From Nitrosopumilaceae archaeon (GTDB lineage Archaea > Thermoproteota > Nitrososphaeria > Nitrososphaerales > Nitrosopumilaceae): 64,000 nucleotides of DNA. Made by a program: the position numbers and the translations under genes. The notes beneath the pieces are model-generated. The model made no database searches, was not told the DNA's origin, and saw only the letters and a list, made by a program, of their open reading frames with translations. Numbering within the stretch: position 1 is the stretch's first letter; each line of letters begins with the position of its first letter. Below, piece by piece: positions 1 through 64,000 of this stretch. The stretch lies in the NCBI GenBank assembly GCA_965203465.1, contig CBDBCR010000001.1:448001-512000 (forward strand), in the 5' to 3' direction.

Positions 1-712
1 GCGGTACTCGGTGCAGGAGGTGCCGCGCCTCGGCGTGGCAATAGACGGGGGCGAGGCGCGCCCGGCGCTAAACGACGCGGCGGTCTTTCCTTCGCGCAGC
101 GCCATGCTCATGGAGCACACGCTGCGCGTCAACGGCCAGGACGTCTGGCACGACAGCGGCGACGGCGTGATCGTCTCCACGCCGATGGGCTCGTCGGCGT
201 ATTCCATGTCGGCCGGCGGGCCTATGATATTCCAGGAATCGCGCGTCTTTGGCGTGATCTCGGTCAACTCGCTGGACATCACGCGCCGGCCCTTGGTGGT
301 CTCGGACGGCTCGGTCATAGAGATGGGCGACATTTCGTCCCAGCTGCACTGCGAGGCGGTCATCGACGGCATCGCGCGCCACCCGGTCAAAAAGTCGGTC
401 TCTTGCTCGCTGATGCAGCCGCCGGCGCGCATCGTGCGGCTGCGCGACGACTCCGCTTCCATAACGGCGCTCGCGCGCAAGGTGGATCTTGCGGCCGAGC
501 TGCTGCGCATGCCGCCAAGCTCCAAACTTCTGCTAAAGACGCTAGAGTACGAGGGGGCCCTCACCCAGCGCGACCTTGCCAGCCGCACGATGCTGCCGCC
601 GCGCACCCTGAGGCTCTCGCTGCGCCACCTGCTCGACGGCGGGTACGTCAAGCGGCGCGTCTCGGCGCGCGACGGCAGGCAGAGGATCTACGAGATTGCC
701 GGGCTCGAATAA
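1..712 (+). CDS. NAD kinase with C-terminal winged-HTH domain (5' truncated by the window)
   Basis: ALND and GDGVIVSTPMGSSAYSMSAGG NAD-kinase motifs; C-terminal LTQRDLASRTMLPPRTLRLSL...DGRQRIY wHTH. Confidence 0.85.
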   Translation, partial: RYSVQEVPRLGVAIDGGEARPALNDAAVFPSRSAMLMEHTLRVNGQDVWHDSGDGVIVSTPMGSSAYSMSAGGPMIFQESRVFGVISVNSLDITRRPLVVSDGSVIEMGDISSQLHCEAVIDGIARHPVKKSVSCSLMQPPARIVRLRDDSASITALARKVDLAAELLRMPPSSKLLLKTLEYEGALTQRDLASRTMLPPRTLRLSLRHLLDGGYVKRRVSARDGRQRIYEIAGLE

Positions 713-1136
713 ATTGGGGGGCGCGGGGGACGCCGGCGTGCAGTGGACCGGCGGCCTGTTCGTGCGCCACGAGGGGGGCTTTGAGATGGTCATGCGGGCC
801 CTCAACCACTACAACAGGCGGCTGCGACGCATCTCGGAAAGCCCCGAGCTGGGCTCGGCCGGGGCCATGCTGGCCTCGGTGCTCCAGTCCGAATCCGCAA
901 AGACGGCGCCGAAACTGAAGGAGCTTGCCGCGCGCATGCGCGCCTCGCTGACAGACGACGCCGCGCTGGCCTCGCTGGAAAACGACCTGGACTTGGCGGG
1001 GCGCGCCATGTCCTGCTACGCCTCGGACCTGCGCAGGGCCGCGTCGGGCGACGAGTTCTGCGCCTCGCTGCTGAGGGACGCCGACGAGCCCGGGGCCGTC
1101 GAGGCCGCCCTGGAAAAGCTCAAAGGGTACTGCTAG
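696..1136 (+). CDS. Hypothetical protein (start probably nearer 738)
   Basis: ORF with host-like codon usage between the NAD kinase and convergent pyrG. Confidence 0.6.
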   Translation: MPGSNKLGGAGDAGVQWTGGLFVRHEGGFEMVMRALNHYNRRLRRISESPELGSAGAMLASVLQSESAKTAPKLKELAARMRASLTDDAALASLENDLDLAGRAMSCYASDLRRAASGDEFCASLLRDADEPGAVEAALEKLKGYC

Positions 1137-2716
1137 GAGGCGGCCCTGACGAACGCAGAGAACGCCTCCTCTGGGAAGCCGGGCCTGCTGTTGAACTCGG
1201 GGTGGAACTGCACGCCGAGGAAGAATTTTTTGGACGGTATCTCGAGCACCTCTATGCGCCCGTCGGCGCTGCTGCCGCTGAATTCCATCCCCTCCGATTC
1301 CATCTCTTGGGCGTAGCGCGGGTTTATCTCGTAGCGGTGCCGGTGCCTCTTTGTTATCCTCTCGGCGCCGTATATGCTCGCCGCCATCGAGCCTTCGCGC
1401 AGCCGTATCTCCTCTGCGCCGAGGCGCAGCGAGCCGCCCATCCGGTCCTCGCCGCCGCGGCCCGGCAGCAGGCCCACCACGGGGTGGGCCGTGCGCGGGT
1501 CTATCTCGGTCGAGTTTGCCTCGGCCCTGCCGCAGGCCGCGCGGCAGAACGCGACCGCGGCGAGCTGGAACCCGAAGCAAATGCCGAGGTACGGCACGTC
1601 CCTCTCCATCGCGTAGCGCGCGGCCGAGAGTATGCCGTCCGAGCCGCGCGTGCCGAACCCGCCGGGCACCAGTATCCCGTCGTACTTTTCCAGGTCCGGC
1701 TCGGCGCCGATCGCCTCGGAGTCGAGCCAGTCTATCGCGACGGGGCGGCCGGCGCGCGCGCCCGCGTGCCGCAGCGCCTCGTTCACGCTCACGTAGCTGT
1801 CCGCCAGCGTCACGTACTTGCCCACCATGGCTATGCGGACCGGCTCGCCGGAGGGCTGCGCGCCGACCACGCCGTTCCACGCGCTCCACCCGCGCGACGT
1901 ATCGACCAGCCCGATTACGCCGAACCTGCGCAGTATGGCGTCCTCGACGCCCTGCTCGTGCAGCATGGCCGGCACCTTGAAGACCGGATCGGCGTCGTGG
2001 CACGAGACCACGTCGCGCGCGGCCACGTTGGTGAACATGGCTATCTTGGACTTTGTCTTCTCTTCGAGCGGCTGCGAGCAGCGCACCGCCAGCATGTCCG
2101 GCTGTATGCCTATGCGGCGCAGCTCCTGCACGCTGTGCTGCGTGGGCTTTGTCTTCTGCTCGCCTACCACGTCCAGCGAGGGGGCCAGCGTGACGTGCAC
2201 GAACACGACGGCGCCCGGGCCGTCCTCGGCCCTTATCTGCCTGAGCGCCTCGAGGAACGGCAGGCTCTCGATGTCCCCGACGGTGCCGCCGCACTCGACT
2301 ACGAGCACGTCCAAATCCTCGTCCTTTGCCACGCCCCTTATGCGCCGCTTTATCTCGTCGGTGACGTGGGGTATTATCTGCACGCACGCGCCCAGGTACT
2401 CGCCTGCGCGCTCTGCCCTCAGCACGCTCGAATACACCTGCGCGGTGGTGATGTTGTGCGACCTGCGCATGTCCTGGTTGAGGAACCGCTCGTAGTTGCC
2501 TATGTCCATGTCGCACTCGCCGCCGTCCTCGGTCACGAAGACCTCGCCGTGGGCGACCGGGTTCATGGTGCCCGCGTCGTAGTTTAGGTACGGGTCTATC
2601 TTTACGCACGAGACCCGCTGGTTGGCAAGCTGGAGCAGCTTTGCTATCGAGGCGGTCGTGACGCCCTTGCCGAGCCCGGACATGACCCCGCCGGTCACAA
2701 AGACGTACCTCGTCAC
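1133..2716 (-). CDS. pyrG: CTP synthase
   Basis: YVFVTGGVMSGLGKG, KIDPYLN, GICFG and QFHPE motifs. Confidence 0.98.
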   Translation of the reverse strand: MTRYVFVTGGVMSGLGKGVTTASIAKLLQLANQRVSCVKIDPYLNYDAGTMNPVAHGEVFVTEDGGECDMDIGNYERFLNQDMRRSHNITTAQVYSSVLRAERAGEYLGACVQIIPHVTDEIKRRIRGVAKDEDLDVLVVECGGTVGDIESLPFLEALRQIRAEDGPGAVVFVHVTLAPSLDVVGEQKTKPTQHSVQELRRIGIQPDMLAVRCSQPLEEKTKSKIAMFTNVAARDVVSCHDADPVFKVPAMLHEQGVEDAILRRFGVIGLVDTSRGWSAWNGVVGAQPSGEPVRIAMVGKYVTLADSYVSVNEALRHAGARAGRPVAIDWLDSEAIGAEPDLEKYDGILVPGGFGTRGSDGILSAARYAMERDVPYLGICFGFQLAAVAFCRAACGRAEANSTEIDPRTAHPVVGLLPGRGGEDRMGGSLRLGAEEIRLREGSMAASIYGAERITKRHRHRYEINPRYAQEMESEGMEFSGSSADGRIEVLEIPSKKFFLGVQFHPEFNSRPGFPEEAFSAFVRAAS

Positions 2717-2748
2717 GGGCGCCGCCCGGGCAGCTCTTCTTTTGTACC

Positions 2749-3225
2749 TTACTTTTTGCTGTCCGAGACGGATGTGCCCGGGAAAAAGTCGGCCTCGCGC
2801 CCCTCCTCCAGGGCGTTCTTTATGGCCAGCACGGTGGTTATGGCCACGTTCTTGTACTTTTCGAACATGTCCATGGCCTCGACGGCCTCGCCGGTCTTCC
2901 AGGGCAGCAGCATGTTGCCCACGTACCCCCTTATGCGGTCCTCGGACGGCTCGAGCTTGTGGGCGAACTTGTTGCGTATGCGGTTCATCTGCTGGCCGTT
3001 GTAGTACAGCACGTCCGAGAGGAACCCCATGCCGTGCAGCAGCCTCAGCTTGAGCTCGGTCGGAAAGTAGTGCTCGTCGAGCAGGCTCTTCTGCCGGGGG
3101 AACTTTCTTTCTATGGCCGCGTCAAGATAGTGCTCCAAGTACAGGTGGGCCCGCACGAACAGCGTGATCTCCTTCTCGGCCCCGAGTATCTCCTTTATGA
3201 TGTCGTCGCGCACCGCGTCGCTCAT
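2749..3225 (-). CDS. Hypothetical protein, MtlR/HEPN-like (RNKFAH)
   Basis: ATG overlaps trpA stop (ATGA); RAHLYLE...RIRNKFAH contains an R-x4-H motif. Confidence 0.6.
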   Translation of the reverse strand: MSDAVRDDIIKEILGAEKEITLFVRAHLYLEHYLDAAIERKFPRQKSLLDEHYFPTELKLRLLHGMGFLSDVLYYNGQQMNRIRNKFAHKLEPSEDRIRGYVGNMLLPWKTGEAVEAMDMFEKYKNVAITTVLAIKNALEEGREADFFPGTSVSDSKK

Positions 3226-3974
3226 CTCGTAGCCTCCTTGAGGCGGCCGGCGAGGCCGGCCGGATCCGGCGACCTTATCAGGGCGCTGCCGACTATGACC
3301 GCGTCGGCGCCGGCGCGCACGCACGCGCGCACGTCTGCCGGCTCCGAGACGCCGAAGCCTATGCCGACGGGCAGCCCCGTCGACGCCCTGGCCCTGCGCA
3401 GCGCCGAGGCCGCGTGCGAGGCCACGCCGGCCCGCCCGCCGGTCGTGCCGTACGCTGCGACCACGTACACAAAGCCGCTCGAGGCAGAAGCTATGCGGGC
3501 CATGCGGGCGGGCTGCGTGTTGGGGGCCGCAAGGAATATCGTGTCCAGCCTGCCGCGCGCGGCCCTCCTGTACTCGGATTCCTCGGGGGGCATGTCGGGC
3601 ACCACCATGCCGTCGATGCCCGCCTCGGCGGCCTCGCCGGCGAACCTTTCGTAGCCGTGCCGGTGCAGCACGTTTGCGTACGTCATCAGTATCAGCGGCG
3701 CGTCGGTTTTTCCGCGTATCCTCTTGGCGGTCCTGAAGAACGCGGCGCGGCGCGCCCCCGCCTTTAGCGACTTTTCGGCCGCTTCCTGTATGACCGGCCC
3801 GTCGGCGAGCGGATCGGAGAACGGGAACCCCAGCTCGAGCATGTCGGCCCCGCCGCCTAGCAGCGAGAGGGCCGACTTTTCCGAGGCGCGCGCGGCGCCG
3901 GCCATGGTGTACGCTATCAGGGCACGCTCGCCCCTGCCGGACAGCTCAGAGAAGAGCTCGCCTATGCGCGTCAC
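3222..3974 (-). CDS. trpA: Tryptophan synthase alpha chain
   Basis: [23 protein letters not shown] and GFGVS motifs; GTG start overlaps trpB stop. Confidence 0.96.
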
Positions 3975-5140
3975 GGCCGCCCGCCCGAGTATTTCTGGAT
4001 CATCTCGACGTCCTTGTCCCCGCGACCCGACAGGGTCACCACTATGGTGTCGGACTTTTTGCCCCCGCGCGCCATCTTTACGGCCCCGGCCACCGCGTGG
4101 GCCGACTCGAGGGCCGGTATGATCCCCTCGGTCTCGGAGAGCGTCCTGAACGCGGCGACGGCCTCGGCATCGGTCACGGCAGAATACGAGGCCCTGCCCG
4201 TCTCCTTGAGGTGCGCGTGCTCGGGCCCCACGCCAGGGTAGTCGAGGCCCGCGGACAGGCTGTGCGTCTGGAGCACCTGCCCGTCGCCGTCCTGCAGCAG
4301 GTACGACTTCATGCCGTGCAGTATGCCGGCGCTGCCCGCCGAGAGCGTGGCCGAGTGGCGCCCGCCGCGCAGCCCCGAGCCGCCGGCCTCGAAGCCTGCG
4401 AGTTTCACCCCGTCGCGCAGCATCGGGTAGAACGACCCTATGGCGTTGGAGCCGCCCCCGACGCAGGCCACCACGGCGCCGGGCAGCCGGCCGGTCTGCG
4501 CGACCGACTGCGCCTTTATCTCCCTGCCTATTACGCTCTGAAAGTCCCTGACCATGCGGGGGTACGGGTGGGGCCCGACCGCCGAGCCCAAAAGGTAGTA
4601 CGTGCTCTTTACGTTGGCTATCCAGTCGCGTATGGCCTCGTTTATGGCGTCCTTTAGCGTCCGGGAACCGGACCGCACCGGCCTGACCGTCGAGCCGAGC
4701 AGCTCCATGCGGAACACGTTGAGCTTTTGCCTGACCGTGTCCTTGTGCCCCATGTACACCTCGGCGGACCTGCCGAGCGCCGCGCACGCCATTGCCGTGG
4801 CCACGCCGTGCTGCCCGGCGCCGGTCTCGGCGATTATCCTCTTTTTGCCCATCCTCTCGGCGAGCAGCGCCTGGCCGAGCGTGTTGTTTATCTTGTGGGC
4901 GCCGCCGTGCAGCAGATCCTCGCGCTTTAGGTATATGCGCGAGCCGCCCACCCTGCGCGTCAGGTTCTCGGCGTAGTGCAGCGGGGTCGGCCTGCCTGCC
5001 CCCCTCAGCAGCTTTGCCAGGCGGGCCCTGAAGCGCGGGTCGGCCCTGGCCTCGAGGTACTCGGATTCGAGCTCTTGGAGCGCGGGCACCAGCGTCTCTG
5101 GGACGTACGAGCCGCCGAACCTGCCGAACGCGCCCCTCAA
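3971..5140 (-). CDS. trpB: Tryptophan synthase beta chain
   Basis: [40 protein letters not shown]. Confidence 0.97.
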
Positions 5141-5880
5141 AGCGCGCCCACCATCTCGGATACGCGGGCGCCGATGTCGCCGGACATGACCGAGGTGCCC
5201 ACCAGCAGCGCGTCGGCCCCGCACGCGCGCAGGCGGCGCACGTCTTCTGCCGTCCGCACGCCGCTTTCGGCCACCAGGGGCGCCCCGGAGAACCCGCGCG
5301 CCAGTCTGCAGAACAGGCCGGGGTCTATCTTCAGCGTGTCCAGGTCGCGGCTGTTGACGCCGATGACGTCCGCGCCGGCCTGCCGCGCGCTCTCCATCTC
5401 TTTTCCGGTGTGCACTTCCAAGAGCACGTCCAGTCCCCTTTTATGTCCATGCTCGAGAAGCTCCGCCATGTTTTCGGCGTGGCCCGCGTCGAAGACCGCC
5501 TGTATGAGCAGCACGCAGTCGGCGCCGGCCGAGGCGCCCGCGTCTATCTGCTCTTTTTCCACCACGATGTCCTTCATCAGCAGCGGGACGTCCACCGCGC
5601 GCCGCGCGGCGGCCAGGTTCTCCACTGAGCCGCCGAACAGGTGCGGCTGCGTGAGCACCGATATGGCGCGCGCGCCGGCGCCGGCCATGGCCTCGGCCGC
5701 GCGGGCGGGGTCGCCCGACGCTATGCGTCCCATCGACGGGGATGCATACTTTATCTCGGCTATTATGGACGGCGAGGCCAGCGCGGCGGCCATGGACCGC
5801 GAGCCGGCCAGCCCGTGCCTTTTTTTGTACGCGCCCTCGTCGAGCGCCCTGTAAGAGTTGGCCACCAGCCGGGCCAGCAT
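5137..5880 (-). CDS. trpC: Indole-3-glycerol phosphate synthase
   Basis: [25 protein letters not shown]. Confidence 0.95.
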
Positions 5881-5881
5881 G

Positions 5882-6841
5882 TCAGCCGTTCCTTATCACC
5901 TCGAGCAGCTCGGGCCTCCCGGCGTCGGCCACGAACTCGTCCAGCTTTCTGGCCGCGGCCCCGGATCTTACCGCCTCGGCGGACATCCCGACGCCCTCTT
6001 TTACGGAAGAAGCGGCGCCGGCCACGAACAGGCCCGCGCCCGCGTTGAAGGCGGCCGTCTGCCAGACGGCCGGCGGCGCGGTGCCGTCTACGGCCCCCGC
6101 AAAGGCCGAAAGCGCCTCGGCCCTGCCGGACACGCGCAGCTCTTCGGGCCTGCAGCGCTGCAGCCCCACGTCCTCGGGCGAGACGGTGCCGCGCTCCGAG
6201 GCGCCGGCCGTTTCCAGCGCGTAGCTGCACGCGCAGCTTGCGACGAGCTCGTCGGCGCCGTCCTCCGAGCAGACGGCCATGGCCGTCTTTGCGCCCCTGC
6301 CGGCGAGCAGCCTGGCCATCCTTTCGGGGCCGAACCCCGGCGCCACCCCGACGAGCTGAGCCGCGACGCCGGCCGGGTTGGCCAGAGGGCCCAGCAGGTT
6401 GAACGCGGTGCGCCCGCCGGCCCTGCGCCTCGCGCCGGCCACGCGCTTCATGGCGGGGTGGAACCGGGGGGCGAACATGAAGCATATGCGGTGCCTCGAG
6501 AGCAGCTCTTGCACTCTGCGGGGGCCCGCGCCGAGGTCGCACCCGAGCGCCTCGAAGACGTCGGCGCTGCCGCACGCCCCCGAACTGGACCTGTTGCCGT
6601 GCTTTGCCACCGAGCAGCCGGCCGCCGCGGCCACGAAGGACGCCGCCGTCGATACGTTGAACGTGCCGGCGCCGTCGCCGCCGGTCCCGCACATGTCGAT
6701 GGCCTCGGCCGGGCCCCACCTGCACGCGCGCCCGTCCACCGCCTCGAGCATGCCGAGCAGCTCCTCGTCGGTCTCGCCCCTGTCGGCCATGGAGCGCAAA
6801 AGCTCGGCGCACTCGGCCTCGGGCATGTCCCCCGAGAGCAT
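5882..6841 (-). CDS. trpD: Anthranilate phosphoribosyltransferase
   Basis: DMCGTGGDG..TFNVST, KHGNRS.S..GSAD, FNLLGPLANP. Confidence 0.96.
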   Translation of the reverse strand: MLSGDMPEAECAELLRSMADRGETDEELLGMLEAVDGRACRWGPAEAIDMCGTGGDGAGTFNVSTAASFVAAAAGCSVAKHGNRSSSGACGSADVFEALGCDLGAGPRRVQELLSRHRICFMFAPRFHPAMKRVAGARRRAGGRTAFNLLGPLANPAGVAAQLVGVAPGFGPERMARLLAGRGAKTAMAVCSEDGADELVASCACSYALETAGASERGTVSPEDVGLQRCRPEELRVSGRAEALSAFAGAVDGTAPPAVWQTAAFNAGAGLFVAGAASSVKEGVGMSAEAVRSGAAARKLDEFVADAGRPELLEVIRNG

Positions 6842-6878
6842 GCGCGAGGCGGCCTCGCGCGCGCCGGCGCGGCCCAGC

Positions 6879-7472
6879 TCAGCCGTGGCGGCGCGCCTCC
6901 CGCAGGAAGTTTTCCAGTATTTTCTTGCCGTGCTCGGTCATGACCGATTCGGGGTGGAACTGCACGCCTACTATCGGGTGCTCTTTGTGGCGCACGGCCA
7001 TGACCTCGCCGTCGTCGGCCGCCGTGGCGGTCACCTCGAGCGAGTCGGGTATGGACGTCTTTTCGCCCACCAGCGAGTGGTAGCGCGTGGCGCGGAACGG
7101 ATCGGGGACCCCCTCGAAGAGGCCGTCGCCCGCGTGCCGTATCATGCTCGTCTTGCCGTGCCTCACGCAGCCGGCGTTTGCCACCCTGCCGCCGAACGCG
7201 TGTATTATCCCCTGGTGGCCCAGGCAGACGCCGAGCAGCGGCACGCGCGGGCCGGCCGAGCGTATTATGTCGGCGCACTGGCCAAAGTGCCTCTTTTGCT
7301 CGGGCGTGCCCGGGCCCGGCGATATCACCACGGCCCCGTACCCGCCCGAGGCCGCCTCTGCGGCCGTCACCCTGTCGTTGCGCACGACTTGCGGCTCGGC
7401 GCCAAGCTCGCCTAGGTACTGCGCTATGTTGTACACGAACGAGTCGTAGTTGTCCACGACGAGCACCCTCAA
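6879..7472 (-). CDS. trpG: Anthranilate synthase component II
   Basis: VDNYDSF, ISPGPG, GVCLGHQ, QFHPES; TTG start overlaps trpE stop. Confidence 0.96.
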   Translation of the reverse strand: MRVLVVDNYDSFVYNIAQYLGELGAEPQVVRNDRVTAAEAASGGYGAVVISPGPGTPEQKRHFGQCADIIRSAGPRVPLLGVCLGHQGIIHAFGGRVANAGCVRHGKTSMIRHAGDGLFEGVPDPFRATRYHSLVGEKTSIPDSLEVTATAADDGEVMAVRHKEHPIVGVQFHPESVMTEHGKKILENFLREARRHG

Positions 7473-8818
7473 GGCGGGCCCCCCCGCAGCGCCTGGATCA
7501 TGGCGCCGGCCTTGTCCTGCGTCTCCTGCAGCTCGTTTTCCGGCACCGAATCCGAGACGATGCCGGCGCCCGACTGCACGTAGCCGCGCGCGCCGTCGAT
7601 GAATATGCTGCGTATGGCTATGGCAAAGTCGCAGCACCCGTTGAACCCAAAGTACCCCACGGCCCCCGCGTACCCGCCGCGCGGGCCCGGCTCGAGCTCG
7701 TCGATTATCTCCATGGCCCGCACCTTGGGGGCCCCCGAGACGGTGCCTGCAGGAAAGACCGACCTGAACGCGTCGAACATGTCGCGGCCCGGCTCGAGCT
7801 CGCCGGTTATGTGGCTGACTATGTGCTGCACGTGGCTGAAGCGCCTGATGGCAAACGACTCCCGGGGCCTGACGGTGCCGTACCTGCAGACCCTGCCCAC
7901 GTCGTTCCTGCCCAGATCGACGAGCATGGTGTGCTCGGCCCTCTCTTTTTCGTCCGCGAGCAGCTCCGAGGCCAGCCGCGCGTCCTCTTTCTCGTCGCCC
8001 GTGACCGGGCGCGTGCCCGCTATGGGGAACGTCTCGACCGTGGAGCCGGAGACGCGCACGAGCATCTCGGGCGAGGCGCCCACCGTGCGCCTCTTGCCGT
8101 GCCTGACGTGGTACATGTACGGCGACGGGTTGAGCCGGCGCAGGCGGGAGTACAGCTCCAGCTCGTCGCCCTCCGCGTCGAACGAAAACCTGCGCGACAG
8201 CACCACCTGGAAGACGTCGCCGTCGTGCACGTACTCTTTGGCCTTTCGGACCGAGTTTATGTAATGGCCGGGGGCCTCCTCGGCCCGGGCCTCGGCGGCG
8301 GCGAACTTCCCAAAGCCGGGCTCTTGGCAGAGGGTGCCGGACCTGTCCTGGCCGTAGTGAAAGTAGAACGCCCTGCCCCGCGCGTTGTCGTAGAGCACGC
8401 CGTCGTCGTATATGCCGAACTCGAAGAGCGGGCCCGCCTCGCCGTGCGAATCGGGTATCTTTTCGAGCAGGCGGACCGCGCCGTAGCTTACCGTGCCCAC
8501 CGCGCCCCCCAAATACCTGTACGAGCGGTCCGGGTTGCTGCCCAGCATCTTTTTGAGCTCGTCGAGCGGATCGGCGCAGTCCAGCGTGCGGGACCTGCCG
8601 CCCCTCTCCGAGATCTCCAGCCTGCCGGGGTACCCGCGGACCAGCGCGGCCGGATCGAATCCCATGACCGAGGTCTCTGCTAGCTCGCCGGGGCCGGTCA
8701 GCGATTCGAACAGGAAAGAGTGGGAGCAGCCGCGCGCCGCGGCGCTGTACATTTCGAACTGGTCGCGCCGCGTCTCAAGCGGCACGAGGCGAGGTGCCCC
8801 GTCTCCAAAGGCGTCCAC
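7469..8818 (-). CDS. trpE: Anthranilate synthase component I
   Basis: NPSPYM, GASPE, PIAGT, EHTMLVDLGRND, FPAGTVSGAPK. Confidence 0.96.
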   Translation of the reverse strand: MDAFGDGAPRLVPLETRRDQFEMYSAAARGCSHSFLFESLTGPGELAETSVMGFDPAALVRGYPGRLEISERGGRSRTLDCADPLDELKKMLGSNPDRSYRYLGGAVGTVSYGAVRLLEKIPDSHGEAGPLFEFGIYDDGVLYDNARGRAFYFHYGQDRSGTLCQEPGFGKFAAAEARAEEAPGHYINSVRKAKEYVHDGDVFQVVLSRRFSFDAEGDELELYSRLRRLNPSPYMYHVRHGKRRTVGASPEMLVRVSGSTVETFPIAGTRPVTGDEKEDARLASELLADEKERAEHTMLVDLGRNDVGRVCRYGTVRPRESFAIRRFSHVQHIVSHITGELEPGRDMFDAFRSVFPAGTVSGAPKVRAMEIIDELEPGPRGGYAGAVGYFGFNGCCDFAIAIRSIFIDGARGYVQSGAGIVSDSVPENELQETQDKAGAMIQALRGGPP

Positions 8819-8855
8819 CCATGGGTGGGCGGCGGCCGCGGTTCATATTTAAACC

Positions 8856-9314
8856 GTGGACAGCGGCCCCGGCCCGGGGCGCTTTGCAAATGTTAATTAC
8901 CGTGTGCCCCGCCGGCGCCCCGTGGCATCCTCGCCGTCGGCAAAGTGGGAATCCAAGGTCAGCGCGCTGCGCAAAAAGTGCCAGGCTGCGGCCTCGCTGT
9001 CCGCCAAGATAAGGTACGTGGGCGTGATCAACGAGTTCGGGCGCACCATGACCGGGGCGCTGCGCCCGGGCACCGTGCCCATACTGGACAAGCGCCACAC
9101 GCACAACGAGTTCTTCATCATGTCGAGCCTGCTGAACATGCGCAGCGGGTCGGTCAGGCCGCTTGGTAGGCTCGACCACATGACGCTGCAGCACGACAAG
9201 GTCTACGTGGTGGTGATACCTGACGGGCGCAACATCTTTTACGTCTCGATAGACGTGGACGTGCGCAACATATCGAACCTGATACTAAAGATCAAGAAAA
9301 AGATATCCGGCTAG
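8856..9314 (+). CDS. Conserved thaumarchaeal roadblock/longin-like protein (DUF6659-like; start possibly about 8922)
   Basis: KIRYVGVINEFGR...G.LRPG pattern. Confidence 0.6.
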   Translation: MDSGPGPGRFANVNYRVPRRRPVASSPSAKWESKVSALRKKCQAAASLSAKIRYVGVINEFGRTMTGALRPGTVPILDKRHTHNEFFIMSSLLNMRSGSVRPLGRLDHMTLQHDKVYVVVIPDGRNIFYVSIDVDVRNISNLILKIKKKISG

Positions 9315-9316
9315 CC

Positions 9317-9721
9317 TCAGATCGGGGTGAACCCGTGGTATCCGCCGGTCTGCTGCGTCTGATCTTCGAACTTTGGCTCGAACAGCGAGACGTGGTACCC
9401 GTCCGGATCCTCTACTATGGCGTGCTTGCCAGCGGTCCTGTCGGTTATGTCCTTGTGGACGCGCGCGCCCTTTGCCTTCAGCTCGCCTAGCGCCGACTCT
9501 ATGTCGCCCACCAGGAACCCGACCATGATGCCGCCGCCCCGGCCGCCCTCGGAGTCGAGCGAGGCGGGGTGGAGGCTGAGCAGCGCGCCGCCGGTACCCA
9601 GGTCCACCCACGAGCGCCGCTGGTTGCGGATGGGGAGCCCTATGGTGCCGTGGTAAAAGTCGATGGACCTGTCCAAGTCCTCGACGGCCAGTATCACGTT
9701 GCCTACTTTTTTGACGTTCAC
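9317..9721 (-). CDS. VOC/glyoxalase family protein
   Basis: VILAVEDLDRSIDFY...EDPDGY. Confidence 0.9.
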   Translation of the reverse strand: MNVKKVGNVILAVEDLDRSIDFYHGTIGLPIRNQRRSWVDLGTGGALLSLHPASLDSEGGRGGGIMVGFLVGDIESALGELKAKGARVHKDITDRTAGKHAIVEDPDGYHVSLFEPKFEDQTQQTGGYHGFTPI

Positions 9722-9758
9722 TGGGTACCCCCTCCGTGCCGGGCCATAAAAACCGAAC

Positions 9759-9977
9759 CTACTGTACCTCCACCATGGTCTCGGTCCTCTCCACGCCGCG
9801 TATCCTCTGGATCTCGGTGATTACCTCCTTTATCTGGGCCAGCGTGTCCGCCTCTATGACGGCCACCGCGTCGAACTGCCCGCTGGTCGGAAACGAGTCG
9901 CGCACCCCGGCGGTCTTGCGCAGCCGGGCCGCGATCAGCTTTTTGGGCGAGTTTACCAGCACGACCGCCTTTACCAA
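9759..9977 (-). CDS. Lrp/AsnC ligand-binding-domain-only protein
   Basis: KAVVLV...SGQFDAVA...GVERTET RAM-domain pattern. Confidence 0.85.
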   Translation of the reverse strand: MVKAVVLVNSPKKLIAARLRKTAGVRDSFPTSGQFDAVAVIEADTLAQIKEVITEIQRIRGVERTETMVEVQ

Positions 9978-10210
9978 CCCAGGTTCACCTCCACCTCTAT
10001 GAGGGTCTCTGTGGTCTCTATCTCCTTGACCCTTTTGAGGTCGATGACGGTCTTGTTTATCTCGTCCATGGAGCCGGAGAGCATGAGGCAGATGTCGGCC
10101 CTGCCCGCCACCACCATTATCTCCTTGGATATGCGCCGCCTCTTCCTGAGAACGGCGGTGACCGTGTCCACCTGCCCCGGCTTTACCGAGATCATGCACA
10201 GCGCCCTCAC
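9971..10210 (-). CDS. Lrp/AsnC ligand-binding-domain-only protein
   Basis: RALCMISVKPG...AGRADI...IETTETL. Confidence 0.85.
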   Translation of the reverse strand: MRALCMISVKPGQVDTVTAVLRKRRRISKEIMVVAGRADICLMLSGSMDEINKTVIDLKRVKEIETTETLIEVEVNLGW

Positions 10211-10246
10211 GGGTACCTGTATGGGGGCCGGCAGTGATAAGGTTTG

Positions 10247-10414
10247 CTAGTCGGACGCCTCTTGCGAGCGCGCCTCCTCCAGGTACGCCCGCCTCTCCTC
10301 GTTGACCTTGTCCTGGTCTATGGACAGGTCGTCGTCTACTATGACGATGCCGCTGTCCGGCGAGGGGTCAGAGCTCTTGGGCTTTTTGGCCTTTTTCTCC
10401 TTTTTGGCAGCCAT
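10247..10414 (-). CDS. Small basic/acidic hypothetical protein (55 aa)
   Basis: MAAKKEKK...EERRAYLEEARSQE; TATA-like TTTAATAA upstream. Confidence 0.65.
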   Translation of the reverse strand: MAAKKEKKAKKPKSSDPSPDSGIVIVDDDLSIDQDKVNEERRAYLEEARSQEASD

Positions 10415-10462
10415 CGTGCGGCTCTTTTTGCCCGCCGCGTTATTAAAACTTGACCGGAGTCG

Positions 10463-10563
10463 GGCTTTGTTCGGCAATTCGTATTTTCGTGCCTGCGCAG
10501 TAGCCGGATCGGCCAAAAAACGGCTCCGTTCAGGCACGGATCGCGGAATTACCGAACAAAGCC
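10463..10563. mobile_element. MITE copy 1 (101 bp, 18-bp imperfect terminal inverted repeats)
   Basis: GGCTTTGTTCGGCAATTC ... GAATTACCGAACAAAGCC; near-identical to 38954-39055. Confidence 0.9.
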
Positions 10564-10606
10564 CCTCTGCGCTGACCTTTATTACGGCGCCGCGCGGGCC
10601 GGGGCC

Positions 10607-13600
10607 GTGGAAAAGGACTTCGACCCCAAGGCCATAGAGGCGGAAACGCGCGCTAGGCTGCCAGTCCAGGAGCAGAGGCGCCTGGTGGCCGCGTCCGAGC
10701 TCTCCGGGACGGTCGGCTTCGTCGAGGGGCCGCCCACCATGAACGGCACGCCGCACGCCGGCCACCTACGGGGCCGCATAATAAAGGACGTCTGGTACCG
10801 GCATTCGACGCTGTCCGGCAGGCGCGTGCGCTTCGAGGCCGGATGGGACGCGCAGGGGCTGCCCGTCGAGCTGCAGGCCCAAAAGGAGCTGGGCGTCTCG
10901 GGCTCAAAGTCGGAGCTGATGGCAAAAGTCGGCGCCGAGGGGCTGGCCGCAAAGTGCAAGGAGCTGGTACACCGGTACCAGAAAGAGTGGGCCGAGGCAG
11001 ACGAGCTGCTCGGCGTCTCGCTGGGCCAGGAGGGGGCGTACTGGACGTACCGCGACGAGTACATCGAAAAAGAGTGGCAGGTGCTCCGGCGCGGGCTGGA
11101 GCGGGGCATACTGGAGCAGGACTACACGGTGGTCGCCTACTGCCCCAGCTGCCAGACCTCGCTGAGCCACGCCGAGGTCAACCAGGGGTACGAGGAGGTC
11201 GAGGATCCGTCGATGTACTACAAGGTCCGGCTAGCCGGGCGCGACGAGTACCTCGTAGTGTGGACTACCATGCCGTTCACGCTGGTCACCGACGCCATGA
11301 TAGGGCTGGATCCGGACGAGACGTACTGCCGCGTGCGCGTCGGATCCGAAAAGTGGGTAGTGGGCGGCTCGCGCCTCGGGCCGCTCATGGAAGAGCTCGG
11401 CCTCGGGTACGAAGTCGAGTCGCGCGCGCCCGGCTCTTCGTTCGAGGGGCTAAAGTACGAGCACCCGCTGCTGGACGTACTGCCCAGGCTGGCCGAGCTC
11501 GCGCGCGGGCCAAAGTACCACGTGGCCGTGTGCGAAAAGTTCGTCGACGCGGGAGCGGGCAGCGGCCTGGTCCACCTCTCGCCCGCAAACGGCGAGGAGG
11601 ACATGGCGGCTGCCTCGAGGCGCGGCGTGGATGTGTTCTGCCCGATCGACGACGAGGTCCGCTTCACGGAAGACGCGGGCCCCTACGCGGGCCTGCAGGT
11701 GCGCGAAGCCGACGCGGCGGTCGCGCGCGATCTGGAGGCGCGCGGGGCGCTGGTGCGCCTCGGCAGGCTGCGCCACAAGTACCCGCTGTGCTGGAGGTCG
11801 CGCCACCCCGTCGTCTGGCTCGCCCGCCGGGGCTGGTTCTACAAGCTGGACCGGCTGGGCGACGCGGCCGTAAAGGCGGCCGAATCGGTGCAGTACTATT
11901 ACGAGCAGCCGCGCAACCGGTTTCTGTCCATCGTGCGCGAGCGCCACCCGTGGTGCGTATCGCGCGAGCGCGCCTGGGGGACGCCGCTGCCAGCCTGGAA
12001 GTGCTCCGGGTGCGGCAAGCACACGTGGATGTTCTCGCGCGAGCAGATAGTGCGGGCCGCCGAAGAGCTGCCCGACGGGCCCGGATTCGAGCTGCACGTG
12101 CCGTGGATAGACAGGGTGGCCGTGCGCTGCCCGTCGTGCGGCGGCCCGACGAAGCGGGAGGGGTACGTGCTGGACACGTGGCACAACAGCGGCGCCGCGC
12201 CGCTCGCCTCGCTGACCGACGCAGAGTACGGCTCGCAGATACCGGCGCCGTTCTTCACGGAGGGCATCGACCAGACGCGCGGGTGGGCCTACACGCTCTT
12301 GGTGGAGAGCGTCATATACAGGGGCGAGCCGGCCGCGCCGTACCGCTCGTTCTTGTTCCAGGGCCACGTGCTCGACGAGAACGGCAACAAGATGAGCAAG
12401 AGCCGCGGCAACGTGCTCGACGCGCGGCAGCTGCTCTCGGAGCACCCCGCCGACTTGGTGCGGTTCTACATGATGTGGAAGACCGGCCCGATAGAGCCTC
12501 TCAACTTCGACGCGCGCGAGATGTCCGCGCGCCCATACCAGGTGCTCGCCACGCTGTACCACATGCACCTGTACTACGTGCAGAACGGCTCGTACGACAA
12601 GTACGACGGCTCTGCGACCGTCGAGTGGGCCGAAAGCGAGGGGCTGCTAAAGGCGCCGGACCGCTGGCTCCTCTCGAGGCTCTCGGGGACGGTGCGCGAG
12701 TGCGGCGAGGCGGCGGCCGCGTGCCGCTTCCACGAGTGGGCGCGCTCGGTCGAGGATTTCGTCATAAACGCGCTCAGCCAGGGGTACGTGCCCATGACGC
12801 GCGCCGAGCTGTGGGACGACGGAAAGGAGGGGGCAGCGCGCAGGCGCGCCATATACGCGGTCCTGCAAAAGGCGCTGACAACTCTCGACGTGGTGCTGCA
12901 CCCGATATGCCCGCACACGACCGAACACCTGTACGCGGAGGCATCCGGCGAGCATCCGTCCGTGCTGCTCGAGCGGTGGCCCGAGCCGGGCGCGCGCGAC
13001 GAGCGCCTAGAGTCGGCCTTTGACCTTGCGCGCGAATGCGTCTCGGCCGCGTCTGCGGCGCGCATGAAGGCCGGCCTCAAGAGGCGCTGGCCCGTCGACT
13101 CGCTGGACTTGTGCGTGCCGCGCGACGGCGCGCGGCTGCTCGAGGGGCTCGAATCCATGATAGCGGAGCAGGCCAACGCGGACAGCTGCGCCATACACCC
13201 GCTCGGGTCGGACGGCGCGGCCGCGCGCGTATCCGAAATTTCGGATCTCGGGCTGGCAGAGCCGTCCGTATCGGTGGACCGCAAAAAACTGGGGCCGCGC
13301 GCGCGCCAAAACATGCAGGCGCTGATGAGCGAGCACGGGCGGACGGACCCGTCTGCGGTACTCAAAGACGTGCTCGAGTCGGGCTCGCACAGGTACGAGG
13401 CAGGCGGCCTGGAGCTCGGCGAGCAGGACTACGAGTTTTCGCTGGAGGCGCGGGAGGGGCGCGCGCTGGCAGAGCGCGGCGGAATAGCGGCCGTCGTGCC
13501 CCGTTCGCGCAGCCCCGAGGCGGCCGCGCGCGGGCTGGTGCGCGACGTGGCGCGCCGGATACAAGCGTTCAGGAAAGAGTGCGGGTACGACCCCGCCGAG

Positions 13601-13780
13601 GTGCTCTCGTCTGCCTGCGTGCTGGGCCTGGAGGGGGATTCTGCCGAGGCGGTGCGCTCGATGTCCGGCGAGCTTGCCTCGCTGGTGCGCGTGCGCTCCG
13701 TAAAGACGGACGGCGGGTGCGGCAGGTACAAGGACGAAAAGATAGACGGGGTACAGGTCCGGATAGGGCTGTCTAGGTGA
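10607..13780 (+). CDS. ileS: Isoleucyl-tRNA synthetase
   Basis: EGPP..NGTPHAGH, WTTMP, EGIDQTRGW, KMSKS. Confidence 0.97.
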   Translation: MEKDFDPKAIEAETRARLPVQEQRRLVAASELSGTVGFVEGPPTMNGTPHAGHLRGRIIKDVWYRHSTLSGRRVRFEAGWDAQGLPVELQAQKELGVSGSKSELMAKVGAEGLAAKCKELVHRYQKEWAEADELLGVSLGQEGAYWTYRDEYIEKEWQVLRRGLERGILEQDYTVVAYCPSCQTSLSHAEVNQGYEEVEDPSMYYKVRLAGRDEYLVVWTTMPFTLVTDAMIGLDPDETYCRVRVGSEKWVVGGSRLGPLMEELGLGYEVESRAPGSSFEGLKYEHPLLDVLPRLAELARGPKYHVAVCEKFVDAGAGSGLVHLSPANGEEDMAAASRRGVDVFCPIDDEVRFTEDAGPYAGLQVREADAAVARDLEARGALVRLGRLRHKYPLCWRSRHPVVWLARRGWFYKLDRLGDAAVKAAESVQYYYEQPRNRFLSIVRERHPWCVSRERAWGTPLPAWKCSGCGKHTWMFSREQIVRAAEELPDGPGFELHVPWIDRVAVRCPSCGGPTKREGYVLDTWHNSGAAPLASLTDAEYGSQIPAPFFTEGIDQTRGWAYTLLVESVIYRGEPAAPYRSFLFQGHVLDENGNKMSKSRGNVLDARQLLSEHPADLVRFYMMWKTGPIEPLNFDAREMSARPYQVLATLYHMHLYYVQNGSYDKYDGSATVEWAESEGLLKAPDRWLLSRLSGTVRECGEAAAACRFHEWARSVEDFVINALSQGYVPMTRAELWDDGKEGAARRRAIYAVLQKALTTLDVVLHPICPHTTEHLYAEASGEHPSVLLERWPEPGARDERLESAFDLARECVSAASAARMKAGLKRRWPVDSLDLCVPRDGARLLEGLESMIAEQANADSCAIHPLGSDGAAARVSEISDLGLAEPSVSVDRKKLGPRARQNMQALMSEHGRTDPSAVLKDVLESGSHRYEAGGLELGEQDYEFSLEAREGRALAERGGIAAVVPRSRSPEAAARGLVRDVARRIQAFRKECGYDPAEVLSSACVLGLEGDSAEAVRSMSGELASLVRVRSVKTDGGCGRYKDEKIDGVQVRIGLSR

Positions 13781-13843
13781 ATAGGGGAGCATCGTGGCCA
13801 TGCGCATGCAGACTTCATAAAACACCCAACGCGCCGGCTGGGC

Positions 13844-14360
13844 ATGTCGGTCGAACAAACCCTCTTCCCCGCCGTCGAGAAGGCGGTCAAAAAAATCGTA
13901 CAAGAAACAATGGCCGCATACGGCCCCGAGTCGGGCAGGAAGATCGATCCGGCCGCCGAAAAGCGCATTACTGCGGGCGGCGCCGAACGCGAAGCGCGAC
14001 GGCGATTTTCGCGAAAAGGTGACGCCCGATGACATCCTACAGCGCGCAAAGCGCGCGCAACAAAAACGCGCACGACTTTCTAGGCGCCAGATCGCCATAC
14101 CTGCACCGGCAAATCGCCGCCCTTTTCTCCTCGGCGCCGCACCTGTCCAACATTGAGCTGCGGGGGATCGAAAAGCCGGACAGCCACCGTGCGAGATCCA
14201 AACCGGAGTGCGGACTGCCGTCCATGGCCAAAGACTGTCTGAAGCTGAAATCACCGAGCGAGCAGTCGGTACGGCGGAAGGGCCGAAATAGGCGGCAGTT
14301 CGACAAAGACCGCCGTCAAACCGTACCCAAAGATCGTAAAATATCCTGCATGATCTTGTC
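13844..14360 (+). pseudogene. Possible decayed RelBE-like toxin-antitoxin pair
   Basis: 62-aa ORF coupled by ATGA overlap to an ORF starting NAHDFLGARSPYLHRQIAAL; loses coherence downstream. Confidence 0.3.
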
Positions 14361-14694
14361 CGGCAGGCAAGACGCGCCCCGCACGCGGAGGCCGGCTGTG
14401 GACTCGGCCGCCGCAAGCGCCCGCCGGATCCGCGGCGCCGGACAGCGCGCGCGGCCGTCCGGGGGCAGGTTCCGGGCCGCGGCTCCGGCCGCAGTCGGAC
14501 GCGCCGCCTTCGGGCGTCGGCGCGACTGCAAAGACCTTTCCGTGCCTTGGCCCCGCGGCGGCTTGGGTCCGGGCAGAGCGCGCCCGCCCCGCGCGCCGCC
14601 CGCGGCCACGCCTGCCGCAAGACGCCCGCCGCCGTGCCGTCACCTGCCGCGCCGCCTGCCCAACAGTTAAAGGTGAACCGCCGGGCCCGACTGC

Positions 14695-15123
14695 GTGGCG
14701 TACTGGCTCGCAAAGCAGGAGCCGTCGGGGCCCCGCGGCTACCCGATAGACCAGCTCAAGCGCGACGGCAGGACCGTCTGGGACGGGGTGGGCAACAACC
14801 TGGCGCTGAAGCACATGCGCTCCATGAAAAAGGGCGACAAGATACTGTACTACCACACGGGGACGGAGCGGCGCGCGGTCGGCGTCATGGAAGTAGTGCG
14901 GGGCCCGTACCCCGATCCGCAGAGGGACGGCGAGCGCTGGACGGTCGTGGACGTAAAGTACGTAAAGCACCTGAAAAACCCCGTCACGCTCGAGGCGATA
15001 AAGGCCGAGCCGGAGTTCGCCGGATGGGACCTGCTCAGGATATCGAGGCTCTCGATAGTTCCCGTCCCCCCCAAGATATGGCGCGCCCTGATCGCGATGT
15101 CCGGCAAGGCCGCGGCGCGTTGA
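14695..15123 (+). CDS. EVE domain protein
   Basis: YWLAKQEP...WDGVGNNLA...MKKGD.ILYYHT...RLSIVPV. Confidence 0.93.
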   Translation: MAYWLAKQEPSGPRGYPIDQLKRDGRTVWDGVGNNLALKHMRSMKKGDKILYYHTGTERRAVGVMEVVRGPYPDPQRDGERWTVVDVKYVKHLKNPVTLEAIKAEPEFAGWDLLRISRLSIVPVPPKIWRALIAMSGKAAAR

Positions 15124-15776
15124 ACGAGCCCGAGCACGTATGGAGCGGGGGCGCCCGCATGTACCGCACGCCGGACGGCAGGGTGTACCCGTCGGTCACG
15201 TCGATCCTTGCGGCCACCCGGCCCGAGGCCGAGCGCGCGCGCCTCGAAAGGTGGAAGGCCATGGAGCCCGCGTCCGAGTACATCTCGTCGGAGGCCGCGC
15301 TCACGGGCACCGCCGCGCACCGCATGATAGAGCAGCACCTGCGCGGGCAGGCGCCGGATTCGGACGGCAGGCTGCTCTCCAGGGCGCACTTTGAGAACCT
15401 GATGCCGTTCGTATCCAAGATCTCGGATCCGCTCGGCGTGGAGCTGCGCCTGTACAGCGACCGGATGAGGCTTGCCGGCACCTCGGACTGCATAGGGACC
15501 TACGACGGCGCGGTCTCGGCGATAGACTACAAGACAAAGCGCTCCGAGCAGAAGGACGGGTGGCTCCGCGACTATTTCGTCCAGGGGACGGCGTACGCGC
15601 GCATGTTCGAGGAGCGCACCGGCGTGCCCGTGCCCCGCGTGGTCGTGCTCGTATCGACCGAGCGCGACACGCGCACAGAGCACGTGCGCGAGGCGGCCGA
15701 CTTTTACGGAGAGCTGGACGCGCGCCTCTGCCAGTACTACGCGCAAGGCGCGCCCCACTGCGCCAGAATCAGATAA
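15120..15776 (+). CDS. PD-(D/E)XK exonuclease (MGME1/phage-exonuclease-like)
   Basis: YPSVTSIL, GTAAH, E.RLYS...AGTSDC...IDYKT, YFVQ..AY; TTG start overlaps EVE stop. Confidence 0.88.
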   Translation: MNEPEHVWSGGARMYRTPDGRVYPSVTSILAATRPEAERARLERWKAMEPASEYISSEAALTGTAAHRMIEQHLRGQAPDSDGRLLSRAHFENLMPFVSKISDPLGVELRLYSDRMRLAGTSDCIGTYDGAVSAIDYKTKRSEQKDGWLRDYFVQGTAYARMFEERTGVPVPRVVVLVSTERDTRTEHVREAADFYGELDARLCQYYAQGAPHCARIR

Positions 15777-15883
15777 AGCTGGGAGGGGAGGTAGCCTAAA
15801 CCGCTAGCGCCGCGGCCCCGATCCGGGCAATTTTGCCGAGCGGCCATATGCTTTAAATTGCAGCATATTGCGTCTCGGATTGC

Positions 15884-16414
15884 ATGGATTGTCACGACGC
15901 GTTGCTCATGACTGTGAGAAAGAACGGCGGCTCGCTACACAGCCGAACCACGATCCAGAAATTGGGCTACTTTTACACACAGAGGATAGACGGCTTTGCC
16001 CCGAAGTACGTGCCGTACTTTTACGGCCCGTTCAGCAACGAGATCGCCTCGGCACTGATAGACCTGTCCGCATTCTCGTTTGTTAACGAGATCGCATATT
16101 CGGGATTTTATGGCGGATACACGTATGAGCTCACCGAGTCCGGCAAAAACTTTGCCAAGAAAGTGTCCAAAAAGAACAAGGACGAGTACAAGAAAATCGG
16201 GGACATCTTGTCTGTCTGCAAGGAACGTTGCGACCTAAAGCCTGCGCCGCTCTCTTACGCCGCAAAATGTCACTACATATTGAGCCGTGACGGCAAAACC
16301 GAACACACCAGGGCCGACATACAGCGGGCAGGTAAAGACCTGCGCTGGGACATATCAAACAAAGACATTGATGAGGGAATAAACCTGTTGCAAGGACTGA
16401 GCCTTGTCAACTAA
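15884..16414 (+). CDS. YwgA/Panacea(SocA)-like winged-helix protein
   Basis: SRTTIQKLGYF...YFYGPFS...YTYELTESG. Confidence 0.8.
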   Translation: MDCHDALLMTVRKNGGSLHSRTTIQKLGYFYTQRIDGFAPKYVPYFYGPFSNEIASALIDLSAFSFVNEIAYSGFYGGYTYELTESGKNFAKKVSKKNKDEYKKIGDILSVCKERCDLKPAPLSYAAKCHYILSRDGKTEHTRADIQRAGKDLRWDISNKDIDEGINLLQGLSLVN

Positions 16415-17697
16415 AACCACACCGAATTTTAGGCACAAGTCTATACGCGATCCATTGTACGGGTTCATAGGGCTATCTGAAAAAGAAGTCAAACTCATCG
16501 ACACGCCGTTATTTCGTAGGCTGCATTTCATCAAGCAACTCTCACGCATTTGTGGCCTATCCGAGCGCCATCCATACGCGTTTTGAGCATTCGCTCGGTT
16601 GCATGCACCTAGCTGGGAAAATCTGTGACGAGTTGGACATCGTGCAAGACAAGGAAGACGTGAGACTAGCGGCTCTGTTGCACGACATTGGGCACGGACC
16701 TTTTTCACACCTCTTCGAATCTGTGATAAGGAAGTGCAATCCAAGCATAGACGACCCGCACGAACTCATATCCAAGATCATGATAAACGAGAGTCAAGAT
16801 CTGGGACACATTCTTGGAAACAAGAAACAAAAAATCGTGGATCTTTTGGAGGGAAGACCGCGGACGCCAGCCTCGGACATAGTTTCCGGCAGTCTTGACG
16901 CTGACAAGTTGGACTACCTGTTGCGTGACTCTTACCATATCGGCGTGTACTATGGCCGGTTTGATTTAGACAGAGTGCTTCACACACTACGCAAACGCGC
17001 AAACACTTCTCTATGCATCGATGTCAGAGGCAAGGACGCTGTGGAAAACTACCGACTTGGACGACATTTGCTACACACGCAGGTATACCACCACCACGCT
17101 CGGCTGATCGCAGATCGCATGTTCCTAAAAGCACTCGACATAGCTCTAGACAACGGAGTAATCGAAAAGACCCACATGCAAATCCGCCTTGACGGCGACA
17201 ATTCGCATTTTCTAGGCTTTTACGGCAAGCTAGACGACAACTCTGTCTACGATCTCATAATCAGACACAAGAACGCCGGAGTCGCCAAAGAAATACTCCA
17301 GAACATAAGGCATCGGCGCTTACTCAAACGCGCCTGTGATTTTACCGCCAAGGATCTTGCACAAAACGCAGACGTTGGGGAGAGGCTCGTAAAACTAAAA
17401 CAAGCAGAACTCGACGAGATGTCCGCGCGGATAGCAGCGGACATGGGACTGCGGTCCCACGAAGTGATATTCCACAAATCTGAGATACAAATCAAACTAT
17501 ACAACAAGAACCCCATCATGATTTTGAAGGACGATCAGGTGATTAACCTGTCTGACTATTCTCCGTTTGCTTCGGCAGATTCGGTGATCAGATACATCGT
17601 GTACGGACCTGCAGACGCCGATGTTCGAAAGACAATCGCGGCCAGAGTAGCCGACGAATTGGGAGTGGACAAAAAGATCATATCCTATCTGAAATAA
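16404..17697 (+). pseudogene. HD-domain phosphohydrolase (SAMHD1/YwfO-like dNTPase), frameshifted at about 16545
   Basis: IRDPLYGFI..FRRLHFIKQL | AYPSAIHTRFEHSLG, LLHDIGHGPFSH, LDADKLDYLLRDS split across two frames. Confidence 0.9.
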
Positions 17698-17968
17698 CCG
17701 CCGTGTTCGTGCCGGCCCGATGCCCGGCGTTTTTTCTGCGCCACGACAGCGCAGGGGGATCGGGGCATTCGGGCGTGAACGCAACATGCTTGGAGACCAT
17801 GGGCCAGCTTGTGGATGCCGGCAGACATGGCGCGCAAGGCGCGCCCCACTGCGCCAGGGCGCCCTGAGGGCCCCCGTCCGGTACGCGCGGCCGGGGGCGA
17901 GCGGCGCGCCGGGGCAAAGCCGCTAGGGCGCCGCACTGTTGATATACGGCCGCCCGGGGGGCGGCACC

Positions 17969-18208
17969 ATGGCTACTGCATACGTGCTCATCAACTGCGA
18001 GCTCGGCTCCGAGGAGGCCATCATAGGCCAGCTCAAGGGGCTCGAGGGCATCCGCGAGGTGCACGGCACCTTCGGCGCCTACGACATACTCGCCAAGATA
18101 GAGTCCGACACGGTCGAAAAACTGCGCGAGACCATAACGTGGAAGATACGCAAGATAGAAAAGATACGCTCCACTCTCACCCTGATGGGAATAGAGGGCC
18201 AGACCTAG
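17969..18208 (+). CDS. Lrp/AsnC ligand-binding-domain-only protein
   Basis: ATAYVLINCELG...FGAYDILAK...IRSTLTL. Confidence 0.9.
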   Translation: MATAYVLINCELGSEEAIIGQLKGLEGIREVHGTFGAYDILAKIESDTVEKLRETITWKIRKIEKIRSTLTLMGIEGQT

Positions 18209-18225
18209 GCCCTCTACCTTTTTCC

Positions 18226-18783
18226 ATGGACCTGCACTTTATCCTGCTCGTCGAGCAGGGCGCCGAGGCCGCGCGCGCGGCCGAGTTCGCGTACGTGCAG
18301 GACATGGCGCGCTTTTTCGCCCACTGGGCGAGATCGGAGTTCTCGCAGGACCTGGATCCAAAGTCGGACATGATGGCCGTGCCGCCGCGCGGGCCGCTGC
18401 GCAGGCTCGACACGCACGAGCTGCTCGACGACCACCGCGCGCGCGGGGAGGGCACGTACCACTTTTACCTGGCAAACTTCAGGCCGTTCTGGACCGACTG
18501 CACGTGCGAGGGCTACCACGCCGAGAACTTCGGCATGGTGTGGTGGCGCCGCTCGGACGACGAGCGCGTGCTGGCAGAAAAGAACTGCACTGCCGTCTCG
18601 CACGAGATGGCCCACGAGCTGCTGCGCAGGCGCGGCGCCAAGGCGCGCGATCCCGTCCACGACGTCTGGACGCGCCACTTTTACGACGGCCTGCCGTTCT
18701 GCGGGTACGATTCGGCGCACGCGCGCTCGAAAGAGCCTAGGTTCCTGACTCTGGACGCGGGGGAGCTCTTGCGTTCTTTATAG
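18226..18783 (+). CDS. Conserved hypothetical protein with HExxH zincin-like motif
   Basis: WTDCTCEGY...VSHEMAHELLR. Confidence 0.75.
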   Translation: MDLHFILLVEQGAEAARAAEFAYVQDMARFFAHWARSEFSQDLDPKSDMMAVPPRGPLRRLDTHELLDDHRARGEGTYHFYLANFRPFWTDCTCEGYHAENFGMVWWRRSDDERVLAEKNCTAVSHEMAHELLRRRGAKARDPVHDVWTRHFYDGLPFCGYDSAHARSKEPRFLTLDAGELLRSL

Positions 18784-19399
18784 AGTAGATGTTGTTCTCA
18801 AAGCTGGCGGCCTTCAAGTCCAGCGCGTTCTCCGAGTTTGAGGCGCGCTCGTCTATGAGCCGCTCCATCTCGGATATGGCCTCGCCACGGAACCCCACCG
18901 ACGAGCCGTAGACCGCGTCGGTCAGCATGGTCCCGTGGTCGCCCTTTTTTATGTCGTCCACCACGGCGCAGAACCTGCGCACGTCGGCGCCGTTGACCGG
19001 CCTGCCAGTGGCCTTGTTGGTGGCCACGGCCACGTACATGCCGTTGCTCTTTACGGCCACCATGAGCCTGTGGTTCTTGCCCGAGCCGCCCGGTATGTGC
19101 TCGTTTATGGAGACCTGGGACTTGTGGTACATGCTGGAGACGTACGCGTAGAACCGGTACTGGGCGAAGCGGCCGGCCTCGTCGTGCTCGCACTCTACGA
19201 AGACGCGGTGGAGAAGCGCCAGGGCCCCGTCGTTCATGCTCTGCAGGCGGTCGTCTATGCGGCCCCTGTCCAGGAGGTCGGACTTGCACTCTTTTGCCAC
19301 CATGGCCAGTATGAACTCGGGCAGGTTGTAGTTTTTGAGGGCAGAGACCAGCGCGCCGGCCTGCGAGGTGCCAAAGCTGGGGAAGCCCTTGTTGACCAC
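18737..19399 (-). CDS. Hypothetical protein
   Basis: 220-aa ORF with host codon usage. Confidence 0.7.
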   Translation of the reverse strand: MVNKGFPSFGTSQAGALVSALKNYNLPEFILAMVAKECKSDLLDRGRIDDRLQSMNDGALALLHRVFVECEHDEAGRFAQYRFYAYVSSMYHKSQVSINEHIPGGSGKNHRLMVAVKSNGMYVAVATNKATGRPVNGADVRRFCAVVDDIKKGDHGTMLTDAVYGSSVGFRGEAISEMERLIDERASNSENALDLKAASFENNIYSIKNARAPPRPESGT

Positions 19400-19465
19400 G
19401 GGACAGGGGGGGACGTTTGCTTAATAATTGTTAAGAATTAAATTCGCCGGGGGGCCCGGCGGCGC

Positions 19466-21712
19466 GTGGCGACGGATCTGGGCCCGCCGGAGGTCTCTGA
19501 AATATACGGCCGGCTGGAGGAGGGCTCGTCGGAGTACCGGCGGGCCGTGGGCAGGCCGCTTTCTCTGTGCGAAAAGATACTCTCGGGGCACCTCGCCTCG
19601 CCCGGCGGCCCCCTCGAGGGGTACGTGCGGCTGAGGCCGGACCGCGTCGCGCTGCAGGACGTGACCGGCCAGATGGTGATGCTCCAGTTCATGCAGGCGG
19701 GCCTCGAGCAGGCGGCCCTGCCGACCACGGTTCACTGCGACCACCTGATACGCGCCCGGATCAGCGGGGACCAGGACATGAAGACGTCGCTCGACGAGAA
19801 CAGCGAGGTGTTCAGGTTCCTCAGCTCGGCTGCCAGCAGGTACGGCGTGGGGTTCTGGAAGCCGGGCGCCGGCATCATACACCAGGTGGTGCTGGAAAAC
19901 TACGCGTTTCCCGGCGGACTGATGATCGGAACCGACTCCCACACGCCCAACGCCGGCGGCCTAGGCATGATGGCGGTCGGCGTGGGCGGCCTCGACGCCG
20001 CCGAGGCCATGGCGGGCATGCCTTGGGAGGTGCTGTACCCGCGGCGCATAGGGGTGCGCCTGACCGGCAGCCTGGGGGGGTGGTCGTCCCCAAAGGACGT
20101 CATACTGCGCGTGGCGCAGCTGCTCACCGTCTCGGGGGGGACCAACTCCGTCATAGAGTACTTTGGGCCCGGCGCCGAATCGATCAGCTGCACGGGCAAG
20201 GCCACCATAGCCAACATGGGCGCCGAGGTGGGCGCCACCTGCTCCGTATTCCCGTACGACCGGCGCATGTCCGGGTACCTGCGCGCGACCGGCAGGGCGG
20301 ACTTGGCCGATCTTGCCGACGCGCGCGCGGCCCTGCTGCGCGCCGACGAGGGGGCCGAGCGCGAGCCGGAGCGCTGCTACGACCGGGTGATAGAGATAGA
20401 CCTGTCGGAGCTGGAGCCGCACGTCTCGGGCCCGCACACGCCGGACCTCGCGCGCCCCGTCTCGGAGCTTGCCGGCGACGCGGAATCTCAGGGGTACGTA
20501 AAGGCCATATCGGCCGCGCTGATAGGCAGCTGCACCAACTCCTCGTACGAGGACATGTCGCGCGCGGCGGCCGTCGCCGAGCAGGCGCGCAGGCGCGGGA
20601 TGAAGGCGGCCTCGCCGCTTCTGGTCACGCCCGGCTCGGAGCAGATAAGGGCCACCATAGAGCGCGACGGGCAGATGGGCTCCCTAGAGGCCATCGGGGC
20701 CACGGTGCTGGCCAACGCCTGCGGGCCCTGCATAGGGCAGTGGTCGAGGCCAGAGCTCGAGGAGGGCAAGGCCAACACCATCGTGACCTCGTTCAACCGC
20801 AACTTTCCCGGCCGCAACGACGGGAGGCGGCAGACGCTCAACTTCATAGGCAGCCCCGAGCTGGTCACGGCGCTGGCCCTGGGGGGGAGCATATCGTTCA
20901 ACCCGCTCACCGACGAGCTGGTCTCGCCGGACGGCGACAGGTTCGTCCTGGAGCCGCCGCCGCCGGCGCCGGACGTGCCGCCCGGCGGGTTTTCCGTCCC
21001 CGAGGGGATCTACGTGCCGCCCTCGGGGGATCCCGGCTCCGTAAGGGTGGAGCTGGACCCGTCGAGCTCGCGGCTGCAGAGGCTCGAGCCGTTCGGGCCG
21101 TGGGACGGGCGCGACATGGAAAAGATGCCGGTCCTTGCAAAGGCGCGCGGCAAGTGCACCACCGACCACATATCGCCCGCCGGCGCGTGGCTGTCGTTCC
21201 GCGGGCACCTGGACAACCTGAGCGACAACATGCTGCTGGGCGCGGTCAACGCGTTCACCGGCGAGGTCGGCCAAGGGAGGCACTCTTCGGGGGAAAAGAT
21301 GCCGTTTCCCAAGCTCGCGCGCAGGTACAAGGCCGAGGGCGCCCGGTGGGTCATAATAGGGGACGAAAACTACGGCGAGGGCAGCAGCCGCGAGCACGCG
21401 GCCATGACGCCCCGGTACCTAAACTGCGCGGCCGTCATCGCGCGCAGCTTTGCGCGCATACACGAGACCAACCTCAAAAAGCAGGGTGTCCTGGCGCTCA
21501 CGTTCGCCGATCCGGCCGGATACGATCTTGTGCTAGAGGGCGATTCTGTCTCGCTCTTGGACCTGGCCTCGCTGTCGCCGGGCGCGCCGGTGCGGTGCGC
21601 GCTGGACCATCCGGACGGCTCGTCCGAAGAGCTGGAGCTGCGCCACTCTTACGGAAAGGATCAGATAGAATGGTTCCGGCGCGGCTCGGCCCTCAACGTG
21701 CTGAAAGGGTGA
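19466..21712 (+). CDS. acnA: Aconitate hydratase (mitochondrial type)
   Basis: DRVALQD, HCDH, GTDSHT, IGSCTNSS, ACGPCIGQW, TTDHISPAG, GEGSSREHAA. Confidence 0.96.
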   Translation: MATDLGPPEVSEIYGRLEEGSSEYRRAVGRPLSLCEKILSGHLASPGGPLEGYVRLRPDRVALQDVTGQMVMLQFMQAGLEQAALPTTVHCDHLIRARISGDQDMKTSLDENSEVFRFLSSAASRYGVGFWKPGAGIIHQVVLENYAFPGGLMIGTDSHTPNAGGLGMMAVGVGGLDAAEAMAGMPWEVLYPRRIGVRLTGSLGGWSSPKDVILRVAQLLTVSGGTNSVIEYFGPGAESISCTGKATIANMGAEVGATCSVFPYDRRMSGYLRATGRADLADLADARAALLRADEGAEREPERCYDRVIEIDLSELEPHVSGPHTPDLARPVSELAGDAESQGYVKAISAALIGSCTNSSYEDMSRAAAVAEQARRRGMKAASPLLVTPGSEQIRATIERDGQMGSLEAIGATVLANACGPCIGQWSRPELEEGKANTIVTSFNRNFPGRNDGRRQTLNFIGSPELVTALALGGSISFNPLTDELVSPDGDRFVLEPPPPAPDVPPGGFSVPEGIYVPPSGDPGSVRVELDPSSSRLQRLEPFGPWDGRDMEKMPVLAKARGKCTTDHISPAGAWLSFRGHLDNLSDNMLLGAVNAFTGEVGQGRHSSGEKMPFPKLARRYKAEGARWVIIGDENYGEGSSREHAAMTPRYLNCAAVIARSFARIHETNLKKQGVLALTFADPAGYDLVLEGDSVSLLDLASLSPGAPVRCALDHPDGSSEELELRHSYGKDQIEWFRRGSALNVLKG

Positions 21713-21714
21713 CG

Positions 21715-21862
21715 TGGGGCCGACCGGAATCGAACCGGCGACCTACGGGTCACTACAGCTCCAAACTCACATCATTCTTGCGTCAGCGGTCTGTCTTTAA
21801 CCTCTGGAGCCCTTTGCGGTGACGGCAGTCACTGTCGCCCTGCCAGGCTAGGCTACGACCCC
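21715..21862 (-). tRNA. tRNA-Trp(CCA) with two introns (21751-21803 at 37/38; 21813-21833 at about 28/29)
   Basis: Removing both segments gives a cloverleaf with anticodon arm ACGGG-CTCCAGA-CCCGT and T arm GCCGG-TTCGATT-CCGGT. Confidence 0.9.
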
Positions 21863-21973
21863 ACGGGGCGCGGCCGGGCGCATGCAATTTTAACCTACCC
21901 GACGGCCCGGCGCCTCTTCCCGCCCGTCGCCGCAGACCAAGCTTTTTGTAGCCGGCCGCCGGGCCGGGCCGCG

Positions 21974-22504
21974 TTGGTAAAGCCGGTCGTACTGGTGCTC
22001 GCCGCGGTGCCGGCGATCGCGGCCATGCTGCTCGTCTCGCCGCTGATACTGCGCACCGAGGTCCCGCGCGGCGCGGCGCTGCCCGACGACCGCCTCGACT
22101 TGGAATACACGCGCCACGACCTCAGGACGGTGTCGTTCGGCATAACAGAACGGCTCGCCTCGGAAAAGACCGAATACCTAGAGATCTCCGACGGGCAGGC
22201 AGCCTACTATACGATAGAGTCGGGCGTGCAGTCCCCCGAGGAGGCCTTCGAGGTAGACCCCGCCGACATGCTGTCGCTGGTCGCCTTCGTCAAGGAGACC
22301 GGCGTCATGTCCCTGCCGCCCGACGCGTTCCCCGTCCGCGATGGCCAGTCCGAGTACACGCGCTCTACGCTGGAGACGACGCTCAACGGCGCGGCCGGCA
22401 GCATAACGTGGCCCAACCAGGGCGCCACCGACCGGTTCGTGCCCCCCGTCGTGACGGAGCTGGAGGCCAAGCTGAGGGCGATAATAGAGCGGGGCTCCGA
22501 ATAA
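21974..22504 (+). CDS. Membrane-anchored hypothetical protein
   Basis: N-terminal hydrophobic helix followed by an acidic soluble domain. Confidence 0.7.
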   Translation: MVKPVVLVLAAVPAIAAMLLVSPLILRTEVPRGAALPDDRLDLEYTRHDLRTVSFGITERLASEKTEYLEISDGQAAYYTIESGVQSPEEAFEVDPADMLSLVAFVKETGVMSLPPDAFPVRDGQSEYTRSTLETTLNGAAGSITWPNQGATDRFVPPVVTELEAKLRAIIERGSE

Positions 22505-22534
22505 TTAATAGTGCGCGCCCCCGGCGCGCTGGCC

Positions 22535-23485
22535 ATGATACCGCTTGCAGGCGACAGGGCAGACGCGCGCGGGAGGATCTCGGCGGACGGCAGGACGCGC
22601 GGCACCTCGACGCTCAAGCGCGGGTTCGCGCACATGCTCAAGGGCGGCGTGGTGATGGACGTGACCAGCGCGAGCCAGGCCGCGATAGCAGAGGAGGCCG
22701 GCGCCGTCTCGGTCATGGTGCTCGACAAGCTCCCCTCGGAGGTGCGCAAGGCCGGCGGCGTGGCGCGCACGGCCGGCATCGGCGTGATACGCGAGATCAT
22801 GGGATCGGTGACCATACCGGTCATGGCAAAGTGCCGCATAGGGCACACGTACGAGGCGCGCGTGCTCGACTCCGCCGACGTCGACATGATAGACGAATCC
22901 GAGGTGCTCACGCCGGCCGACGGGGAGCGCCACATATGGAAGTGGGACTTTACGTCGCCGTTCGTCAACGGGGCCCGCTCGCTGGCCGAGGCGCTGCGCC
23001 GGATAGAGGAGGGGGCCGCCATGATACGAACAAAGGGCGAGCCGGGCACCGGCGACGTGGCCGAGGCCGTGAGGCACGTAAAGGCGGTCGAGGCCCAGCT
23101 GCGCCTCGCCGGCGCGCTGCACCGCGCCGGCGACAGGCAGGAGCTGATGCGCCTCGCCCGCCGCATGCGCGTCTCTTACGATCTTTTGGAGCAGACGGCC
23201 GCCTTGGGCAGGCTGCCGGTGGTCAACTTCGCGGCCGGCGGCATAGCCACGCCGGCCGACGCGGCCTACCTCATGTCGCTTGGCTGCGACGGGGTGTTCG
23301 TCGGCTCTGGGATATTCGCCGCCGGCGACCCGCAGGAGCGCGCGCGCGCAGTCGTGCTGGCAGCCGCTTTCTGGGACGATCCGGCCCGCGTCGCCGAGGC
23401 CCAGGAGATGACCTCCGAGAGATCGTCGCTGCCCGGCATCGCCTCGCCGGATCTGTCCATGCAGGAGAGGGGGGGCTCGGCGTGA
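22535..23485 (+). CDS. pdxS: Pyridoxal 5'-phosphate synthase lyase subunit
   Basis: [31 protein letters not shown]. Confidence 0.96.
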
Positions 23486-24072
23486 GCGCGCGCGTCGGGG
23501 TGCTGGCCCTGCAGGGGGACGTGCGCGAGAACGCCGCCGCCCTCGAGGCGTGCGGGGCAGAGGCGGTGCCGGTCCTGTACCCGGAGCAGGCGGCCGGCCT
23601 CGACGGCCTCGTCATGCCGGGCGGCGAGAGCACGACGGTGGGCGGGCTTGCCGACGGGGATCTGTTCGGGCAGATACGCAAGGAGGCGCTCTCGGGCATG
23701 CCGCTGCTGGGCATATGCGCCGGCATGGTGATGATGGCGCGCAGCGTAAAGGGGGGCGCCGGCGGCGGGCAGCCCCTCCTGGAGCTGCTCGACATGGACC
23801 TGGAGCGCAACGCCTTCGGGAGGCAGCGCAGCTCGTTCCAGGCGCGCGTCTCGCTGGAGCCGCTCGGCATAGGGCCGTTCGAGGGCGTGTTCATCCGGGC
23901 CCCGTCGGTCTCGGCCGTCGGCGAGGGCGTCGAGCCGCTGGCGCGGCTGGACGGGCGCATAGTGGCCGTGCGCAAGGGCTCCATGATAGGAACCGCGTTC
24001 CACCCCGAGCTGGGCGACCTGTCGCTGCACCGCCACTTTGCCGGGCTGGCCCTGCAGCGTGCCAAGCGTTAA
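23482..24072 (+). CDS. pdxT: PLP synthase glutaminase subunit
   Basis: GVLALQG, PGGESTT, GICAG, RNAFGRQ, FHPE. Confidence 0.96.
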
Positions 24073-24099
24073 TAAAAGACTCCGCGGGGCTTTGGCCCG

Positions 24100-24564
24100 T
24101 TGAGCGAGCCTGCGGCAAGCCACGCGTACGGCGTCGGGATCCTGGCAGTCATCGTGGCGGTCGGCGCCAGCATCGTCTTTTACACATCGTTCTACCTGCC
24201 CGAATCGCTGGCGCGGCCCAGCGTCGACGAGCACGTGCTGGAGCCGGACGGAACTTTCACCATAAACATGATAGCCGGCTCGGGCGATCCCAACCAAGAA
24301 GAGAACTTTATCCCCAAAAACCCCCAGATAGAGCTGACAAAGAACAACCTGGTGATATGGGTCAACGAGGACACGACCCCGCACACCGTCACCCCCGACC
24401 ACCGCACCGAGGATTCGTACAGCGGCGAGTTCGGCTCGGAGGGCGTGGTGCTGGCGGGCGAGACCTACGAGTTTCTGTTCACCGAAGAGGCCGAGATCCC
24501 GTACCACTGCAGCCCGCACCCGTGGATGACCGGCACGCTAAAGATCACCCAGTCGAGGGGCTGA
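24100..24564 (+). CDS. Membrane-anchored blue (type 1) copper protein
   Basis: N-terminal TM helix; WVNED..PHTVT and YHCSPHPWM copper ligands. Confidence 0.92.
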   Translation: MSEPAASHAYGVGILAVIVAVGASIVFYTSFYLPESLARPSVDEHVLEPDGTFTINMIAGSGDPNQEENFIPKNPQIELTKNNLVIWVNEDTTPHTVTPDHRTEDSYSGEFGSEGVVLAGETYEFLFTEEAEIPYHCSPHPWMTGTLKITQSRG

Positions 24565-24889
24565 GCCGGACGAACGCGGACGCGCTCTCTATCTCCTTGT
24601 GCTGCTCTATTATGGACGCCCTGACCTTGGCCTCGAGCTCTTTTCCGTGCTCGAACTCGGGCGAGGCCTCGAAGCGTATTTCGCCGCCGTCGACCTCTTC
24701 CATGGGCACGAAGAGGCGCCCGACCGCGCCCGGCTTTCTGCCGTTGCACGACCTGAAACCGAGCAGGCCGCTGTAGCCGAGCACCTGCGTGTTTATCACG
24801 ACGCCGTCGTACCTGCCCGCAAAGCCCACCGAGACGGTCCCCGAGACCGCGCCGCCCGGCCCCGGCTCTAGCTTCAGCGCGATGTCCAC
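24545..24889 (-). CDS. Hypothetical protein
   Basis: GTG-start ORF, GRYDGVVINTQV...ASIIEQHKEIES. Confidence 0.6.
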   Translation of the reverse strand: MDIALKLEPGPGGAVSGTVSVGFAGRYDGVVINTQVLGYSGLLGFRSCNGRKPGAVGRLFVPMEEVDGGEIRFEASPEFEHGKELEAKVRASIIEQHKEIESASAFVRLSPSTG

Positions 24890-24923
24890 CCCCGCGCGCC
24901 GGCGCTCCGGTAAATAACCCATG

Positions 24924-25001
24924 TGGCGGGCCCGGAGGGCTTCGATCCCCCGACCATTGGATTAGAAGTCCAACACTCTATCCAAGCTGAGCTACGAGCC
25001 C
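24924..25001 (-). tRNA. tRNA-Arg(TCT), CCA encoded
   Basis: Cloverleaf with anticodon arm TTGGA-CTTCTAA-TCCAA. Confidence 0.93.
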
Positions 25002-25062
25002 GCCCGGCGGGGGCGCGCGTGGCCTTTAATGGGTTGCGCATCCGGGCCGCGTCAGCTGTTAT

Positions 25063-25656
25063 ATGGCGCGGCCCGGATGCGCGCGCGTGGACGTAGAGCG
25101 CGAGCTTGCAGAGCACCAAGAGGCGGTGCGCGCCCTCGGCCGCGACGCCGGCACGCTCGAACGGATCGCCTCGCGCATCGCAGAGTGCCTGCGGTCGGGG
25201 GGGACGGTGTACCTGTGCGGCAACGGCGGCAGCGCGGCCGACGCGCAGCACGTGGCCGCCGAGTTCACCGGCAGGTTCTCGCGCGAGAGGGCGCCGCTGC
25301 CTGCCGAGGCACTGACCGCCAACACGTCGGCGATAACCGCGATAGGCAACGACTACGGGTTCGAGGAGGTGTTTGCGCGGCAGGTAAAAGCGCGCGTAAA
25401 AAAGGGCGACGTGCTAGCAGGCATCAGCACCAGCGGCGAATCCGAGAACGTGCTGCGGGCCGTGCACGAGGCGCGCGAGCTGGGCGCCTTTACTGTCGGG
25501 TTTACGGGCGGCCGGGACTCGAGGCTGGCAGGCGCCTGCGAGCTGTGCCTCAGAGTGCGGTCCGAAAACACCGCGCGCGTGCAAGAGGCGCACATACTGG
25601 CCTGGCACGTCGTCTGCGGCATGGTCGAAGAGTCCCTCCGGGCCGGCGGCGCGTAG
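25063..25656 (+). CDS. gmhA: Phosphoheptose isomerase (SIS domain)
   Basis: CGNGGSAADAQH.AAE, AIGNDYG, ISTSG.S.N, QEAH. Confidence 0.92.
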   Translation: MARPGCARVDVERELAEHQEAVRALGRDAGTLERIASRIAECLRSGGTVYLCGNGGSAADAQHVAAEFTGRFSRERAPLPAEALTANTSAITAIGNDYGFEEVFARQVKARVKKGDVLAGISTSGESENVLRAVHEARELGAFTVGFTGGRDSRLAGACELCLRVRSENTARVQEAHILAWHVVCGMVEESLRAGGA

Positions 25657-25810
25657 CCTGCGTGCGGGCGCCCGCCCTTGGACGGACAGCCGAGGCGCCT
25701 GCCGCCGGGATTCTAAGCGGCCGAACCGCGCGATACTGATATATCCGGCCGGACGGACTGTGACGCGTGCAGGCCCGACTGCTTACGAAGCCCGAGTTGG
25801 AGGCGCGGCA

Positions 25811-26284
25811 ATGACGCGAGAGTCCATCGAGCTGGGATTCATCCTGAGGCAGATACCAGGCTGCGAGTTTTCCATGGACGAGTTCGAAGGCAGGCTGTCC
25901 CTCCAAAAGGTCGTGTACCTGCTACAGGCCTTCGGCGTCAACCTGGGCTACAGTTTTTCGTGGTACCTGCGGGGGCCGTACTGTTCGCTGCTCGCAACCA
26001 ACGGATTCACCCTGGAGCGAGTCTACAACATGCTTCCCGATCACCAGACGAAGTTTCGGAATCAGCGCGCGCAGAAAAAATTCCAGAGGTTCACGAAATT
26101 CATAAACGGCAAGGATCTCGAAAGCCTTGAGATACTCGCATCTGCTCACTACCTCAAAGAATGCTTGGGCTTGGACGACGAAACGACGGTGCGCAAGATA
26201 CTCGCCAAAGAGTGCACCGACTTTGACGAAGGCAAAGTCAGGGAGGAGTTAGAATACATAAAGACAGAGGGCTTGGTGCAATGA
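25811..26284 (+). CDS. YwgA/Panacea-like winged-helix protein (divergent paralog)
   Basis: RLSLQKVVYLLQ...FSWYLRGPYC...LEILASAHY. Confidence 0.75.
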   Translation: MTRESIELGFILRQIPGCEFSMDEFEGRLSLQKVVYLLQAFGVNLGYSFSWYLRGPYCSLLATNGFTLERVYNMLPDHQTKFRNQRAQKKFQRFTKFINGKDLESLEILASAHYLKECLGLDDETTVRKILAKECTDFDEGKVREELEYIKTEGLVQ

Positions 26285-26502
26285 GCGCGGGCCCTGGCGG
26301 TACGGCGCCGGACACGATCAAAAAAGACACGGAAAAAATGATGTTTTACACCCTGTCGGACTTGAAAAAACACTGGGAGGGGGATCTAGAGCCCCTGAAA
26401 AAACTGGCGTTTGATGCGGACAGGCCGATAGACAGGATAAACATACCAGAGTCCGTAATACTGGATTTGTTGTATTCTGACGAGTTGAGGTACAAGGCAT
26501 GA
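26281..26502 (+). CDS. Small hypothetical protein coupled to the wHTH gene
   Basis: ATGA overlap, low GC, 73 aa. Confidence 0.55.
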   Translation: MSAGPGGTAPDTIKKDTEKMMFYTLSDLKKHWEGDLEPLKKLAFDADRPIDRINIPESVILDLLYSDELRYKA

Positions 26503-26518
26503 CGACGGCCGGATTTGC

Positions 26519-26945
26519 ATGATGCCGTACGCATTTGAGAATCTATGGCAGGATGTCGTTGGCAGCTTGTTTGCGGGAGCTGTCGCGGGCGCTGTCGCCA
26601 TACTGCTCTACGGGGCCACGAAACGGCATGAAAACCGAGTGAACAAACGCGACATGGCGTCAATACTGTATGGAGAAATATCCGAGTTTGCCAGCGACTA
26701 CGGTAACGAGAACGCAAAAAGTGGAATAAAGCCCTCCACGCTCATTTACGAGGGGCTTTTAAGTTCGGGCAACATCAAGTTCTTTAGCCAAGACATGCAG
26801 CGGGAGCTATTCGCTGTACGTTGAATTTGATCGAAGTTCACTAAGTGTCGACGAGACCAAGGTTGCCAAGATGATGAAAAGACTGGAATCTGTAATAGAT
26901 CTCCACAGCAAAAGGCGGTATTTTTTCATGCCCGATCCCCGGTAG
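26519..26945 (+). pseudogene. Single-TM hypothetical protein, frameshifted at about 26812
   Basis: TM helix GSLFAGAVAGAVAILLY; an alternate frame continues LYVEFDRSSLSVDETKVAKMMKRLE to a stop at 26945. Confidence 0.5.
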
Positions 26946-27067
26946 TTCGGCAGTCGCCGTAGCCCGGACCGATCGGGGGCGCCGGCGCCGCGCGGAGGCG
27001 GCCCGGCGGGGGGATTCGGGCCAAAAACCGCCCTAAACTTAAATACGAACCTTTCCGGCCCCGGGGC

Positions 27068-28342
27068 ATGGCAGGGCCCGATCCGTTCGACAACGCCACA
27101 AAGGAGGTCAACGACGCGTGCGACATACTAAAGATACGCGATCCCGAGATCCGCCGGTACCTGGCCATGCCCAACAAGGTCCTGCGCGTAAAGATACCGG
27201 TCCGCATGGACAACGGCAAGATCCGCATCTTTACGGGCTTTAGGAGCCAGCACAACAACGACCGCGGCCCCTACAAGGGCGGCATCCGGTACTTTGATCC
27301 CGAGGGCGGCGTGGAGTACATGGAGCGCGAGGTCATGGCGCTCTCGTCTTGGATGACCTGGAAGTGCGCCGTGGCCGACATACCGCTTGGCGGCGGCAAG
27401 GGCGGCATATTCGTAAACCCCAAAAAGGAAAATCTGAGCGCCGGCGAGATGGAGCGCCTCACGCGCAGGTTCGCCTTTATGATATCGGAGCTCATCGGGC
27501 CAGAAAAGGACATCCCCGCCCCCGACGTCTATACCACCGGCAAAGAGATGACGCAGATCATGGACACGTACGGCAAGCTGAACGGCAACACGTACCGGCC
27601 GGGCGTGACCACGGGCAAGCCCATAACGATGGGCGGCTCGCTGGCTAGGAACGTGGCCACCGGCCTCGGCACCGCCTACTGCGTGCGCGAGGCAGCTCCC
27701 GTCGCCGGCATAAGCCTAAAGGGCGCGACGGTGGTGCTCCAGGGGTTCGGCAACGCGGCCACGTTCGCCGGCGAATACTTGGAAAAGATGGGGGCGAGGT
27801 GCGTGGGCGCGAGCGATTCGCGCGGCTCGATACTGGTGCCGGACGGCTTCCACGTCTCGTCCCTGATGGGGTACAAGAAGAAAAAGGGCTCGGTGGTGGG
27901 GTACCCGAACAGCAAGACGGTCACGGCCGAAAAGCTGCTCACTTCAAAGTGCGACGTGCTGGTGCCGGCCGCGCTGGAAAACCAGATCACCCCAAAGATA
28001 GCAAAGTCGCTCCAGTGCAAGATAATAGGCGAGGCGGCCAACGGCCCCACGCTGCCCACCGCGGATCCGATAATACACAAGGCCGGCATCGTGCTGGTGC
28101 CCGACATCCTGGCCAACGCCGGCGGCGTGTGCATATCGTACCTGGAGTGGGTGCAGAACAACCAGGGCCTGTACTGGACGTTCGACGAGGTGGCCAAGAG
28201 CATGGAGGCAAAGATAACGGCCGGCTTCCGCGACACCCTAGAGCTGTCCAAAAAGCACAAGGTGGACATGCGCAAGGCCGCCATGGTGCTGGCAGTCGGG
28301 CGCGTCGTGGAAGCCTTTGAGCAGCGCGGCGTCTGGCCCTAG
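27068..28342 (+). CDS. gdhA: Glutamate dehydrogenase
   Basis: GPYKGGIRY, GGGKGG, PAPDV, QGFGN, EAANGP, ANAGGV. Confidence 0.96.
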   Translation: MAGPDPFDNATKEVNDACDILKIRDPEIRRYLAMPNKVLRVKIPVRMDNGKIRIFTGFRSQHNNDRGPYKGGIRYFDPEGGVEYMEREVMALSSWMTWKCAVADIPLGGGKGGIFVNPKKENLSAGEMERLTRRFAFMISELIGPEKDIPAPDVYTTGKEMTQIMDTYGKLNGNTYRPGVTTGKPITMGGSLARNVATGLGTAYCVREAAPVAGISLKGATVVLQGFGNAATFAGEYLEKMGARCVGASDSRGSILVPDGFHVSSLMGYKKKKGSVVGYPNSKTVTAEKLLTSKCDVLVPAALENQITPKIAKSLQCKIIGEAANGPTLPTADPIIHKAGIVLVPDILANAGGVCISYLEWVQNNQGLYWTFDEVAKSMEAKITAGFRDTLELSKKHKVDMRKAAMVLAVGRVVEAFEQRGVWP

Positions 28343-28692
28343 AAGAGCTTCAGCCCGCCCGTCGCCCTGTCCACCAGATCGGACGGCGCCGGCCCCACAG
28401 AGACGCACGTGACGGTGCCCGGCTCCAGCTGGGTCAGCCCCGCGTCGGATACCTGCGCCCAGGGCAGGCCCAGCCGGGCCGCGCTTTTCTTTACCTCCTG
28501 GAGGCCGGCCACGCCGTCGACGCGCACGACCACCTTTTTCTGAAAGCCGGAGATCCAGGCCTCGAACCAGTCGGGGCGCGATCTTTTCGCGTTTTCGGCG
28601 GCCATAACGCACGCGTGGCCCACCTGGGCCGCGGCCTTGCCTTTGCCCATGCCCAGGTCGGCCCTTACGGCCACCGTCTGCTTGAACTCCAC
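28339..28692 (-). CDS. pth2: Peptidyl-tRNA hydrolase Pth2
   Basis: KQ...VRADLGMGKGK.AAQVGHA, DAGLTQ..PG, VGPAP. Confidence 0.95.
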   Translation of the reverse strand: MEFKQTVAVRADLGMGKGKAAAQVGHACVMAAENAKRSRPDWFEAWISGFQKKVVVRVDGVAGLQEVKKSAARLGLPWAQVSDAGLTQLEPGTVTCVSVGPAPSDLVDRATGGLKLF

Positions 28693-28829
28693 GCGGGCCG
28701 GCTGCGGAGGTCCGCTCAAAAACCTTGGGCTAGGCGGGCCGCCTTTGCCGTCCAATCTTTATTAACGAGGCGCGAAAGGCCGCCGCAATGAACGGTCAGC
28801 CCGCCGGCTCTGCGTGGTTCGAGTAAGGC

Positions 28830-29108
28830 ATGGCGCCCGGCTCGGCCACGGCGCACGTGCTGTTGCAGTGCGCGGATCCGGATCACAAAAACTGCAAGGA
28901 TCTGCGCGATGCCCTGATGAGAAACTTTTTGGAGGTCAAGCAGGCCTCCATCGTGGAGACCGTGGGCGAAAGGGCGTTCTGCGTTAGCGGCATCGCAACA
29001 ATCAACCCCAAAAAGCGCCAAAAATTCGAGGCGGCTCTGCGCCGGATGAAAACGGGGCCGTCAGACTCCGAGGCCTTGGACGTAGAGTTGTACCTGGAGA
29101 CACGCTAA
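28830..29108 (+). CDS. Hypothetical protein, possibly a divergent Lrp/AsnC-like domain
   Basis: TAHVLLQC resembles TAYVLINC of the 17969 protein. Confidence 0.5.
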   Translation: MAPGSATAHVLLQCADPDHKNCKDLRDALMRNFLEVKQASIVETVGERAFCVSGIATINPKKRQKFEAALRRMKTGPSDSEALDVELYLETR

Positions 29109-29635
29109 CCCGCAATGCGCCCGCCCGGTCTTGGCCGTCTGCCTGGCTGGTTTTCGTGCGCGGACTCGTGCCCGGCGGAACGGGATTCGCGCGGGGAACC
29201 GAGTGCATGCGCGCTGCTGTTTTCATCGGCCCGCCTCTAGCGAATCGCGGACGTGCCGGCAAGGCCGCCGTCCGGCGAAATCGGGCGCCTCCGCTGGCAA
29301 CAGGCAAGGCGCCGTTCTACGTACGCAGAGCGCGGGGTTTTTGGCCCGCGCGCATGCCCGGCGCGCGGTTGTTCGGCTCTTGCAGAAGACGGCTACGGCT
29401 CCAATAAAACGGGCCAAGATGCCATGGGATCGGAAACGGGGCGCCGGGGGCGCGGCCGGTGGAGCCGCATCGCTTCCGCGCCGCTCCCCGGCTTGCGCGT
29501 CCGGAAGATCCACAAACCCGCAGCGGCGCGGAATTTCCGCCGCCCGCCGGAAGAGGCAGGCGCCCCTCTTCCCGGCGGCCGCGCGCCGGCCGGATCTCCC
29601 TTAGGCAGAAATAGGACGCCTGCGCGCGGGCGCGC

Positions 29636-30718
29636 GTGCACGACGTGGTGGTGGCCGGCGGGGGGATCTCGGGGATGCTGTGCGCGCGCGAGGCAGCTTC
29701 TGCGGGGCTCTCGGTGCTGGTGCTCGAATCGGGCCACGAGGTGGGCACCCCCGAGCACTGTAGCGGCCTCGTCAGCGAAAAGGCGCTCGCGGATCTGGGC
29801 CTCGAGCCGGGCGCCGTCGAATCCCGCATAGAGGAAGCAGAGCTTGTCTCGCCGTCCGGCCGGCGGCTCGAGATCGACGCGCGCAGGCAGCGTGTCCTTT
29901 GCGTGGACCGGCGCGCGCTCGACAAGCAGGCCGCCGCGCAGGCGCAGGAGGCCGGCGCCGAGATCCGCGTGGGGATGCAGGCCACGTCCGTCGCGTCCGG
30001 GTACGTGCGCGCCAAGGGCCGCGAGTTTGCATGCCGCACCGCCGTCGACGCGCGCGGCTCGGCGCGGCTGCGCGGGGCCATGCCGTCGGCCCAGTCCGAG
30101 ATCAGGGCGCCGTGGGCCGACGGGCCGGTGCAGGTGCACATAGACCTGGAAAAGTACCCGGGGTTCTTCGCGTGGATAATACCGACCGGGGATCGGCGCG
30201 CAAAGGCCGGCGCTGCCGGCTACGGCATCGACGCCGCGGCGGCCCTCGAGTCGTTCCTCTCGGGCAGGGGGCGATACTCTGTGCTGCGCCGCGTGCTGGC
30301 CCCCGTGTGGACCGGCGGCCCCCTGCCGTCGTTTTCGGCCGGCGGCGCGGTGCTGGTGGGCGACGCGGCAGGGCAGACAAAGCCGACGACGGCCGGCGGC
30401 ATCTACTCGTGCGGCATGGGCGGCGTGCTGGCCGGCAGGGCGGCCGGCGATCCGCCCGGGTACGAGCGCGCGTGGCGCGCCAAGTTCGGCGCCGAGTTCG
30501 CGAGGCAGCTGTCGGCCAGGCGCGCGCTAGAAAAGATGGGCAACGCCACCGTCGAGCGCGCGTTCTCGTCGGTGCGCCCCGAGGCGCTGCGGCGCATGTC
30601 CGAGTCGGGCGACTTTGACTTCCACGCCGGCTCGCTGATATCGCTGCTGGGAGTGCGCGGCTCGCTGGCCTCGGCCGCCTCGGCGCTATCGGACCGGCTG
30701 CGGGCCCTGCGTCAGTAG
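29636..30718 (+). CDS. Geranylgeranyl-reductase-family flavoprotein
   Basis: DVVVAGGG.SG, VG.PEHCSGL, FFAWIIP, VGDAAGQTKPTTAGGI. Confidence 0.9.
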   Translation: MHDVVVAGGGISGMLCAREAASAGLSVLVLESGHEVGTPEHCSGLVSEKALADLGLEPGAVESRIEEAELVSPSGRRLEIDARRQRVLCVDRRALDKQAAAQAQEAGAEIRVGMQATSVASGYVRAKGREFACRTAVDARGSARLRGAMPSAQSEIRAPWADGPVQVHIDLEKYPGFFAWIIPTGDRRAKAGAAGYGIDAAAALESFLSGRGRYSVLRRVLAPVWTGGPLPSFSAGGAVLVGDAAGQTKPTTAGGIYSCGMGGVLAGRAAGDPPGYERAWRAKFGAEFARQLSARRALEKMGNATVERAFSSVRPEALRRMSESGDFDFHAGSLISLLGVRGSLASAASALSDRLRALRQ

Positions 30719-31026
30719 TACTTTTTGGGCTCGGCCCTGCGCCCGAGCGCGTCGGCGGCCCCGACGAGCTCGTGCAGGCCGTGCTCTAGCAGGCCGGATA
30801 CGCGGTACGTGCAACCGTACCCGCCGCCGCCGCGCTCGACGAGCCGGTTCTTTTCCATCACGCGCAGGTGGTGCTCTATGGCCTTGTAGTCCATGCCGGC
30901 CGCGCGCGCGAGCTGGTGCCTGTTGAGCCCGCCGCCCAGCAGCAGGGCCACGATGCACAGCCTAGAGCGCCCCCCGCGCGTGGCCGAAAACATGTACTTT
31001 AGCAGGCTGCGCGTCTGCGGATCCAC
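30712..31026 (-). CDS. ArsR-like winged-HTH regulator
   Basis: FSATRGG.SR...LN.HQLA...DYKAIEHHLRVM. Confidence 0.85.
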   Translation of the reverse strand: MDPQTRSLLKYMFSATRGGRSRLCIVALLLGGGLNRHQLARAAGMDYKAIEHHLRVMEKNRLVERGGGGYGCTYRVSGLLEHGLHELVGAADALGRRAEPKKYY

Positions 31027-31210
31027 CCTGCGCGGGACCGCGGCGCACTCTATGGCCTGCCTCGCCTGCAGCAGCTGCGCGTCCACGGGGGGCGTAGCGG
31101 GGTCCGGGCTATAAGCGGTTCTCCAGTTTATGTCCAAATTCGGCCCTAATGTCGGGCCCTGCGGCCGCCGGCCTTTCCCCCAGGCGGCCCGCGCCAAGCT
31201 CCGGCCGCGA

Positions 31211-31341
31211 TAGTTAGTCGCCTAACCCCCCTGTGGCAGGGTCGCCTCACGTCACTCTGCGTCATCCGTGCCTGATTCTCGGGTGGAAAGCGCGCCCCAG
31301 CGTAGACAACGGCCCTGCATCGGGGGTTGGGCAACCAACTA
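31211..31341. other. 131-bp fold-back element flanked by GCCGCGA direct repeats (candidate ncRNA or MITE)
   Basis: TAGTTAGTCGCCTAACCCCC ... GGGGGTTGGGCAACCAACTA outer stem; inner GCAGGG/CCCTGC stem. Confidence 0.6.
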
Positions 31342-31386
31342 GCCGCGATATACCCTTAAATTAACACGGGGCCGACCGGCGGCGTT

Positions 31387-32112
31387 ATGATGGGCTCGCG
31401 CGGCTACGACATGACGCCCACCATGTACTCGCCGGACGGCCGCATATACCAGGTAGAGTACGCAATCGAGACAGTAAAGCGCGGGACGCTGGCCATCGGC
31501 GTGCGCGGCACCGACGGCGTGGTCATGGCCGTCGAGGAGCGCCCGCAGTCGCTGCAGACCGGCGAGGTCACCCAAAAGATATTCCAGGTGGACGGCCACA
31601 TAGGCGTGGCCGCGGCCGGCTACATACCCGACGCGCGAGTCCAGGTGGACAACGCGCGCTCGTTTTCGGCCGGCAACCGGCTCTACTACGACGAATCCGT
31701 CGAGGTCGAGACGGTCGCAAAGTACCTGGCGGATCAGTGCCACCAGTTCACGCAGTACTCGGGGGTGCGCCCGTACGGGGTCGCCCTCATAATAGCGGGC
31801 GTCGACCAAAAGGGCGGCTCGCTGTACGTGACGGATCCGAGCGGCACGTTCGTGCCATTTACCGCGGTGGCGATCGGCTCGGGCTCCGAGGAGGCCACCG
31901 CGTTCCTGGAGAAAAACTATTCAAAGGACGCCGACGTGTCGTCCGCCGCCGTGCTGGCAGCCGGCGCCATACTGACAAAGTCCGACCAGCTCGACGGGCG
32001 CTCGATAAAGATGGCGCGCGTCTCGGTGGACAAGCCGTCCATGGACCGGATGCCCGACTCCGAGGTGTCGGGGTTCGCCGACGAGGCCCGCAAGCGGTTC
32101 GGGCAGGACTGA
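31387..32112 (+). CDS. psmA: Proteasome subunit alpha
   Basis: GYD...TMYSPDGRIYQVEYA, RPYGVAL, TDPSG. Confidence 0.97.
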   Translation: MMGSRGYDMTPTMYSPDGRIYQVEYAIETVKRGTLAIGVRGTDGVVMAVEERPQSLQTGEVTQKIFQVDGHIGVAAAGYIPDARVQVDNARSFSAGNRLYYDESVEVETVAKYLADQCHQFTQYSGVRPYGVALIIAGVDQKGGSLYVTDPSGTFVPFTAVAIGSGSEEATAFLEKNYSKDADVSSAAVLAAGAILTKSDQLDGRSIKMARVSVDKPSMDRMPDSEVSGFADEARKRFGQD

Positions 32113-32121
32113 CGCTGCAAG

Positions 32122-32793
32122 ATGGGGCTCGGCGCCGGCTACTGGCCCGAGGTCATGGAAGCGCTCGAGGACATAATACCGGTCTACGACAGGGTCAACA
32201 GGTTCATCTCGGCGGGGCGCGCGTGCAGGCACCGCGCGGCCGGCGTGGCCGGGCGCCTGCGCCCGGGCGACGCGGTGCTCGACGCGGGATCGGGTTTTGG
32301 CAACATGTCGCGCGCGGCCCTCGCCGAGCGCGCCGACATATCGCTCGTCATGTGCGATCCGCTCATGCCGATGCTGCGCCGCGCGCCCGGGCGGCGCGCG
32401 TGCGGCCTCTTTGAGCACCTGCCGTTCCGCGCCGGCTCGTTCGACGCGGCCATGTGCGGGTACTCGCTGCGCGACGCGGTGGACCTGCGCGCGGCCCTCG
32501 CCGAGCTGCACCGCGTGCTGCGGCCCGGCGGGCGGCTGGTGGTGGTGGACTTGGGCAAGCCGGACGGCGCGCTGGTCAGGGCCGGCGTGGCCGCGTACCT
32601 GAGGTTCGCCGTGCCGCTCATAGGGCTGGCCGCCGGGGGCAGGAGGGGCCTGAGGTTCGGCGAGCTGTACGGCACGTTCAAGCGCTGGCCGACCGTCTCG
32701 GGCCTGCGGGCCGCCCTGGAGGAGCGGTTTTCGCGCGTGGAGGTGGCCACCGACCTGATGGGCGGCGCGGTCATGGCCTGCGCACACAAGTAA
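32122..32793 (+). CDS. UbiE/MenG-like SAM methyltransferase
   Basis: YDRVNRFIS, VLDAGSGFG, LPF...SFD, RVLRPGG. Confidence 0.88.
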   Translation: MGLGAGYWPEVMEALEDIIPVYDRVNRFISAGRACRHRAAGVAGRLRPGDAVLDAGSGFGNMSRAALAERADISLVMCDPLMPMLRRAPGRRACGLFEHLPFRAGSFDAAMCGYSLRDAVDLRAALAELHRVLRPGGRLVVVDLGKPDGALVRAGVAAYLRFAVPLIGLAAGGRRGLRFGELYGTFKRWPTVSGLRAALEERFSRVEVATDLMGGAVMACAHK

Positions 32794-32818
32794 TATGCGG
32801 GCGGCCCCGGCGGCGGGC

Positions 32819-33127
32819 GTGGAGCTGAACATCGGGGGCACCGAGTGGATAACGATAGCGTTCGTGGCCCTCGTCCTGGTGCTGGGGACCGGCCGGCTGC
32901 CGGGCGCCGCGCGCAAGCTGGGCAGGGCCGCCGCGCAGTACCGGCGGGCGCGCGACGAGGTCGGCTCGCAGATGGGCGCCGGCAGGTCGCTCGGCGTCTC
33001 GGGGCCCGTCTCGGACGAGCGCCAAAAGCTGGAGCGCATGGCCGGCTCGCTGGGCCTCGAGCCGGAGGGCCTCGACACCGAGCAGCTGCGCCGCAAGGTA
33101 AACTCGAAGATGGGCGGCGGGCCGTGA
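32819..33127 (+). CDS. TatA/TatB-family translocase subunit
   Basis: IGGTEW...LVLGTGRLPGAARKLGRA. Confidence 0.85.
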   Translation: MELNIGGTEWITIAFVALVLVLGTGRLPGAARKLGRAAAQYRRARDEVGSQMGAGRSLGVSGPVSDERQKLERMAGSLGLEPEGLDTEQLRRKVNSKMGGGP

Positions 33128-34266
33128 AAGCCCTGCTTCTGGCCCTGCCGCTGGCCGCGGCGGCCGCAGCGCACGGGTACTCTGTCGAGACCGTGGCGGA
33201 GGACCTCGAGGTGCCCTGGTCGATGGACTTTGCGCCCGACGGCAGGATCTTCCTGACCGAGCGCGGCGGGCAGGTGCGCGTGATACAGGACGGGCAGCTG
33301 CTGCCCGACCCGGTGCTGCGCCTCGGCGTGGGCTCTGGCGAGGGCGGCCTGCTCGGCATAGCGCTCGATCCCGACTTTGAGCAGACGCGCAAGGTGTACC
33401 TGTACTATACGTACGGCCTGTTTGCGCAGAACCGCGTCTCGTCGTTCGTAGAGACCGACGCGGGGCTATCCGGCGAGCAGGTGTTGATAGACGGAATACC
33501 GGGCCACTGGTTCCACGACGGCGGGAGGATAGCATTCGGCCCCGACGGCGCGCTGTACGTGGCCACCGGCGACGCGAGCAACCCCGATCTGTCGCGCGAC
33601 GTCTCGTCGCTGGCAGGCAAGATACTGCGTATAGCGCCGGACGGCTCTGTCCCGCCGGACAACCCGTTCGAGGGATCGCCGGTGTACTCTTACGGGCACC
33701 GCAACCCCCAGGGGCTCGACTGGGACCGGCAGGGGCGGCTGGTATCGACCGAGCACGGCCCGTCCGGCGAGCGCGGCTTCGCCCACGACGAGATAAACGT
33801 CATAGAGGCCGGCGCCGACTACGGCTGGCCGCTGGCAGTCGGCGACGAGAGCGCCGAGGGGGCCGCCGGCCCGGCGCTCCACACGGGGAGCGAGACGTGG
33901 GCGCCGTCGGGCGCCGCCTTCTACTACGGCGACATACCAGAGTGGGACGGCATGTACATGGTGGCCGCGCTGGCCGGCAGGGCCCTGGTGGCAGTCGATC
34001 CCGTCTCCTGGACGGAGGCGGGAAGGCACCTGCAGGAATACGGGCGGCTGCGCGACGCGGTGGCCGGGCCGGACGGCTCGCTGTACGTGCTGACGAGCAA
34101 CAGGGACGGGCGGGGGAGCCCGTCTGAGGGAGACGACAGGGTGCTGAAGATATCGCCGGACGCGTGCTCTCCGGGGCTGGACTGGGTGCAAAGGGCCGCC
34201 GGCGGCGGCGCGTGCGTGCGGCCAGAGACGGCGCGGCTGCTGGCGGAGCGCGGCTGGGCGCTCTGA
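33124..34266 (+). CDS. Secreted PQQ-dependent glucose/sorbosone dehydrogenase
   Basis: Signal peptide; PWSMDF.PDG, GEGGLLG, HDGGRIAFGPDG, YGHRNPQG; C-terminal C..GL...ACV.P.T...L.ERGW module. Confidence 0.92.
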   Translation: MKALLLALPLAAAAAAHGYSVETVAEDLEVPWSMDFAPDGRIFLTERGGQVRVIQDGQLLPDPVLRLGVGSGEGGLLGIALDPDFEQTRKVYLYYTYGLFAQNRVSSFVETDAGLSGEQVLIDGIPGHWFHDGGRIAFGPDGALYVATGDASNPDLSRDVSSLAGKILRIAPDGSVPPDNPFEGSPVYSYGHRNPQGLDWDRQGRLVSTEHGPSGERGFAHDEINVIEAGADYGWPLAVGDESAEGAAGPALHTGSETWAPSGAAFYYGDIPEWDGMYMVAALAGRALVAVDPVSWTEAGRHLQEYGRLRDAVAGPDGSLYVLTSNRDGRGSPSEGDDRVLKISPDACSPGLDWVQRAAGGGACVRPETARLLAERGWAL

Positions 34267-34296
34267 CTTAATTAGCGGGGCGCCGCGCGCCCGGCC

Positions 34297-35109
34297 GTGA
34301 AGGCGCTGGTGACCGGCTGCTCGGGCGGCATCGGGTACGAGACGGCGCTGGCCCTGGCGCGCGCGGGATACGAGACGCTGGCCGGCGTGCGGGACCTGGG
34401 GCGCGGCGCGGCACTGGCAGAAGCCGCGGGGGATCTGCCCGTCGAGCTGCTCCGGATGGACGTCGACGATCCCGCCTCGGTAAAAGAGGCGGTCGGGCGG
34501 GCCTGCGAGGGGGGCCTCGACGTGCTCGTGAACAACGCCGGCTACGGGCAGTTCGGGTGCGCAGAGGACGTGACCGTAGAGCAGTTCCGGAAGCAGTTCG
34601 AGACCAATTTTTTCAGCGTCGTGGATATCGTGCGGCGCGCGGCCCCGGCCATGCGGGCGCAGAGGTCGGGCACCATAATCAACGTAGGATCGGTGGCCGG
34701 CCGCATGGGCCTGCCCGGCTCGCCGGCGTACATCAGCTCCAAGTTCGCCCTCGAGGGGCTCACCGAATGCCTCCGCTACGAGCTGGGAAGGTTCGGCGTG
34801 GGCGTGACGGTCATAGAGCCGGGCGTGGTGCGCACGGGGTTCTTTTCGTCCATGCGGGTGCCGGCCTCGCACGCGGATCCGGAATACGAAAAGATCACAA
34901 AGAGGATGCTCTCGGGGCTGGAGCTGATGGTAAAGGCGGGCACGCCGCCCTCCAAGGTGGCAGAAGCCGTCGTGCGCGCCGCCTCGCAGAGGCCGCCGCT
35001 GCCGCGCTACGTGGTGGGCGACGACGCTAGGATGTTCATGGAGGCGCGCCTCTCAAAGTCGGACACCGAGTTCGAAGAGTTCATGTCCGCCGAGCTGTTC
35101 CCCGAATAG
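34297..35109 (+). CDS. Short-chain dehydrogenase/reductase
   Basis: TGCSGGIG, NNAG, Y..SK. Confidence 0.93.
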   Translation: MKALVTGCSGGIGYETALALARAGYETLAGVRDLGRGAALAEAAGDLPVELLRMDVDDPASVKEAVGRACEGGLDVLVNNAGYGQFGCAEDVTVEQFRKQFETNFFSVVDIVRRAAPAMRAQRSGTIINVGSVAGRMGLPGSPAYISSKFALEGLTECLRYELGRFGVGVTVIEPGVVRTGFFSSMRVPASHADPEYEKITKRMLSGLELMVKAGTPPSKVAEAVVRAASQRPPLPRYVVGDDARMFMEARLSKSDTEFEEFMSAELFPE

Positions 35110-35170
35110 CGCGGTTCGGCGGCCGCGCCGAGTTCGCTAAATTGATATACGCACTTTCGGCCGCGCCGGC

Positions 35171-36985
35171 GTGGCAAAGTGGAAGACGTTCCAGCACGCC
35201 GGCGTCCTGTTCCCGCCGGCGTACGAGCCCAAAAAGACGCCGGTCGGCATAAAGGGCAAAAAGACGGTCCTCACCCCGCTACAGGAAGAGATGGCCTACC
35301 AGTGGGCCAAGAAAAAGGACACGCCGTACGCGCAGGACAGGGTGTTCCGCGACAACTTCGTGCGCGACTTTGCCAAGGAGCTGGGCCCCGGCCACGGCAA
35401 GGTAGGGTTTGCGGATCTTGACTTTTCGGCGATGAACCGGCGCGTCGACAGGGAAAAGGCCGAGCGCGAGGCCATGACGCCGGAGCAGCGCAAGGCCTTG
35501 GCGGCCAGCCGCAAGGAGGCGCGCGAATCCCTAAAGGCCAAATACGGCACCGCGCAGCTGGACGGCAAGCCCGTCGAGCTGGGCAACTACATGGTCGAGC
35601 CGCCGGGCATATTCATCGGCAGGGGGGCCCACCCGCTGCGCGGCAAGTGGAAGCCGCGCGTGGGCGAGGGCGACGTGACGCTCAACCTGGGCAAGGGGGC
35701 CGAGGTGCCGCCGGGCCGCTGGGCCGGCGTGGTCTGCGAGCCCGACTCCGTGTGGGTGGCAAAGTGGACCGACAGGCTGACCGGCAACACAAAGTACGTC
35801 TGGCTGGCCGATACGGCCGAGGTAAAGCAGGACATGGACAGGGCAAAGTACGACAAGGCGGTCCGTCTCTCGGGCAGCATCGACGCGGTGGTCGAATCGA
35901 TGGTCTCGGACATGGCCGGCAGCGACGCCAAAAAGGCGCGCATAGCGACTGCCTGCTACCTGATATACCGCACGTCGATGAGGGTCGGCGACGAAAAGGA
36001 CGCAGACGAGGCCGACACGGTCGGGGCCACGACGCTGCGCCGCGAGCACGTAAAGGTCACGCAAGATTCGGTAGAGTTTGACTTTCTGGGCAAGGACAGC
36101 GTCCGCTGGCAGGAGACCGTAAAGGCGGCGGGCCCCGACGAGCAGTTCCGGCGCAACATGCTGCTGCTCGTCGAGCAGCCGCGCGGGCCCGGCAAAAAGC
36201 CCAACTCAAAGCAGGAGATATTCGACGGCATATCGTCGCGCCACGTCAACGCGTACTATTCGGGGATACTGCCGGGCCTCTCGGCAAAGGTCTTCCGCAC
36301 GTACCTTGCCTCGCGCGAGGTGGCGGGGTACCTGCGCGAGCACGACCGCATACGCGCAAGCTCGCCGCACGCAAAGCTGTACCACGCGAAAATGGCCAAC
36401 CTCAAGGCGGCCGTCATGTGCAACCACAAGAGGACGGTCCCAAAGACGTTCGCGCGATCGCTCGAAAAGCGCAAAGAGTCGCTGCGCGCGGCTCGCGCGG
36501 CCGCCTCCAAGGCCCGGAAAGAGGCGCGCGCGGCTCGCGGCTCCGAGCCAGAGGCGGTCTCGAGGGCGGCGGCCGCCGTCGAGGCTGCGCGCGGCTCGCT
36601 CAAGAAGGCGCGCTCGGCGGCGCGCGGCAAGCCCAAAAAGGCGGCCGGGGCAAAGCGCGCGGCAGCCCAGCTGAAAACCAGGCGCGCCCGCCTCGCAAAG
36701 GCAAAGGAGCAGGCCCGCAAAAAGGCCGAGCGCCTAGCCGCCCGCGCCGAAAAGAGCGAGGCGCGCGCCGAAAAGCTGCGCCTCGACGTGGACTTTGCCG
36801 GCCGCACCCGGGACTACAACATCGGCACGTCGCTGCGCAACTATATCGATCCGCGCGTCTTCAAGTCGTGGATGGACGAGGTCGACGGGCAGTGGCCAAA
36901 GCTGTACACCGCCTCGCTGGCGCGCAAGTTCGGCTGGGTGCGGGAGGCAAAGGACGACTGGAAGACCGTCTCGGGCTGGTACTAG
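35171..36985 (+). CDS. DNA topoisomerase IB (eukaryote-like)
   Basis: VEPPGIF.GRG.HP..G, RVGDEKD, FDFLGKDS, AKVFRTY, CNHKR, TS.RNYIDPR. Confidence 0.96.
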   Translation: MAKWKTFQHAGVLFPPAYEPKKTPVGIKGKKTVLTPLQEEMAYQWAKKKDTPYAQDRVFRDNFVRDFAKELGPGHGKVGFADLDFSAMNRRVDREKAEREAMTPEQRKALAASRKEARESLKAKYGTAQLDGKPVELGNYMVEPPGIFIGRGAHPLRGKWKPRVGEGDVTLNLGKGAEVPPGRWAGVVCEPDSVWVAKWTDRLTGNTKYVWLADTAEVKQDMDRAKYDKAVRLSGSIDAVVESMVSDMAGSDAKKARIATACYLIYRTSMRVGDEKDADEADTVGATTLRREHVKVTQDSVEFDFLGKDSVRWQETVKAAGPDEQFRRNMLLLVEQPRGPGKKPNSKQEIFDGISSRHVNAYYSGILPGLSAKVFRTYLASREVAGYLREHDRIRASSPHAKLYHAKMANLKAAVMCNHKRTVPKTFARSLEKRKESLRAARAAASKARKEARAARGSEPEAVSRAAAAVEAARGSLKKARSAARGKPKKAAGAKRAAAQLKTRRARLAKAKEQARKKAERLAARAEKSEARAEKLRLDVDFAGRTRDYNIGTSLRNYIDPRVFKSWMDEVDGQWPKLYTASLARKFGWVREAKDDWKTVSGWY

Positions 36986-36990
36986 GTGTG

Positions 36991-37086
36991 TGCCGGGGGC
37001 GGGTTTCGAACCCGCGACCTCCAGATTATGAGTATTGCCTTTTCGGAGAAAAGCTGGCACTCTAGACCAGGCTGAGCTACCCCGGC
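36991..37086 (-). tRNA. tRNA-Met(CAT), probably elongator, with 20-nt intron at 30/31 (37034-37053)
   Basis: Removing CTTTTCTCCGAAAAGGCAAT restores CCAGA-CTCATAA-TCTGG. Confidence 0.88.
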
Positions 37087-37173
37087 ACGGGGGGCCGCCG
37101 GGGGCGTGTCAAATTAAACGGTTCGGCCGCCTCGAGGGCTTAAATTGGGGGGCCCGCGCGGTGCCGCGCAAGT

Positions 37174-37247
37174 GGGATTGTGGTCTAGCTTGGTATGATT
37201 CTAGTTTCGGGTACTAGGGGCCGCAGGTTCGAATCCTGCCAATCCCA
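37174..37247 (+). tRNA. tRNA-Pro(CGG)
   Basis: Anticodon arm CTAGT-TTCGGGT-ACTAG; T arm GCAGG-TTCGAAT-CCTGC. Confidence 0.93.
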
Positions 37248-38063
37248 TCACAGCCTCTCGGCCTCGGCCATGTCCACCTCGTAGGAGAGCCTGGCCCTCG
37301 GGCCGAGGCGCAGCGTCCAGGGTATGCGCGACTCTTCGCCCCGCACCGAAAACCCCCTGGCGCGCAGGTAGGCGCGCAGGCTTTCCGGGCCGGCCTTTTC
37401 CGAGCCGGGCGCGTAGTCGTACGGGCTCGATATTACGAGCGAATCGGACTGGCCGGCCATCGTGTCTACCAGGGCCCGCCAGTCGACCGACTCCAGCATG
37501 TTGAAGCAGGCTGCCGCGCCGAACCTCCTCTTCCCGAACGGGTGCTCCAGCGCGTCGGCGACAGCGTACGTGCCCCCGCCCTTTGCGGCCTCGCGCACCG
37601 CGTAGAACGAGCGGTCGATGCCGAGCACCTCCCTGCCCCGCACGCCGCCCGAGATCCTGCCCACCGAGCAGCCGTACTCTGCTATGCTGCCGCGCGTGCG
37701 GCGCAGGGCGCGCGCGGCCTCGCGGTAGAACGCGGTGCGCCCGCTGGCCAAGTATATGCGCGCCCACCTCAGCTCGGCGGGCGCGCGGTCCTGCGCGACG
37801 GGCGGGCCGCGCATGGACTCTTTGACGAACTCTTTCATTGCCGGGGTGCGGGCCCCCAGCATCAGCCTGCCGCCCAGCGAGGGGCGCGCGCGCACGTATT
37901 CTTTGAAAGACCTCCACATTATGGGCACGCCCTCGGCCACCGGGTATTTGGCGCCGCACCCGCACGACAGAAACCCCTCGTCCACCAGGCCGGAGAGGGC
38001 CTCGAGCTCCAGCCGGCCGGAGCAGCGCACGCAGCGCAGCAGGCGCGCGTCGGATTCCTTCAC
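37248..38063 (-). CDS. Trm112-like zinc-knuckle / SAM methyltransferase fusion
   Basis: C..C...C.CGAKYPV.EGVP N-terminus; EYGCSVG..GIDRS motif I. Confidence 0.8.
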   Translation of the reverse strand: MKESDARLLRCVRCSGRLELEALSGLVDEGFLSCGCGAKYPVAEGVPIMWRSFKEYVRARPSLGGRLMLGARTPAMKEFVKESMRGPPVAQDRAPAELRWARIYLASGRTAFYREAARALRRTRGSIAEYGCSVGRISGGVRGREVLGIDRSFYAVREAAKGGGTYAVADALEHPFGKRRFGAAACFNMLESVDWRALVDTMAGQSDSLVISSPYDYAPGSEKAGPESLRAYLRARGFSVRGEESRIPWTLRLGPRARLSYEVDMAEAERL

Positions 38064-38161
38064 GAGCGCGGGGCGCCGCCCGGGGGCGCTTTAACCCTTG
38101 GCCGATCGCGGCTGTCGCCTGCAGGGGCGGCGCGGGCGAGGCGGGGCGCAGGCCCGGGACG

Positions 38162-38719
38162 CGAGAAAACAAGCGCGTAAAGATCATAGCTAGGGCGCGG
38201 TTCGACTGCGACGTTCTGGGCATATGCGTGCATGTGGAAAAGCAGAAGGCGATCGACGGCGTATTGCGCCACCGAGCATTCGGCACAAAGCCGAAACACG
38301 TAGCTCGCAACCACTTCAACCACCTGCTCTGGAGATACATGCAGGACGGCATAATGGATTTTGCGGCGAAACACCGTTGCGAGGTGCGAGACATCGAAGT
38401 CGAATGCGACTCGGACATGCGCGACACGGTTCTTGCTTGGGGCATGAAGCCGGCCGCCGGGGCCAAGACGTACGATCTCGCCGACGTGATCGCGTGGAGC
38501 AACGTACACGGCAGAGCAATCAACACATGCAAGGAGCTGGACATCCGCGACAAAATATGGAGACATGAGGCGCGACCTGTTAAAGTGGTGCCCAGAGCCC
38601 ACATTTACACCAGAACAGCAGAACCGCCCGAAAGCTTCAACCATCTGGATAATTCAAGCCCTGATGCCGCGTGCCACACACACGGTTTAATCAACTTATC
38701 GGGTTGGTCAGTACACTGA
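38162..38719 (+). pseudogene. 5'-truncated low-GC gene, possibly DUF3800-like
   Basis: Frame is open upstream of 38228 without a clear start; YDLADVIAWSN resembles the DUF3800 C-terminal LAD motif. Confidence 0.35.
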
Positions 38720-38953
38720 CCAATACAGGGTTGTGGGTATAGTCCCAGGTCGTCAGATTGCGGCTTGGCTGATTTCCAGCTGCCGTACAGGGGGGGGGCC
38801 GGACTGGAGCGTATTCGAGATGTGGCCCCAGCCTGTCCGGCGCGGGGCGGCCTGCGCCGTCGCCTGACCGGTTCGACCGCGCGGATGCGCGCCCCCGCGC
38901 ACTGCCGGGCGCGCCGCCAGTCTGGCGACCTGATACTATATGCCCGGCGCTTA

Positions 38954-39055
38954 GGCTTTGTTCGGCAATTCGTATTTTCGTGCCTGCGCAGTAGCCGGAT
39001 CGGCCAAAAAAACGGCTCCGTTCAGGCACGGATCGCGGAATTACCGAACAAAGCC
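38954..39055. mobile_element. MITE copy 2 with 8-bp target-site duplication GGCGCTTA
   Basis: Same TIRs as 10463-10563; GGCGCTTA at 38946-38953 and 39056-39063. Confidence 0.92.
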
Positions 39056-39101
39056 GGCGCTTAGGCAGCGTTAAATTGAACCCGCGTTCTCCGGGGCGCG
39101 C

Positions 39102-39623
39102 TTGGACGCGTACGACGCACTGGTCATGACGGTGGCAGAAAACGGCGGCCTGCTGGACAGCCGGACCGCGATACAGAAACTGTGCTATTTCTACACGCTA
39201 AAGATAGCCGGCTTTGCGCCCCGGTACCTGCCGTACCTTTACGGGCCGTTCAGCAGGGAGGTCGCCTCGGCGCTGGTGGATCTGTCCGCATTCTCGTTCT
39301 TCAACGAATACCTGCGGTCTTGCGGCGGGTACACGTACGAGATCACAGAGTCGGGCAGAAAATACGCGGCCCGGGTGTCCGGGGAACTGCCCGGCGAGCG
39401 CGATCAGATCCGGGGCGTCCTGGCCGTCTGCAAAGAGCGCTGCGGCCTAAAGCCGGCGCCCCTCTCTTACGCCGCAAAATGCCACTACGTGCTGCGCAGC
39501 GGCGGGGCCGAGCACACCGTAAAGGAGGCCAGGGACGCGGGCAGAGACCTGTGCTGGGAGATATCCGACGACGATGCCGAGGGCGGGATAAGCCTGTTGA
39601 AGGAACTGGGCCTTGTAAGGTGA
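39102..39623 (+). CDS. YwgA/Panacea-like wHTH protein, close paralog of 15884-16414
   Basis: SRTAIQKLCYFY...YGPFS...LKPAPLSYAAKCHY shared with the first copy. Confidence 0.85.
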   Translation: MDAYDALVMTVAENGGLLDSRTAIQKLCYFYTLKIAGFAPRYLPYLYGPFSREVASALVDLSAFSFFNEYLRSCGGYTYEITESGRKYAARVSGELPGERDQIRGVLAVCKERCGLKPAPLSYAAKCHYVLRSGGAEHTVKEARDAGRDLCWEISDDDAEGGISLLKELGLVR

Positions 39624-39836
39624 GGGCAAAGCCGGCCGCCGGACGCACGGCGCACGGGCCGGGGGACGCCGGGGTCCGGAAAAAAAGCGGGGGGAAATGT
39701 CCGGAGCCGGACGCGCGCGAAAGGATCGCGCCGCGCGTGGAACCACGGCGATTCGGGCAGACGGCGCGCCGCCGGGGCGGCCGGACAGCCGGCGAAAAAC
39801 CAACCGTTAAATCGGCGCCCCCCGGGGAGCTCACCC

Positions 39837-41024
39837 GTGGGCGAGCAGGCGGAATTCGCAGAGGCGCTCTTTGCGCAGCTCGAAGTCGAGACCGGCGAGG
39901 AGGCCCAGATAGCGTCGCTGGCCGAGCGCATCGCCGGCGACGCCGGATTCGGCTTCGAGTTCGAGCCGCTGGCCGAGGCGGCCGGGCGCCTGCTGCCCGG
40001 CGCCGCCGAGAGCCTAGAAAAGCTGGGCCTGGGCGGGCCCGCCCCGCCGCTCGAGATATCGGATCTGCGCGGGTTCAAGATGCTAAAGGCGAGGAAGGTC
40101 TTCGCGCCGCCCGGCTCGCGCGGGTTCGTGGACGATCTGTTCGGGGCCGTGGCCGATTCGGACGCGGGCGCGGTGGCCGGCATCATGGCCTCGGACATGC
40201 AAAAGTACCTGGTGTACTCTACGTACGCCATACAGTACCTCTCCAAGATCTCGACCACGTACGGCGACTGCCTCGGCGGCAAAATATACCTCAACGGGTT
40301 CGTGCTGTCGCGCTACCCGCAGATCATACTGTACCGGCAGGGCCCGCCGTACTCGGGCGCCGATGCCGTCCGCTCCGGCTACGCGGGCGCCCTCAAGATG
40401 GCGCTGCTCGAAGAGTCGGTGCATTCGCGCCAGGGGCCGCTGCAGGAGATGAACGCGGCCGCCGCGGCCGAGGTCAACGCGCTCAACGAAGAGCTGGCCG
40501 GCAGCATACTGGAGATGGACGAGGGCCCGGCCTCGTCGCTGTACAGGCACATGCAGCTGCAGGACGTGCCGCCAGAGTTCCCGGCCGCGCGCAGGGCCAA
40601 CCTCTTCTTCACGCTCAACCCGGACAACTTCGTTGTCAACGTGCTCGGGCCGGACGTGATGACCTACGACCGCATAGAGGTGGACCCGCGCATATCCGAG
40701 GCGCTGCCCGGCCTGCCCGGCCTGTACCGGCGGTGGCTCGGGCCCATACAGCGCCACCACGCCGCCTTTACGGTCATGGAGGGCATGGCCGAGTTCTGCG
40801 TGCGCGAGGCGCTCTCGGGGGACCCCGACTTTGAGGAGTACCTGCGCACGTTCACCGGCGCCGACCCGTCGGCGTACGGGGTGCGCAAGAGCATGGGGCG
40901 CGACTTTGTGGCGTTCGTGCACGCGCGCGCGGGCAACGGGGCCTTCCAGGCCATAATGCGGGATCCGCCCACGACGCGCGAGATAAAGGAGCCGGGGCGG
41001 TACGCCGAGCGCCTCAGTCTATGA
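39837..41024 (+). CDS. Conserved hypothetical protein, zincin-like (EESVH...MEGMAE)
   Basis: 395-aa ORF with host codon usage; PPT..EI..P..Y..R C-terminus as in DUF2342-like zincins. Confidence 0.7.
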   Translation: MGEQAEFAEALFAQLEVETGEEAQIASLAERIAGDAGFGFEFEPLAEAAGRLLPGAAESLEKLGLGGPAPPLEISDLRGFKMLKARKVFAPPGSRGFVDDLFGAVADSDAGAVAGIMASDMQKYLVYSTYAIQYLSKISTTYGDCLGGKIYLNGFVLSRYPQIILYRQGPPYSGADAVRSGYAGALKMALLEESVHSRQGPLQEMNAAAAAEVNALNEELAGSILEMDEGPASSLYRHMQLQDVPPEFPAARRANLFFTLNPDNFVVNVLGPDVMTYDRIEVDPRISEALPGLPGLYRRWLGPIQRHHAAFTVMEGMAEFCVREALSGDPDFEEYLRTFTGADPSAYGVRKSMGRDFVAFVHARAGNGAFQAIMRDPPTTREIKEPGRYAERLSL

Positions 41025-41184
41025 TGGATTCGACGTCGTTGCCCTTTTTGATCTGCGATATCTCGTGGCGGGCTATCCTGTTGCGCAGCGCCTTTTTGAC
41101 GATGTCCAGCTCTTCGCGGAGCATGGCGAACTCGTCCTCGAGCTTTGCGACCCTCTCGTAGATGGTCTCGGATTCGCCTGACAC
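41014..41184 (-). CDS. Small coiled-coil protein (56 aa; not in ORF track)
   Basis: Manual translation: MSGESETIYERVAKLEDEFAMLREELDIVKKALRNRIARHEISQIKKGNDVESIID. Confidence 0.7.
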   Translation of the reverse strand: MSGESETIYERVAKLEDEFAMLREELDIVKKALRNRIARHEISQIKKGNDVESIID

Positions 41185-41219
41185 GGGCCGGTGGGCCCGG
41201 GTTTGCGTTAAAAAGGTAT

Positions 41220-41381
41220 CTACAGCTCGAACTCTTGCCTACACTTTTCGCACTTGCCGCGCTCCTCGCCGGGGTGGCCCAGCAGGAATATGCGGCCTAT
41301 GGTCTTGCACTCGGGGCACATGCCGGTGGTCGCGTTGCGCGGGCCCGACCTGATTATCTTCTGCGTCTTGCGGCGCGCCAT
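41220..41381 (-). CDS. Small zinc-ribbon protein, Elf1-like (53 aa; not in ORF track)
   Basis: Manual translation: MARRKTQKIIRSGPRNATTGMCPECKTIGRIFLLGHPGEERGKCEKCRQEFEL. Confidence 0.7.
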   Translation of the reverse strand: MARRKTQKIIRSGPRNATTGMCPECKTIGRIFLLGHPGEERGKCEKCRQEFEL

Positions 41382-41437
41382 GGGGCGGGGCGCGGCCGCG
41401 CCCTTTTAAGTCTAGTTTTCGGGCAGCCGCACGAGTG

Positions 41438-41525
41438 TGGCGCGGGGAGGGGGATTCGAACCCCCGCGTCCTTGCGAACATGGGATTAGCAATCCCACGC
41501 CCTGGCCAGGCTAGGCGATCCCCGC
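41438..41525 (-). tRNA. tRNA-Ser(GCT), CCA encoded
   Basis: Anticodon arm TGGGA-TTGCTAA-TCCCA; long variable arm. Confidence 0.94.
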
Positions 41526-41605
41526 ACGCGGCCGGACCGCCCGACCGCGCATTAAACTCATCGCGCGGCCCACGAGTTATATGTAAAGCCGGGGGGCCGG
41601 GCGCC

Positions 41606-42637
41606 GTGGCAGGCAGGGCCGCCGTCATACGCGGCGACGGGATAGGCCCCGAGATCGTCGATTCCATGCTGGGCATACTGCGGGGCTGCGGCTTAGAGTC
41701 CGAGATAATAGAGTGCGAGGCCGGCTCGGAGCAGTGGGAAAGATCCGGCTCGCGCGACCCGTCGTACATACCCGAGAGCACCATGTCCGAGCTGGAGTCC
41801 GCCGACGCGTGCTTCAAGGGGCCGACCACCACGATACCGCGGCCCGACGCCCCGCGCAGCGTGGCCGTCACGCTACGGCAAAAGTTCGACCTGTACGCCA
41901 ACATACGCCCCTGCAAGACCTACGAGAGGCTCACGCCGGGCAGGCGGCTGGACTGCGCCTGCTTCCGCGAGGCCACCGAGGGCCTGTACACGGGCGTCGA
42001 ATCACAGGTGACCGAGGACGCGGCCATCGCCATACGCAAGATCACGCGGCACGGCTCGCGCCGCATCTGCGAGGCCGCCGCGAGCTGGGCGGGCGAGCGC
42101 GGCATGAAAAAGATGGTCGCCATAACAAAGAGGAACATACTCAAAAAGACCGACGGGATATTCTGGGAGGAGGCGCGGCGCTCGGCCTCGTCTGCCGGCC
42201 TGGACGTATCCGAGATATACATCGACAACATGGCCCAGCAGATGGTGCTGGCCCCCGAGCAGTTCGACGGCTCGGTGCTGGTAAGCACCAACCTCTTCAT
42301 GGACATCATATCCGAGCTCGCATCGGCGCTGGTCGGCTCCATCGGCCTGATATACTCGGCCAACATGGGCGACAAATTCGCCATGTTCGAGGCAGCGCAC
42401 GGCAGCGCCCCGCAGCTGGCAGGCAAGGGGGCGGCCAACCCGACCGCGGCCATACTCTCCGGCGCGTGGATGGCCGGCCACCTCGGCGAGCGGCACGTGC
42501 GCGACGCGGTCTTTGCCGCGACCGCCGAGACCATCAACGGGGGCAGGTACGTGACGGCCGACATCGGCGGCTCGGCCTCTACGCAGCAGATGTCCGGCGC
42601 TATACTCGAGGCCGCAAAGGCGCGCCTGCGCCGCTAG
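41606..42637 (+). CDS. Isocitrate/isopropylmalate dehydrogenase family
   Basis: GDGIGPEI, LRQKFDLYANIRP, NLFMDIISE, FEAAHGSAP. Confidence 0.92.
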   Translation: MAGRAAVIRGDGIGPEIVDSMLGILRGCGLESEIIECEAGSEQWERSGSRDPSYIPESTMSELESADACFKGPTTTIPRPDAPRSVAVTLRQKFDLYANIRPCKTYERLTPGRRLDCACFREATEGLYTGVESQVTEDAAIAIRKITRHGSRRICEAAASWAGERGMKKMVAITKRNILKKTDGIFWEEARRSASSAGLDVSEIYIDNMAQQMVLAPEQFDGSVLVSTNLFMDIISELASALVGSIGLIYSANMGDKFAMFEAAHGSAPQLAGKGAANPTAAILSGAWMAGHLGERHVRDAVFAATAETINGGRYVTADIGGSASTQQMSGAILEAAKARLRR

Positions 42638-43170
42638 CCCGAGACGGCCCTGACCACCACGAGCTCCTCGAAAAAGAGCCTCTTGCGGCGCTCAACCGAG
42701 GCGTCCATGCCCAGCTCGGAGCAGAGCCGCACGAGGCTGCCGTAGTCGGACAGCGACGAGCTGACAAAGAGCAGCCTGCCGCCGGGGCGCAGCAGCGGCG
42801 CGGCGGTGCGGATCATGGCCGCGGGCACCGGCACGCCGCCGGGCCCCCCGTCGGTGGCCGGATCCAGCACCTGCTCGGTGGCAAGGTACGGCGGGTTGCA
42901 GACGGCAAGGTCGAACGGCCCGCGCAGCGCCGAGGCGCCGTGGCAGCACACGCGCATCCGGGCGGGGTACGTCTGATGCTTTAGCACCCCAAGGTCAACG
43001 TCGGTGGCCACGACCGTCTCGAAGCGCTCCTGCAGGATACCGGCCAGGTACCCCGAGCCGGTCCCCATGTCGAGGGCCGCGCGGCCCGACTCCGATCCGG
43101 CGGCGTCTGCCAGCAGAAACGTGTCCTCCGCCGGAACATACTCACGCGATGCCTTTCGCGATCCCGACAA
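42634..43170 (-). CDS. HemK2/PrmC-like methyltransferase (start uncertain)
   Basis: Y.PAEDTFLL, LDMGTGSG, NPPY. Confidence 0.9.
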   Translation of the reverse strand: MSGSRKASREYVPAEDTFLLADAAGSESGRAALDMGTGSGYLAGILQERFETVVATDVDLGVLKHQTYPARMRVCCHGASALRGPFDLAVCNPPYLATEQVLDPATDGGPGGVPVPAAMIRTAAPLLRPGGRLLFVSSSLSDYGSLVRLCSELGMDASVERRKRLFFEELVVVRAVSG

Positions 43171-43828
43171 TCTCGTCCGCCCCCATCTGCTCCAGCCTCC
43201 GATCCGAATCCGACGAGGCGCCAAACTCTGCCAGCACGTTGGACAGCTTTTTGCGCCTGTACGAAAACATGCGGTTGACCGCCTTTACGGTGGGCGCGTC
43301 CAGCGTCCTTTTCTGCTCCATCCTGAGCACCACCGATTCGACGGCCGGCGGCGGCGCAAAGTCGGCCCTTGCGGCCCGGCAGACCGCGCTCATGTCGAAG
43401 CAGTGGGAGGCCAGCACGGCCGCGGCCCGGCTCGCGCGGGCCAGCTTTTCGTGGAACTCCCTCTGCACCATGATCACCGCGCGCGACATGGGCCGCTGGC
43501 AGAGCCACTCGACGGCCCTCCTGCTCTGCGAGTACGGCAGGCTCGAGACGAAGACGTCGAACGGCCCGGCGTACCCGAACCCGTCGCCGCAGACCAGCTC
43601 CAGGTTGTCGGCGGCAAGGGCCGCGCGCGCCTCCTCGTAGATCCTCCTGTCGGCCTCGACGGAGACCACCCTCCCGGCCCTCTCGCACAGGGCCCGCGTG
43701 AGCGCGCCCCTGCCGGTGCCCACCTCCAGGACCGTGTGCCTTTTGGATATGCGGGCCGACTCCACCATCCTCGAGGCCACCGCGCGCGAGGCCAGGAAGT
43801 GCTGGCCCATGCGCCTCCTCTTGTTCAT
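43142..43828 (-). CDS. ksgA: 16S rRNA dimethyladenosine transferase
   Basis: GQHFL, LEVGTGRG.LT, SLPYS, F.PPP.VES. Confidence 0.93.
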   Translation of the reverse strand: MNKRRRMGQHFLASRAVASRMVESARISKRHTVLEVGTGRGALTRALCERAGRVVSVEADRRIYEEARAALAADNLELVCGDGFGYAGPFDVFVSSLPYSQSRRAVEWLCQRPMSRAVIMVQREFHEKLARASRAAAVLASHCFDMSAVCRAARADFAPPPAVESVVLRMEQKRTLDAPTVKAVNRMFSYRRKKLSNVLAEFGASSDSDRRLEQMGADEIVGIAKGIA

Positions 43829-44394
43829 GGCTTCGCGAAGAGGCGCGTGCGCGCCTCGCCGGTGATCTCGTCGAGCACCATCTGCGCTATCCGGCCGGCT
43901 GCCCCCTCCACGCCGCCCCTCTCCTCGATGTCGCGGTAGCTGGAAAACTTTCTCTCCCGGCGCTCCTCGACCATGTCCATCGCCTGGGACTTGCCGACGC
44001 CGGGCATCATCTCGAGGGCGTGGACGTGCTGCGTGAGCGGGCCGGCCGCGTTGACGTACTCTACGAACCGCCCCTCCTGGTACCCGACTATCTTTTCGAC
44101 CGCGCCGTGCAGCTGCGCCTGCGCGTCAGGCGAGGCCTGCTCGTAGGGGATCCTGCCGAGCACGGCCTCGACGCCGGCGCGCCCCTCTTTTCCGATGCAG
44201 ACGCGCTCGCCGACCTTGGGCGGGGGGCCCTCGGCGGCCATGATCTCGAGCAGGCTGAACCTGCCGTCGCCCAGCGCCGTGACCATGGTGCCCTCGCGGC
44301 CGCGCACCGTCGCGGATCTTGCGCGCATGCGCACGTCGAGGACGAGCGCGTGCTCTTCGTACCTGGACTGCCCGCCGGCCCCGCGCATGAGCAT
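43825..44394 (-). CDS. DUF655 RNA-binding protein
   Basis: YEEHALVLD...FSLLE...HALEMMPGVGK; conserved position between rpoF and ksgA. Confidence 0.9.
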   Translation of the reverse strand: MLMRGAGGQSRYEEHALVLDVRMRARSATVRGREGTMVTALGDGRFSLLEIMAAEGPPPKVGERVCIGKEGRAGVEAVLGRIPYEQASPDAQAQLHGAVEKIVGYQEGRFVEYVNAAGPLTQHVHALEMMPGVGKSQAMDMVEERRERKFSSYRDIEERGGVEGAAGRIAQMVLDEITGEARTRLFAKP

Positions 44395-44403
44395 CCCGCC
44401 CGG

Positions 44404-44730
44404 CTAGGAGCTCCCCTTTATGATGGCGAGCATGCGGTCGAGCGTCTCTGCCAGCACGAGCTTTTTCCAGCCGAACGTGAACGAGCGCAGCTCCGCCAGC
44501 GTGGTCGGGCGTATGTTGATTATCTCGACGGCCTCCTCCTCGGTCAGGCCGCACTCTTTTACCAGGTCGTGGCGCATCTTTTTGGCCTCGTCGGCTTCGA
44601 GGGTGGAAAATTTCGAGACGTAGTCGAAAGTCCAGCGCTGTATCTGGTCCATCTCCTCGGGATCGTTGGAGCCGAGTATCTCCTTGACCTCGGCGGCCGA
44701 GACCGGCTTTTTCTTCTTGATCTCCTCCAA
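44404..44730 (-). CDS. rpoF: RNA polymerase subunit Rpo4 (F)
   Basis: EVKEIL...YVSKFS...EIINIRP..ELRS. Confidence 0.92.
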   Translation of the reverse strand: MEEIKKKKPVSAAEVKEILGSNDPEEMDQIQRWTFDYVSKFSTLEADEAKKMRHDLVKECGLTEEEAVEIINIRPTTLAELRSFTFGWKKLVLAETLDRMLAIIKGSS

Positions 44731-45033
44731 CTACTGCACCCCGAACGGCTTTATGTGATCGTACCGCGTTATGAGTTTCTTGGTCTTGTTGCCCAGTTTC
44801 ACGTCCAGCTCGACGGCCCTCCTGCCGGCCTCGGTTATGGTGCCCACCTTGCCGTGGTACCTCCTGTGGGGCAGGCCCTTGTGCTGCCGGGGGTCTATTA
44901 TCACCAGCGCCTGCTGGCCCGCCTCGTAGCGGCGCAGCAGGAACGAGACCCCCCTGGGGCGCTTTTTGGTCATCACCGAGCGCGACTTGTGCCTGAAGCC
45001 GTGCGAGCGCCCCGAGGTCTTTTTGGTCGCCAC
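44731..45033 (-). CDS. rpl21e: 50S ribosomal protein L21e
   Basis: SHGFRHKSR, KGLPHRRYHGKVG. Confidence 0.96.
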   Translation of the reverse strand: MATKKTSGRSHGFRHKSRSVMTKKRPRGVSFLLRRYEAGQQALVIIDPRQHKGLPHRRYHGKVGTITEAGRRAVELDVKLGNKTKKLITRYDHIKPFGVQ

Positions 45034-45256
45034 GCGCCGGCACTCCGGGGCCCTCTTTTAACGCTTGCCCGGCGCTATCGGACTGCCGTATATACCGCGT
45101 ATGTGCCGGGGTGGGCGGCCCGAGCGCGCCGAGCGGACCTTTTTGGACAGGTACGGCCCGACCGACCGGCCCGAATAGGCCCTGCCCCGGAGCGGCCGGA
45201 CCGAGGGCGCCCGCGGCGGCGGGCTCTCCGCGCGAGCCAAAAAATGAAAAAAGGGC

Positions 45257-46378
45257 CTACTGGCCGGTCTCTGCGTCTTCCGCCTTGCCCGCCTTTTCGG
45301 TAGCCTTGGCTTCCTTGGCAGCCTTGTCGGCGGCTTTTTCCGCCTCTTTGGCGGCCTTGTCGGCTTCCTTGGCGGCCTTTTCTGCCTCGCGGTCTATCTG
45401 CTTCAGATAGTCCTCGTTGTCGTGCACGCCGGCCTCGCCCAGCTCGAACGTGGCGTCGGTCTGCGCGTGGTGGGGGCTGTCGACCATCCTGGCCACGCGC
45501 TTGTTCTTGCTGCCCTTGCGGATGTAGATCCTGTAGGTGCTGGCGTGGCCCAGGACGTTGCCGCCTATGGGCCTGGTGGGATCGCCGAAGAACGCGTCGG
45601 GGCTCGAGGAGACCTGGTTGGTCGCTATCGCGGCGCAGTTGTACGTCTCGGCTATGCGGCCGAGCAGGCGCACGTAGCGCGCGATCTTTTGCTGCCTCGC
45701 GGCGAGCGTGCCGCGGCCGAGGTACTCGACCCTGAACAGGCCCGTCGCCGAGTCGGATATGATCAGCTTTACGTTCTCCTCCTTGATCACCTTGCCGGCG
45801 GCCTCGAGGATCAGTATCTGGTGCGAGCTGTTCTGCGCGCGCGCCACCACTATTCTCTCGAGCGCCTTTGCCGGGTCCATGCCGTTGGCCTTTGCTATCG
45901 AGACGATGCGCTCGGGCCTGAACGTGCCTTCGGTGTCTATGTACAGGACGTTGCCGTCTAGGCCGCCCTCGTCCTTCGGCTTTTGGACGCTCACGCACAG
46001 GGTGTGGCACAGCTGGGTCTTGCCGGACCCGAACTCGCCGTACAGCTCCGTTATGGCCTGCGTCTCGATGCCGCCCCCTAGGAGGTCGTCGAGGCCGCGG
46101 GTGGTGGTGCTGATCTTGCCTATGCTCTGGCGCCGCTCGTATATCTCCGAGGCCGTCGAGAACTCTTTGGCTATGGCCCCCGAGTCGGACAGCTGCCTGC
46201 GGGCGTTGGCGACTATCTTTTCGCACGTCTCCGAGGCCATGTTCGAGATCTCTTCGAGCTCGACGGGCCCCCTCACGACTATGTCCATGAGGGTGTTGAT
46301 TCCGGAGTCTTCCAGCTTTTTCTTCGTCACGGGGCCTACGCCCTCTAGGTCTGAGAGGCTAAAGTTTTCCAATTCCAT
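45257..46378 (-). CDS. radA: DNA recombinase RadA with Ala/Lys/Glu-rich C-terminal tail
   Basis: GEFGSGKTQ, YIDTEGTFRPER, TNQV, GGNVLGHAST. Confidence 0.97.
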   Translation of the reverse strand: MELENFSLSDLEGVGPVTKKKLEDSGINTLMDIVVRGPVELEEISNMASETCEKIVANARRQLSDSGAIAKEFSTASEIYERRQSIGKISTTTRGLDDLLGGGIETQAITELYGEFGSGKTQLCHTLCVSVQKPKDEGGLDGNVLYIDTEGTFRPERIVSIAKANGMDPAKALERIVVARAQNSSHQILILEAAGKVIKEENVKLIISDSATGLFRVEYLGRGTLAARQQKIARYVRLLGRIAETYNCAAIATNQVSSSPDAFFGDPTRPIGGNVLGHASTYRIYIRKGSKNKRVARMVDSPHHAQTDATFELGEAGVHDNEDYLKQIDREAEKAAKEADKAAKEAEKAADKAAKEAKATEKAGKAEDAETGQ

Positions 46379-46467
46379 TACCGTAGGGTACCGTACATGG
46401 TATTATAAACATTGCCCTCCGGCCCGCTCAAACGATTTTAAGAGGCCGCCGGGGGCCGCCGCCCGGA

Positions 46468-47118
46468 ATGGTGTCGGATTCGGACCTTGCGGCCATGATA
46501 AAGGAGGCCAAGGGCTCCTCGAAGGGGCGCAAGTTCACGCAGGCCCTCGAGCTGATAATGGTCTTCAAGGACATCGACGTCAAAAAGGGCTTCGCCATAA
46601 ACGAGACGGTCCAGCTGCCCAACTCGGGCTCGCCCGCCTCGGTCTGCGTGCTGGCCACCGGCGACATGGGGACAAAGGCAAAGGCCGCCTCGGCAGACCG
46701 CGTCGTCGATTCGGACGAGCTGGCGCGGCTCAGCTCCAACAAGCGGGAATCGCGCAAGCTGATAAACAAGTACGACTTTTTCCTGGCCGACACCAAGATG
46801 ATGCCGGCCGTCGGCAAGGCGCTCGGGCAGCTGCTCGGCCCGCGCGGCAAGATGCCCACGCCGGTCCCGTTCAACGCGCCCATCGAGTCGTTCTTGGAGC
46901 GGTTCCGCTCCTCGATAAAGGTGCGCGTGCGCGGCTCGCTGTCCCTCTCGTGCAAGATAGGGACCGAGGCCATGGAAGATTCGGAGCTTGCCGCCAACGC
47001 GGGCGCGGTGATAAACGCGGTGCGCTCGAAACTGCCCAACGGCGACAAGAACGTACGCCGCATAATGGTAAAGACCACGATGGGCGGCGCGGTGCGCCAA
47101 AAGGAGGCGGGCAAGTGA
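46468..47118 (+). CDS. rpl1: 50S ribosomal protein L1
   Basis: RKFTQ, LGPRGKMP, KTTMG. Confidence 0.96.
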   Translation: MVSDSDLAAMIKEAKGSSKGRKFTQALELIMVFKDIDVKKGFAINETVQLPNSGSPASVCVLATGDMGTKAKAASADRVVDSDELARLSSNKRESRKLINKYDFFLADTKMMPAVGKALGQLLGPRGKMPTPVPFNAPIESFLERFRSSIKVRVRGSLSLSCKIGTEAMEDSELAANAGAVINAVRSKLPNGDKNVRRIMVKTTMGGAVRQKEAGK

Positions 47119-47981
47119 TGCGCGAAAACAGGAGCGAATACCCGCCCAAAAAGGCGGCCATGCACGCGCAGCTTTTGGAGCTGCCCAGAAAGCGCCGCGT
47201 CATGGCCATAGTGAGGATGGAAAAGGTGCGCGCCTCGCAGATACTCCTGCTGCGCAAGCGCCTCGGCGAAGAGGTGGAGTTTTTCAGCATAAAGGACAAG
47301 ATCGCCAGAAAGGCGCTCTCGTCGGTCGAGGCGCCCGGCGTGGCCGACATGGCCGAAAAGCTAACGGGGCAGTGCATGCTGGTCTTTACGGAGATGTCGC
47401 CGTTCAAGCTCAACGTGCTCTTTTCCAAGAATTCCATAATGATGGCCGCGCGCGCCGGCGACACGGCCAGCATCGATGTGGTGGTGCCGGCAAAGAACAC
47501 CGGCATAGCCCCGGGCCCCATGCTGACCGAGTTCAAGGAGGCGGGCATACCCACAAAGATAGACCAGGGGACCATCTGGATAACAAAGGACACCGTGCCG
47601 GTCCGCAAGGGCGAGCAGATACCCGAAAAGCTGGCCCCGCTGCTCGGCAAGATGGACATAAAGCCCGTCGAGGTCGGCATCGCGCTGGATTCGGCCCTCG
47701 AGGGCGGGCGCCTGTACTCTGCGGCCGAGCTGCGCGTGGACGTAGAGGCGGTGCGCTCGGATCTGGGGCGGGCAGCTCAGGAGGCGCTCTCGCTCTCGGC
47801 AGAGGCCGGCTTCGCCGTGCCCGAGAACGCCGCGCAGCTGCTGCAAAAGGCGGCGGGGCAGGCGCGCTCGCTGTCCGTAGAATCGGGCTTTGCCACCGGC
47901 GAGACGCGCGAGCAGCTGCTCCAAAAGGCATCGGCGCAGGCCAAAGCGCTGGCCTCGGCGGCCGGGTATTCTGCCGCCTGA
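47118..47981 (+). CDS. rpl10: 50S ribosomal protein L10 (P0)
   Basis: ARAGD.A..DVVVPA.NTG..PGP, IPTKIDQG.I.I. Confidence 0.95.
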   Translation: MRENRSEYPPKKAAMHAQLLELPRKRRVMAIVRMEKVRASQILLLRKRLGEEVEFFSIKDKIARKALSSVEAPGVADMAEKLTGQCMLVFTEMSPFKLNVLFSKNSIMMAARAGDTASIDVVVPAKNTGIAPGPMLTEFKEAGIPTKIDQGTIWITKDTVPVRKGEQIPEKLAPLLGKMDIKPVEVGIALDSALEGGRLYSAAELRVDVEAVRSDLGRAAQEALSLSAEAGFAVPENAAQLLQKAAGQARSLSVESGFATGETREQLLQKASAQAKALASAAGYSAA

Positions 47982-48273
47982 CCGGGCGCGGATCGGGGAG
48001 GCGGGCTCGCCATGCAGGCGACTCGCGCGGCCCGGGAGCGCCTCGGCGTGACAGCTTTCGACGGCGGCCTGAACTTTACAACAGTGCGGTCTTGGAGGAT
48101 TTTTATCGGCGTGCCTTGCAACCGCGGCATCTGGGCTTGAATCCTCCATATGGCAGAAGCCTCCGCCCGGCACGCCGCGAGCCAAGACATCGGCGCGCAA
48201 GCCCACCAATTCGCGCGCATGGCGATGTGAGCCCACATCTACCGCCCACCCAGCAGAACCGCCCGGCACGCCG

Positions 48274-50116
48274 CTATGCGGACATCCGCCTCTGGTCGTC
48301 CATGCGCACCAGTTTCTTCTCAAAGTCCTCGTGTATTTTCCTGGCGCGCGCCATGAGGTCTTCGTACGTCCTTGCGTACCTTTTGTTCGCCTTGGCCTCG
48401 TCTATCATGGTCCTCACGGGGCCCTCCGGTATGCTGCCTGCGACCACGTATCCGGTGACATCGTAGTACGGGCTGTCCGGGTGGCTCCCCATCTTGCTTT
48501 TCACAAAGTCGACATAACTCAAAAGCTGGTTCATGTCCGCCGCGCTGACCCTGTGCTTTGGACGCTTTAGCTCCACCACATGCAGCGTGTTGCCTATCCC
48601 GATCGCCAAGAAGTCCATGCGCCTGTCCTTTTCCTCGAGTCCGCCTTCGGGATACTGCTCGGACAGTATCTTGGAGTAGCGCGCCTCGTGCCGGTAGTCC
48701 GTCCACGTCGGATCTAGGATCCACGGCGACTCTAAAAAGTACCTGTGCATCTCTGGCATTTCCCGGGCGTCCCGGTCGACGAGCTGCGCAAGCTTTTCGA
48801 TCGCCCCGAGCCTGCCCCTTACTATGCGGAGCATCTCCCTGGCCTCGATAAGGTTCCATGTCTTGAACACGTCCAGCATTCTAGCGGAGTCTGGCTCTTC
48901 TGGAAGGTCGGCGACCATCTCCTTGAACGCCTGCGCCTCGAACGATCCGCGTATGTACTGCATGATCTCGATCTTGCGCCCGTCGTCAAAGTCGTCGCCG
49001 TGCGCCAGTATCCCTATGATCTTGTCCGCTACTTTTTTTTCGGCCGGCACCAAGCCGTCCAGCCACTTGGCGATTGCGGGATCGCCCCTTATCGGCTTTT
49101 CGGCCCTGCTCTTTCTGTTCGCCAAGATCTGTTTGGAGATGTCCACGAGCTTGCACTTGCCCCATTCCTGCAGCGCTTCCCCCTTCTCGCTCTCCCATAT
49201 CAAGGCCTGCCGGTTTGTAGACACCAGATCCTCTTCCTCGTCGAAAAAATCGGCCGTGATCTCGCCCGTGATGCGCGAGTACGTGTACTTGTCGCCCTGC
49301 CTTACGCCGAATGTGGTGCTCTTCTGCACAAGCTTGCCGCGGGCCATGACAGTCAGCCCCACGTCATCTGCATCCAGCGCCGATTTCATGGCGTATATGG
49401 TGCCCGATACCGTCCAGCCTCGGTTAGGCACTACCCGTTCTGCGTCTATGCGCCAAACGTGCTCTACGTCGTCGTTTCGGAACTTGTCGCCCGGAGCTAT
49501 GTCGGTTCCGTTAACCGCGACCCTGAAACCGCCGTTGATCACGGAAAAATGCCTCGACAGGTCGCGCCTTATACCGTCCACGTTTATCGGCGTCCTCCTC
49601 TTCAGTCCGGTTAGGGTGATCCGGGTGCCTTTGCCGTCGTTCGTGTCGATGTCGTTGTCGACAACGCGCGGCTCGTAGCACATCTGCCCGGTGGCGTGCT
49701 CCAGCATATCGTCAATGTTCATCGCGATGGCGTTCTTTCTGCCGTCTTTTACCGTGCTGACTTCCACGTTTTTTGCTATGCCGAACACAGAAAGTTTGCC
49801 TATGCCCTTCCTACCCATCACTTTCCTGCCGCCCTTGGTGAGTCCGTCTCCCTCTTCGCGCCGCTTCCGTCCTATGCGGAGGTACTTGTTGGCCATGTCG
49901 TCGTACGACATGCCCTCTCCAGTCGCTTATGACTATGGCTGACTCTTCGGTTATGGGACCCTCCGGCAGCGTGATCTCCACCCTGTCAGCGTCGGCATCC
50001 CAGGCGTTTGCCACCATCTCGGATACGACTGGCGGAAGCTTGCCGTACAGCTTTATGCCCAAGTCTTCGATAACCGGAAGCTCGATCTTGATCACTAGCG
50101 GATCCCGCGCATTCAC
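48274..50116 (-). pseudogene. GHKL/MORC-type ATPase with C-terminal PD-(D/E)XK nuclease, frameshifted at about 49922
   Basis: LY...VSEMVANAWDADA; ISD|GEGMS; GRKGIGKLS; C-terminal RMDFL...VVELKRP...QL..Y. Confidence 0.85.
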
Positions 50117-50267
50117 GGCATGACTCCGGCGCGTGCTCTTATCTGTGTTTGCGCGCTAGGTCGTGCCGGATGCAGGATCATCTGGGGGCGCGGATCGGCA
50201 TCTTGCAACCGGCCTAGCCGGCGCCGAAATAATCCTGCCGTTGCCGAACAGCGCGTCGCCGTGCCGC

Positions 50268-50567
50268 CTATCCGAACAGCGAAGAGAGCCCTTCCATGGC
50301 GGCCTCTTCGCTCTTGCCCTCGTCCTTTTTCTCTTCCTTCTTTTCGGCCGGGGCCTCGGCCTCGCCTGCCGCCGGCGCCGCCGCCACGGCGACGGGGGCC
50401 GCCTTTACGGCCTCGTCGATGTTTACGTCCGCTAGGGCCGCCACGAGAGACTTTACCTGCGCGTCGTTGACCTCGGCGCCCGACGCCTTTACGACGGCGG
50501 TCAGGTTGTCCTCGTTTACGTCCTTTTTGAGCTTGTGCAGCATCAGGGCGGCATAGACGTATTCCAC
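50268..50567 (-). CDS. rpl12: 50S ribosomal protein L12 (P1)
   Basis: EYVYAALML...[13 protein letters not shown]. Confidence 0.96.
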
Positions 50568-50638
50568 GCGGCGCCCCCCGTCGGTGATAATATAAACCAT
50601 GGATCGCGATATATACGGCCGGGTACGCGCGCGCGCCG

Positions 50639-51976
50639 ATGGGCCTGTTCGGAACCAACGGAGTGAGGGGCGTGTTCCCCTCGGAGCTCGGGCTGCCGGA
50701 GGTGCACGATATATGCTGCGCGCTAGCAGAGCACCTGCGGTTCCGCCGCGTGCTGGTAGGGATGGACGGGCGCGCCTCGAGCGGGGTCGTGGCCGAGACG
50801 GTCTGCTCGGTGCTCAACTCGCGCGGCGTGGACTGCGCGCGCGCGGGGCTGGTGCCGACCCCGTGCCTGGAATACGCCGTCAAAAAGCTGGGCTACGACG
50901 CGGGCGTGATGGCGACGGCCTCGCACAACCCACCCGAGTACGCGGGCCTCAAGGCGTGCGCGGCCGACGGCGTGGAACTGGCGCGCCCCGACGAAGAGGC
51001 CGTCGAAAGGATACACGCCGGGCGTTCGTGGGGGCCCCGCACCGGCGCCTTCGGCACCACCGCGACGGAGGGGCGCGCCGTGGGGGCGTACGTGGAGGGG
51101 GCCGCCTCTCTGCTGGACACGGAAAAGATCGCCTCGCGCCGGCCCAAAGTCGTGCTGGACCTGGGCAACGGGGCGCAGGCCGCCGCCGCCCCGCGGTTCT
51201 GCCGCCTGCTCGGCCTCGAGCCGGATCTGATCAACGGGGACGTCGACCCGTCGTTTCCGGGGCGCGGGCCAGAGCCGACCCCCGAGACGCTCGGCGGGCT
51301 GTCCGGGGCGGTCGCCTCGCGCGGCGCCGACCTGGGCGTCGCGTTCGACGGCGACGGCGACCGGAGCATGTTCTGCGACGAGCGCGGCCGCGTCCTGACC
51401 GGCGAGCAGTCCGCGCTGGTGCTCGCCCGCCACGTGCTGGCCAAAAGCCCCGGCGCGCTGGTGGTCACGTGCGTCAACTCGGGCGTGTCCGCCGAGTCGG
51501 TGGCAGCCGAGTCGGGCGCGCGCGTGCTGCGCACCAGGGTGGGCAGCGTCGAGGTCTCGCGCGCCATGACCGAGACGGGCGCGCTGGTCGGCTTTGAGGA
51601 GAACGGCGGGTTCATGTACGCAAAGCACAACCAGGTGCGCGACGGCGTCATGACGCTGGGCCTCATGCTGGAGGCGCTGGCGGCCTCGGGCTCTTCGGTC
51701 TCGCAACTCACATCGTCGCTGCCCCCCTCGCACACGGCAAAGACAAAGGTGCCGTGCTCGCCGGAGCGGGCCGGGCGCGTCATGGAGCGCCTAAAGGCGG
51801 AGAACCCCGGCGCCGACCTGACAGACGGCGTCAAGGTGGCGTTCGGGCCGCGCGAGTGGGTGATGGTGCGCCCCAGCGGCACCGAGCCCATCCTGCGCAT
51901 ATACGCAGAGGCGCGCTCGAGCTCGCGCTTGGACGAGCTGCTCTCCAAGTATTCGGACGCCGTATCGTCGTGCTGA
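50639..51976 (+). CDS. Phosphoglucosamine mutase / phosphomannomutase family
   Basis: [29 protein letters not shown]. Confidence 0.93.
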
Positions 51977-52079
51977 CGCGTAGGCGCGTTTTCGTCCGCG
52001 CCTTGGCGTCCGCGGCGGCCTGACAGGCGGCTGTGCGGAAAACCAACGGATATTAGCCGCAGCCCGGCGCGGCGCCTTG

Positions 52080-52318
52080 ATGCCCAAGTCGCCCAACCCG
52101 TTCCTGAACCTTCCGGAGGACAAGCTGGCCATGGTAAGGGAGTATTTCCTAAAGTCCGAATTCGCCGGCCAGATGGACTTTGAGCGGTATCTTGCGTGGC
52201 TGCACGAGGACGATCTGATCCCGGAGGACGTCTTTGCCGTAATCGAACACGAAAACACCGACCCAAGATAGTGTATTCCTCCGTAGAAAAGCTGCTAGCG
52301 GACTTGAAGAAAGACTAA
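52080..52318 (+). pseudogene. RelB-like antitoxin remnant (frameshift near 52265)
   Basis: Alternate frame supplies a KIVYSSVEKLLADLKKD C-terminus typical of such antitoxins. Confidence 0.45.
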
Positions 52319-52362
52319 GTGCGGGTTGCTTGGAGCCGCGCTCCACGCCACGGGAATGCACA

Positions 52363-52538
52363 ATGAGAGATCGGATCGTTGTAAAGGAATCTCAGTTTAG
52401 GCGCCGGTACAAGCGCTTGGGAGATCCGAGGCAAGCGCGCGTAGATCTGGCAATACGGGCTCGACCCGGCAAGCACGGGCGCCTCAAAATTCCTAAGGGC
52501 GTTTGCGCACGAGATCGACAAATCAGACGGGCTGATCT
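52363..52538 (+). pseudogene. RelE-like toxin remnant interrupted by IS110
   Basis: MRDRIVVKESQFRRRYKRL..RQARVDLAI; a later frame reads AHEIDKSDGLI and continues CR beyond 54982. Confidence 0.45.
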
Positions 52539-53206
52539 CCCATATCAAATCTTCCCGGATTGACGGGCCACTGCAAACGAGTGTGTGCTCAGTCAGGCGG
52601 GCGGGCTTTGGCCGCCGCCGCTTTATACTTTCGCTGCACTAGATCCTTGTCCTGCGTCCGGTATTCGGCCATGTCGGTCAGTATGTGCCAGACTACCTCC
52701 GTCAGGCGGCGCGCGATGGCCACCCTCGCTTTCTTTTTGCCTATCCTTTTCGACAGCCGCTCGTAGGTCGAAGACATTCGAGCGTCGTAGCGCGCCGCGA
52801 CGTTGGCCGCCTCCACCATGGCGTTCCTTAACCAGACGGACCCCTTTTTGGTTATGCCGCCGCCGCGCTTGGTCTCGCCGCTGTTCCGGTGGGACGGAGA
52901 AAGGCCCGCGTACGAGACGAGTTTTTCGGCCGTCCTGAATCTCTTTACGTCTACTATCTCTGCGATTATGGTCAGCGCGGTAACGTATCCTATTCCGGTG
53001 ACCGTCATGACGAGCTTTGCCCTATCGTCGTCCATGCATTCGGAAGATATCTCGCGCTCCAGCGTTTCCGTCTGTTTCTGCATCAGCTGCAGCGTGTCGA
53101 GGTACGAGTCCAGCGACAGCCTGTCCACCGGCGAGACGCTTACGGTTCGCATCCACTTCAAGTTGGTCTTTGAGAATTTCGTCTTTGTGGGAAGCTTGTG
53201 CTCGTA

Positions 53207-54316
53207 TAGTTCTGGACAAAAGTTCGCCGTCAAAACTTGGCGTATCTTTTCGGGCGCTGGTTCATGCACTTGATCGGATCTATGTTGTAGTGCACGGTCC
53301 TGTAATGCTCCGACAAGTCTTTGCAAAAGTCTTCGAACGATGCGTGGTACTTGTACGAGACGCTCGATCTGCTCTTGACTAGCCACATGTGCTCGGCCGG
53401 ATTCACGTACGGCGAACCGACGGGCGTATACCGCAAGACGATCTCCGGGTTGTCGCGCAAAAACTCCTGAACCTTGCGCGATTGGTGGTACGACGCGCGG
53501 TCTTCGTATATGAGGAGCGGCCCGAACCGCCTGTGCGCTTCCTTGAGAAAATCGATGAACGTGTCGGAGTTGGCCCTGTCGTACAGCCGGACCATGTGTC
53601 TTGTGTCTTCCAGCAACAGCCCGTGCGCCGACACTTTTTGGGGGTCGTTGGTGAAGGTTCCGCTTACCGGCGTGCCTTGCTCCGTCCAGAACAAGGCGTT
53701 GGACTTGTCGTCCCTGCGGTGGTGCGACTCATCCCCCCACCCCACGGTGCGCCCTTTGCGCCTGTGGTAGGCAATAACGCGCCTTTCGCGCTTCTGCCAC
53801 TTGCTCACGGCGGCCGGGCTGGCGTGGTTTACGTGGACGTACTGTATTTTCTTGGGAGAGAGGTTGCGGCCGCGCATGAGCCTCAGGACATGCCTGCTGC
53901 TGTAGCCCACGCCGGTCTTCCGTTTTATCGCGTCGCTGACCTCGTGCGGCCGCACCCGTTTCCGGGACGCGTCGTCTATGATCTTGTTGAGTTTGTCTTT
54001 CCTTACCTTGGGCGGCCTTCCTGCACGCGGACGGTCGCGGAGGGCGTCCAGCCCGCCGCTCTCGTACCTGTCCACCCACTGCCGCACCCAGTCGTCGGAC
54101 ATCATCAGGCTCTGCGCAACATCGTCGACTCGCTGTCCTTGCACCGCCACCATGTTGACGGCCACTATGCGCAGGCTGACCCGGGCGTCCTTTTCCTTCT
54201 TGAGTGCCTTTTTCAGCACCGTTGACGTGTTAGTCATGGGTGTAGCCTGATCCCGTAGTAAATAAGTGCGTGAGAAAAAAATTGTTGACAAACCGACGAA
54301 TTTTCGTCCAGAACTA
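53207..54316 (-). mobile_element. IS630-family element (1110 bp) with TA duplication
   Basis: TIRs TAGTTCTGGACAAAAGTTCG / CGAATTTTCGTCCAGAACTA; TA at 53205-53206 and 54317-54318. Confidence 0.93.
53230..54237 (-). CDS. IS630 transposase (single intact frame)
   Basis: HTH WVDRYE.GG..L.DRPR.GRP; DDE triad GDES, EDRASYH, NPAEHMW. Confidence 0.93.
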   Translation of the reverse strand: MTNTSTVLKKALKKEKDARVSLRIVAVNMVAVQGQRVDDVAQSLMMSDDWVRQWVDRYESGGLDALRDRPRAGRPPKVRKDKLNKIIDDASRKRVRPHEVSDAIKRKTGVGYSSRHVLRLMRGRNLSPKKIQYVHVNHASPAAVSKWQKRERRVIAYHRRKGRTVGWGDESHHRRDDKSNALFWTEQGTPVSGTFTNDPQKVSAHGLLLEDTRHMVRLYDRANSDTFIDFLKEAHRRFGPLLIYEDRASYHQSRKVQEFLRDNPEIVLRYTPVGSPYVNPAEHMWLVKSRSSVSYKYHASFEDFCKDLSEHYRTVHYNIDPIKCMNQRPKRYAKF

Positions 54317-54787
54317 TATTTGGCCAGAAGCGCAGTTATCTTGTTCTTTTGCTCCGTCGCCGTGCGGACCCGGTCGAGCCTGGTTCTGGCCAGGTTGCGC
54401 AGGTTCCTGTAGCGCTCGTCAGGCACGAACGACTCGTAAACCATGTCTAGGAGCAGCAAGTCCGCGAGCACCTCCGAGTCCACCCTGTCGTCTTTCAGTT
54501 TTGCCTCGGCTATGGCTTTGGTCTTGGACGGGTGAGCCAAGATCGTGTCGATGCCGCACTCCTCCAGCGTGTCGTGCAGTATGATCCAGTAATTGCCGGT
54601 CGCCTCGCAGACCGCCCTGGCGTTCTTGCCGTGCGTCTTCTTTACGTGTGCCGCGAACGCCTCTATGTCTTTTTTGCTGTTCTTGAATTCGGTCTGTTCT
54701 ATTATATCCTTGCCGTTTCCTTTTATTGTCGCCGCGCACATCTTTTTGTGCACGTCTATCCCAATGTTGATCAATGTGTCACCTCCT

Positions 54788-54960
54788 TCGAAGCCATTGG
54801 ATTTGTGGATTTGCCCGATTGAGCGGAAAGCTCCCATTCACCCTCTGTGGGGTAGTACCCCGTCCGCCTATTGTTGTGAGTTAGTCTGCCGGTCACCCTC
54901 ATGCGGGGTAAGAATAGTTCAACTCTCGGGCCCATCTCGGAGAGCCATGCTCCCCTCCCA
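54788..54960 (-). ncRNA. Predicted IS110 bridge RNA
   Basis: Two GAGGGTGA motifs, followed by CCGGCAG (matches target flank) and ATGGGAG (matches donor end). Confidence 0.75.
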
Positions 54961-55051
54961 GATAAGATTTGATACAGGGTCTGCCGGAGTTCCGCTTCCG
55001 GCAGGCGAGGATCGCACGCTACCGTTATTACGCGCCGCGCCGTTGCCCGGA

Positions 55052-55358
55052 CATGGCCCTCGGCCCGGATGCTCGCCCCCGCGCACCGGAAGGCAAACCC
55101 GGAGTCTCGGGGAAATCGATACTGGATCTGACCTTGGAGATCTGCTTCAAGAACCCCTTTACACGCGAGACCGGCGTGACGCGCTACGAGGTCATAGAGC
55201 ACGTCCAGACGTGGATGTGGAGCGACGAGATCATAAAGGCCGAGCGCGGCTTTGACGAGTACGTCCGGACCGGCAGGCTCGTCAAGGTCGGACAAGACAG
55301 GGGCGGAGAGGAGTTCTACAAGCTGGCAGAGCATCTGGACTCCCAGCATCGGCGCTAG
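55052..55358 (+). CDS. Small hypothetical protein (possible winged helix; start uncertain)
   Basis: ILDLTLEICF...FDEYVRTGRLVKV...FYKL with host-like codon usage. Confidence 0.5.
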
Positions 55359-55542
55359 GCGCATTCGACTGAAGCATGTATTGTCCCCGGGCAGGCGATC
55401 GCGCGCTACCGATATTGCGCGGCGCCGCCTTGGCATGGCGCCCGGCCCGGCTGCCGACCCCCGCGCGCCGGAAGGCAAAACCGGAGCCGCGCGACAAAGC
55501 CGGCCGCGCGCGGCCTTTTACGCTCCGGCCGCACGGCGGCCA

Positions 55543-56004
55543 ATGAGAAAGAGACGCGCGATAAGCGGGCTGCTGCAGGTGGCCATGATAGTGGGCATCG
55601 TCATCATATTCGCCGGTATACTGTTCGCCTTTGCCGGCGACATATTCGACGCGCAGACGACGGCCGGCTCGGTCTCGCTGCAAAAGATCCTCATACAGGG
55701 GGCCGGCGCCGACTCCTACCTGTCGGCCAACGTAAAGAACACGGGCAACAGCGAGGTGACGGCGCTCAGCGTAAAGATAATGCTGGACACCGATTCGGGC
55801 ACCGCCGGCATGCAGCCGTTCACGCAGGACCTCTCGCCGCTGCCGCTCGCGCCCGGCATGACCGCCTCTGTGCACGCCCTCGTGGTCGATTCGGCCGGCG
55901 ACGCCATGGCCGTCACGGCCGGCACGGAGGTGGCCGCCCTCATCGAGGCGGCCACGGCGGGGGGCAGCCGCATATCGGAGCCGGTCACGGTCCGGGCCCG
56001 CTAG
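55543..56004 (+). CDS. Archaeal type IV pilin-like protein
   Basis: Class III signal peptide MRKRRA/ISGLL followed by a hydrophobic helix; NVKNTGN motif. Confidence 0.85.
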   Translation: MRKRRAISGLLQVAMIVGIVIIFAGILFAFAGDIFDAQTTAGSVSLQKILIQGAGADSYLSANVKNTGNSEVTALSVKIMLDTDSGTAGMQPFTQDLSPLPLAPGMTASVHALVVDSAGDAMAVTAGTEVAALIEAATAGGSRISEPVTVRAR

Positions 56005-56048
56005 GGCCCGGTTTTCCCCTTTTTACGCAGGGCGAAGCATCGCCGCAG

Positions 56049-56756
56049 TTGGGGTACACGGTCCTTACGGTGCTGCGCGGGGGCGGCTCGCTAGACGAGC
56101 CGGTAATGTCGCTGCCGCTGCTCGGGAGGGTCTCGTTCAGGCAGGCGGGCATCATCATGGGTTTCTGCGTCGCGCTGCCGCTGTGCGTACACTCTTTTTC
56201 CTCCGAGGCGGTCCTGTCCGCGCTGCCCGAACCCGCGCTCTCGGCCGGCCCCGCGCGGCTGGGCTGGGACGCCGTGCTGGCCCTGCTGCCCGTCCCGCTG
56301 GGCCTGGCGCTGGGGGTGCCGCGCCCGCGCCTGGTCCCCATGGACGTGGCCGTGTTCATGGTCTTGAGGTTCGCGCTGCGCAAGAGCTCGGCGCCGCGGC
56401 GCGCCGCGCCGCCGGGCCCGGCGCGCGGGCCGAGCAGGCTGTCCGGCTTTGCGCCCCCCGACCCGGGCCTCGCGGGCGCCCCGCCGGCGCCCGGCTACTC
56501 GATCGCCGCGCCGGACCCGTCGGTACCCAAGAGCCTGACCATCACGCTGTACGGCGCCGACGGCTCGCCCCTCTCGGGCAGGCTGGCCCGCACGTACGTG
56601 GACGGGGAGCTGATAGGATCGGTGACGACCGACGGGGACGGGGCGATGGGGGTCACGTTCGTGCCGGGCAGGTGCGGCACGCGCCGCCTGAGGATAGAGG
56701 TGGAAGGCGAGGACGGGCCGGCCGTCGACGCGCCGCTCGAAATCCGCGGGCCTTAA
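56049..56756 (+). CDS. Membrane protein, PrgI/VirB3-like N-terminus plus Ig-like C-terminal domain
   Basis: DEPVMSLPLLGRVSFRQ followed by two TM helices; ITLYGADGSPL...TTDGDG beta-sandwich pattern. Confidence 0.55.
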   Translation: MGYTVLTVLRGGGSLDEPVMSLPLLGRVSFRQAGIIMGFCVALPLCVHSFSSEAVLSALPEPALSAGPARLGWDAVLALLPVPLGLALGVPRPRLVPMDVAVFMVLRFALRKSSAPRRAAPPGPARGPSRLSGFAPPDPGLAGAPPAPGYSIAAPDPSVPKSLTITLYGADGSPLSGRLARTYVDGELIGSVTTDGDGAMGVTFVPGRCGTRRLRIEVEGEDGPAVDAPLEIRGP

Positions 56757-56779
56757 ATCCGGACGGGGCACCGGGCGCG

Positions 56780-57073
56780 ATGTTTGGAGACGACGACGAG
56801 GGAAAGTCCAGGGGCGACCTCGTGAGGTTCGGAAAAAAGGCGTTCATAGCCATAGTCTTCATCGTGGGGGCCCCGACGATAGTCGCCCCGCTGATGGGCG
56901 TCGACATCGACGGGTTCTGCGTCGAGGGCGACGAGTGCGAGGCCAACGCCGTCTTTTCGGAGGAAGTGGCCGGCCTGGTGGGCGTGGCCCTCAACGCGAT
57001 ACGGATAGGCGGCGCCGTCGTGGTGGTCGTGGCGTTCGGCGTAAAGGGCATACAGTACAGGCTGGCGCCGTGA
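56780..57073 (+). CDS. Small two-TM protein, VirB2/TrbC-pilin-like
   Basis: KKAFIAIVFIVG and LNAIRIGGAVVVVVAFGVKGIQY helices with a C-x5-C loop. Confidence 0.55.
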   Translation: MFGDDDEGKSRGDLVRFGKKAFIAIVFIVGAPTIVAPLMGVDIDGFCVEGDECEANAVFSEEVAGLVGVALNAIRIGGAVVVVVAFGVKGIQYRLAP

Positions 57074-57441
57074 AGTCGGCGCTGCCCGCCGCGTGCGTGG
57101 CGCTCTACTTTTTTTTCAGGCCCGAGGCGGGCCCCGCCGCGTGCGCGGTGGCCGCGGCGCTGTGGCTCTCCTCGATGGTCATGGACCTGCACACCACGAT
57201 GCGGCGCCGCCGGCACATACGGGGGCGCGAGCGCAGCGCCCTGCTGCGCTGTCTGTACGCGCGCTTTCCGGACCGGCGCGCCGCCGCGCTGGCCGGCGCG
57301 GCCGAGTCGGCCTCGGTGGTGCTGCTGCCCGCCGCGCTCCTGGGCGGGTTCGATCCGGGGGCCAGCGCGGCGGTCTGCTTCCTTTTCGCGTGCCTGCACG
57401 CCGAGGCGGTCCTGGCCAACGACAGGCTCGCGGTCGGCTAG
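57070..57441 (+). CDS. Small membrane protein (DUF5658-like)
   Basis: DLHTT...GRERSALLR...LHAEAVLAN; GTGA overlap with previous gene. Confidence 0.5.
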   Translation: MKSALPAACVALYFFFRPEAGPAACAVAAALWLSSMVMDLHTTMRRRRHIRGRERSALLRCLYARFPDRRAAALAGAAESASVVLLPAALLGGFDPGASAAVCFLFACLHAEAVLANDRLAVG

Positions 57442-57615
57442 GGGCAGCTCCGGCAGGGGCCTGCGCCCCCCGCGCGGAAGAGCCGCGCGGCCCGAAGCGC
57501 CCGTTTCCGGGGGCGCGGCCGCCGCCGGGAAACGGGCCCGGCGCCGCGGATCCGGGCGGATCGCCTGCGTATCGGGGGCCCGCCGCGCCGATTCCGGCCC
57601 GGCGCCCGAATTTGG

Positions 57616-57642
57616 TTTATATAATTGGCGGGGGGGGGGGGG
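57616..57642 (+). promoter_or_regulatory. TATA box followed by a G13 homopolymer upstream of the giant surface-protein gene
   Basis: TTTATATA at 57616-57623; G run at 57630-57642. Confidence 0.7.
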
Positions 57643-57659
57643 AGAGGTGCGGTAGGGTC

Positions 57660-60600
57660 GTGCGGGGAGTCTTGGGTATCTTGGTGCTCGCGGCAGCGGC
57701 GCTGGGGGTTTTGGCGGCCCTGCCGGGCGCTGAGGCTACGACGCCCACACTGTCAACGTTCGTCCACGGCGGCCAAACTTTTGCGGGAACGTTGGACACG
57801 CACAACGACGGCACGTGGGCGTCCAAGCTGACCATAACCTTCAACACCCCGATGAAAGCCCAGACGGACGACGCGACGGCGCTGGCAGGCATCGTAGTAA
57901 AGCAGGGCATTGCCAACAGCAACATAGTCTCCTACGACCCCGTGACGGGCCACGCGATCGAGTTTAGCGGAAACACCGTGATCATACGCTACCTGCCGGC
58001 GCAAGAAGACGGCCTGAGACGGCACCAAGAGCTCGGATCGACTCTTTGGATAAAAAGCGACGCGCTGGCCTCGGCGGACACCAGCACCAACTTTTCGGGG
58101 TTCGGACGATCCGGCACCATTGGCAGCGGCACGGACGTTGACAACTCGAGCGAAGCGCTCAGATGGGCTCGTGACTCGACCACTCCAAAGGTGGCCAGCG
58201 CCACACTCGACAAGGACACCGGCGTGCTGTACATCGTCGCGGACGAGAGCCTAGCATACGGCCAGTACGGCGCCGGCGGAACCAAAACGGCAACCTATCC
58301 GACTACGCTAAACTCGCCCGGCCAGACCGCAAACGCAAACGCCACCAAATTCCACCTGCGCGACGGCGCGACGGCATCGACCGGAGGGATCGACATGTCA
58401 GCATCCAACAGTCCCAGCACGCACCGCTCGCCCGTCCACGAGATACGCTTCACGCTCTCTCCGACCCAGCTCAGCACGCTCATCGCGTACACGAACCCGC
58501 ACCTGCACATCGACGCCGACGCGTTTGAGGGGCTCGACAGCGACGGCGATCCGGGCACGAACCCGAACGCGGCCATCGCAAAGCAGCTCAACTACCTGCC
58601 CAGGCTCTCCGCGGCGGAACTGACGGTCACCACGCGGGCGCTGTCGCTCACGTTCGACGAGTCGGTCACCAAGAACTCGGGCACCTTTTACATACGCAAC
58701 AGCGATACGGGGGCGTACGACTCAAGCACCGACGTGACCGGCACGCTGGCGGTCTCGGGCACGGGCGGGACCGCGACGTTGACCGCATCGGACGTGACCC
58801 GGGTGCTGGGGATGTCCACGCCGCACCTGCACCTCAACGCCGGGGCGGTGACGGACGCCGGCGGCGCGGACAACCTCAAAAAAGTCCGGGCGCTGACCGT
58901 CACGCACCCCTCGCCCGAGCTGTCCGCCGCCGCGCTGGCCGGCACGACCCTCACGCTCACCCTAGACATAGCGGTAAAGTCGGGCGACGCGGACGTGGAC
59001 CAGTCCAAGGTACGCGTCAGGGACGGGGCCGGCACCAGCGGCGGCACGGCGCTGGCCGGCTCGACGGTATCCTCGACGGGCGACAGCGCGACCGTCACGC
59101 TCACGCTTACGTCTTCTCAGGTGACGACCGTCGAGGGGTACGCGGCGCCGCACGTGTACCTGGAGGCGGGCGCCGTCACTAGCACCAACAACGTAGCCGG
59201 CGCCGCCCCCTCGCTGTCTAGGGCGCTGGGCATACAACCAGAGCTGGAATCGGCTTCGGTGGATCTGAACAACTTTACGACCGGCAGCGGCCAAAACACC
59301 GCCTACTACGCGGGCAAGCTGACGCTCAACTTCAACGTAGACGTGGGCGTGAACGCGAGCGATGCCGACACCCTCCCAAAGGTAACGGTGCGCGAGGCGG
59401 ACAACTCGCCGACGGTCACGCTGGATACGAACGCCTCTATTATCACGAGCACGGCCACCGTCGAGATAGGGCTGACCCCGGCGCAAAAGGAGGCGATCCG
59501 GGCCATGTCGGGCAACCTGGAGGTGCTGATAGGGGCGAGCGCCTTCAAGTCCGACAGGGGCTCGCTGGCGCTGCCGGCCGTCGCCGACGGGGACCTGTCC
59601 GTGCCGAGCGGCAGCGTTACGGCCGACGCGACGGCCCCCCGGATAAAGTCGGCCGCCATAAACGAGGGGACCGGAATCGTCACGTTCAACTTTGACGAGC
59701 TGGTGCAGGCGGACGCCGCCGACATCAACCTGGGGAATCTCCAGATATACACGCCCGCCGAGGGCAACTATCCGCTGACCGGCTCGGCGGTCACCTCCTC
59801 GGGCGATGCGGCCGCGATCACGATCGATATGACGGAATCCATACGCCAGAACGTCATCGCGCTGTCCAACCCGCAGTACTGGTTCTCCGGCGGCGCGGCG
59901 GTACAGGATCTGGACGGCAACTTTGTGGCCGCGGGCACGATCGGGGAATCTACGGAGACCGCCGACACCCTAAAGCCGGAGCTCTCGTCGGCTGCCCTCG
60001 ACGAGGGCACCGGGGTGCTGACGCTTACCTTCAACGAGACCGTAAAGGCCGGCGATTCGGACGTGGATCAGGCAAAGATATACCTCGTGAACACCGCGGT
60101 AATCACGGGCGGCACGTCCCTCAACGGGGCGACCGTCTCCTCGACGGGCAACGGCGCGGCCGTGACGATACAACTCACAGAGACGCAGCGGCAGGCCGCC
60201 ATCGGGTACGCCAACCCGTACGTGTACTTTGACGCCGAAGCAGTAAAGGACACCTCGGATCAGACTATCGCCGCGTCCACGACGCAGACCGTCACCAGCG
60301 TAACGGACGAGGCAGACAACGACAAGCCGGCGCTCTCGTCGGCCTCGCTCAACCAGGGGACCGGCGCCTGGACTGTCGCCTTTTCGGAGATCGTCTCTGC
60401 CGGCTCGGCGGTAGGCACCACGATTTACGTCGGCACCAGCACCACGTACAATTCCACAAACGACGTGGCGCTGACCGTCCCCTCGACCGCGGCCTCGGCC
60501 TCGGGCACGCTCTCTACATCGGACATCCAAAAGGTGCTGGCCCTGACGGGCCCCAAAGTGTACGTGGTGGCCAACGCCGTCCAGGATACGAGCAACAACG

Positions 60601-63600
60601 GCATCGCGGCGGCCAACGTATCGCTGGCAAAGGCCGCCGACACAACCGCCCCGACCCTCTCGTCGGCCTCGCTCAACCAGGGGACCGGCGCCTGGACTGT
60701 CGCCTTTTCGGAGATCGTCTCTGCCGGCTCGGCGGTAGGCACCACGATTTACGTCGGCACCAGCACCACGTACAATTCCACAAACGACGTGGCGCTGACC
60801 GTCCCCTCGACCGCGGCCTCGGCCTCGGGCACGCTCTCTACATCGGACATCCAAAAGGTGCTGGCCCTGACGGGCCCCAAAGTGTACGTGGTGGCCAACG
60901 CCGTCCAGGATACGAGCAACAACGGCATCGCGGCGGCCAACGTATCGCTGGCAAAGGCCGCCGACACAACCGCCCCGACCCTCTCGTCGGCCTCGCTCAA
61001 CCAGGGGACCGGCGCCTGGACTGTCGCCTTTTCGGAGATCGTCTCTGCCGGCTCGGCGGTAGGCACCACGATTTACGTCGGCACCAGCACCACGTACAAT
61101 TCCACAAACGACGTGGCGCTGACCGTCCCCTCGACCGCGGCCTCGGCCTCGGGCACGCTCTCTACATCGGACATCCAAAAGGTGCTGGCCCTGACGGGCC
61201 CCAAAGTGTACGTGGTGGCCAACGCCGTCCAGGATACGAGCAACAACGGCATCGCGGCGGCCAACGTATCGCTCGCAAAGGCGGCAGACACCACGGCCCC
61301 GACCCTCTCGTCGGCCTCGCTCAACCAGGGGACCGGCGCCTGGACTGTCGCCTTTTCGGAGATCGTCTCTGCCGGCTCGGCGGTAGGCACCACGATTTAC
61401 GTCGGCACCAGCACCACGTACAATTCCACAAACGACGTGGCGCTGACCGTCCCCTCGACCGCGGCCTCGGCCTCGGGCACGCTCTCTACATCGGACATCC
61501 AAAAGGTGCTGGCCCTGACGGGCCCCAAAGTGTACGTGGTGGCCAACGCCGTCCAGGATACGAGCAACAACGGCATCGCGGCGGCCAACGTATCGCTGGC
61601 AAAGGCCGCCGACACAACCGCCCCGACCCTCTCGTCGGCCTCGCTCAACCAGGGGACCGGCGCCTGGACTGTCGCCTTTTCGGAGATCGTCTCTGCCGGC
61701 TCGGCGGTAGGCACCACGATTTACGTCGGCACCAGCACCACGTACAATTCCACAAACGACGTGGCGCTGACCGTCCCCTCGACCGCAGCTTCTGCCTCGG
61801 GGACTCTGTCGGTGTCGGACATCCAAAAGGTGCTGGCCCTGACGGGCCCCAAAGTGTACGTGGTGGCCAACGCCGTCCAGGATACGAGCAACAACGGCAT
61901 CGCGGCGGCCAACGTATCGCTCGCAAAGGCCGCCGACGCGGACGCCCCGACTCTTTCGTCGGCCTCGCTCAACCAGGGGACCGGCGCCTGGACTGTCGCC
62001 TTTTCGGAGATCGTCTCTGCCGGCTCGGCGGTAGGCACCACGATTTACGTCGGCACCAGCACCACGTACAATTCCACAAACGACGTGGCCCTGACCGTCC
62101 CCTCGACCGCGGCTTCTGCCTCGGGCACGCTCTCTACATCGGACATCCAAAAGGTCATCGCCATGACCGGCCCCAGGGTGTACGTGGTGGCCAACGCCGT
62201 CCAGGACACCTCGAACAACGGCATCGCGGCGGCCAACGTAGCGCTGGCAAAGGCCGCCGACAACACCGCCCCGACCCTCTCGTCTGCCTCCATACACGAG
62301 GGGACGGGCGCCTGGACCGTGACGTTCTCCGAGATCGTCTCTGCCGGCTCGGCCTCTGGAACGGTCATGTACGTCGGGGAGAGCAGCACGTACGACTCTG
62401 ACACGGACGTGGCCCTGACGGTGCCGTCCCTGGCCGCGTCCTCTTCGGGCACGCTAGGCGAGGCAGACCGCCAGAAGGTGATAGCCATGGGCACACCGAG
62501 CGTCTACGTCGTGGCCAACGCCGTAAAGGACACCTCGGACAGGCAGTTTGCCGCGACCGCCGGCGTCGGCGCCTCGATAACGCAGGACACCACCCCGCCG
62601 GCGCTGGACTCGAATACGGTGCCGGACTTGGACGAGGGCACCGGCACACTCACGCTGACCTTCAGCGAGACGGTAAAGGCGGGCGACGGCGACGTGCAGC
62701 AGAACCTGATATACATCAGGGACGGGCCCGGCACCACCGGGGGCGTCTCGCTGAGCAGCGCGACCGTATCCTCGACTGGCAACGGCCTGGTCGTGACGCT
62801 GGAACTGAAAGAGCCGGAGCGGCAGTCCGCCATCGGGTACGCCGATCCGCACGTGCGCTTCGCGCCCGGTGCCGTAAAGGACACCTCGGACCAGGACGTC
62901 GCCGCGGCCACCGTCCGCATCGACGACGATACGACAGACACGATACCGCCACAACTCCTGTCGGCCGCGTTCGACGAGGGCACCGGCATACTGACGCTGA
63001 CCTTCGACGAGACCGTAAAGGCCGGCGACGCGGACGTGGGCCAGGCCAGCATGCACGTGCGCGACGGCGCGGGCCAGTCTTCCGGCGGCACGCAGCTGAC
63101 CGACGCGGAGGTCACCTCGACGGGCAACAGCGTGCGGGTTACCGTAAAGATGGGCGAGGAGCAGCGCCAGGCCGTGATCGGGTATTCGAATCCGCACTTT
63201 TACTTTGGCGCCGGGGCGGTGCAGGACACGTCGGGCACCGCCCTCGGATCCCAGATCTCGGACGCCGACATTTCCGTGACGGCCGATTCGGTCGATCCGG
63301 CCCTGCTGACGGGCCAGACGACGAGGCCCGAGATAAACGAGGGCACCGGCGAGTACACCGTCCGGTTCTCGGAGACCGTCTCTGCGGGCACCGCCTCGGG
63401 CACCTCGGTGTACGTGCGAGACGGCGCCGGCGCATACGATCCGGCCACCGACGTGCGGCTGGCCGTGCCCTCCTCTGCCGTCTCGGTCAGCGGCACGCTG
63501 GGCGAGGCCGACCGGCAGAGGATCGTGGCCATGGCCACCCCGACGGTACACGCCGTGGCCGACGCCGTCCAGGACACGCGCGGCAACGGCAGCGGCGCGG

Positions 63601-64000
63601 CAAGCTCGGCCGCGGCCATAACGCCGGACACCATAAAGCCGGAACTCTCGTCGGCTGCCCTCGACGAGGGCACCGGGGTGCTGAGGCTGACGTTCGGCGA
63701 GACCGTAAAGGCATCAGATTCGGACGTGGTCCAGTCGGGCATACACGTGGCCGACGGCGCCGTGATCGCGGGAGGCACGTCGCTGGACGGGGCGACCGTA
63801 TCCTCGACGGGCAACGGCCCGGTCGTGACAGTGCAGCTTACGGAGGTGCAGCGGCAGGCCGCCATCGGGTACACCAATCCGCACGTGTACCTCGACGCGG
63901 GAGCGGCAAAGGACACCTCGGACCAGACGGTCGCCGCGTCCACCGCGCAGACCGCCGTCCGCGTGGCCGACGAGGCCGACGACGACAAGCCGACCGTCGT
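57660..64000 (+). CDS. Giant secreted Ig-like repeat surface protein (>2100 aa, runs off the window)
   Basis: Signal peptide VLGILVLAAAALGVLAALPGAEA; same frame at spot checks 58020, 60321 and 63981; repeated D.T.P.LSSA...LTF.E.V modules. Confidence 0.9.
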   Translation, partial: MRGVLGILVLAAAALGVLAALPGAEATTPTLSTFVHGGQTFAGTLDTHNDGTWASKLTITFNTPMKAQTDDATALAGIVVKQGIANSNIVSYDPVTGHAIEFSGNTVIIRYLPAQEDGLRRHQELGSTLWIKSDALASADTSTNFSGFGRSGTIGSGTDVDNSSEALRWARDSTTPKVASATLDKDTGVLYIVADESLAYGQYGAGGTKTATYPTTLNSPGQTANANATKFHLRDGATASTGGIDMSASNSPSTHRSPVHEIRFTLSPTQLSTLIAYTNPHLHIDADAFEGLDSDGDPGTNPNAAIAKQLNYLPRLSAAELTVTTRALSLTFDESVTKNSGTFYIRNSDTGAYDSSTDVTGTLAVSGTGGTATLTASDVTRVLGMSTPHLHLNAGAVTDAGGADNLKKVRALTVTHPSPELSAAALAGTTLTLTLDIAVKSGDADVDQSKVRVRDGAGTSGGTALAGSTVSSTGDSATVTLTLTSSQVTTVEGYAAPHVYLEAGAVTSTNNVAGAAPSLSRALGIQPELESASVDLNNFTTGSGQNTAYYAGKLTLNFNVDVGVNASDADTLPKVTVREADNSPTVTLDTNASIITSTATVEIGLTPAQKEAIRAMSGNLEVLIGASAFKSDRGSLALPAVADGDLSVPSGSVTADATAPRIKSAAINEGTGIVTFNFDELVQADAADINLGNLQIYTPAEGNYPLTGSAVTSSGDAAAITIDMTESIRQNVIALSNPQYWFSGGAAVQDLDGNFVAAGTIGESTETADTLKPELSSAALDEGTGVLTLTFNETVKAGDSDVDQAKIYLVNTAVITGGTSLNGATVSSTGNGAAVTIQLTETQRQAAIGYANPYVYFDAEAVKDTSDQTIAASTTQTVTSVTDEADNDKPALSSASLNQGTGAWTVAFSEIVSAGSAVGTTIYVGTSTTYNSTNDVALTVPSTAASASGTLSTSDIQKVLALTGPKVYVVANAVQDTSNNGIAAANVSLAKAADTTAPTLSSASLNQGTGAWTVAFSEIVSAGSAVGTTIYVGTSTTYNSTNDVALTVPSTAASASGTLSTSDIQKVLALTGPKVYVVANAVQDTSNNGIAAANVSLAKAADTTAPTLSSASLNQGTGAWTVAFSEIVSAGSAVGTTIYVGTSTTYNSTNDVALTVPSTAASASGTLSTSDIQKVLALTGPKVYVVANAVQDTSNNGIAAANVSLAKAADTTAPTLSSASLNQGTGAWTVAFSEIVSAGSAVGTTIYVGTSTTYNSTNDVALTVPSTAASASGTLSTSDIQKVLALTGPKVYVVANAVQDTSNNGIAAANVSLAKAADTTAPTLSSASLNQGTGAWTVAFSEIVSAGSAVGTTIYVGTSTTYNSTNDVALTVPSTAASASGTLSVSDIQKVLALTGPKVYVVANAVQDTSNNGIAAANVSLAKAADADAPTLSSASLNQGTGAWTVAFSEIVSAGSAVGTTIYVGTSTTYNSTNDVALTVPSTAASASGTLSTSDIQKVIAMTGPRVYVVANAVQDTSNNGIAAANVALAKAADNTAPTLSSASIHEGTGAWTVTFSEIVSAGSASGTVMYVGESSTYDSDTDVALTVPSLAASSSGTLGEADRQKVIAMGTPSVYVVANAVKDTSDRQFAATAGVGASITQDTTPPALDSNTVPDLDEGTGTLTLTFSETVKAGDGDVQQNLIYIRDGPGTTGGVSLSSATVSSTGNGLVVTLELKEPERQSAIGYADPHVRFAPGAVKDTSDQDVAAATVRIDDDTTDTIPPQLLSAAFDEGTGILTLTFDETVKAGDADVGQASMHVRDGAGQSSGGTQLTDAEVTSTGNSVRVTVKMGEEQRQAVIGYSNPHFYFGAGAVQDTSGTALGSQISDADISVTADSVDPALLTGQTTRPEINEGTGEYTVRFSETVSAGTASGTSVYVRDGAGAYDPATDVRLAVPSSAVSVSGTLGEADRQRIVAMATPTVHAVADAVQDTRGNGSGAASSAAAITPDTIKPELSSAALDEGTGVLRLTFGETVKASDSDVVQSGIHVADGAVIAGGTSLDGATVSSTGNGPVVTVQLTEVQRQAAIGYTNPHVYLDAGAAKDTSDQTVAASTAQTAVRVADEADDDKPTV
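60333..62276 (+). repeat. Six near-identical 324-bp (108-aa) tandem repeats
   Basis: Units start at 60333, 60657, 60981, 61305, 61629 and 61953; a diverged unit follows at 62277. Confidence 0.95.

Follow-up and report, generated by a model that had tools for sequence, protein, structure and literature searches.

The window, as the whole 64,000-nt stretch of DNA that was analysed is called here, comes from a Nitrosopumilaceae archaeon (GCA_965203465.1, contig CBDBCR010000001.1, positions 448,001-512,000). Its minus strand contains, from 54980 to 52537, an IS110-family element that belongs to the RNA-guided IS110/IS1111 (DEDD plus serine) family and consists of a recombinase gene, split by an IS630-like insertion sequence, between non-coding ends of 206 nt (left) and 52 nt (right) (Table 1). 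The genome encodes archaeal AmoA and McrA was not found in it, which fits the label "thaumarchaeal" that a first-pass annotation of the sequence had given to the element.

Table 1. Features of the element and its flanks, listed in element orientation with window positions
Feature	Position	Strand	Evidence or remark
Left flank with CCGGC (left half of target) and AG (core)	54981..54987	-	Shared by the 4 full copies and the partial one; differs further upstream
Left non-coding end, 206 nt, ACCCTG to the base preceding the TTG start codon	54775..54980	-	
Left subterminal inverted repeat TATCAAATCTT	54964..54974	-	Complementary to 52553-52543
Putative bridge RNA core (~125 nt), outer stem enclosing target loop and donor loop	54813..54939	-	Covariance model R1, 112.8 bits, E 3e-26
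Predicted target loop, 5' strand AACUAUUCU	54911..54919	-	CUAUUCU (54917-54911) complementary to top strand AG+AATAG, core plus right flank
Predicted hairpin 1 (UACC(C)/(G)GGUG), includes most of first GAGGGTGA (54900-54893)	54894..54910	-	Helix 3: 3/4 pairs with double changes
Predicted target loop, 3' strand, CCGGC plus AG core plus AC	54884..54892	-	AC = first 2 nt of element, handshake-type
Predicted donor loop, 5' strand ACGGGGUAC	54855..54863	-	ACGGGGU (54863-54857) can pair with the element's first 7 nt ACCCTGT, one G.T
Predicted hairpin 2 (UACCC/GGGUG), includes most of second GAGGGTGA (54845-54838)	54839..54854	-	Helix 5: 3/5 pairs with double changes
Predicted donor loop, 3' strand, AUGGG plus AG core plus CU	54829..54837	-	
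Recombinase gene, N-terminal part, TTG start, DEDD RuvC-like domain	54317..54774	-	PF01548, E 1.6e-25
IS630-like insertion sequence, 1112 bp counting one TA, splitting the recombinase gene	53205..54316	-	DDE_3 and HTH domains
Recombinase gene, C-terminal part, GLSPSHRNSG serine motif and stop codon	52589..53204	-	PF02371, E 4.6e-26
Right subterminal inverted repeat AAGATTTGATA	52543..52553	-	Read from sequence
Right element end, ATGGG plus core AG	52537..52543	-	
Right flank of the window copy ATCAGCCCGTC	52526..52536	-	Only AGA fits the guide-specified AGAATAG

Copies, boundaries and recombinase

The genome contains two intact 1340-bp copies of the element (G000 C3:326849-328188 and C3:937083-938422) and one other interrupted copy besides that of the window. 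In a genome-wide comparison, four full copies and a partial one agree between CCGGCAG and GGGAGA, both included, and diverge outside this stretch, and the left non-coding end is 100% identical to that of the window in copies B and C and 99.5% in copy D. Every copy terminates at the right end corresponding to 52537, and contigs from other sequencing runs branch at 52536. All four full copies and the partial one carry CCGGCAG at the left. The AG(A) duplicated at both ends of the window copy, just outside 11-bp subterminal inverted repeats, is as first described. In every listed copy and homolog the two junctions both have AG as core, and the empty sites have a single AG. The RNA covariance model finds the element in 10 of the 151 genomes of the class, and GGAGGTGA is conserved immediately 5' of the start codon in homologs. 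A truncated copy (C3:936988-937091) is joined at its own guide-coding CCGGCAGAC.

The recombinase exceeds the cut-off of 140 for the NCBI model NF033542, "IS110 family RNA-guided transposase", with 246.4 bits. Among proteins of solved structure its best match is the IS621 transposase (E 2e-16), and the catalytic positions correspond: the D, E, D and D residues fall on those of IS621, and SG on the IS621 SG. The nearest plasmid-borne relatives are from Rhizobium (37-38% identity), and in the one record examined the longer spacer is the downstream one. The IS630-like insert, which also stands out in the alignment to intact copy D, has TA..TA ends, and a form without it, in which 53204 is joined to 54317 skipping the 1112 bp, is present in contigs of four out of four runs. 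Because its gene is split by this insert, the window copy is unable to make its own recombinase; its RNA-coding region and both ends are intact, and therefore it could be moved in trans by copy C or D, in both of which the 357-aa protein is uninterrupted. It had been suggested that a programmable recombinase could be rebuilt by removing the IS630 sequence; the 357-aa protein exists as predicted, and no rebuilding is needed since intact copies are present.

Predicted bridge RNA

The left non-coding end probably encodes a bridge (seek) RNA of ~125 nt, upstream of the recombinase start at 54774, in which each of two loops would consist of a stem, a guide, a small hairpin and a second guide. The two loops are enclosed by an outer stem of 54931-54926 paired with 54818-54813. 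Among 27 distinct homologous sequences, in an alignment that had been fitted to the structure of the model, 17 of the 26 pairs that make up five helices show double (compensatory) changes, and none of 500 shuffles reached this number. In the same 27 sequences 97.5% of the cells are paired, vs 85.8% in shuffles and 33-45% with slid partners. RNAalifold predicted 20 pairs, nine of them with compensatory changes. The conserved G.U pairs hold on the recombinase-sense strand only, and within the genome itself a U to C change in hairpin 1 of copy D turns a U.G into a C-G pair.

The single-sequence fold of 54980-54790 is no stabler than shuffles (z 0.48). A search of 52300-55200 against Rfam with E up to 10 gave no family on the RNA region and two chance-level matches outside it. 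With filters off, model R1 gave no credible match in the Rhizobium (L072, L074) or Haloarcula (L073) relatives (at most 7 bits, E above 3). The remaining two IS110-family loci of the genome (L039, L041) likewise gave no credible match.

Guides and their covariation with flanks and element ends

The first-pass annotation had pointed to GAGGGTGA, which occurs on the minus strand at 54900-54893 and 54845-54838 and nowhere else in the window, and to the stretches that follow it as guides: CCGGCAGAC (54892-54884) after the first copy, identical to 54987-54979, and ATGGGAG (54837-54831) after the second, identical to 52543-52537. These identities are correct. As a count, two copies of GAGGGTGA are not significant, 1.69 being expected and 52 of 100 shuffles reaching two; CCGGCAGAC occurs six times in the window and CCGGCAGA 271 times in the genome, and the other window matches to CCGGCAGAC (four) and to GATATGGGAG (one, at 49192) all lie in unrelated sequence. 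Such short matches are weak alone, and it is because of the comparison with other copies and homologs that they amount to more than chance. This comparison also changes the assignment of the parts. The supposed scaffold motif GAGGGTGA is instead the 3' half of the small hairpin (UACCC/GGGUG) in each loop; the two visible guides form the 3' side of the target loop and of the donor loop, and after each come two bases of the handshake type; and the right-hand guides, which the first-pass annotation could not identify, are found on the 5' strands as CUAUUCU and ACGGGGU.

Each class of guide changes in step with a flank or an element end, as seen in 13-18 homologs, a count that includes the unpublished L015 (genome G282). 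In the target loop, the five nucleotides preceding AG in the 3' guide equal the left flank at all five positions in 14 of 18 homologs, vs 4 of 306 non-cognate pairings, and the two nucleotides following AG equal the element start at both positions, also in 14 of 18. The target 5' guide scores 11.33 against its cognate core plus right flank and 6.06 against non-cognate ones (0 of 20000 permutations as high); since its register to the core drifts by one or two bases among homologs, the pairing is defined less precisely here than for the three other guides. Copies B and C have AGAATAGG as right flank and copy D has AGACTAGG, and the right flank of the window copy (ATCAGCCC) fits its guide poorly, with a score of 6, the lowest of 15.

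In the donor loop, the 5' guide matches the element start at a cognate mean of 5.31/7 vs 4.20 (13 distinct guide/end combinations; 0 of 20000 permutations as high). In 15 of 15 homologs the donor 3' guide repeats the final 7 nt of the right end exactly, and in L030 guide and end have both changed from G to A. The two bases after it follow the non-cognate partner (12 of 20000 permutations as high), and in the window copy this CU matches the copy's own right flank at one of two positions. The covariation of guides with flank and donor end that had been put forward as a check on the bridge RNA is thus present in homologs, and together with the structure covariation it supports a bridge RNA with target and donor guides.

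Target site, empty and occupied sites

The site specified by the guides, CCGGCAG|AATAG, is the tip of a palindromic repeat of ~84 bp. Four empty sites with an uninterrupted CCGGCAGAATAG are present in the genome, all at the end of one repeat family unrelated to the element, and at these the CCGGCAG of the left flank runs straight into AATAG. In run X10, which is from another sample, a contig leaves the right end of the element, joined to AATAGATCC, and continues into the flank of one of the empty sites, with a 29/30 match by eye. The contigs of runs X1, X3, X4 and X10, which drop rare forms, contain over 52000-55500 neither a circle junction (GATATGGGAG-ACCCTGTATC) nor a joint across the whole element, that is, no empty site of the window copy. 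For this copy CCGGCAGATCAGCCC had been predicted as the empty site; because the right flank ATCAGCCC matches the guide poorly, CCGGCAGATCAGCCC is an off-consensus half-site, and it is CCGGCAG|AATAG that the guides specify. Sites with the left half only were observed for the window copy and for L012.

Alternative interpretations

A reading without any guide RNA takes the internal CCGGCAGAC and ATGGGAG as subterminal repeats bound by a protein, or as leftovers of element ends, and the left end as the 5' leader of the recombinase mRNA only. The lack of significance of the short motifs alone in a GC-rich genome and the ordinary stability of the single-sequence fold would agree with this. However, a site for a protein on the element's own end does not predict a 5-nt stretch that changes with the flank outside the element (14/18 vs 4/306), the stretches fall where the structure, 17 of whose 26 pairs covary, is unpaired, and the family is experimentally RNA-guided (PMC11208160, PMC11187229), so that this reading is very unlikely. 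Just as improbable is that CCGGCAG forms part of the element, which would start at 54987, have the internal copy as a direct repeat of its terminus, and insert without a sequence-specific target. CCGGCAG does precede every copy in the genome, and 54987/54988 is a branch point in the assembly graphs of other runs; against this stand the four uninterrupted CCGGCAGAATAG sites in a repeat family unrelated to the element, one of them occupied in X10 (AATAGATCC), and the differences in these five nucleotides between homologs that have the same element start.

If instead the RNA were of the IS621/IS110 type, the label given in the first-pass annotation, the visible guides would correspond to LTG-like positions for target and donor in IS621, with their right-hand counterparts further downstream. 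An RNA that precedes the recombinase gene is typical of the IS110 group (PMC11208160), IS621 is the best solved relative, and by the strand that they pair with the visible guides are "left" ones. Their place is nevertheless that of the IS621 right and handshake guides, as they come after the loop hairpins, on the 3' side, and the bases next to them match the non-cognate partner; the IS621 bridge RNA has LTG at 50-58, RTG at 77-80 and HSG at 81-82 (PMC11208158). The stretches complementary to the right flank and to the start of the element are located 5' of the hairpins, and the top-then-bottom order and the 11-bp subterminal repeats are IS1111 traits, which leaves the IS621-type assignment very improbable. 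The reversed order of the guides was also considered as a new "mirror" layout, and this was dropped, the same order being described for IS1111 seekRNAs (PMC11187229).

Proposed mechanism and implications

From these sequence comparisons, the locus is very probably an RNA-guided IS110/IS1111 insertion sequence with a left-end bridge RNA in an ammonia-oxidising archaeon. By homology with IS621, the 357-aa recombinase would hold the target and a circular donor together through the RNA. The 5' strand of the donor loop, ACGGGGU, would pair with the first bases of the element, ACCCTGT, and the AC after the target 3' guide would match the first bases of the incoming element in a handshake-like manner. 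Strand exchange at the AG/CT core would then insert the element into CCGGCAG|AATAG. The sequences show the anatomy, both kinds of covariation, the empty and occupied sites and the intact copies; that the RNA is transcribed, where it ends, that a circle is the intermediate and how the strands react is inferred.

The known mechanism is unchanged by this element, and the NCBI family model already calls such proteins RNA-guided transposases. Its value is in what can be read from sequence alone, namely four guides, both handshake-type pairs, the core, the target used in nature, sites still empty and one insertion that is polymorphic, with ~20 diverged homologs as a natural reprogramming series. Copies C and D, with their 357-aa protein and putative ~125-nt RNA, offer candidates for trial beyond the systems derived from bacteria, and the mix of traits that separate IS110 from IS1111 bears on the movement of the RNA between element ends. 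Among the matches listed, no paper combined "bridge RNA" and "Nitrososphaer"; the supplements of Durrant et al. and Siddiquee et al. may hold related archaeal elements.

It is tentatively considered, as a rather doubtful possibility, that the elements of ammonia oxidisers form a distinct lineage in which IS1111-type recognition, with top-then-bottom guides and long subterminal repeats, is joined to an IS110-type gene layout with the RNA upstream; the RNA would be compact, with two loops and an outer stem, and probably transcribed from a promoter within the left end instead of one at the junction. Such a lineage, if real, would be a natural example of a bridge RNA that has moved between element ends, and it would supply small bridge recombinases of archaeal origin for which the handshake bases and all four guides are directly readable; the truncated copy and the left-half-only sites of the window copy and L012 would then be natural traces of half-site recombination.

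Comparison with known systems

The element is a real but expected member of the RNA-guided IS110/IS1111 family; it resembles IS1111 in its guide order and its 11-bp subterminal inverted repeats, and IS110 in having the RNA upstream. With IS621 (PMC11208160, PMC11208158) it shares a DEDD plus Ser recombinase, a left-end RNA, here a predicted one, that precedes the gene, and a target loop followed by a donor loop, each with stem, guide, hairpin and guide. On the opposite strand its AG core reads as the canonical CT, and when the core is read in this way both systems have the 5' guide pairing with the AG strand and the 3' guide with the CT strand; because the CT strand is antisense to RNA and gene in the archaeal element, the order of top- and bottom-strand complements is reversed in element orientation. 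It differs from IS621 further in an outer stem that closes both loops, in that no sigma-70 junction promoter is expected in an archaeon, and in that no Rfam or sequence-level similarity between the RNAs was found; the subterminal inverted repeats, 2-3 bp in the IS110 group (PMC11208160), are 11 bp in the archaeal element. ISEc21, of the IS110 family (PMC11187229), is similar in having an upstream non-coding region with the seekRNA and a recombinase of about 358 aa, whereas its bottom-strand match precedes the top-strand match, opposite to the archaeal element.

In the seekRNAs of the IS1111 type, the top-strand complement is 5' and the bottom-strand complement 3', the reverse of IS621 and ISEc21 (PMC11187229, PMC11208158), and the archaeal element has this order in common with ISEc11, ISPa11 and ISKpn4 of the IS1111 family (PMC11187229). 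According to the same source, the subterminal inverted repeats of that family are usually 11-13 bp, and it also resembles the archaeal element in unequal terminal extensions beyond the repeats, in the tip of a repeated element as target and in the motif GL-P----SG. The extensions are 7 and 3 in the IS1111 family, vs 6 and 6 bp in the archaeal element, or 8 and 4 with the core assigned to the left. The RNA-bearing non-coding region is downstream of the gene in IS1111 elements (PMC11187229) and upstream here. Exceptions to the downstream layout named in that paper are the IS1111 relatives ISMtsp17, with an upstream non-coding region, and haloarchaeal ISHvo10 and ISAcp5, in both of which the gene is flanked on either side by a long non-coding region, to which the archaeal element is likened by description only.

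Organization and Copies of the Element

In the window, PF01548 (DEDD) and PF02371 were assigned to the two halves of the split recombinase, and the insert between them contains IS630-type DDE_3 and helix-turn-helix domains. The recombinase passes the NCBI model "IS110 family RNA-guided transposase". All four sequencing runs compared show the element without the IS630-like insert (joint 53204 to 54317, 1112 bp skipped, ends TA..TA). This insert is flanked by a TA duplication, and its word depth far exceeds that of its surroundings in runs X4 and X10; thus, many copies or relatives are present in those samples. In both X4 and X10, contigs also "go back" at two places, by 505 bases at window positions 52034-52538 and by 332 bases at 55017-55348. 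The first joint coincides exactly with the right boundary of the window copy, so its flanks are differently arranged or tandemly repeated in other samples.

The 2.26 Mb genome (four contigs) has four full copies, A to D, and one 104-nt fragment. The window copy has both ends intact and an RNA-coding region identical to those of copies B and C; since its gene is split, it would be movable only with protein from copy C or D. The element splitting copy B (G000 C3:728921-730064; L040:351-1503) carries a 364-aa DDE_3 gene between perfect inverted terminal repeats, with an 8-bp duplication. The fragment consists of the first 104 nt of a left end beside copy C (G000 C3:936988-937091). It breaks off precisely within the guide-coding CCGGCAGAC, where it overlaps the start of copy C, and could have arisen by self-insertion into guide-coding DNA followed by recombination, or by unequal exchange between the two 9-nt repeats. 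In a paralog, L041 (G000 C1:168967-169968, 58% identical), the SG motif and the catalytic D, E and D residues are gone, and no match to the bridge RNA covariance model (R1) was found upstream of it, which marks it as a decaying relic.

An archaeal AmoA gene is present (E 1.9e-115; G000 C1:418739-419287, roughly 29 kb upstream of where the window begins) and McrA was not found in the genome at 96.9% completeness, consistent with the "thaumarchaeal" label of the first-pass annotation.

Features of the window copy, its predicted bridge RNA and the full copies in the genome
Feature	Position	Strand	Description
Left flank		minus	...GGAACT, then CCGGC-AG, then element
Element start		minus	ACCCTG-TATCAAATCTT
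Non-coding left end		minus	206 nt
Recombinase gene start	54774	minus	TTG
Insertion sequence inside gene	53205-54316	minus	IS630-like, unrelated
Recombinase stop	52589	minus	
Right end		minus	52 nt, finishing AAGATTTGATA-TGGG-AG
Right flank		minus	ATCAGCCC
Outer stem			GCCCGA/UCGGGC
Target loop closing stem			GAGUUG/UAACUC
Target loop 5' strand			AACUAUUCU, complement of AG-AATAG
Target loop 3' strand			A-CCGGC-AG-AC
Donor loop closing stem			GCGGA/UCCGC
Donor loop 5' strand			ACGGGGU, pairs with ACCCTGT
Donor loop 3' strand			A-AUGGG-AG
Mid-loop hairpin of each loop			UACCC/GGGUG, 4-5 bp
Copy A			window copy
Copy B	C3:728633-731120		interrupted at a different position from copy A, by another DDE_3 element (1153 bp, 22-bp terminal repeats)
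Copy C	C3:937083-938422		1340 bp, open 357-aa frame
Copy D	C3:326849-328188		1340 bp, open 357-aa frame

Target Site

From CCGGCAG to GGGAGA the sequence is common to all copies; beyond these limits they diverge. CCGGCAGAATAG is uninterrupted at four sites of the genome, each the end of a palindromic repeat of about 84 bp with termini CTATTCTGGCGG...CCGGCAGAATAG (15 copies aligned of 21 BLAST matches, those under 40 nt being dropped), and an X10 contig runs from the right end of the element into the flank of the site at C3:202378 (29/30 match, by eye), which is therefore empty here and occupied elsewhere. Because of these uninterrupted sites, their location in a repeat family and the occupied site in X10, CCGGCAG is assigned to the target and not to the element, the tips of the repeat being the putative natural target of the element. 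The repeat itself is MITE- or REP-like (e.g., C1:540487, C3:202378, C3:851865, C3:783392). The right flank reads AATAGG in copies B and C, ACTAGG in copy D and ATCAGC in the window copy; as the latter is off-consensus, this insertion looks to have been guided mainly by the left half-site.

Conservation and Structure of the Predicted Bridge RNA

The strings quoted in the first-pass annotation were all confirmed in place. Short matches are not significant alone in a genome of 65% G+C (52 of 100 shuffles also contain GAGGGTGA twice, and there are 271 instances of CCGGCAGA genome-wide); the case therefore rests on comparisons of copies and homologs, which support the first-pass finding as real and its interpretation as a bridge RNA as correct in outline. 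GAGGGTGA, read as a repeated scaffold motif, does occur twice, but it corresponds to the 3' half of the hairpin within each loop.

Of 401 genomes sampled from the class, 77, this one included, have recombinase homologs (E up to 1e-20). The 225 nt upstream of 21 homologs (A1) and 20 trimmed regions (A2) were aligned. RNAalifold gave four helices, with 9 of 20 pairs kept via double changes. R1, built with an added outer stem, had 29 matches across 35 sources, among them 54939-54813 (112.8 bits). In the alignment fitted to the model (27 distinct rows), 97.5% of cells are paired, vs. 85.8% in shuffles and 33-45% with slid partners, and double changes occur in 17 of 26 pairs (0/500 shuffles as high); such fitting favours the structure, but the MAFFT alignment gave a concordant RNAalifold result. 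Conserved G.U pairs occur solely on the sense strand of the gene, and copy D has one U.G pair changed to C-G. At E up to 1e-5, R1 detects the RNA in 10 of the 151 class genomes scanned (8 of 80 within the same family); in less closely related members of the class (L028, L029, L032) it gives low-score matches upstream.

Correspondence of Guides with Flanks and Element Ends

The first-pass annotation had proposed covariation of the guide with the flank as a check. Among 18 elements (the rows dropped being copy D, a further copy of the window element; L020, with a truncated left end; and L034, with its flank outside the slice), the five nucleotides before AG in the target loop 3' strand equal the left flank at 5/5 in 14, vs. 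4 of 306 non-cognate pairings, which bears the proposal out. The two nucleotides after AG equal the first two bases of the element, also in 14 of 18, including L016, L021, L023 and L030, which start with AT or AA in place of AC; the exceptions are L011, L015, L019 and L035.

The right junction was found in 15 elements, being absent from the locus in L013, L019, L023 and L034, and L012 being represented by its outer junction. The target 5' guide scored a mean of 11.33 in local alignment against the core plus right flank, vs. 6.06 in 210 non-cognate pairs (0/20000 permutations as high). In the highest-scoring elements (16 in L009, L011 and L035; 14 in L008) the guide complements, without a break, the core and 5-6 bases of the flank, and in the remaining homologs the guide-to-core register shifts by one or two bases.

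In the donor loop, the 3' strand is identical to the final 7 nt of the right end in 15/15; in L030, both have changed from G to A together. The 5' guide pairs with the element start at a cognate mean of 5.31/7 vs. 4.20 (13 distinct guide/end combinations; 0/20000 permutations as high). The two bases after the 3' guide, of the handshake type, match the first two flank bases at a mean of 1.27 vs. 0.67 (12/20000 permutations as high), and at only 1/2 in the window element.

L012 (G304 C1:2748479-2752531) is a full homolog that lies inside a second copy, in its C-terminal part; the left half-site of the nested homolog matches the guide at 5/5 and the right side is unrelated, the same pattern as in the window copy, and the right flank of the outer copy fits the guide. 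In L031 (G186 C1:228824-232435), a long tandem array of the 13-nt unit GAAATACTGTTAT begins a few bases past the GGGAG end of the element.

Comparison with Known Systems

Judged from its sequence, the element is an archaeal representative, in good preservation, of a family for which the mechanism was worked out in 2024. In the main texts of the literature searched, no description of bridge RNAs from ammonia oxidisers of the archaea was found. The best solved relative of the recombinase is IS621. Among plasmid-borne genes, the closest are of the IS110 family, from rhizobia (37.8%) and haloarchaea (36.2%); in one rhizobial record, the longer of the two spacers is downstream of the gene.

In IS621, each loop has, in this order, a left guide pairing with the bottom strand, a hairpin, a right guide pairing with the top strand and handshake bases (LTG 50-58, RTG 77-80, HSG 81-82) (PMC11208158, PMC11208160). 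In element orientation the strand order of the guides is reversed here. Taking the other strand, on which the core is CT, RNA and DNA have the same geometry as in IS621. [quoted passage not shown] They define IS1111 by subterminal inverted repeats of 11-13 bp, terminal extensions of 7 and 3 bp and usually a downstream non-coding region, with few exceptions such as ISMtsp17 (PMC11187229). By that account, the present element resembles IS1111 in its guide order and 11-bp repeats, and differs from the usual IS1111 layout in having the RNA upstream of the gene.
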